A DNA stretch of 25,730 nt from a virus (lineage: Duplodnaviria > Caudoviricetes), in the IMG/VR virus record IMGVR_UViG_3300033067_001501, positions 1 to 25,730 of that record. One strand, given 5' to 3'. The notes beneath the pieces are model-generated. The model made no database searches, had not been told where the DNA came from, and saw nothing but the letters and a program-made list of their open reading frames with translations. Numbering within the stretch: position 1 is the stretch's first letter; each line of letters starts with the position of its first letter. Position numbers and translations under genes: made by a program. This document shows positions 1-25,730 of this stretch, piece after piece.

Positions 1-105
1 TCCGATACCGTTCGGTCCCTTTAACACGACGACACCACCGCCGTCAGGGACCGGGATCGACAGCTTCGCAATCGCCCCCACGTTCTCGATCAGCACACTC
101 GACAT
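1..105 (-). CDS. 5' end of an SMC/SbcC/RecF-like AAA ATPase (runs off the window)
   Basis: Hand translation from ATG 105: MSSVLIENVGAIAKLSIPVPDGGGVVVLKGPNGIG. This has the typical 'I.N...I..L.I......V.L.G.NG.G' start with a Walker A motif; AAGGGG SD upstream. Not in the ORF track. Confidence 0.8.
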   Translation of the reverse strand, partial: MSSVLIENVGAIAKLSIPVPDGGGVVVLKGPNGIG

Positions 106-140
106 ATCACACCCCTTAAAAGTTGATCCGCCCCGCCGCC

Positions 141-335
141 CTACAACCACTCCCCGTCCTCGTTCGTTCGTCGTTCATCCTGGATCGCGTCACGCACTTC
201 GCCCCGGTGAATCGGCAGCGACCTCGGTGCGTCGAACCCCAACCAGACCTTGTTCCCGCGAACCTTCGTGACCGTCACCTTCACGTCGTCGCCGATATAG
301 ACCGTCTCGTCTGGAAGTCGTTCCAGAATTAACAT
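141..335 (-). CDS. csrA: CsrA/RsmA-family RNA-binding translational regulator
   Basis: 64 aa MLILER..DETVYIGDDVKVTV..VRGNKVWLGFDAPRSLPIHRGEV matches the CsrA signature (MLILxR, IGDD, V.LG..AP....HR.E); GGAGG SD. Confidence 0.93.
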   Translation of the reverse strand: MLILERLPDETVYIGDDVKVTVTKVRGNKVWLGFDAPRSLPIHRGEVRDAIQDERRTNEDGEWL

Positions 336-348
336 GCTCGCCTCCGTG

Positions 349-444
349 CTATGTGTTAGGGTCGCCCCAGTTCTGAATCACCACCCCGATAGCCAGTGCT
401 GCTACAAACAACAGCGGCCACAATGCTGCTGCGGTGTCGAACAT
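349..444 (-). CDS. 31-aa single-pass membrane peptide
   Basis: MFDTAAALWPLLFVAALAIGVVIQNWGDPNT*. Its ATG overlaps the upstream stop (TGATG) and it fills the gap before the csrA SD. Confidence 0.7.
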   Translation of the reverse strand: MFDTAAALWPLLFVAALAIGVVIQNWGDPNT

Positions 445-917
445 CACTGCGCAGTTCCGTCCGCCAGCGGATAGCCCGCCGTGTCCGGGATGCCTGTCTC
501 GCTGTTCGCTGCCGCCGCTTCCGCGGGCGTCTGCGGGGAGTAGTAGGCGTTCATCGCTTCGACGATGGCGCGGATGGTTGCCGACGGGGACGCTCCGCCC
601 TCTTGGAACACAGGCGTACTCAGAAGGTCCGAATCATCCAGCGTGAGACGATCGTCAGCGGAATAACTGGAGTCGCCACCGGGAGCGGCACGCCACGGCA
701 CAGGCGGCACGCCTGGCGGAAGCGGCTCCTGCACCTCGCTCTTCAGCCGTTGAACCACCTTTTCCGCGATCTGATCGGCTGTCATGCCGCCTGCGATGCG
801 AACGATTGGTTCATCACACAGAGCTTCGTCGATTGCCGCTTCGAGGATGTCCGCCTCTTTGGCCAGGCCCTTGTCTCGAATCGCGGCCAGTGCTACCGCC
901 GCTGCTATCGCTTCCAT
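444..917 (-). CDS. hypothetical acidic protein, 157 aa
   Basis: ORF in the early operon with GAAAGGT SD; no recognisable motif. Confidence 0.65.
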   Translation of the reverse strand: MEAIAAAVALAAIRDKGLAKEADILEAAIDEALCDEPIVRIAGGMTADQIAEKVVQRLKSEVQEPLPPGVPPVPWRAAPGGDSSYSADDRLTLDDSDLLSTPVFQEGGASPSATIRAIVEAMNAYYSPQTPAEAAAANSETGIPDTAGYPLADGTAQ

Positions 918-957
918 AAGATACCTTTCGTGTTAATGGGAAAGTGTGAGACGTAAG

Positions 958-1365
958 CTATTTCGCCTTCGCGGCCCGCTTCTTCCCCTTGAGGGACGGG
1001 GCCATCGACACCGCAAACTTTGACCGCAGGCGGGTCAGTTGCCCTCGCAGCTTGTCACTCTCGTCCTCAAGCGTCTCGACCTTGCGTTCGTAGACGCCCA
1101 CCGCGACGCACTGGCGGATCGCGTCGTTGTTCTTTAACCGGGCCTCGTGTCGCCACGAGCGCTCACGACTCGCCAGCAAGATCACGTCTGACACAAGGCT
1201 CCGCAGTTCTGTCTTTTGCTCCGGTGTCGCCAGCCCGAGGAGAGTCAGTGTGAACTCCACCCGACGGGCAACCCGTTGCCCAAACTCGTCCAACTCGCGG
1301 TCCTCGTCGGACCTCGATTCCATCTGTGGCAATGCCACGTAGTTCCCAGCACTCGATCCACTCAT
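958..1365 (-). CDS. hypothetical protein (135 aa) with C-terminal coiled coil and basic tail
   Basis: Probable start MSGSSAG at 1365 with AAGGGTG SD; the longer 313-aa call is an off-frame read of the upstream repeat. Confidence 0.7.
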   Translation of the reverse strand: MSGSSAGNYVALPQMESRSDEDRELDEFGQRVARRVEFTLTLLGLATPEQKTELRSLVSDVILLASRERSWRHEARLKNNDAIRQCVAVGVYERKVETLEDESDKLRGQLTRLRSKFAVSMAPSLKGKKRAAKAK

Positions 1366-1373
1366 GTCACACC
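1357..1373. repeat. 17-bp direct repeat TCCACTCATGTCACACC, copy 1 (RBS plus start of the 135-aa gene)
   Basis: Identical to 2172-2188. Confidence 0.85.
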
Positions 1374-1376
1374 CTT

Positions 1377-2180
1377 TCACGATGAAGAAACGCGGCCAAC
1401 GGCACACATACGCGAGACGAGACCAGTAGCCGAGAGCTGCAACTTGGCTTTCGTCGGCGACAACGCAGCCCAAGCGGCATCCCGAGCGGCACCCCAATCG
1501 GCATCCCGAGCGGCATCCAGAGCGGCATCCAGAGCGGCATCCAGAGCGGCACCGAGAGCGGCATCCCGAGCGGCATCCCAAGCGGCATCCCAAGCGGCAT
1601 CCCAAGCGGCAGCCCGAGCGGCATCCAGAGCGGCATCGAGAGCGGCATCGAGAGCGGCATCCCAAGCGGCAGCCCAAGCGGCATCCCAAGCGGCAGCCCG
1701 AGCGGCAGCCCGAGCGGCATCCCGAGCGGCAGCCCGAGCGGCAGCGAGAGCGGCATCGAGAATCGGCGCAACTACGTCGACGTTGCTCGCCGTGATCTCG
1801 TCCAATCCGCGCAGGGCTTCCGCGTGCATCCGGGTTGTCTCCGTCAGTGACATCCATTCCGCAAGACACTCGCGGACCAACCAGTCCAGCGCCATCCACG
1901 ACCTGCGCAACTCATCCGCGTCGGTCGTGGCCGTGCCGATCACCTGATTCAGCAGCGGGCCAAGCAGTCGCTGTCGGTCTCTGTCCGATCCCAGATCGTC
2001 ATTCCATATCCGCATGAATGACGCGATGATCGGCGACACGCACTTAGGGCGATCGCTCCACCCCTCGCCAGCGATGTAGGCCGCAGCCTCCATCACGCAC
2101 ATATCTTCGCCAGGGCTATGCGAACCTGTCCGGAAGGCGTAGTCGCCCGCCAGAAGACGCTCCTTCAGGTCTCCACTCAT
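1377..2180 (-). CDS. phage protein with Ala-rich AA[W/R/L][D/A/G] tetrapeptide repeat region
   Basis: N-terminal GSH...MCVMEAAAYIAGE.WSDRPKCVSP domain followed by AAWDAARDAALD repeats; GAGGTG SD. Confidence 0.85.
   Translation of the reverse strand: MSGDLKERLLAGDYAFRTGSHSPGEDMCVMEAAAYIAGEGWSDRPKCVSPIIASFMRIWNDDLGSDRDRQRLLGPLLNQVIGTATTDADELRRSWMALDWLVRECLAEWMSLTETTRMHAEALRGLDEITASNVDVVAPILDAALAAARAAARDAARAAARAAAWDAAWAAAWDAALDAALDAALDAARAAAWDAAWDAAWDAARDAALGAALDAALDAALDAARDADWGAARDAAWAALSPTKAKLQLSATGLVSRMCAVGRVSSS
1464..1761. repeat. coding 12-bp degenerate tandem repeat, about 25 units (e.g. GCGGCATCCCAA / GCGGCATCCAGA / GCGGCAGCCCGA)
   Basis: Directly visible, period 12. Confidence 0.95.
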
Positions 2181-2188
2181 GTCACACC
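2172..2188. repeat. 17-bp direct repeat TCCACTCATGTCACACC, copy 2 (RBS plus start of the 267-aa gene)
   Basis: Identical to 1357-1373. Confidence 0.85.
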
Positions 2189-2196
2189 TCGTGCGT

Positions 2197-2420
2197 CAAC
2201 AAAACACCGAGGGCCGCGACAGCGCGCCGGGGAGCAGCGCGAACAGGCCGTTGTGGGGAGCATGTTCGACCGCGCTCGGGCGGTTGATGGTGACGCATCA
2301 ACACGGACCCGGCGCGCTGTCGTAGCCCTCGGTGTCGTCGCACCGAGACCGCAGAGGGCGGCAAGAATGCGACTGGTCAGTTACTCGTCGCGGTCGGGCT
2401 TTCAACTCCGATTCGCGACG
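2197..2420 (-). promoter_or_regulatory. structured 5' leader / attenuator of the early operon
   Basis: 28-bp inverted repeat 2204-2231/2308-2335 (2 deviations) enclosing two sub-hairpins, followed on the minus strand by UUUUGUU; competing hairpin CTCGGTG 2328-2334 / CACCGAG 2341-2347. Confidence 0.65.
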
Positions 2421-2425
2421 GAACG

Positions 2426-2454
2426 AATCCTACGATTAGTCGTGGGATTGTCAA
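2426..2454 (-). promoter_or_regulatory. sigma70-type early promoter with overlapping palindromic operator
   Basis: TTGACA (2454-2449), 16-bp spacer, TAGGAT (2432-2427); palindrome AATCCTACGA-TTAG-TCGTGGGATT at 2426-2449. Confidence 0.75.
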
Positions 2455-2473
2455 TCGACAGATACAAATTCTG

Positions 2474-2686
2474 TCAAGATTTCTGAACAGGGCGACGGCC
2501 GGGGCTTCGGTCACCCGCAGCGTATTGCTTAAGGGAGTCGGTCTCGACGAGCCAGCATCGCTCGGAAACCTTCGTGGCTTTTAGCCTTCCATCCCGGATA
2601 AGTTCGTAAACGCGCCCGATGGTCACGCCGAGGAATTCGGCTGATTGCTTGACGTTCTTCGCGGCGATGTCTAAGGCCATGCTCAT
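2474..2686 (-). CDS. excisionase-like (HTH_17/MerR-type) DNA-binding protein, 70 aa
   Basis: NVKQSAEFLGVTIGRVYELIRDGRLKATKV...WLV..DSL winged-HTH pattern with GRRP tail; divergent from the integrase. Probable start is ATG 2686 (or 2680), not 2887. Confidence 0.85.
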   Translation of the reverse strand: MSMALDIAAKNVKQSAEFLGVTIGRVYELIRDGRLKATKVSERCWLVETDSLKQYAAGDRSPGRRPVQKS

Positions 2687-2692
2687 GCTCCG

Positions 2693-2721
2693 AATCGTAC
2701 ACGCTATCGCAGGATTAGCAA
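2693..2721 (-). promoter_or_regulatory. promoter of the HTH gene with a degenerate copy of the operator
   Basis: TTGCTA (2721-2716), 16-bp spacer, TACGAT (2699-2694), then ATG after a further 7 nt; aligns without gaps to the 2426-2454 promoter. Confidence 0.65.
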
Positions 2722-2726
2722 CGCGG

Positions 2727-2803
2727 AAAAACGCTGAGACGTTGAAAGCCCGCGACCAGTCGAAGCGGATGCCGAACCTCGCGGTGTCGGCCGTCTCAGC
2801 GTG
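2727..2803 (-). ncRNA. putative ~77-nt branched antisense RNA (P4 CI / P1 C4-like architecture)
   Basis: Perfect 11-bp stalk 2731-2741/2792-2802, two internal hairpins, 8-nt unpaired GCUUUCAA and a 3' U run; 2741-2762 is complementary to 2370-2406 of the early leader. Confidence 0.55.
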
Positions 2804-2976
2804 TACCCAGTTATGCCGAAGGTGGGAGCGCGCATGGAAAACGCAACACGTCGGCAAAGCTGGCAGGTCCGCGCATCGGGTTTCCAAGAATGCGGCGCAG
2901 AATTCGCGTCCCCCTGTCGCGAGGCGTCCGGGGTTTACATGCTGACTTTCCGGTAAGCCGTCACCGGAGACACATC

Positions 2977-3858
2977 ATGTACCTCGTTGATCTGCTCGCT
3001 CGTTATCGTGCCGCGAAGCTCAAGGATGCTTCGCCGAACACGGATCAGAAGTTCCGGCAGGCCATCGCTGAACTGGCTCGATCTGTCGGTCACGCCCCAA
3101 CGTTGGACGACCTGGCGGACGCGAACATCGACGCGATGATGATCCGCAAGGCACGGCAGGGACGGTCCCCGGCATCGGTCAATACGCTGGCCGCGAAGCT
3201 CTGCGCGATGTGGACCTGGGCGCACAAGAAAGGCATCACCACGACTGGCCCGGACGTGCAGATGTTGAGGGAGCCTCGCGTCGCGCCCGTAGCGTGGACC
3301 CGCGAGCAACTCGACCAGGTGTTTGAGGCTGTGGCTCAGGCCGAGGGAGTCATCGCCGGAGTGCCTGCCCCGCTGTTCTGGCGGTGCTTGTTGTCGATCC
3401 TGTGGGACACGGGGGAACGTCGTGGTGCGATTGTTAATCAGTTGCCGTGGGAGAATCTGGCGAACGGGCAGCTACTCGTCCCGGCGTCTGCCCGCAAGGG
3501 GAAGACTCGCGACATGGTCTACGCTCTGCACCCAGAGACATTGCGGCTCTGCGAGCATGTGCGAGCGTTTGGGACGCCTACGATCATCCATTGGGACCGC
3601 ACGGTTCATCAGTTGGCGAACCGGTTCCGGACGCTCTTAAAGCGTGCCGGGCTGCCACACGACCGCAAGCACCTCTTCCACTGCATCCGCCGCTCTGTCG
3701 CCAGTCACGGGGCCGCAGCGGGGGCAGACGCCTCGCAGCTCCTCGACCACTCAGACCCGTCGATCACCCGGCGGTACTATCTCGACCCTCGAATTGTGCC
3801 AGCACCGAGGGCGGTTGACGTGCTGTTCCGGCCGGACTCGCCGCGGCCCGCTGCGTGA
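2977..3858 (+). CDS. int: tyrosine recombinase / integrase, 293 aa
   Basis: Catalytic set DTGER(R), K (RKGK), HCIRR (HxxR), LLDHS, TRRYY; SAM-like core-binding N-terminus (SPASVN); GGAG SD before ATG 2977. Confidence 0.93.
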   Translation: MYLVDLLARYRAAKLKDASPNTDQKFRQAIAELARSVGHAPTLDDLADANIDAMMIRKARQGRSPASVNTLAAKLCAMWTWAHKKGITTTGPDVQMLREPRVAPVAWTREQLDQVFEAVAQAEGVIAGVPAPLFWRCLLSILWDTGERRGAIVNQLPWENLANGQLLVPASARKGKTRDMVYALHPETLRLCEHVRAFGTPTIIHWDRTVHQLANRFRTLLKRAGLPHDRKHLFHCIRRSVASHGAAAGADASQLLDHSDPSITRRYYLDPRIVPAPRAVDVLFRPDSPRPAA

Positions 3859-3874
3859 TTGCCGAAATCGATGC

Positions 3875-4084
3875 TCACGACTTCGCGGGCTTCTCCTCGA
3901 CGGGCTTCGCGACCTTCGGGCGCCCCCTGGTCATCGTGTCCGCCAGTTCCGGCCGCCCCATCGCAGCACAGAGCGTCCGGCGAATCCAGTCCGCCTCGAC
4001 GAATCCGTTCGCGTCGCAAAACTCCCGCATCGCAGCCTGGATCGCGTCGCTCATCGGTATGGACTTCAGTCGACTCTTGGTCAT
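3875..4084 (-). CDS. small ribbon-helix-helix (CopG/Arc-like) DNA-binding protein, 69 aa
   Basis: MTKSRLKSIPMSDAIQAAMREFCDANGFVEADWIRRTLCAAM fits strand-helix-G-helix; RGRP AT-hook-like tail. Confidence 0.6.
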   Translation of the reverse strand: MTKSRLKSIPMSDAIQAAMREFCDANGFVEADWIRRTLCAAMGRPELADTMTRGRPKVAKPVEEKPAKS

Positions 4085-4103
4085 TGTGGCCCCGCAGTAT
4101 GGT

Positions 4104-4148
4104 GAAACGAAGAAACCCGGCGAGTCGCTTTCGCGGTCTGCCGGGTTT
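4104..4148 (-). terminator. intrinsic terminator
   Basis: AAACCCGGC 4113-4121 / GCCGGGTTT 4140-4148 with inner CGC-GAAA-GCG tetraloop on the minus strand, followed by a U-rich tail (UUUCUUCGUUUC). Confidence 0.75.
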
Positions 4149-4303
4149 GCTTGGGGACTGATTCGCCGTCCCTCGCTAGGTCTGATTCCCCGACTCCCGG
4201 TAGTGTGCCGATTCCCCGCACTTCTCGGTAGGCCGATCTCGCTGGCTCCCCGCATCTGGCCGCGTTCGGGGGCCAGGTCCTATGTCGCAGTCGCCTGCGT
4301 CAT
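4105..4303 (-). ncRNA. putative ~200-nt small RNA with repeated GG[G/C]GA[A/G][U/C]C[A/G] hairpin loops
   Basis: Bounded by a near-consensus promoter and a terminator; four similar 9-nt loops; only a 7-codon ORF at its 5' end. Confidence 0.6.
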
Positions 4304-4309
4304 GGTGTT

Positions 4310-4361
4310 ATTATACATACCTTTTCGGCTTGGTCAACGGAAATGTACATATCTTTTTCGG
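4310..4361 (-). promoter_or_regulatory. near-consensus sigma70-type promoter with overlapping direct repeats
   Basis: TTGACC (4337-4332), 16-bp spacer, TATAAT (4315-4310); repeats TACATACCTTTTCGG 4314-4328 and TACATATCTTTTTCGG 4346-4361. Confidence 0.8.
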
Positions 4362-4403
4362 ATTTTCTGGAAAACGATCAGAAGCCCGCGTTTTCGCAGT
4401 CGC

Positions 4404-6050
4404 TCACTCCAAATCTGCATGTCGGCACCGCACCGACCAGTCGATCTTCGCAACCCATCCCGCCGACGAAATGTCCTCAAAAAAATTCGGGTCAAAGTCG
4501 CCGCTCTTTCCGCCGTGGTGCAGCACCGTCGCCGTGAACACGCTGGAACGCAACAGCAGGCACCCAAAGCCTGTTCCGCCGACAACCTGCAATCCCTCGC
4601 CCGGCTCGGTGAGAACGCGGCAGGAGCGATCCCACGCGAAGTAGCCCGCCTGATAGCGTGACCTGTACGCACCGGACACGCTCACCGTGTCTTGCTCCAT
4701 GCCGCGCATCAGGCGTTCCACGGCATCGACCGGCGGGAGAACGTCGTCCTCGACGATCAGCGTGTATGGGGTCGCGATCTCTTGTCGGACCCGGTTGTAG
4801 ATCCGCGGCATCGCCCTCTGCACGCCCCGATACACCTCTTCCCGGTGCCTGTTTGCATCCGCCAGCCCGGCGTCCCCGACTCGCATTGCAACGTACTGCG
4901 TGGCTCCGTATCGGCACCCGGCCAGCCAGTGCCGAACGTCGCGACCGAAAGCCTCGTCGTCGCTCGTGTCGACGATCAGGATTCGCGTCTGATCGGTCGG
5001 CCACGCCTGCCGTTCCAGCCAGTCCGCAATCCTCGGCCACCATTGACGACGACCGGAAAGTGGAATCGCAATCGTGACGTGCTCCATCGCCAGCCCTGCG
5101 ACCTCAAAATGCGGTCTCGTCGTCAGGTAGACCGTGTGCCCTTCCCCGTGCCGTCGATACTGGTGGACCGCTGGTGATTTGACCGCCTTCCACCCATCGG
5201 CGAGCAACTGCCGCCAGATATACCAATCTTCCAGCGTGCAAGCCGGGATGTCCCGCTCGAACACGCGGGCCGACTCCAGCGCAATCCGCCGCGCCAGTGA
5301 CGCCGCGTGGATGTAGTTTCGCTGGCTGATGTCACCTGGCTGGAAGTTCAGCCGCTCGTTTCGCAGCCCGAAATTCTGGCAGTCCGTGAACACAATTCCG
5401 ACGCCAGTGTCGAATCGTTTCACGCCCTCGGAGAGGTAATCCGGCCGCAACAGGTCATCCGCGTCAAAGAACGTCACCCAGGGGGCCGTAGTCGCGGCAA
5501 ACCCTGCTGCTCTGGCCTTGTGGATGTTGCGCACGTCGACCGCGATTCGTCGCACCCCGTACCGCTCGCACACTTCCGCCGTGTCGTCCGTCGATGCGTC
5601 ATCGACAACCACGATTTCAGCCGGTGCCATGATCTGCGCGTTGAGGCTGTCCAATGCCTCTGGCAAGAACCTGCCGTAATTGTGGCAAGGAATGATGACG
5701 GCAACCGGTGCGACAGGTTTTTGCTCGCCGCGGTCATCGCACTTTCGGCACACCTTCACGCCCTTTATTGCGTGCTGGTTGATCGTGCATTCCCCCGCGA
5801 TCGCACAGGCGAACACGTCGACAACCGGCCCCCCGACACACCGTTCCAGTTTGCAAGTGTCCTGCCGCAGAACGGAACCGCGATGCACACACGGCAGTTC
5901 GGTCGACGACTGCAGCCGACGTGCGTCTTTGGACCGTGGTAATTCTCCCCGCTGGCACTTCGCCAGCGTCCCGGACGTAACTGCCATTTGCCGTGACGGA
6001 CACCACCCGGCGGCTTGGCACTCGCAGTTTACCGGTTGTCTGGCCCTCAT
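4404..6050 (-). CDS. Cys-rich N-terminal domain fused to two tandem GT-A (GT2-like) glycosyltransferase domains, 548 aa
   Basis: GT 1: VIIPCHNYGRFL, VVVDDASTD, FFDADD, EDW. GT 2: VTIAIP, LIVDTSDD, LIVEDDV, GTGFGCLLL. 11 Cys in the first ~105 aa; ATGA overlap with the upstream gene gives start 6050. Confidence 0.9.
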   Translation of the reverse strand: MRARQPVNCECQAAGWCPSRQMAVTSGTLAKCQRGELPRSKDARRLQSSTELPCVHRGSVLRQDTCKLERCVGGPVVDVFACAIAGECTINQHAIKGVKVCRKCDDRGEQKPVAPVAVIIPCHNYGRFLPEALDSLNAQIMAPAEIVVVDDASTDDTAEVCERYGVRRIAVDVRNIHKARAAGFAATTAPWVTFFDADDLLRPDYLSEGVKRFDTGVGIVFTDCQNFGLRNERLNFQPGDISQRNYIHAASLARRIALESARVFERDIPACTLEDWYIWRQLLADGWKAVKSPAVHQYRRHGEGHTVYLTTRPHFEVAGLAMEHVTIAIPLSGRRQWWPRIADWLERQAWPTDQTRILIVDTSDDEAFGRDVRHWLAGCRYGATQYVAMRVGDAGLADANRHREEVYRGVQRAMPRIYNRVRQEIATPYTLIVEDDVLPPVDAVERLMRGMEQDTVSVSGAYRSRYQAGYFAWDRSCRVLTEPGEGLQVVGGTGFGCLLLRSSVFTATVLHHGGKSGDFDPNFFEDISSAGWVAKIDWSVRCRHADLE

Positions 6051-6946
6051 TGTGTTACCGAACCAGCGAGGTAGTAGGGCGGAATGGTGCATCCACCCGG
6101 ATCAGGTATGTACGTGTTGCCGGGAATCTTGCCGACTTCTTGGATGATTGGATCAGCCGGAACGCCGTTGCACATCGGCCCGGATGCGGTCACCGTATAA
6201 GGAGGAGTCTCTTCGTCGTCATGTAAGATCGGGCCGCTCAAAACAGCGTTTACGGGACTGCAACTTTGCATTGAAAGTGTTCCGAACACGACACCGAGCC
6301 AGCCGCTTGTCGCCGACCAACCGATGTTCTTTTCGTACCATGCCCCATAAACAGTCGTGTTCGGACACGTCTCCCGCCACAGTGCTTCAAATCGTGTCGT
6401 GCTGGCTTTGTACCACGGCGTATCAGCCACCCAGCCCCAGACGCAGGAACCACCTGTTCCGGCGGTGCTCAGGAAATCCGCCCCAGGTGCGAGAACCATA
6501 TCCTTGGCGACGAATATGCGCCCAGTCGGGACGGGCGTGATGCTGTTTCGCGTCCAGTAGCTGCCCGGCCAAAGGTCAATCCCAAAGTCAAACAGGTCGC
6601 GTGATGCAGACACGTACCACCCGCTCCGGCTATGGATCGTGTCGAGTTCGTCGCCGTGCTGTCCGGGAAAGGCGCTTAACGGCCCGTAGGATGTGCGGTA
6701 GGCATTCGGAATCGGGCGCTCGTATGTCAACGGGATGGGACCCGTCTCCTGCATCAGTGTTACACACTCACTCAGTGGACAAAGTGTGTAATTCTGAATT
6801 CCGCCAGACGGCCCGGCGTATTGTGCGAGAACGCGACTCGTCCACAAACCCACATCAAAATCAAGAGACTGCACGCCGTGCCCGCCGTCTCTAAACATCG
6901 TGGACGCACAGCAGGTATCCGTACAGCAGCATCCGCCGAGTGGCAT
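6047..6946 (-). CDS. putative tail-tip protein with N-terminal poly-Cys motif, 299 aa
   Basis: Starts MPLGGCCCTDTCC at ATG 6946 (TAATG overlap); Gly/Trp/Tyr-rich, beta-type composition. Confidence 0.7.
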   Translation of the reverse strand: MPLGGCCCTDTCCASTMFRDGGHGVQSLDFDVGLWTSRVLAQYAGPSGGIQNYTLCPLSECVTLMQETGPIPLTYERPIPNAYRTSYGPLSAFPGQHGDELDTIHSRSGWYVSASRDLFDFGIDLWPGSYWTRNSITPVPTGRIFVAKDMVLAPGADFLSTAGTGGSCVWGWVADTPWYKASTTRFEALWRETCPNTTVYGAWYEKNIGWSATSGWLGVVFGTLSMQSCSPVNAVLSGPILHDDEETPPYTVTASGPMCNGVPADPIIQEVGKIPGNTYIPDPGGCTIPPYYLAGSVTQ

Positions 6947-7215
6947 TACGGACACTCCCCTCCGAGGATTCGATACTGACTGCCGATCTTCCAGACCACG
7001 ACCCGGCTGTTGATGATGTGATCGCCGAAGCAGGCCCACGCAGTAACTGTTCCGTATGCGGTCACGTCCGTTCCGTCGTGCGGTTCCAGTGCTGAATACA
7101 AGCCCACGTTTCCGGATTCACCTTTGACGATGTCTTCTTCGCATACGCCGAGAAACGGCCCGCCGTGGTTCGGGATTCGCGAGTCTTCATTCTGTGGACG
7201 CAGGCTGTTCATCAT
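6946..7215 (-). CDS. small beta-rich putative tail-tip protein, 89 aa, ending ..GGECP
   Basis: Coupled to both neighbours by start/stop overlaps. Confidence 0.7.
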   Translation of the reverse strand: MMNSLRPQNEDSRIPNHGGPFLGVCEEDIVKGESGNVGLYSALEPHDGTDVTAYGTVTAWACFGDHIINSRVVVWKIGSQYRILGGECP

Positions 7216-9218
7216 GCGCCCTCCGCGAGGTCTTCAAACGTCTTGAGCGTCAATTTCGTGCTCGTCTGCGTGTACTCGATCTCAATGACCTGCGGGTATT
7301 TCTTGGTGGCGTTGTCTTCGGCGTTCTGATTGAACGACAGTCCCCGCCCTTCGACTTCGGTGATGATGTCGCCGATTTCGTACTCCGCGTGATAGCCTTG
7401 CAATGTCACCACCGGCGCGAGGCGTGCCGCCTGCTCCAGGTTGCGCGTACGAATTGCCAGCGACTCCAGCGCGGCGGAATCATCCGCCGTGTCGGCCGCT
7501 GGGACAATTCCATCGGTGTAAAGGTTTTCGTCGGCGTACCGGCTGCAATGGGTCGCGTTCGTGTCCTCGATCCGGGTCCGCTTGTGGTATCGCGTTTCCG
7601 CGTTCAGGATCAGTCGAATATCAGCCCCATTCGGGGACACGTCTGTCTTTACCGCTGTGGCCGCAAGCCGCTGGTCGCCCGTTAGACACGCTGTGATCCG
7701 GATGCGAGCGTTCGCCCCCAGTCTGACAATCTCCTCGGGCGGACGCTGGCCCGTGAACATGATGCCGCATTCTCGCGTCAACACGGAGAAGTGAGCATCC
7801 GGAAGCGTGAGCACGTTCCGCCACTCGTCAAGGTCGCCGTACACAGGCGCAGGTGCGAGGTATTCGACGAGGTAATCCCGTCGCCCCCCGTCCGGTGCTT
7901 TGGTCAATGGCGGAGTGAATCGACGACGCCGATAGATGTTCTGGTCGCCAAACGCCTTGTCGCCGCCGACAGTGATTTCAATTGTGTTGAGGTTGAACAG
8001 TGTGTTGCCCGTGCGGGTCGCCGTGTAGTCGCCCGCCTCGTTCAGCACCCACTTCCGCCACACATCCGGGTTCGCTTCGTACTTGCTGTCCTCGCCGTCC
8101 TTTTCGAGTTCCAAGATCGTCAATGCGTCCTTGGCCGCAGACCACGACTTACGGAGTTCAAACGTCCCCTCCACCTCCGGGAATGACCCGTAGGCTTCGA
8201 CGATGTTCGCCCCTTCGGCGATGTTCCAAGTTGCATCGACCGCGGCAACGGCGCTCGTCTCCAGCGATCGGTCATCACCCGACGCAGCCAGCTTGACGGT
8301 TTTCTCGGTGCCTTTCCCGCGCGAGAACACGACGATCTGCCGTTGGTATTCGCCGTCCGCGTTGACCGAGTGCTTCACGTACCACGAGTAGCCGTGCGGC
8401 GTCAGGATTTCGTCAAGCGACTGCGGCAGATACAGCCCCCGGCGGATGGTCCAGTCTTTCAGATCCGGAGCACCGCTCAGCGTGTCGTTCAGCGCCTTGT
8501 AGTCCGGGTTCTTGATGTACGTCTCGCTGCCGTTCAGCCAGTAGCAGAGAGTGTAGACCGCTTCCGCGAGCGTCCACAGCGACGCAGTCTGCCCGATGCT
8601 CGTTTCCGCGTTGTCCGACCGAACGCTCTCCGGGTCCAGCCAGACGTACCACTTGGACCCCACAACAGTATCAACGTCGAGATACCAATCCGCCTTGTTC
8701 GGCATCACCCGCTTGTCGATGCGCGGGTTGAAAATGATGTCCTCATGGATCGTGCGATAGACGTTCTCACTGGAAACGACGAGCATTGCCCGCCAGCCGC
8801 GCACCGGTTCCCCGAAGTGCCACGGCTCGATCCGTGCTGTTGCAGTGACGGACTGCTGGCCGTTCTCGTCCAGCGTCAGTCGCGGCAGGCCCATTTCTCC
8901 ACGAAAGATGATGTCGTCTGGCGGTTCGTCGTCACCTTCCGCCACCAGTTCGCGAACGGCAACCACGTCGATGATTTCGCGGTAACTGACCGGCGTCTTG
9001 ATGTCCTGCAAAACTTCAGTCGTGGCAAACTGGAACTCCGCCACGTCGAGACGTTGACCACCTGCGGCGCGGCGAATGGACATCAGCCGGTACTCCGGCT
9101 TTTCGTCGCCATCGCCCGGCGTTGTGCCGCCCGTCGATGCGCGCACCGCGAACCGTTGTGACTCTTCCGAGACGCGGGCGGAGTCCTCAGTCTTTTTGTT
9201 GTTCGGGGCCGCAGCCAT
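7212..9218 (-). CDS. putative tail/baseplate hub protein, 668 aa
   Basis: Size and position; hub-like motifs (IIFRG, LDEIL...GYSWYV, C-terminal YEIGDII..V..IEY....TKLTL). Confidence 0.65.
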   Translation of the reverse strand: MAAAPNNKKTEDSARVSEESQRFAVRASTGGTTPGDGDEKPEYRLMSIRRAAGGQRLDVAEFQFATTEVLQDIKTPVSYREIIDVVAVRELVAEGDDEPPDDIIFRGEMGLPRLTLDENGQQSVTATARIEPWHFGEPVRGWRAMLVVSSENVYRTIHEDIIFNPRIDKRVMPNKADWYLDVDTVVGSKWYVWLDPESVRSDNAETSIGQTASLWTLAEAVYTLCYWLNGSETYIKNPDYKALNDTLSGAPDLKDWTIRRGLYLPQSLDEILTPHGYSWYVKHSVNADGEYQRQIVVFSRGKGTEKTVKLAASGDDRSLETSAVAAVDATWNIAEGANIVEAYGSFPEVEGTFELRKSWSAAKDALTILELEKDGEDSKYEANPDVWRKWVLNEAGDYTATRTGNTLFNLNTIEITVGGDKAFGDQNIYRRRRFTPPLTKAPDGGRRDYLVEYLAPAPVYGDLDEWRNVLTLPDAHFSVLTRECGIMFTGQRPPEEIVRLGANARIRITACLTGDQRLAATAVKTDVSPNGADIRLILNAETRYHKRTRIEDTNATHCSRYADENLYTDGIVPAADTADDSAALESLAIRTRNLEQAARLAPVVTLQGYHAEYEIGDIITEVEGRGLSFNQNAEDNATKKYPQVIEIEYTQTSTKLTLKTFEDLAEGA

Positions 9219-9901
9219 CAGGACACCAAAAGAGAAGCGGACGGGGCCGCAGGTCCGGAGTTATCGGCGGTCACGTTGATCCCGGTCAGCATGTCGTAAT
9301 TGACCGCCGATGCCGTGGCGAAAATCTTGAATGTGTAGTCGCTGGCCGACGACAGGCCAGCGAAATCGAAGTCCAGGTAAACATCCCCGCCCGTGTAGGT
9401 GACGGTGACGTTGGCTGGAGTCGTCGGCCCGGCTGTCCTGCTCGCGGTGAACGATATCGGCTGCACGCCCGACACAGACGGCGTGTACCGGGTACGTAGT
9501 CGCACGTCCCCACCTGCGCGTAACTGCGTCTCCAACAGAACCAGCGCACCCGCCACACCCGTTACGTCGTCGCCGCCACCGTCTAACGTCAATAGTCGCG
9601 TGCCCTGCGATACTTCGCACTCGACATCATCGAGACAGGGACGGAGTTGCAGACGCAGCGACAGCCCCGCGTAGGCCGACACGTCGAACGTGAACGACCC
9701 TGTCGGGGCGGCCTGAAAAGCCACGCGGTTGGTCTTGCTGGTGCGCACCGTCCCCAAGGATGGCGAGTGTTCCATCCGATGGTTTCGATAGCGAATCGCG
9801 GACGCACCCGGATCAGTTGCGCCCGACGCGAGATAGAGTGAGACGCCCTCGGTCTCAAAAGGCCGATGGCCGAACATCCGCCGCTTCGTGAGAAGTCGCA
9901 T
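9218..9901 (-). CDS. virion structural protein with FN3/Ig-like beta-sandwich character, 227 aa
   Basis: Start MRLLTKRR at 9901; C-terminal FAGLSSASDYTFKIFA resembles the FN3 'L.....Y.F.V.A' motif. Confidence 0.6.
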   Translation of the reverse strand: MRLLTKRRMFGHRPFETEGVSLYLASGATDPGASAIRYRNHRMEHSPSLGTVRTSKTNRVAFQAAPTGSFTFDVSAYAGLSLRLQLRPCLDDVECEVSQGTRLLTLDGGGDDVTGVAGALVLLETQLRAGGDVRLRTRYTPSVSGVQPISFTASRTAGPTTPANVTVTYTGGDVYLDFDFAGLSSASDYTFKIFATASAVNYDMLTGINVTADNSGPAAPSASLLVS

Positions 9902-9905
9902 ATCG

Positions 9906-10577
9906 TTACCCGAAGACAGGGATGGGAGCGCGGAAGGATGTCGTCGTACCAGCACAGGTCACCGCGACCGTGTGCTGATAGACGCGGTCGGTCGTGTAGC
10001 CGGGGGACGATTGCGAGAACTGGAAATCGCCCGTGCTGCTGACCGTGGCAGCCGACGACGTGAACAGGTCCGACCCGGCCCCGTGCTCTCGGGCGGTGAC
10101 CGTGCATGTCGCCGTTGAATCGAGCGTGTACACGTTCAGCGGCTTCCCGTTTCTGGTGATCGTCAGAATGCCCCGCAGTGTCGTTCCCGCCGTGCTCGTG
10201 AACGCGGTCGCCACTTCGACGCCCAGTTCATCTTCACCGATCTCCGCAGCTTGCACGCTGAACGATGTGCGATACAGCCACGCGGTGTCTGTCAACGGCG
10301 CGGGAGACCCGCCCAATCGCTCATAAAACGTGATGCCGTATCGCACGGTCTCCAACGTCTTGTTGAGCAGCGCCAGATTGACCGTGACAGCGTAGGTCGA
10401 TTGGCCGGAACCGCCGCCCGAGGTCTGCTCGGTCATCGTGGCAAAAGGTGTCGTCGCCGACGCAATCGCCTTGAACGTGTTGTCCGAAAAATCGAACACG
10501 TCCCCGGCTGCGTTGTAAATCGCCGCGTAGCAGTTCTTCGACGCGGTGTAATCTTGTGCGAAAGTGTACGAAGCCAT
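9906..10577 (-). CDS. Thr/Ser-rich virion structural protein, 223 aa
   Basis: AAGGA SD; beta-rich; located in the tail module. Confidence 0.7.
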   Translation of the reverse strand: MASYTFAQDYTASKNCYAAIYNAAGDVFDFSDNTFKAIASATTPFATMTEQTSGGGSGQSTYAVTVNLALLNKTLETVRYGITFYERLGGSPAPLTDTAWLYRTSFSVQAAEIGEDELGVEVATAFTSTAGTTLRGILTITRNGKPLNVYTLDSTATCTVTAREHGAGSDLFTSSAATVSSTGDFQFSQSSPGYTTDRVYQHTVAVTCAGTTTSFRAPIPVFG

Positions 10578-10586
10578 CGTGTTTCC

Positions 10587-12320
10587 TTAGCAGCGAACGG
10601 TGCCTGTGAGTTGCAATTTGTCGTAAGTTCCGGTTCCACTCCCGGTGTATTGCAATGCGGTAACGTAGTTGTAGCCGAGCGTTGTGTCTGTTCCCCGCCG
10701 TGCCGTCATCGATATCCCCCCGGACATCGCCGCCCCAATGCAGTACATGCCTGCACTGGGGGTCGGTGACGTGGTCGAGTTGAACGCTAGGGAAATCCTC
10801 GGGTCACCCGTGCCTGAGACACCACCGAACATGGAGAACGTTGGCGCATCTTCCAGCACGCCGATGATGTACCCGAGGCGATACGATGTGGACGCATTCC
10901 ACTCACGCCAGGTGCCGGTTGAGTATGTGTGGCTCCCTCCACCCTCTTCGGAAAACAGTTCCAATGGAACGCGGTTGTAGTAGTTCCAGATGTGCCGCAT
11001 CTTTCGCGTGCTCTCGGTCTGCGCGATACCAGGACTCCCGCCAACAACGCCGCAGTAGAACGTCCCGAGATACCTCCGAGTTGTTGCACCGCTGCGCACC
11101 AACACGCCATCCTGATAGGTCAACGCCGTGGCGCGAGACGAACCGCTCCACGAGGTCATTTCCAGCGTGAGCGTTCCCGCGTTGTCGTAAATGAACACGT
11201 CCGCGATGTTCCCCGTGCTGAGGGCGAACGTCATGGAACGCTCCGTGAACGTGTAAATCGACCACGCACTTCCGTTGTACAGGGCAATCCGATTACCAGC
11301 GTATGGCGTGTAATAAAGCGTCGTTGCCCCGGTCACATCACCAGTTGGGACAGGAACGCCAGTCGATGGGGTCAAACGACCTTCGCAGATGCCGTTGTTG
11401 ACCGACGTCGACGAGGCAATGGTGATCGACCCGGCTCCGTTCGTGACGGTGATCCCGGTCCCGGCCGTAATCGCTGCCGCCGTGTAGGTCGTGCCGTTCC
11501 CGATTGGCAGAAAGCCGTTGCTCGGCGTTGTCGTGATTCCTGTTCCGCCACGCCCAACAGCGAGCGTTCCGCTTGTAATGTCTGCTGCGCTGTGAGTGTG
11601 GGACGGAAGATCACCGGACACCAGCGCCCGGAACGTCGGCGTAGCAGCCCCGCCGCTTGTCGGCCCGCTGAATACGGTGTTGGCCGTCTGCGTTGCCAGC
11701 GTGCCCACCAGCGTACCCGAGGTCGTCACCGGCGAACCGCTCACGTTGATAATCGACGGCAGAGACAGTCCCACGCTTGTCACAGTACCGCCCGACCCCG
11801 TAGCGCTGATCGTCGGATTGCCGCTAACGCCATCGCTGTTCGTAATCGACACGCCAGAACCGGCGGTAAGCGTTCGCACCGTGGCTGTACCGTCGCCAGT
11901 CCGGACGATCAAACCAATCCCGCTCAATCCCTCCAGCGCCGCGAGATCGTTGGCAAGGGCGAGTGTCGGATTCCCGGATACGCCGTTTCCGTCGGTCACA
12001 GTGATCCCCGCAGCAGGCCCGGTAATCGTTCGTGCTGCTGCCGTGCCGTCGCCAGTCCTTGCAACCATCCCGGTTGAGGAAAGCCCCTCATAGGCCGCGA
12101 GGTCATTGGCGAGCGCCAACGTTGGGTTCCCGCTGGCCCCGTCGCTGTTGGTCACGGTGATCCCGGCTGCGGGTGCAGCGATAGTCCGGATCGCCCAGGT
12201 ATTCGTCCCCGTGCGTGCTGCCAGCCCCGTCCCCGTCAATGCCTCAATGGCTTGCAGGTCTGGAGCGTCAGGGATCGCCGAAAGCAAAGGCTTCGGGGTG
12301 AGAACTGGATCGTCAGCCAT
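10587..12320 (-). CDS. tail fibre / receptor-binding protein, 577 aa
   Basis: G/T/S/A-rich; three ~52-aa repeats (RTGDGT..RT...AGITVT..DGVSGNPTLALANDLAA); HTHSAADITSGTL..RGGTG fibre motif; aromatic C-terminal head domain. Confidence 0.85.
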   Translation of the reverse strand: MADDPVLTPKPLLSAIPDAPDLQAIEALTGTGLAARTGTNTWAIRTIAAPAAGITVTNSDGASGNPTLALANDLAAYEGLSSTGMVARTGDGTAAARTITGPAAGITVTDGNGVSGNPTLALANDLAALEGLSGIGLIVRTGDGTATVRTLTAGSGVSITNSDGVSGNPTISATGSGGTVTSVGLSLPSIINVSGSPVTTSGTLVGTLATQTANTVFSGPTSGGAATPTFRALVSGDLPSHTHSAADITSGTLAVGRGGTGITTTPSNGFLPIGNGTTYTAAAITAGTGITVTNGAGSITIASSTSVNNGICEGRLTPSTGVPVPTGDVTGATTLYYTPYAGNRIALYNGSAWSIYTFTERSMTFALSTGNIADVFIYDNAGTLTLEMTSWSGSSRATALTYQDGVLVRSGATTRRYLGTFYCGVVGGSPGIAQTESTRKMRHIWNYYNRVPLELFSEEGGGSHTYSTGTWREWNASTSYRLGYIIGVLEDAPTFSMFGGVSGTGDPRISLAFNSTTSPTPSAGMYCIGAAMSGGISMTARRGTDTTLGYNYVTALQYTGSGTGTYDKLQLTGTVRC

Positions 12321-12955
12321 TATCGCTCCGCGTAGTCATAGGTGATAGTTGCCGTGCCACTCGCCGCGGTCGCGGTGAATCGCACGCCGTCAGTTGCCAC
12401 CATGTCGGGCGGCATGGTGAGAAGATTGGCCGTCAGACTCGTGACACTGCCCCGGTTGCCAGAGTCTGGCTTGTCGTCGATGCCGTAGGCCGCGAAGTTG
12501 TAGGAACCGCTCGGCCCGATCGGATTACTCGTCAGCACGTAGGCGCGGTCCGTGTCGTACAGGGTCCGCACCTCATTCGAGTAATTGACCGCACCGCCCG
12601 GCGTGTCGCCCCACGCAATAGCCACGAGGCGTGAATCAGCAGGCCATCCCGTGGTTGTGACCGTGGCGATAGCCTTGTTGTACGGCCTCTCCGGCAATGT
12701 TGACCCGTAGTCCGTGCCGAACTGTGCCGGGTCAATCGCGACGATGGCGAGCACCTGCGGCCAAAGCGACCACGACAGCGGCGCGATGATTCGACGCTCG
12801 CTCGTCCCGGTCGTCGCCCCGATCAGGGACCGACCGGCATAAAGCTGATATGCGTACTGATCCCCGTAGGTCGATTCAAAGTCGACCCGAATCGACGATG
12901 CCGAGGCCCACGATGCCGATGTAATGCGGAATCCGCCGAGGTAAGGCGCTGACAT
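12320..12955 (-). CDS. tail structural protein (Ig/FN3-like), 211 aa
   Basis: Position after the Dit-like gene; beta-sandwich pattern (GSYNFAAYGIDD..GN); TAATG overlap with the fibre gene. Confidence 0.65.
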   Translation of the reverse strand: MSAPYLGGFRITSASWASASSIRVDFESTYGDQYAYQLYAGRSLIGATTGTSERRIIAPLSWSLWPQVLAIVAIDPAQFGTDYGSTLPERPYNKAIATVTTTGWPADSRLVAIAWGDTPGGAVNYSNEVRTLYDTDRAYVLTSNPIGPSGSYNFAAYGIDDKPDSGNRGSVTSLTANLLTMPPDMVATDGVRFTATAASGTATITYDYAER

Positions 12956-12956
12956 G

Positions 12957-13361
12957 TCATGTCCTCAGTTGGCGGAAAGTGAGTTCAAGAACGGCCATCC
13001 AGCCGGAGTAGCCAGGCGCAGAACTGGCACCGGTCACCGGGATAGGCCCACGCATCCGACGCACGGAAATCAGCGTGCAATTGGCGAACGGCCGCGAGAT
13101 AGGCCCGGTCTCGACCAGGCTTCCATTCGTGTTTACCAGTGCTTCCAGGTTGACAATCGCGTCGTTGCATGCTGACGATGTTGAATACGAATCGAACAGC
13201 GTGTGTTGCAGCGTGAAGTCTCTGGGCCCGGTTTTGCCCCTGACTTCGGTTGCCCCACGCAGACCCATCGTCATCACCTCACTGCGCAACGGTTCCGGCG
13301 CGGTGGTGAGGATGTCCCCGTGAATTCCCGGAATCGAAATGCCGCGAAAGGCGATGGCCAT
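12957..13361 (-). CDS. putative distal tail (Dit-like) protein, 134 aa
   Basis: First same-strand gene after the tape measure; size and 'GPRDFTL...LELTFRQL' pattern. Confidence 0.55.
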   Translation of the reverse strand: MAIAFRGISIPGIHGDILTTAPEPLRSEVMTMGLRGATEVRGKTGPRDFTLQHTLFDSYSTSSACNDAIVNLEALVNTNGSLVETGPISRPFANCTLISVRRMRGPIPVTGASSAPGYSGWMAVLELTFRQLRT

Positions 13362-13617
13362 GATTGATTACGCGATGTTTTGGATCGCCCAGATTGTTCG
13401 TGCGATAACTGGAATGGTGATTGTTCTTGCGTTCGTTCGCGGATTGTTTCCAGGCAGCGCTGACGCTGTTAGCGGATACCTCTCATCGTGTGCGCCTTAT
13501 TTCTTGATGTCTCACATCATCTGCCGCCTGTCCCTGCCGCAGCCGAAACCGGAATCCGGGGGACGTGCATCTTCTTTGGCTCGACTGTCAACGGCTTCTC
13601 AACTGCCGCCTTCATAG
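13360..13617 (+). CDS. small hydrophobic membrane protein, antisense to the late operon (moron-like)
   Basis: MIDYAMFWIAQIVRAITGMVIVLAFVRGLF...YLSSCAPYFLMSHIICRL; occupies a ~155-bp, more AT-rich gap in an otherwise tightly packed operon. Confidence 0.5.
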   Translation: MIDYAMFWIAQIVRAITGMVIVLAFVRGLFPGSADAVSGYLSSCAPYFLMSHIICRLSLPQPKPESGGRASSLARLSTASQLPPS

Positions 13618-15034
13618 TTTTTGATGCGTCGAGCATCATTGCCGCCGCCTCTCGCAACGCCTTGCTGTGTGGCGTTTCAGCAGATGGCGCAACCATCGGA
13701 ACGCCACCCGGCCCCATCGGGGCAAGAGTAGGTTGCTCCAGCGCTGCCGCTCGCTGTTCCATAAGCGCTGCGGCTGCCTGTCCTGGTGTCTGTCGCATCA
13801 ACTCTGTGCGAACGTCGTAGGACATCCCGGCAATCCATTTCCGCAGCCGTCCACCGCCGGTCTCGTCGGTCATCTTGATAACGGCTTCACGCCCGACAGA
13901 TGCTGACGCAGCGCCAAAGTTTGCGCCTGACAGTCGATCAACAGCCGCAGTGGCTTCCTGTGCCTTGCGTGCGTTCTGGATTGCTGGCAAAGCGTCAACC
14001 TGGCGAATTGTGTCGGTATACAACTGCTCCGCCGCTGCCCCGCCCACAATCGCTCTCTTCGCGCTGTCGTATGCCCGCCGCTCCGGCGTGCCAGCGTCCG
14101 CCGACAACAGCCCGCGAACAGCCGGAATCGCAGCCACCTCGAAAGACGATTCCTTGAGGAACTTCTGCGCCATGGCCTGATTGGACTGTAACGCCTGGAT
14201 CCGCTCGTCGGTCGTCGCCAACTTCGGCAGGAACGTTTCCAACTGCTTGGCGAGGTTGAGAGACGAACTCTTCGACGTAGCCCCGGTCGTATCGACCATC
14301 GACCCGGAGAACATCGAGAACAGCGCCCCGGCTTCCTCTTTCGACCCGCCAAACTTCGTCAGCCCGGCAATTGCTGGCGTGGCGTTCTCTGCCATGAACC
14401 TCAGCGACGTAACGCGAGACGTGGCCCCGACGCTTTGCAGGTAACCGATATTCGATGCTGCCGACCCACCCAGTGACTTTTGCAAGTCCATCGTCGCCGC
14501 CGTTAGGGTCCGCAGCCCCTCGGCATCATCCGGCAGAATCTTCGCCGCCGTCTCAATGGCGGTCATCGTCGATTCAATCGAGCTATCGCCGCGTGCGGAC
14601 AGCGCATCCCCGGCCACTCGCGTCAGTGTCGTTTCGTTGACACCGGCCCGCTTGCTCATGTCCGTAATCGTCTTGACGAGCTTGTCCGCGTTCCAGTTCG
14701 GATCAACACCCAGGTTCAGCACTGCCGACCGCTGTGCCTGCGATAGCGTCGTTTGCGTCTGTAGTGCTCGGTCCTGCCGCTGCTTGATCGCGTCGTATTC
14801 CTTCGAGATCAGCCCCAACGCACCCTGAACACTGACCAGCCCCGTCACCATCTGCGCTGCGCCAGACACGGCACCGGAAAACATGCTCTCTTGTTTCTTC
14901 TGCGCGTTCGCCAGCTTTTCTTCCATCTGCCCAATACGCCCGATGACCGCATTGATCGCGTTCTGCTGACGATCCCACGCCGCTTTCGCGCCGGAGTCAT
15001 CGTTCGTCATCACGAAGGCGACTTCGTTGCTCAT
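13517..15034 (-). CDS. tail tape-measure protein, 505 aa
   Basis: Ala-rich and helical; follows the chaperone; begins MSNEVAFVMTNDDSGA. Confidence 0.75.
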   Translation of the reverse strand: MSNEVAFVMTNDDSGAKAAWDRQQNAINAVIGRIGQMEEKLANAQKKQESMFSGAVSGAAQMVTGLVSVQGALGLISKEYDAIKQRQDRALQTQTTLSQAQRSAVLNLGVDPNWNADKLVKTITDMSKRAGVNETTLTRVAGDALSARGDSSIESTMTAIETAAKILPDDAEGLRTLTAATMDLQKSLGGSAASNIGYLQSVGATSRVTSLRFMAENATPAIAGLTKFGGSKEEAGALFSMFSGSMVDTTGATSKSSSLNLAKQLETFLPKLATTDERIQALQSNQAMAQKFLKESSFEVAAIPAVRGLLSADAGTPERRAYDSAKRAIVGGAAAEQLYTDTIRQVDALPAIQNARKAQEATAAVDRLSGANFGAASASVGREAVIKMTDETGGGRLRKWIAGMSYDVRTELMRQTPGQAAAALMEQRAAALEQPTLAPMGPGGVPMVAPSAETPHSKALREAAAMMLDASKTMKAAVEKPLTVEPKKMHVPRIPVSAAAGTGGR

Positions 15035-15138
15035 ATCCAGCCCGCCAGATACAGGTCACCAATCGTCGGCTTAAACTTCGGCAACAGTCCCCGCGTCCAC
15101 ATGCGCACCCGCAGCAGCCGAGGGGTTACGACTCCCCC
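15031..15138 (-). CDS. -1 frame extension of the tail assembly chaperone (G-T-like product)
   Basis: TC-GGGGG-AG just before the chaperone stop; -1 frame reads GGVVTPRLLRVRMWTRGLLPKFKPTIGDLYLAGWI* and ends in an ATGA overlap with the tape measure. Confidence 0.65.
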   Translation of the reverse strand, partial: GGVVTPRLLRVRMWTRGLLPKFKPTIGDLYLAGWI

Positions 15139-15791
15139 GACATGATCTCTTGCCTCAGTGCGAGAAGCCGCTTTCCATCGACCGTCGCCGCCATGGCACC
15201 GAGCCAGCAATCCGAATCAAGCAGCCCGAGCGAATAGACCATCTCCGGCATCAGCCTGTAGTTGACGCACAGCATCTCAGCGACATACCTGCGAGCGTCC
15301 TGGCCGAGCACTTCGCCCCGCATGGATCGACCGAGGCAATCAAGCGCCCATCCCGCCCGTTCTTCGATGTGCTGCCACTCGTCACGGGTTCGCTTGATCT
15401 CATTGCCGTCCGCGTCAATATCGAATACCGCCGGCAGCCCCATGACGTTCGGAAGCACCCATTCGTTTCCGTCACCGAGCTTGATCGGATGACCGTTGAT
15501 ACTGACGGGGCGAGCGAGCGAATCCGGAGTCGGTCGCCTGTCGTTCTGGAAGCCGAACCAGTATCCCCCCGGCATTTTCCGCCACGTCTGCCGCGATGGG
15601 TCGTAGACCAACGCGACGTTGCTGGCAGGGTTCCGGGCGTCGCCCCAGGCACAGAACAACCCCGGATGGTCTCCCGGTGTCACAGGCGAATCAAACCACA
15701 GCTCCCCCCCGGCGACACTACTGAGCCCCGCCGCCTGCAGGGCCGTCGCTCGGTTTGTCTGACTCGGGAGAAACAGGAGGTAGCTGTTCAT
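15126..15791 (-). CDS. putative tail assembly chaperone, 221 aa
   Basis: Lies between tail tube and tape measure; probable start MNSYLLF at 15791; ends in a G-run (..MSGES*). Confidence 0.6.
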   Translation of the reverse strand: MNSYLLFLPSQTNRATALQAAGLSSVAGGELWFDSPVTPGDHPGLFCAWGDARNPASNVALVYDPSRQTWRKMPGGYWFGFQNDRRPTPDSLARPVSINGHPIKLGDGNEWVLPNVMGLPAVFDIDADGNEIKRTRDEWQHIEERAGWALDCLGRSMRGEVLGQDARRYVAEMLCVNYRLMPEMVYSLGLLDSDCWLGAMAATVDGKRLLALRQEIMSGES

Positions 15792-15888
15792 GCGTAGTTT
15801 CCGGTGGTTTCGTTCGGCCGCCAAAGTCAGTTGGCACTGCCAGTTCGTCGAGTTCGTGCGGTTGTGGCTTTTTCTGATCGTCCGACAT
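15718..15888 (-). CDS. 56-aa Pro/acidic disordered protein
   Basis: MSDDQKKPQPHELDELAVPTDFGGRTKPPETTHEQLPPVSPESDKPSDGPAGGGAQ*; AAGGGA SD directly after the tube stop; below the ORF-track cut-off. Confidence 0.5.
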   Translation of the reverse strand: MSDDQKKPQPHELDELAVPTDFGGRTKPPETTHEQLPPVSPESDKPSDGPAGGGAQ

Positions 15889-15897
15889 GCGGTCCCT

Positions 15898-16818
15898 TTA
15901 CGAAATTGCGGTGCCCGTGCTGAAGCTCAGAGGGCCATGGATCTGCGCCCGGAAGATCGATGTCACGTCCCCCTGCCCGGTTACGCTGTGACTGACGAAG
16001 TTCCAGGAGCCAGCGGTAGACGAGAAAGAGACGTGCTGTGTGGTCGCGAACGCAACACGGCCGCCGCCGCCAGAGACTTTTTGCAGGTACACCACCACGC
16101 CAGATCCCGACAGCGCCGAGATGAAAGGATTGAGCGTGTTACCGATAGCGGGATTGATCACCTCAACTTCGATCGTCGGTTCACGTTTCTCGATGCTGCA
16201 TTGAGTGTGAAACAAGGCGCCGTCAGAACGAGTGCCACCAGACACCATGTTTCCGCAGTTGATGGTCACCCTCTGGACGCCCACGACCTGCGACCCGTTC
16301 GCGTAGACTGGCCCCAGCGCCAGCCGCGAGTTGATCGCAGGCGAACCTGCCAGACTCTGGCTGGTGTTCTGCACAACCGGTGAGGTGTATCCGGGATTTG
16401 CGCCGCCACTGAGCGGGAACAACTCCAGCGTGCCTTCGGCACCGTCAGGAGCGTCCTGCGTCGCTGTGATCGACGTCCAGTACAGGAATCCGTCAGTTCC
16501 GTTCAACGTTGTGTGCGAGCCCGTACCGGCAAACCTGCCGCCGTTGAGTCGCTTCTGGAACTGGACTTCCCATGCCCCCGCGGCAACGGACTGTCCAGTC
16601 GCGGCGCTGCATGTCGCCAGAATGGTCTGAATGTCTCCCGTCGTGAACGTGATTTTCGGATCCGCGAAGTTCATAGCCGACAGTGCGATGTCGGTCGACC
16701 CGCCAGCGATAGCAAGCATGTTCGAGACAGCGCTGTTGTAGCTGACAGACCGGACGTCATTGATCGTGGTCGTATCGAAGGACGACGGGTAGCTACCGTG
16801 GCGAAGTGGCGTTGTCAT
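15898..16818 (-). CDS. major tail (tube) protein, 306 aa, two homologous halves
   Basis: Position; S/T/G-rich beta composition; internal similarity between halves; AGGGGG SD. Confidence 0.75.
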   Translation of the reverse strand: MTTPLRHGSYPSSFDTTTINDVRSVSYNSAVSNMLAIAGGSTDIALSAMNFADPKITFTTGDIQTILATCSAATGQSVAAGAWEVQFQKRLNGGRFAGTGSHTTLNGTDGFLYWTSITATQDAPDGAEGTLELFPLSGGANPGYTSPVVQNTSQSLAGSPAINSRLALGPVYANGSQVVGVQRVTINCGNMVSGGTRSDGALFHTQCSIEKREPTIEVEVINPAIGNTLNPFISALSGSGVVVYLQKVSGGGGRVAFATTQHVSFSSTAGSWNFVSHSVTGQGDVTSIFRAQIHGPLSFSTGTAIS

Positions 16819-16821
16819 CAG

Positions 16822-17349
16822 TTACCCCCTGGCTCGTTTGCGAACTCGGCCACCGGCCGCGATTTGTCTGTTTACGTTCCGCGCGTACTGCGTCTGGATC
16901 ACGCTCACCAGAGCCTCCTGTTCCCCTTCGGTGATCGCTTCGAGTTCGGCCACACGTCGCATCATCTGGACCTGTGATTGGATTTGCCGAAACGACATTC
17001 CCCGCCGAACATAGAACCGACCGGACCCGCCTGAGAGGCTGAATCGCATAGAGAGACGCGCACCCTTTGGTGTCGCTCGAATGGTTCGCGAAGCAAGGAT
17101 TTCTCGTCTCGTGTTGCCCGTGAAGACGTTGGGCAATTGGTGGCTCTTTTCCCGTTGCTTCCTCTTTCGATATCGGGCTGACCGTTGGTCGTATCGGTAC
17201 TTGCCATAACCAACCATTTTGAAGTGGTCGGGCATGTGCTTTTTGTGCTGGAATGCTGCGGCCGCTTCGTGCGCCGCCCGCAACGCGCGGTTGTGCTCGC
17301 GAACAAAGATTCGCGGATCGGGCGCGACGATGGTGCATTTGATCTTCAT
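16822..17349 (-). CDS. basic neck / tail-completion protein, 175 aa
   Basis: Very Arg/Lys-rich with Y..RK.R....PNVFTG.TR motif typical of virion morphogenesis proteins; TGATG overlap gives start 17349. Confidence 0.6.
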   Translation of the reverse strand: MKIKCTIVAPDPRIFVREHNRALRAAHEAAAAFQHKKHMPDHFKMVGYGKYRYDQRSARYRKRKQREKSHQLPNVFTGNTRREILASRTIRATPKGARLSMRFSLSGGSGRFYVRRGMSFRQIQSQVQMMRRVAELEAITEGEQEALVSVIQTQYARNVNRQIAAGGRVRKRARG

Positions 17350-17840
17350 CAGACCCACCGACACAAAATCGACCAACTACAATACGGTTCTGCCGGGTCG
17401 CCATTCTGTTTGGGAACGATTTCCGGCCGACCCAGCTTCGACATACCAGCGAGGTTCCAGTAGTTCTCGCTGCCATTTGCCTTGTTGCTGTTTTCCACCA
17501 TCTCGTCGTAGATCGTGTCGCAGTCCTGGGCGAACGCGAGCCACAACTGTTTGTCGTCTGTTGCCGAGGAGTAGTAGGAAGCGGGCACTTCCACTGTCAT
17601 CACGAGCGATCCCGACGCGGATCGCCGAACTTCTTCCTCAAACTCCGTCCCCTCGCCGTCGTCGATGATGCCCCAGGGGCGATCATCGAGCGGGGCTTCG
17701 GCAGTGCCGAGCAACGGATACGGAAAGTGAATGTAGTCAAGGGCCGCTGACTCGCTCGCAGCCCCAACAATCGTGCGGAACTTCGCGGACGAAGCCAGCA
17801 GACCGGCAAGGCCTTGATGCGAGTTGACGATCCAGCCCAT
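17349..17840 (-). CDS. acidic neck protein (tail terminator-like), ~163 aa
   Basis: Size, acidity and position in the neck module. Confidence 0.5.
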   Translation of the reverse strand: MGWIVNSHQGLAGLLASSAKFRTIVGAASESAALDYIHFPYPLLGTAEAPLDDRPWGIIDDGEGTEFEEEVRRSASGSLVMTVEVPASYYSSATDDKQLWLAFAQDCDTIYDEMVENSNKANGSENYWNLAGMSKLGRPEIVPKQNGDPAEPYCSWSILCRWV

Positions 17841-17842
17841 CA

Positions 17843-18202
17843 CTACCTCGCGGTTCGACGCTGCTTCATCTGGTCCGTTCTACGGACGGTGACGACACGG
17901 ATTCCGTCGCGACCAGGTGGACAACCGATCGTTTCCCACCGCTCCCCATCAATGACCCACTGGTCGTCGTAGGTCACCGCCTGGGACTCGGCGACTTCCA
18001 AACGCATAGTCCGTTGAACCATGACGCCTGACGCGGTCTCCATCTCAAGGCCGCCATCGCCCATGTCGTCGATGATCGCGACAACGGACACTCCGGAACC
18101 TTCACCGCCAGGCAGGCGACTCACCGTTCTGGCGAAATCATTTGTGTTCAGAAATACCGCTGTCGCGTCAGAAACAAGGTCATCCGCCAGTGTTCTGGGC
18201 AT
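17843..18202 (-). CDS. head-tail joining / head-closure protein (lambda FII-like), 119 aa
   Basis: AVFLNTNDFARTV...DQWVIDGERWET pattern; AAGGTGG SD; the 177-aa call is over-extended. Confidence 0.7.
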   Translation of the reverse strand: MPRTLADDLVSDATAVFLNTNDFARTVSRLPGGEGSGVSVVAIIDDMGDGGLEMETASGVMVQRTMRLEVAESQAVTYDDQWVIDGERWETIGCPPGRDGIRVVTVRRTDQMKQRRTAR

Positions 18203-18503
18203 CATCCACCTTCGACGGAGCTGGCGCCGGGGCCTTCTTCGACGGAGTCGGCGCCGGTGGCAGCGGTGGGGCGACTTCAGCCGGTTCAACATCACCGTCG
18301 ATAATGCGAATCTTTCCGTTGGCCTCGATCTCGACTGGCAAAAGCGATACGCCGAGGTCCGCCCCGATCGCTTCAATCTCCTTTTTGGTCAGCTCGACCG
18401 GTTCACCCGGAGTGAACACGATCTGCTTGGATTCACCTTTCCCGGTCTGAATGGTCCGGCGAAAATTTCCGGGCCAAGTCCTGCGCAGCATGACGAACGG
18501 CAT
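18180..18503 (-). CDS. small protein downstream of the capsid gene with Pro-rich tail, 107 aa
   Basis: GAGGAG SD; typical post-capsid accessory gene position. Confidence 0.7.
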   Translation of the reverse strand: MPFVMLRRTWPGNFRRTIQTGKGESKQIVFTPGEPVELTKKEIEAIGADLGVSLLPVEIEANGKIRIIDGDVEPAEVAPPLPPAPTPSKKAPAPAPSKVDDAQNTGG

Positions 18504-18528
18504 CGAACAAGCTCCTCGTGTATGGAAT

Positions 18529-18558
18529 CCGCGGCCCCGCCTTTCGACAGGGCCGCGG
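18529..18558 (-). terminator. GC-rich hairpin after the capsid gene (weak terminator or mRNA stabiliser)
   Basis: CCGCGGCCC 18529-18537 / GGGCCGCGG 18550-18558; poor U tract. Confidence 0.5.
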
Positions 18559-18582
18559 TATCAAACCAACTGCGAATAACCG

Positions 18583-19500
18583 TTAGTTGAAGGTCGTCTG
18601 GACAGCGTTCCACCACGCGCCGTAGCCGACGGCGTAGCGGGCGTCGCACATGAACGTGATTTGCTTCTCCTGACGGTCGTCCATCCCCTTCCACTGCGAA
18701 GCGAGCGCACGGCGCGGCTGGAAGATGAAAGGCTTGATCGACGCGCCGGTGTAGAACGTGTAGAACTTCACGCCAGAGGTCAGATAGGGCGAGCAGATGA
18801 TGTTCGGCATGTCGACAATGACGTTCGATGTGCTGCTGATGATCGTCGCCCCAAAAGCCTGGTAGGCCACGCCTCGCAGAGCGGTTGGAACCACGATGGT
18901 CAGGTCGGACAAGCGTCCGACGGTCGGAGGATAGAACGGCTGTCCGCGGTCATCCTTAAACCCGAGCATGGCGACGACGGACGCATCAAACGCCGCCTTG
19001 AACTCCAGCGCTGTCACCGCCGTATGACTGGCCGCGTCGTAGGTCAGTGCATTGGACTGCGTCCCCGAGTCGCCCCAGGAGTGGTCCGTATCGAAGAAAT
19101 ACTGACCGTCAAAGCACGCCGTGGACGCGCCGGCAACCATGACACTCAGCATGAGTTCGTCGGGGTGCTGAGCCGCACGAAGACCGAGGTCGCTGAACTG
19201 GTGCTCGTAGAGCCCCAGTCGGTCATCCTCGAAATCCGTCTTTTCGATCTCGATCGTCGACTCGAACAGCTTGTTGGTCAGCGTGTACTTGCTGGCGCGC
19301 AACGTCTTCGACTGACGACCGGCAACCCATTCCCGCATTTGCGGGACGGCCCCCAGCATCCCGTATTCCTCATCCTTCCCGTTGCTCGGCATGATCATGC
19401 AAAGCGAGGGGTAGGCGATCGGAGCCGAGTTGAACGACTGAATCAGCCGCTTGGTGAGGCTGCGAGTCGTCACGATCGCAGCAGCAGAATCAACCGCCAT
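18583..19500 (-). CDS. major capsid protein, Mu gpT-like family, 305 aa
   Basis: YGMLGAVPQMREWV.GR, NKLFESTIEI...FEDDRLG.Y, CFDGQYFFDTDH, KPFIFQ.R and DARY.VGYG.W are hallmark Mu-like gpT motifs. Confidence 0.92.
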   Translation of the reverse strand: MAVDSAAAIVTTRSLTKRLIQSFNSAPIAYPSLCMIMPSNGKDEEYGMLGAVPQMREWVAGRQSKTLRASKYTLTNKLFESTIEIEKTDFEDDRLGLYEHQFSDLGLRAAQHPDELMLSVMVAGASTACFDGQYFFDTDHSWGDSGTQSNALTYDAASHTAVTALEFKAAFDASVVAMLGFKDDRGQPFYPPTVGRLSDLTIVVPTALRGVAYQAFGATIISSTSNVIVDMPNIICSPYLTSGVKFYTFYTGASIKPFIFQPRRALASQWKGMDDRQEKQITFMCDARYAVGYGAWWNAVQTTFN

Positions 19501-19564
19501 CTTTATCTCCCTGTGAAGGTGTGTCCTGTGCGCGATGCGCGATGGGTGTCAGACTAAGTCAGGA

Positions 19565-19966
19565 TTAAATGTGCCGAAGGTTGACGAGGATCTTTGTCGC
19601 GCTCACGTAGCCGACGCACGTCCCAACCAGCGAGTTATTGGTGCTGGTCGTCGTCAGCGTGTAGTTGTCCGTCGCGTACACCGACTCGCCAACGGTCGTT
19701 TGCGCGAAGCTGGATCCTTCCAGCTCGAAGATTCCTTCCGAATGCGCCTCCACGCTGATATCCCCAGCGGACCCGGCGGAGTTATCGGCGTTCGCAATCG
19801 CAATCCCGACGAACACGTTCGCGCCCGCCGCGATAACGTTCGTCGCATAGCCCGCCGTCGTGACGAACACGAGCGAACCTTCCGGGATAGAGACCGACGC
19901 GGCGACGGGGACGCTGACCCGGTCGTCGCACTGCTTACGAATGACCTGCGCGGTCGTCACTGCCAT
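19565..19966 (-). CDS. capsid decoration / cement protein, 133 aa
   Basis: PVAA...I.EG.LV.....GYA, FVGIA...ADNSAG..GD..V, VGESVYATDN.T; located between protease and capsid genes. Confidence 0.8.
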   Translation of the reverse strand: MAVTTAQVIRKQCDDRVSVPVAASVSIPEGSLVFVTTAGYATNVIAAGANVFVGIAIANADNSAGSAGDISVEAHSEGIFELEGSSFAQTTVGESVYATDNYTLTTTSTNNSLVGTCVGYVSATKILVNLRHI

Positions 19967-20030
19967 TTCTCTGTCCTTTCAATTGAATTTGGACGCCCGA
20001 CAGGGTCGCCTCTGGAACAAACCGGGGCGA

Positions 20031-21104
20031 TTACTTCGTGCGAAACGCAAGGCCGTTTGCCTCGAACGCGATGGCCGCCCTGTAGTCGTCGAACGACATG
20101 CCCGCCTTCGCATACGCCGGGTTCGCATCGAACTCCTTGCGAGCATCCGCGTCTGGGTCGGGCTTCTGATTCTGCTGGCCGTTGTCGCCGACCGGCTTGT
20201 TCGTGGTCGCCATGGCCTTGATGACCGCCGCCTGGGCTTCCTCGATCGTGGCCGCGCCGTCAATCAGGCCCTGCGCTAACTCGGGCGCCTTTGCCAGCAG
20301 GCACGTTGCTGTGATCTTCGACACTCGCTCCCGTTCGGCCGCCGCCGCGGTTTTCGCTGCCTCGGCCTTGACAGCCTCCACATCGACTTTGCTTTCCGCT
20401 TCATCGACTTTGCTTTCCGCTTCACTGGCCACGGGGGCCTCCTTTCTTTCATCGTCGACCCAAGAGGCCATGACGGTTTTTGCCCATTCCGGGGCGTTGT
20501 CGAACTTCCGAGACGCCACCGCGGCGACTCGCGTCTTGTTGGGCGTGACCGAGTCAACCAGACCGAACGCCTGTGCTTCCTCGGCCGTGAACCATGTTTC
20601 CGCGTCCAGCTTGGCCTTGACCGCCGCGACGTCCTGCCCGGTTCTTGCGACATAGACGTCGGCCATTTGGCCGTCGACCTTCTCCAGCGTCGCAGCCGCT
20701 TCCATCAGGTCCGCCGCGTTACCCATGGCAAACGTCCACCCGTTGTGGATCATCACCAGCGAGTTCTGAGACGCGGTGATCTGGTCGCCGCACATGGCGA
20801 CGATCGACGCGGCAGACGCTGCCAGACCGTCGATCACCACTTCCACACGAGCCTTCGACTCCTTCAGGCGGTTGTAAATCGCCATCGCTGTAAAGGCGTC
20901 GCCGCCGGGGGAGTTGATTCGCAATCGAATCAGCGACGGACTTCCAATCTTTGCCAGCTCGTCAGTGATCGTCTTGGAGTTGACGCCGTACTCCGACATT
21001 CCCGTAATCCAGTCGGTCACGATCTCGCCGTACAGCTCGATGTCTGCGGTCTTGCCGTCGGCCGAGGCCTGAACGGTAAACCGGCCGGGTGTCTTGCAGC
21101 TCAC
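20031..21104 (-). CDS. clpP: ClpP-like (S14) prohead protease fused to a scaffold domain, 357 aa
   Basis: INSPGGD, DGLAASAAS (Ser), MIHN (His), ETWFTAEEA..GLVD; C-terminal helical AAERERV..I scaffold. Confidence 0.92.
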   Translation of the reverse strand: MSCKTPGRFTVQASADGKTADIELYGEIVTDWITGMSEYGVNSKTITDELAKIGSPSLIRLRINSPGGDAFTAMAIYNRLKESKARVEVVIDGLAASAASIVAMCGDQITASQNSLVMIHNGWTFAMGNAADLMEAAATLEKVDGQMADVYVARTGQDVAAVKAKLDAETWFTAEEAQAFGLVDSVTPNKTRVAAVASRKFDNAPEWAKTVMASWVDDERKEAPVASEAESKVDEAESKVDVEAVKAEAAKTAAAAERERVSKITATCLLAKAPELAQGLIDGAATIEEAQAAVIKAMATTNKPVGDNGQQNQKPDPDADARKEFDANPAYAKAGMSFDDYRAAIAFEANGLAFRTK

Positions 21105-22681
21105 GCTGTCACCTCCTCTGGTTGCGACTGATCTGCGGGGACCGGCGCAGATTGCGGCGCCGCCACTTCATCTGGGGGTGTGATTCCCCGCTCCGCTTCG
21201 GTCTTTTTCTCGCGTTGACGAGTGGTGGCGACCTGGTCGAAGTCTCGATGCAGTTCCGCACAGGCTTCGGTTTTCGTCATCAGGTTTTCGCGGACGAGCG
21301 TGACTGTCGTGTCGACCTCATCCTTCGGATTGACCGAATACTGCCACGCTGGGGGCGTAGCCGCGTGCTCCTCGAAGTCTTCGACGTAGGCAGCGTAGAC
21401 CCGTGCATCGATCGGAATGTCTCCGACGATGACCATCTCTCGAAACGCGCGACGCCAAATCGGGTCAATCCATTGTTCGGCAATGAGTTTCTGCCCGACA
21501 CGAGTGGATATCTTTGCGCCGTGCAGAATCAACCGCCCGCCCGCAAAGCTCGTCCCCTGCCAGTTTTTAACCAGGAACTCATAGGCAAAGTTCATCGCCC
21601 CCGCGATCCGGCGGTACGTCTGTTCCAGAGCCTGCCCGAATGACGACGAGGGAGTCGGGTTTCCGAAGCTGACTTCCTGATCCGCCCCGAGATATTGGAT
21701 CGTACCGGGCCGCATATCCTGCAGGGGGACGCCGTTGTCAACCGCGGCTCTGGCCCCCTGGGCGGCTCCGTAGGGGGAGCCCCCGGAGCCGGTTTTCACG
21801 AAGGCCGCGTAGCACGCCTCGACCTGCTGCCGGATGATGGCCGCCTCGCGCAGGTCTTTCGCGTCCTTGATCTCCCCCAGCGCCCGAACCATCCACGGGA
21901 GACCGCGAGTCTGCTCGGCAAACCACGGCTCGAAAACGTGCAGAACGCGATCCGCGGGGACCCGGTCGTACTCAACGCTTATATCTTTTTGGTCGTAGGG
22001 GGATGTCTTGCGGATGTGGTACGCGACGATCTGACCGGACTTGTCGTGCTCCACTCCAAGTCGGCAAAGCGGGTCATTGATCCGCCCAGGGGGAGTTTCC
22101 AAACGGTCGACGTCAATGACTTCCAACACGAGCGGGATGTTCTTGTCCGCGCGACCGATATCCGACAGGATCGTCAGCGACTCCCCATCAACTTTGAGTT
22201 GCCGCAGGACGAGTCGTGACAGCATCCAAAACGAAAACTGTCCAGACCGATCAGCTTTCCGCGACCATCGCCTAAAGCCCTTTTCCGCAGCCTTCTGGAT
22301 TTCACGGGCCTGATCCTCGGTAATGACTCCGGGGATTTCTGGGACGAGCGACTGGAGCGAGAATCCGGTTCCAACGATCTGGTCAACGCAGACGTCAACG
22401 GCCCCGCCAACGCAGTCGTTCCGGTAGATTTCCCGAGAACGAACGCGGGTCGTTTCGAGATCCTCTTCCAGGCTGGAGTTGGTCGAGATGCGGACGTCTT
22501 TGTATCGGTTACCGCGAATGCGGTCGGTCTCTGCCGCCTCGAATGCAGATGCCCGAATGCCGTAAACGGACAGCGCCTGCCGCGTCGCGATCCGGCGACC
22601 ACCCCATGACGGGGAAATCGCCAGCGCGATCTGATCGACCGTACGACCGAACTTTTCGGCGATGTTGATCAGGCGACTCAT
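21101..22681 (-). CDS. portal protein, lambda family, 526 aa
   Basis: R.RSR...RN, VGTG, VDGE, LGVE.D..G..VAYHI, RVPADRVLHVF....EQTRGLP, L.PG-like, SF..GR motifs. Confidence 0.93.
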   Translation of the reverse strand: MSRLINIAEKFGRTVDQIALAISPSWGGRRIATRQALSVYGIRASAFEAAETDRIRGNRYKDVRISTNSSLEEDLETTRVRSREIYRNDCVGGAVDVCVDQIVGTGFSLQSLVPEIPGVITEDQAREIQKAAEKGFRRWSRKADRSGQFSFWMLSRLVLRQLKVDGESLTILSDIGRADKNIPLVLEVIDVDRLETPPGRINDPLCRLGVEHDKSGQIVAYHIRKTSPYDQKDISVEYDRVPADRVLHVFEPWFAEQTRGLPWMVRALGEIKDAKDLREAAIIRQQVEACYAAFVKTGSGGSPYGAAQGARAAVDNGVPLQDMRPGTIQYLGADQEVSFGNPTPSSSFGQALEQTYRRIAGAMNFAYEFLVKNWQGTSFAGGRLILHGAKISTRVGQKLIAEQWIDPIWRRAFREMVIVGDIPIDARVYAAYVEDFEEHAATPPAWQYSVNPKDEVDTTVTLVRENLMTKTEACAELHRDFDQVATTRQREKKTEAERGITPPDEVAAPQSAPVPADQSQPEEVTA

Positions 22682-22905
22682 CGGCGGTTGAGCCTCGCGA
22701 AATTTGCGGCAATCCCAGACGCCTGGTTCACACGACCTTCAAGCCATGTGATTTGCTCCCGAACCTCTTTTAGGTTGGCCTGCGTCAACCGCCGTCCAGC
22801 AATCATGTAGTCCTGCCCTGCGACGGAAATCTTCGCGAGGGCCTGCCGGTACAAGTCCAGCAGCTCCTGATCGGTGTACGTGAACTCGGCTTCGTATTTG
22901 GCCAT
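22678..22905 (-). CDS. gpW-like head completion protein, 75 aa
   Basis: Helix, GQDYMIAGRRLTQANL, helix; immediately upstream of the lambda-type portal. Confidence 0.8.
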   Translation of the reverse strand: MAKYEAEFTYTDQELLDLYRQALAKISVAGQDYMIAGRRLTQANLKEVREQITWLEGRVNQASGIAANFARLNRR

Positions 22906-22964
22906 GCGGGAAGGGTGACGCCGAGCCGGGAAACGGCGACCCGCCTTTACCAGATGTCAGGTAG

Positions 22965-23153
22965 TTACTGCCGGATCGTCTTTCGCGTCTGCGGATTCCC
23001 CCCGCCGCAATGGGCGTTTACGCACTTCCGGTACTGTGTCTGCCCCACCGTGCAATAGACCAGCATCACAGATCCGCAAATCGGGCAGGTCGGAACCGGC
23101 GCGCGGTGCGTTCGAGTCGGCTGCCGGGACAGGTTGAGACGTTGCAGGTTCAT
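22965..23153 (-). CDS. Ogr/Delta-like zinc-finger protein, 62 aa
   Basis: CPICG...QYRKCVNAHCG (Cx2C...Cx4C); ATGA overlap with the terL stop. Confidence 0.7.
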   Translation of the reverse strand: MNLQRLNLSRQPTRTHRAPVPTCPICGSVMLVYCTVGQTQYRKCVNAHCGGGNPQTRKTIRQ

Positions 23154-25168
23154 GTCCGCCTCCGGATCCAGCCGGCAGACGGCTGCCGCACGAACGGCTG
23201 ATCTTCGACTGGCGGGGCCTGTTTCGAGTGGCTGTTTGGCGTTGCCACGGCCCGGGCTGGCAGGAGCCCCTTTCTCAACTCCTTTTCCATTTGCAGCAGG
23301 CACAGGGCGTACCTGGTCGCGTCCCGCCAGTCATTGGGGCGATTCTCGTCTTTCTTGACCCAGAGCAACTTGGCGTTCCCGCGGGCGTCGATCTTGTCCG
23401 AAAGCACTCCGTTCGTCAGTTCATCGAGAAACTGTTCGTCCCGACTGGCCGTCTTGTTGGCCGCCAGACATCCCGGCTCACCTGCCGTCCGGTTATCAAG
23501 ACGGTATTGCAGGTCCGTCTCCCAATAGTCCGTATTGACGTGGATCAGCAGTTGATGCGATGCGCCTGACCTGGTCGTCCCATCCAGAGTCGCGACCTTG
23601 TACGGCAGTGAACCGAGGTCGGTATTGCTGCCCTTGAGAGCGTATGCGTGTCGATGGCTGTTGCAAAAATCGTATGTGGTTTTCGTGTCCCACCCGGAGT
23701 CAATCCCGGTCACGACGGGCGTCAGTGTCGGTCCCCCGTCTTCATGCGGGTAATCCGCCTTTGTGACCTGGGACCAGACATCTTCGAGGTTCAGCTTGAT
23801 CCCGTGTTCGACGATCGCCGCTCGGTCGTCATCACCACCAGCGACAACTACATATTTGACGTAGCCGCCGTCCGCCCCCTGCCGGTCAACGGCCACGACG
23901 AGGATTTTTCCCCACGCTGGCACAGTCCCAACCGGTAACTGTGTCGCGATTCGCTCTGCGATTTCCTCGACTGTTGACTTCGACCGTACCGCCGCCCACG
24001 TTTGGCCGAGCCACTGATTGACGAAGTTTTGCAGGTCGCGCGGCTTGTCCTTTGACGCAATAAACTCGGCCGCGACATCCCCCCAGCCGAGGGATAGAGC
24101 GTACAGGCTTGAAAGCTGAAAGCTCGCGTCAGGACCATCCCGGAATGGTGTTCCCCGGATCCAGGATGCGTGTCTCCATCCAGCCCAGAGTCTTTCGACC
24201 CGCTCGTCGTCCGGCGCCAACTCGGCTTCAGCCACGCGCAAGGCCTGGTCGTCCACTACTTCAGCCCCAGCCGGGCACCAGACACCGCGGCGAATCATCC
24301 ACGGGCGATGAAAATCGAAGATTGCAGACCCGCAGCACCGGCAGACGTACCTCGCCGTCTTTCTCGCGTGTGTCGGGCTCGACTTCCCTTTCTCGTCCCG
24401 CTCCCAACGTAGACCGTGCTCCTGGTCCTCTCTGCCGATCTCCAGCATTTGGAATCGACGACAGTGCGGACACGGAACCTCAAACCGACAGTCCGACCCT
24501 GCCAGTCGCAGCTTCTCGATACGGGACGTCCCGGCAATTGCAGGCGTGCTTTCAAACAGCACCTTTCGGACGGACTGGTAGTTCTTGAACCGATCGGTGA
24601 ACAGCTTTTGCGGATCCCCTTCGGTTGATGTGCTTTCGTACTCCCACTTATCCAGCTCGTTCGCGTGACCAACCTTGATGTCTTTGTCCGCCAGCGTACT
24701 GGCCGAACGCGACCACGCGCCCCACATCTCGCATTCCGCAAATTCGATGTGGTCTTGCTTCTGGTCGCGTTCCGAAGAATGCAGCATTATGTTCCGCAGC
24801 GACGCCCGCTTGCGGATCATCTTGTACGTTCGCTTGAGCACCTGCTTCGTCAACTGCTCAGACGCGGATGCGAACATCATCGGCGCGGGGTCAACGGCCG
24901 CTTGCCGGAGAGTGATAACCTGTCCTGCGAAAGTCTTTCCAACTCGACTCGCGAACTGGAGCGTGATGGTTCGGATTCGCGGGTCGTCGTTTGAATCAAG
25001 CGGTCCACCCGGGGCGCCGAGATGCGGATACGCTGCATGGTCATACGGTCGGCCATGCTCATTGACGATGTTCTCGCGGGCCCAAGTCAGCGTGCGAGTT
25101 GCCGGAGACGGCCGGAAGGAACCAAAGCAATCCCAGAGATCGGAAGCGTCTTCGACGTCCGCGATCAC
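23150..25168 (-). CDS. terL: terminase large subunit, lambda GpA family
   Basis: Walker A ASRVGKT, Walker B-like ANELDKW, GDP, ESTP, VPCPHC Zn motif, FVNQWLG, nuclease VAVD and NDWRDA..YA; probable GTG start at 25168 overlapping the terS stop. Confidence 0.95.
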   Translation of the reverse strand: MIADVEDASDLWDCFGSFRPSPATRTLTWARENIVNEHGRPYDHAAYPHLGAPGGPLDSNDDPRIRTITLQFASRVGKTFAGQVITLRQAAVDPAPMMFASASEQLTKQVLKRTYKMIRKRASLRNIMLHSSERDQKQDHIEFAECEMWGAWSRSASTLADKDIKVGHANELDKWEYESTSTEGDPQKLFTDRFKNYQSVRKVLFESTPAIAGTSRIEKLRLAGSDCRFEVPCPHCRRFQMLEIGREDQEHGLRWERDEKGKSSPTHARKTARYVCRCCGSAIFDFHRPWMIRRGVWCPAGAEVVDDQALRVAEAELAPDDERVERLWAGWRHASWIRGTPFRDGPDASFQLSSLYALSLGWGDVAAEFIASKDKPRDLQNFVNQWLGQTWAAVRSKSTVEEIAERIATQLPVGTVPAWGKILVVAVDRQGADGGYVKYVVVAGGDDDRAAIVEHGIKLNLEDVWSQVTKADYPHEDGGPTLTPVVTGIDSGWDTKTTYDFCNSHRHAYALKGSNTDLGSLPYKVATLDGTTRSGASHQLLIHVNTDYWETDLQYRLDNRTAGEPGCLAANKTASRDEQFLDELTNGVLSDKIDARGNAKLLWVKKDENRPNDWRDATRYALCLLQMEKELRKGLLPARAVATPNSHSKQAPPVEDQPFVRQPSAGWIRRRT

Positions 25169-25659
25169 TGAGCAACCGAGCATTGTTGCAACTCCATCAA
25201 CACGAGGCGAATCTTGTTTTTTGTGTCAGCGATAAATTGTGCCTGAAGGTCGGGCGGCGCTGCTGTTCCGATCTCTTCCGGAATCGCCTCCAGCCTGGCG
25301 CGAATCGTGGCGCACACCTTCGCGAACTCCGCTTTGATCGCCCTTCGGCTGACCAACTCCCCCTGGGCTTGCAGCCGCTTGAGTCGCTTCATTGCGACTT
25401 CCTCGGCCAGTTTCTCTCGCACGAGATCCGAGGTTGTCTTGTCCTCACCGATATCGTCTGCCGCGGACTTCTTTCCGGGCTGCTTTCCACGCCTGTGACC
25501 GCCGTGCAGGTTTCCTTCGCACCACGCCTTAAACTCTGCGGCGCTTGTGCATGGGGCCCCACGCTTCACCAGCGCGGACACACGCTGAGGCGAGACCCCA
25601 ACGGCATCCCCGAGCGCCTTGAACGTGACTTTCTGGCGAGCCACAAAGTTCCATGCCAA
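25165..25659 (-). CDS. terS: terminase small subunit, Nu1-like
   Basis: N-terminal HTH (TFKALGDAVGVSPQRVSALVKRGAP) and coiled coil with GELVS...IRARLEAIP; start may be GTG 25644. Confidence 0.85.
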   Translation of the reverse strand: MAWNFVARQKVTFKALGDAVGVSPQRVSALVKRGAPCTSAAEFKAWCEGNLHGGHRRGKQPGKKSAADDIGEDKTTSDLVREKLAEEVAMKRLKRLQAQGELVSRRAIKAEFAKVCATIRARLEAIPEEIGTAAPPDLQAQFIADTKNKIRLVLMELQQCSVAQ

Positions 25660-25730
25660 ACGAGAGGAAAATCAGGCGGGCCAACCCTGTTTTTTCGGTT
25701 TTTCGTACAACAAATCTGCCATGTAAACAC

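Follow-up and report, generated by a model that had tools for sequence, protein, structure and literature searches.

What controls the early genes of this phage is the question raised by the DNA between its integrase gene and its early operon, where the first-pass annotation saw no CI-like repressor and proposed an RNA-based immunity switch. The window, by which the whole stretch of DNA analysed is meant, is the IMG/VR record in full (25,730 nucleotides, 25.7 kb; completeness ~38%). Its minus strand carries lambda-type terminase and portal genes, together with those of a ClpP protease and a Mu-like capsid protein, and a 562-aa protein with glycosyltransferase family 2 domains is encoded at the end of the late region (4404-6092, minus strand). 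The early operon runs leftward and has csrA among its genes; this phage-encoded CsrA homologue (141-335, minus strand; PF02599, E 9e-20) is a possible further regulator at the RNA level. The first early gene (1377-2180, minus strand) encodes a 267-aa protein with many AARAAA/AAWDAA-type repeats, which falls in PHROG families of unknown function. The first early genes had either no Pfam match or a match to CsrA. The integrase gene marks the other side of the locus:

2977..3858, plus strand: tyrosine integrase of 293 aa (PF00589; PHROG integrase), divergent from the RNA element

Integrase-based searches yielded 165 loci (L-numbered below); 131 of them reach 480 nt or further upstream of the integrase gene, and 103 of these are non-redundant. 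Eight of ten source genomes of integrase relatives are titled Planctomycetota, and such relatives were present in 38 of 401 genomes of that planctomycete class; because they sit mostly in genomes so titled, the host is probably a planctomycete. Among the GenBank phages searched, no integrase relative was identified and DNA matches were at chance level only. A direct integrase search of viral contigs gave no match. The integrase is short and ends in Ala-Ala (3853-3858, plus strand), as do the integrases of L013, L014 and L047, which is reminiscent of protease-tagged integrases.

The proposed switch consists of a small minus-strand RNA and of sites in the leader of the predicted early transcript to which it is complementary:

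2727..2802, minus strand: three-stem RNA of ~76 nt, predicted (fold z -3.72; compensatory changes; GYGA cap)
2754..2762, minus strand: antisense box a' (CGACUGGUC) in the P3 loop, exact complement of 2378-2370, co-varying with its target
2741..2752, minus strand: antisense box b' (CGGGCUUUCAAC) in the junction and P3 3' strand, exact complement of 2406-2395, co-varying with its target
2370..2378, minus strand: target box a (GACCAGUCG), mostly single-stranded, directly after the leader hairpin
2386..2420, minus strand: first leader hairpin (fold; compensatory change in 7 of 9 consensus pairs among 7 loci, in an imperfect alignment)

Refolding reproduced what had been described from the letters alone, namely a ~77-nt branched minus-strand RNA with an 11-bp stalk, two hairpins and a U run. 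The minus-strand fold of 2810-2720 has an energy of -41.5 kcal/mol (z -3.72), which none of 200 shuffles equalled. In the predicted fold, stalk P1 has 11 bp (2802-2792 paired with 2741-2731), the P2 hairpin (2791-2771) bears the cap C-GCGA-G, the P3 hairpin (2769-2749) has an 11-nt loop, the junction 2748-2742 is unpaired and the stalk is followed by five U. The unpaired run measures 7 nt in the minimum-energy fold and 8 nt if P3 loses its closing U-G pair.

The three complementary blocks reported for the leader are exact: 2406-2395 (12/12), 2393-2387 (7/7) and 2378-2370 (9/9). The RNA has its longest exact complement in the 12-mer, on either strand of the window and with the element itself excluded; this block lies 16 bases downstream of the predicted start of the early transcript. 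When the 244-nt leader was dinucleotide-shuffled 20,000 times, a 12-mer arose in 61 shuffles and the combination of 12 plus 9 in eight. The accompanying statement that the blocks cannot all pair at once has to be narrowed, since simultaneous pairing of the 12-nt and 9-nt blocks is possible if ~15 leader bases loop out. Target box b (2406-2395) forms the loop and inner 3' strand of the first leader hairpin, and the 7-nt block (2393-2387) is the outer 3' arm of that same hairpin, with a counterpart in only three of six close relatives. Further box-like matches, at 3883-3892, 4382-4390 and 4434-4444, were treated as chance, being absent from the right-hand regions of relatives examined.

In 15 of the 103 non-redundant related integrase loci, covariance models found the element in the corresponding place, the other 88 giving no model match; L099, L043 (cut off) and L239 are additional to these 15. 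Its occurrence follows integrase identity: seven of nine loci at 45% or above, three of 27 at 38-45% and five of 67 below that. A first model made from eight close sequences recovered five more distant elements (L073, L055, L090, L049 and L080/81), and a second made from 14 sequences recovered L157, L148 and L128, as well as L239 among 30 genomic loci. Where contigs reach, the order is the integrase gene and then, on the opposite strand, RNA, HTH gene, promoter and leader. The exception is L239, from a bacterial genome bin, in which the cassette of RNA, HTH gene, promoter and leader (2991-2379, minus strand) lies ahead of the integrase gene itself. At 832 (minus strand), L239 has a second complement of the RNA junction, 9 nt long, before a hairpin, a U run and another gene. 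The divergent layout of integrase and HTH genes is also found in relatives without an RNA match.

Other searches were less productive. A 16-nt pattern gave nine matches, eight of them chance and one a true relative in which RNA and target are nearly unchanged around an HTH protein down to 37% identity. Five of eight and one of two gapped-pattern matches lacked model support and were set aside. The seven weak model matches in 151 genomes of the phylum, none in a context of integrase, HTH gene and target, were likewise rejected. None of 12 family genomes searched with the model had a match, and in a search of five genomes four gave weak matches only (E above 0.1).

The stem covariation that had been proposed as a check on the RNA was found: among 14 aligned sequences, compensatory change on both sides occurred in 19 of 22 pairs and 86% of cells pair, in an alignment that was structure-fitted and therefore biases the covariation count favourably. 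None of 500 shuffles equalled this pairing level, and slid controls reached 37-46%. The P2 cap C-GYGA-G is present in 15/15 sequences, and the minus strand outfolds the plus strand in 12/15. From these comparisons the element likely acts as a conserved antisense-type RNA, for which comparative support is strong.

Co-variation of the RNA with its target, the second check, was scored as the best two collinear Watson-Crick blocks between the antisense segment and the first 75 bases of a leader. Twelve specificity types were compared, leaving out near-duplicates (L011, L012, L099, L041), loci with the target cut off (L043, L073) and L239, which was found later. The mean two-box match was 16.5 nt with the own leader and 9.8 nt with the leaders of other phages; none of 200,000 permutations reached the sum, a count that is not a clean probability, as the segments were defined after data inspection and the sequences are related. 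The own leader was best in 12/12 types (11/12 by the automatic rule, before manual correction of the L013 leader start), and a control stretch in the HTH gene scored 9.6 for own and 9.0 for others. For L157, L148 and L128, which were found without using targets, the best match is likewise to the own leader. Ranked by duplex energy, the own leader came first in only 8/12 types, with the L013 leader start mispicked there. The first-pass suggestion of a C4/CI-like RNA whose unpaired segments match the early leader is thus supported by both structure and co-variation.

Individual loci show how the boxes change. A separate downstream box a is present in 10 of the 12 types; in L148 and L128 the P3 loop is short and a single long box (b) predominates. 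L010 and L012 differ by a single compensated base change in box a, and in L013 a G-U wobble brings the b duplex to 12 pairs from 7, a gain available only to a minus-strand RNA. The boxes of L239, read by eye, are of 6 nt and 7 nt. Between the window and L011, the boxes are fully conserved at 52% integrase and 37% HTH protein identity. Matches were also found in public sequencing runs (11 listed, two of them filed as RNA and both from one study; four were aligned). In their assembled, strandless contigs, related phages cover ~2172-2804 and diverge beyond. Another variant of the target box, with changes at 2379, 2399, 2402 and 2405-2407 (window 2370-2420), occurs in contigs of runs X10 and X5 and points to further specificity types among close relatives; no RNA to match it was recovered. 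One contig of run X1 tracks window 2675-2770, after which unrelated sequence replaces the 5' half of the RNA; this joint at 2770 may be a chimera, a deletion or a recombination joint.

Between the RNA and its target lie an HTH gene and two predicted promoters, and further features occupy the leader:

2694..2721, minus strand: HTH-gene promoter TTGCTA-16-TACGAT, predicted, 7 nt before the ATG, with an operator-like half-site in the spacer
2474..2686, minus strand: HTH_17 (excisionase-like) protein of 70 aa (PF12728, E 1e-8; PHROG DNA-binding and excisionase matches)
2461..2477, minus strand: first TTGACA, located at the stop of the HTH gene and unchanged in all 8 aligned loci
2427..2454, minus strand: early promoter TTGACA-16-TAGGAT, predicted (promoter scan; palindrome)
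2177..2380, minus strand: possible leader frame of 67 codons, whose CTG start would overlap box a and whose stop lies over the ATG of the next gene
2196..2335, minus strand: long leader hairpin with 28-nt arms (2335-2308/2231-2204)

The early promoter is one of only two promoter-like sites in 1900-4600, and the RNA lies upstream of it and outside its target transcript, as in the first-pass annotation. An 18-of-22 palindrome covers the spacer and -10 of this promoter (2448-2427), its score being reached by two of 300 shuffles, and is a probable operator. The spacer is palindromic beyond chance (at most 4/300 shuffles) in 6 of 13 loci, window included, with the L013 site mispicked. The TTGACA of 2461..2477 belongs in several relatives to an inverted repeat, TTGACA-N5/6-TGTCAA, and from its conservation is a probable protein-binding site. 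A possible start codon abuts box a in some loci (CTG in the window; TTG in L011 and L090; ATG in L010, L099 and L055) and is absent from others. A conserved leader peptide was ruled out, since the frames vary in length and sequence. Between the long leader hairpin and the ribosome site that serves the first early gene (ATG 2180) lies a short U-rich run, and no nucleotide likeness to the hairpin was found in the fetched relatives.

A sigma-70-like promoter site with 7-9 of 12 consensus bases lies just past the RNA and a few bases before the ATG of the HTH gene in 13 of 15 loci (automatic rule), and the HTH message is probably near-leaderless. Part of this promoter (2706-2716) forms an inverted repeat with part of the early promoter (2426-2436). 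Across ten loci, the spacers of the two promoters match in 7.5 of 10 positions within a phage and 6.3 across phages (reached by 46 of 200,000 permutations), a modest effect, and the window palindrome resembles those of L055 and L090, whose HTH is unrelated. The HTH slot is filled by HTH_17 proteins in close relatives and by HTH_3 (Cro/CI-type) proteins in the four distant ones tested (L055, L090, L049 and L081). Its own promoter, the operator-like sequence in common with the early promoter and these Cro/CI-type replacements together suggest that the 70-aa protein is probably a repressor; it is possibly also a recombination directionality factor. The initial view that no CI-like repressor is present therefore holds only in part: no S24 domain was found in the window (~38% complete) or in four related records (one of the five being 88% complete), but the HTH gene itself is a probable repressor gene with HTH_3 in its slot in relatives. 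Control of the early genes is likely two-layered, by RNA and protein repressor.

L013 and L014 give a picture of how these parts may move. Their integrases are 98% identical and their DNA is identical for 209 nt up to the GCGA cap, past which the boxes, the HTH proteins (45% identical) and the promoter spacers are different; directly after box a the leaders come together again. Such a pattern looks like the exchange of a cassette reaching from the second half of the RNA to box a.

The source of the RNA was sought in the DNA upstream of it:

2803..2976, no strand assigned: conserved non-coding stretch from RNA to integrase gene, with blocks invariant in 8 loci

This stretch is a candidate for the 5' part of a precursor, the integrase promoter or an attachment site. 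The promoter scan found no promoter-like site within it, and comparison of the intergenic DNA with 401 genomes gave scattered chance-level matches with no shared attachment core. No promoter for the RNA was found. The weak TTCCAT-N18-CATAAC at 2839-2810 offered by the first-pass annotation is present as a sequence, but its -10 hexamer is not kept in relatives and it was rejected. Transcripts reading in from the right, such as those of the strong promoter at 4337-4310, possibly supply the RNA. This promoter (TTGACC-16-TATAAT) opens a unit at 4337-3875 (minus strand), in which a structured leader of ~220 nt, with a hairpin and U-rich run near 4147-4105, precedes a 69-aa gene convergent on the integrase gene. 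The 69-aa protein has no Pfam or PHROG match and looks ribbon-helix-helix-like by eye; small genes resembling it occur in L010-L012, and its leader is shared only in part. In L148, a complete tRNA-Ala(GGC) gene (2170-2316, minus strand) lies between the integrase gene and the RNA, on the same strand as the RNA and ending at its 5' end. This adjacency may fit release of the RNA from a precursor; a processing signal or an attachment site may also be marked by it.

With a probability of roughly 0.6, the reading preferred here is that a processed, trans-acting immunity RNA pairs with the early leader and stops early-gene expression, beside a probable protein repressor. Like C4 and CI, the RNA would be released from a longer precursor transcribed leftward. 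Box b' would touch the loop of the nascent leader hairpin, after which box a' would pair with the single-stranded box behind it. By analogy with P4 and P1, pairing may block ribosome loading on the short leader frame or refold the leader, and transcription would then end before the early genes. The HTH protein would bind the palindromes at its own and the early promoter, and boxes, HTH gene and operators would be exchanged between phages as one cassette that sets immunity groups. Once the cost of opening is included, box a has a predicted site energy of -10.9 kcal/mol and box b one of -5.7 kcal/mol (folded) or -8.5 kcal/mol (nascent). Nested co-folding of the full RNA with the leader gave values near zero (+0.5 at 60 nt, -1.4 at 26 nt, -3.4 at 75 nt) with no cognate preference; binding must therefore rely on loop contacts or co-transcriptional capture, which that model omits. 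Occupation of both boxes produced no consistent change in predicted access to the ribosome site of the first early gene across 12 loci, and a switch at that site was rejected.

The best placed of the alternatives, itself unlikely, is that pairing breaks up a terminator or an inhibitory hairpin and so switches on the early operon, with lysogeny kept by the HTH protein alone. In L090, L128 and L148, box b sits in the loop of a GC-rich hairpin followed by a terminator-like run with at least 7 U in 9 bases. Pairing at these hairpins could relieve termination instead of causing it, so that control could run in either direction. The complement also reaches the hairpin arms (13 nt in L148, 11 nt in L128), and activation by a phage RNA has a precedent in IsrK of Gifsy-1, going by the portion of PMC4825925 available. 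The window and its six closest relatives, however, have no U run after the hairpin, and box a of L090 sits past the U run. Fast divergence of the boxes between near-identical phages, moreover, fits escape from repression, as in P1/P7 (PMC5320573, in part).

Pairing in cis comes next and is also doubtful. A long leftward transcript, containing the RNA domain, HTH gene and leader, would fold back on itself and end there, so that the lysogenic transcript spares the early genes. The HTH gene and the leader each have a conserved promoter of their own, the target starts at the predicted early start site, and the spacing of element and target varies with HTH length, all of which argue against a single folded transcript. 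Element and target do lie on one strand, 334 nt apart, and only five U follow the stalk, with no terminator-like site found on the minus strand of 1900-4600; in L239, the cassette precedes the integrase gene itself, an arrangement also in keeping with a cis role.

It is improbable that the pairing, while real, merely dampens early expression and that immunity comes from the HTH protein or from a repressor outside the 38%-complete record. Such a division of labour would suit the operator-like palindromes at both promoters, the divergent integrase-HTH layout in relatives lacking an RNA match and the modest predicted binding energies. It sits poorly with boxes that are fully kept between the window and L011 despite 37% HTH identity, and with the absence of an S24 repressor from all five records, the 88% complete one included. 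Least probable by far is the first-pass annotation's own alternative that the shared blocks are DNA sites for the integrase or HTH protein and the fold incidental: the blocks are DNA inverted repeats beside the integrase gene and an excisionase-like gene, but the boxes follow neither integrase nor HTH identity (different at 96-98% integrase identity in L013/L014 and L010/L011, identical at 52% integrase and 37% HTH identity in window/L011), and stem covariation and G-U pairs point to RNA.

Beyond repression by a trans-acting RNA, a broader proposal is put forward tentatively, at somewhat less than even odds: that the locus is an uncatalogued, portable immunity cassette of planctomycete phages. 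A C4-shaped RNA, a near-leaderless HTH repressor from either of two unrelated families, operators and target leader would swap as a block, with the crossover at the GYGA hairpin. The cassette would carry two codes (RNA-RNA and protein-DNA), keep its RNA as a stand-alone gene outside the target transcript, and be placeable before other operons, the integrase gene included.

RNA-based phage immunity has been worked out in a small number of enterobacterial elements (P1/P7, P4, N15). The present RNAs form a family undetected by Rfam and probably residing in Planctomycetota; the C4 family is listed for Proteobacteria. They comprise at least 12 natural specificity types, with what looks like a clear case of cassette exchange between near-identical phages. 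Such natural variants let the sharing of the lysis-lysogeny decision between RNA and protein, and the rise of immunity groups, be tested, and candidates for orthogonal RNA-leader pairs can be drawn from them directly.

All 4,227 Rfam families were scanned and none matched at the element. The C4 model (RF01695, gathering 45 bits), proposed as a check by the first-pass annotation, gave no match in any of five records at E<=10, nor in window 1-6000 (E<=1), window 2340-2860 (E<=10) or six relatives. No report of such an RNA in planctomycete phages was found in the literature, a comparison outside which the c4-2 description (PMC5737381 supplement) and the candidate tables of PMC10690425 stand. Portions of PMC3632133, PMC5499578, PMC8546580 and PMC10690425 served as further sources.

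The build and mode of action of C4 and its GGW RNase P motif are described in the available part of PMC5320573, and published C4 alignments in that of PMC2864571 (supplement 5). Going by these portions, the element resembles C4 of P1/P7 in its ~77 nt, three stems, tetraloop-capped P2, ~10-nt P3 loop and short 3' junction, in its two variable antisense boxes a' and b', and in having gene and target on one strand. As in the c4-a1b1 target, the leader opens with a CC-GUCGC-type hairpin in many members. Unlike C4, the element has a shorter stalk, with ACG in place of GGW (PMC5320573) at its start and a U run at its end. The sole target found lies downstream of the RNA, separated from it by the HTH gene and by a promoter of its own, and box b lies inside the first leader hairpin. 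No icd-ant operon follows, the next gene being HTH_17 with its own promoter, and the probable host phylum is outside the Proteobacteria for which C4 is listed.

P4 CI with seqA/seqC (IsrK-like leader) is likewise a small RNA matched to the leader of an early transcript, for which premature termination has been proposed (PMC4825925, PMC10111431, both in part), and it too adjoins an integrase gene and an excisionase-like HTH gene. According to the same portions, CI is processed out of the very transcript that it controls, where it lies between seqA and seqC, whereas the present RNA lies ~310 nt upstream of the promoter of its target. A target on the other side of the RNA was not found, there being no exact complement of at least 9 nt between RNA and integrase start. 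The IsrK and C4 models did not match, and the phage is a tailed one with its own head genes, not a satellite. In P1 icd and P4 kil a start codon abuts the target box, as a possible start codon does in several loci here. The small excisionase-type HTH protein, which could repress early promoters, recalls the dual excisionase-repressors 186 Apl and P2 Cox (PMC7498355, PMC3936717, as far as the available portions go). Apl binds direct repeats, in contrast to the predicted palindromic sites here, and the HTH slot, unlike that of Apl and Cox, is shared with Cro/CI-type HTH_3 proteins. Judged by its predicted build, the RNA would work like C4 and CI, yet it is not counted as a member of the family.

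Follow-up and report, generated by a model that had tools for sequence, protein, structure and literature searches.

An apparently uncatalogued mobile family of phage RNA hairpin arrays with a sponge-like design

To our knowledge, there are few examples of phage RNAs that titrate host proteins (pseudo-ToxI and the Racrs), and almost no RNA-based regulation or defence has been described in the planctomycete phylum. Promoter-proximal hairpins in phage transcripts are familiar as the put and nut antitermination sites of lambdoid phages. As far as the cited sections of the sources go, CsrA recognises A(N)GGA within hairpins, and the CsrB RNA carries 22 GGA hairpins (PMC10729762), and it has been suggested that Planctomycetes regulate CsrA via FliW rather than through sRNAs (PMC4682653). 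Phage PhiTE carries expanded pseudo-ToxI repeats, a precedent for a phage RNA decoy (PMC3475682), and monomers of the ToxI type are described as pseudoknots of 34-36 nt (PMC5086642). The Racr RNA anti-CRISPRs are solitary mimics of CRISPR repeats for which a dose-dependent titration of host proteins has been proposed (PMC10651486).

The window (the whole stretch of viral DNA analysed here, 25,730 nt) represents part of a temperate tailed phage genome, with terminase, portal, Clp-type protease, Mu-like capsid and a tail module, as well as a glycosyltransferase, an integrase, an excisionase-like HTH protein and CsrA. A hairpin array lies in the gap that separates the last of the late genes from the converging integrase. 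The predicted product is a small RNA of ~200 nt, reaching from a promoter through four covarying hairpin units to a terminator, with the following features.

4310..4337, minus strand: sigma70-type promoter, -35 box TTGACC (4337-4332), -10 box TATAAT (4315-4310), N16 spacer, 11/12 matches
near 4303, minus strand: predicted +1 of the array RNA
4314..4357, no strand assigned: operator-like direct repeat of 12 nt, 11 alike (repeat family D7), on either side of the -35 box and in contact with the -10 box
4282..4303, minus strand: 5' hairpin with a GCGA tetraloop, pair probability 1.0
4256..4276, minus strand: hairpin CUGGCC[CCCGAACGC]GGCCAG of the centroid fold
4232..4251, minus strand: unit 1 in its corrected register, GGGGA linker, stem GCC/GGC, loop AGCGAGAUC, from the linker-anchored comparison
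4205..4231, minus strand: unit 2, linker CUACCGAGAA, stem GUGC/GCAC, loop GGGGAAUCG, from covariation
4180..4203, minus strand: unit 3, linker CUACCGGGA, stem GUC/GAC, loop GGGGAAUCA, the query that found most relatives
4154..4179, minus strand: unit 4, linker CUAGCGA, stem GGGAC/GUCCC, loop GGCGAAUCA, pair probability 0.9
4105..4148, minus strand: intrinsic-terminator-like hairpin with a U-rich tail, predicted 3' end of the RNA
3875..4084, minus strand: RHH-like protein of 69 aa with a C-terminal GRP-basic tail, best folds Arc, ParD and CopG, none at E <= 0.001
3881..4388, no strand assigned: exchangeable cassette of promoter, RNA, terminator and RHH gene, from the X7 contig match

An earlier note on this DNA had proposed a decoy RNA bounded by a near-consensus promoter and a terminator, and both boundaries hold. 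TTGACC-N16-TATAAT is the sole promoter-like site in 3000-5500 (0.4 expected), and the hairpin at 4148-4113 is far more stable than shuffles (z -4.1), with a simple terminator scan passing it over. This terminator is nearly identical in the related loci L008, L009 and L032, with no compensatory changes among its 11 pairs. Across the 15 copies described below, nine have, no more than 260 nt upstream, a promoter site with at least 9/12 matches, a count made without a shuffle control, and by eye no clear U-tailed terminator follows the arrays of L090, L093, L084 and L048-L050. At the 5' end, a hairpin with a GRACGCA loop stands in the place equivalent to 4256..4276 in L032, L048, L049 and L094, and the first bases of the 4282..4303 hairpin agree with the leader that follows the second promoter in L008-L010. 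A 7-codon frame (4303-4280, minus strand), in frame with the RHH gene, opens with an ATG whose A is the predicted +1; in L008 (3381), L009 (7974) and L010 (7807), the second promoters begin with a like sequence, in frame with the next gene. These ATGs at +1 are possibly leaderless starts.

The four hairpins first drawn in the window needed one revision. All four quoted strings are in place, and hairpins 2-4 are backed by covariation in relatives, but hairpin 1 was out of register. The string GGGGAGCCA is kept in relatives, where GCCA pairs with UGGC (L048, L049, L055, L093), or GGCA with UGCC in L159; unit 1 of the window is therefore a GGGGA linker followed by GCC[AGCGAGAUC]GGC at 4246-4232. 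The pattern CGGSGARYCRG, derived from the window sequence itself, occurs five times in the window, four of them inside 4158-4252 (0.58 expected; 0/100 shuffles). The array fold is worse than shuffles in the window (z +2.0) and no better than shuffles in five copies (z +0.1 to +3.1), and in the full RNA the pair probability is 0.9 for hairpin 4, 0.12 for hairpin 2 and 0.0 for hairpin 3. The hairpins are thus unsupported by thermodynamics alone, and it is comparative data that support them; since the short stems are barely stable on their own, the fold rests on covariation among related sequences.

Fifteen distinct copies, the window and 14 others, were found in phage or phage-like contigs. Relatives of the integrase gave two copies among 20 loci (L008, L009), pattern scans added L032, L048 and L049/L050, and a later scan L159. 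L055 lies in a Planctomycetaceae genome in a prophage-like context, and L083, L084, L087, L090, L092, L093 and L094 are short metagenome contigs, phage-like with unverified status. Successive scans for relatives returned true copies in 0/6, 3/20, 5/5, 1/27, 2/2 (both known), 8/15 (arrays) and 6/10 (one new) cases, and single-protein scans gave nothing useful for finding relatives. The copies are related in sequence, and a single unit (unit 3) served to find most of them, so that the counts are not independent events and the apparent conservation of that unit is inflated.

The unit thus defined spans ~24 nt (period 23-26) and consists of a linker CUASCG(GG)A, a 3-6-bp stem closed by a C-G pair, and a loop GGSGARWCR. 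Arrays hold 3-6 units, with exact tandem duplications in L048, L049 and L055. Among 34 distinct units selected by their loops, 25 pair at stem positions 2 and 3, where permutation means are 13.3 and 13.6 and 0/10,000 permutations reach the observed value; pairing at stem position 4 is not significant in the same set. In alignment A3, which retains 25 of the 34 (the nine left out overlapped, had 10-nt loops or stood out of register), pairing reaches 82% of cells, compared with 53% when shuffled and 17-41% in slid controls, with 30 two-sided changes. Selection by the linker gives a similar picture: a hairpin follows 46/51 sites (control 188/522), and distinct loops are 9 nt long in 19/30 cases (control 39/522). 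Stems take forms such as GUC/GAC, GAC/GUC, GCC/GGC, UCAC/GUGA, GAAC/GUUC and GGGGCCCC/GGGGCCCC. The earlier observation that stems change in sequence and keep pairing around constant loops is therefore upheld across the loop-selected units. A constant loop and linker, changing stems and no excess of fold stability is, as read from sequence, the signature of exposed binding sites.

Several loci lie at the margin of this family. The L003 locus has two same-loop hairpins directly before the scaffold-like gene of a different phage (3075-2980, minus strand), with no match to model R1, which acts mainly as a sequence model (its stem is one column off), and 14 bits with model R2, in which the stem was corrected; this pair is perhaps a separate motif and a doubtful member. 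Single or degenerate units without an array occur in L091 (3046-2974, minus strand), a 400-kb contig whose unit scores 33 bits with R2, and in L082 (3020-3001, minus strand). In L055, a duplicated insert of ~50 nt with a different hairpin is interleaved among standard units (2914-2830, minus strand).

Searches of Rfam gave no match for the window or the 14 related loci, apart from one chance match and a twister-P1-like ribozyme in L093 (1214-1265, plus strand; 41 bits, E 4e-6, under the gathering score). The latter lies between promoter and array and would free the array RNA at its 5' end. No tRNA was found, and no description of the motif was found in the literature by exact motif or topic. 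In a collection of candidate phage RNAs it is absent from the supplements covered by the search, and the alignment archives of that source may include it as an unnamed candidate (PMC10690425). Among the matches listed (11/28 places) in the supplements of PMC2864571, all are other motifs. The pan and STAXI motifs of that source, as described in its cited sections, also set short structured units in tandem, STAXI likewise near integrase genes; however, STAXI is a pseudoknot and pan a stem with two bulged A, and the array has no Rfam match (PMC2864571). The array thus represents a real, apparently uncatalogued mobile RNA motif family whose sequence suggests a sponge-like design.

The statement that the region has no convincing coding frame stands as well. 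A frame of 126 codons (4255-3875) is open in the window, and the array could in principle form the 5' half of such a gene, two of the three X7 changes listed between 4303 and 4085 falling at third positions of that frame (synonymous). However, RHH homologues start at the Met equivalent to 4084, unit lengths run from 23 to 26 nt, and stops close all three frames in 7/15 copies, so the element is non-coding and a gene of this kind is scarcely credible. A function as DNA (integrase arm sites, operators or single-strand DNA hairpins) is suggested by an integrase near the array in four copies. We regard it as very improbable, given that stems covary instead of keeping their sequence, that the array invariably lies on the strand which the upstream promoter would read, that the L048-L050 arrays lie among packaging genes, and that 18/20 integrase-related loci have no array. 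Both the attP-arm and the coding alternatives are disfavoured.

The resemblance to CsrB, CsrC and RsmZ was the starting point for a proposed partnership with CsrA. Like those RNAs, the array is, by sequence prediction, stand-alone between its own promoter and terminator, and it shows a conserved purine-rich loop on many weak hairpins. In contrast to them, it lacks A(N)GGA loops, has GGA at chance level, possesses a second conserved element in the linker, and is phage-borne, mobile and not tied to phage csrA; no Csr/Rsm family of Rfam matches the window or its relatives. The six GGA triplets noted previously are present, but in no excess, 5.5 being expected from composition. GGA and ANGGA are at composition expectation in all 15 sequences counted (L003 in, L159 out), and ANGGA occurs in 0/34 loop-selected and 2/30 linker-selected loops.

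The genomic distribution lends the partnership no support either, since RNA and phage csrA are uncoupled both ways. CsrA is encoded by three RNA-bearing phages (the window, G002 and G004), its window version (141-335) being an ordinary family member. However, the co-occurrence proposed as a check is not seen for phage csrA in complete genomes: G705, a complete 90-kb phage, carries a hairpin-array locus and no csrA, and the complete G412 and G425, like G003 and G424, carry csrA with no RNA found. A modified form of the idea is that a host CsrA paralogue with shifted specificity binds GGA-containing linkers or loops. It draws on the CsrB-like architecture of many weak hairpins, on GGA in 14/34 loops and 16/34 upstream flanks, on the phage-encoded CsrA proteins, and on the seven CsrA-family genes of the Planctomycetaceae genome G006, a likely host, which are the reason for keeping it under consideration. 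With GGA counts at expectation, GGCGAA as the commonest loop and the uncoupled distribution, it is improbable. As a separate observation, CsrA is multiplied in G006 and common in G003, G412, G424 and G425, with no known sponge RNA there.

The cassette has moved between phages. A contig from another study (X7) aligns with 3881-4388 at 98%, gap-free and with 10 differences, and its flanks of 461 and 167 bases are unrelated to the window. Among the sequencing runs listed, no RNA run carried the sequence, a result that bears neither way on expression. Among seven listed differences of the 10, none touches units 2-4 or the terminator stem; the 5' hairpin tetraloop changes from GCGA to GCAA, and two changes in the RHH gene are synonymous. 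A 16-nt imperfect inverted repeat (3884-3899 and 4375-4390) lies nearly at the ends of the shared cassette and may be due to chance. The array follows the tail module in the window, L008 and L009 and the integrase in L032, lies between terminase and portal genes in L048-L050, and heads early clusters of small genes in L055 and L159.

The 69-aa RHH-like protein has no match in Pfam. The promoters of L008, L032, L093, L094 and L159 are overlaid by inverted or direct repeats, and operator-like repeats on promoters with RHH-like genes near in five copies suggest autorepression; this protein would act as an autorepressor of the cassette promoter, with the direct repeat at 4314..4357 as its probable binding site. 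The downstream gene differs or is absent in other copies. In L008 (3070-2995), L009 (7600-7530 and 7280-7240) and L010 (7575-7500), all on the minus strand, a repeated hairpin leader of ~70 nt precedes exchangeable small genes that stand in front of the RHH gene; this arrangement resembles a recombining gene-cassette array, and the leader has no Rfam match.

The main rival to a trans-acting RNA is a cis-acting leader, in which the array would act on the nascent transcript, by put- or nut-like antitermination or as attenuator loops competing with the terminator, to control the genes behind it. It is favoured by copies running directly into genes (L090, L159, L092), and the array stands just behind the promoter in most copies. 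The loop of hairpin 4 can pair with the 3' arm of the terminator (8/9; pair I15). Moreover, the RHH gene of the window and of L032 has no obvious promoter of its own, so that read-through would be needed, which together with the missing clear U-tailed terminators fits a cis role and bears against a decoy. Nevertheless, downstream genes are of no common class, the array of L084 follows a short gene and that of L093 a twister-like ribozyme, and in L008 and L009 the following genes have a fresh second promoter behind the terminator. The syntenic relative L010 has lost the array and kept the operon, with the same glycosyltransferase, RHH gene, second promoter and integrase. Unlike put and nut sites, the array varies in unit number, moves freely in genomic position, has its own terminator and is dispensable in a syntenic relative. 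We therefore consider this reading unlikely, if less so than a CsrA sponge.

If the RNA acts in trans, its ligand is probably host-encoded, because G705 shares no candidate partner protein with other carriers: at blastp E <= 0.001 it has no protein in common with G002 or G004, and its one match to the window is the Clp-type protease. At blastp sensitivity it is therefore unlikely that all carrier phages encode a common partner. The host of the window phage is probably a planctomycete, as prophage genes with 45-50% identity to its capsid occur in 4/301 genomes of the class of a Planctomycetaceae genome, to which the comparison was limited. The capsid of G705 has a 39% relative in a Polyangiaceae genome, which is weak host evidence.

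Searches for a host counterpart of the units were negative. Pattern matches in 401 Planctomycetota genomes were at or below the reversed-pattern control (45/401 genomes), and 30 loci from these matches held no array. Model R1, run on 151 genomes, returned only a prophage-like fragment of G006 (15 loci inspected), and R2, run on 151 Myxococcota genomes, no convincing array (5/21 matches inspected), with 32 candidates scored per genome in each case. In 121 Planctomycetia genomes, single hairpins are more numerous than with the reversed control, but they are mostly coding-like and not preferentially paired (13/30 complementary). There appears to be no convincing host-chromosomal copy in the genomes searched, at limited sensitivity. 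The searches run found no host RNA mimicked by the units, the two 16S and two 23S genes compared contain no complete unit, and for an antisense role the longest complement elsewhere in the window is 11 nt.

These searches bear on the known phage decoys. As with pseudo-ToxI and type III antitoxins, in the sections cited, the array is a repeat RNA that expands by tandem duplication and is followed by a terminator and a gene (PMC3475682, PMC5086642). A type III antitoxin in the strict sense, which had also been considered, fails on its downstream gene, RHH-like and not fixed rather than an endoribonuclease toxin, and on its fold. The H-type pseudoknot monomers of ToxIN, CptIN and TenpIN, 34 nt or more in length, were ruled out by the period of 23-26 nt and the simple-hairpin covariation, and no loop-linker pairing was seen in the units by eye. 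As a special case of a decoy, the units might stand in for the antitoxin RNA of a host toxin of type III, or of a similar toxin neutralised by RNA, as pseudo-ToxI of PhiTE does. The repeat expansion parallels that phage (PMC3475682) and the promoters are strong and of early type; units that are ~24-nt simple hairpins rather than pseudoknots of the described size (PMC5086642), with no host antitoxin array or cognate system in the genomes searched, make this highly doubtful. The Racr RNAs, in the portion of their description drawn on, share with the array the small size, the position right behind a promoter and the proposed titration of host proteins; the array is tandem, with no spacer-length variable part, and is set apart from the solitary Racr by this architecture (PMC10651486).

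A likeness of the units to the double T-loop module of T-boxes was also weighed. The order of purine-rich 5' segment, short stem and loop resembles the T-box apex (7/8 T-boxes parsed), AGCGA in several linkers equals the AG-bulge motif described for glycyl T-boxes (PMC11404447), and one loop, in L032, reads GGUGAAA. However, the module, as described, needs AGNNA...UGNNA (PMC3664808), and the candidate was rejected on this invariant core: 0/30 loops start with U, UGNNA occurs in L032 only, and many linkers read ACCGG or AGCGG. Furthermore, the T-box motif is at the 3' end of its loop and the array motif at the 5' end. Such a module has very little probability.

Exposed conserved sequence, covarying weak stems, variable unit number, an own promoter and terminator, free genomic position and exchange between unrelated phages fit a trans-acting RNA. 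From the stand-alone decoy RNA first proposed, the non-coding, multi-hairpin, decoy-like design is retained, backed by covariation, promoter, terminator, mobility and unit number, and the link to CsrA is given up. We consider it an even call whether the array works in trans as a multivalent decoy that takes up a host RNA-binding protein, perhaps a factor of defence. As such, the RNA would be made early and strongly from its own promoter, the neighbouring RHH protein later damping its production. Each ~24-nt unit may provide one binding site, composed of single-stranded CUASCG(GG)A, the weak 3-6-bp stem and the GGSGARWCR loop, which the bound protein would stabilise, and more units would bind more protein. 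The target would be a host protein conserved from one host to another, with a role in defence or gene regulation as the most plausible, and disabling it would benefit the phage.

More tentatively, the family could be a new class of phage RNA for counter-defence, exchanged horizontally: an expandable array of two-part units of 24 nt would sequester an immune or regulatory RNA-binding protein that is conserved among hosts of at least two phyla (Planctomycetota and Myxococcota), with a small RHH autorepressor throttling the array. If this counter-defence reading is true, the ligand would bring to light either a new RNA-sensing defence or a global regulator independent of CsrA. In any case, a sharply defined unit, supported by covariation and kept and amplified by unrelated phages, is a ready-made bait for a host protein, and naming that protein could open up RNA-based regulation or defence in the planctomycete phylum.

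Finally, two genes of the window deserve mention. The GT2 glycosyltransferase (4404-6092, minus strand) has a Cys-rich N-terminus and closes the late module, as it does in L008-L010. A second frame (1377-2180, minus strand) contains a long low-complexity region of Ala-Trp-Asp and Ala-Arg-Asp repeats and matches PHROGs of unknown function.
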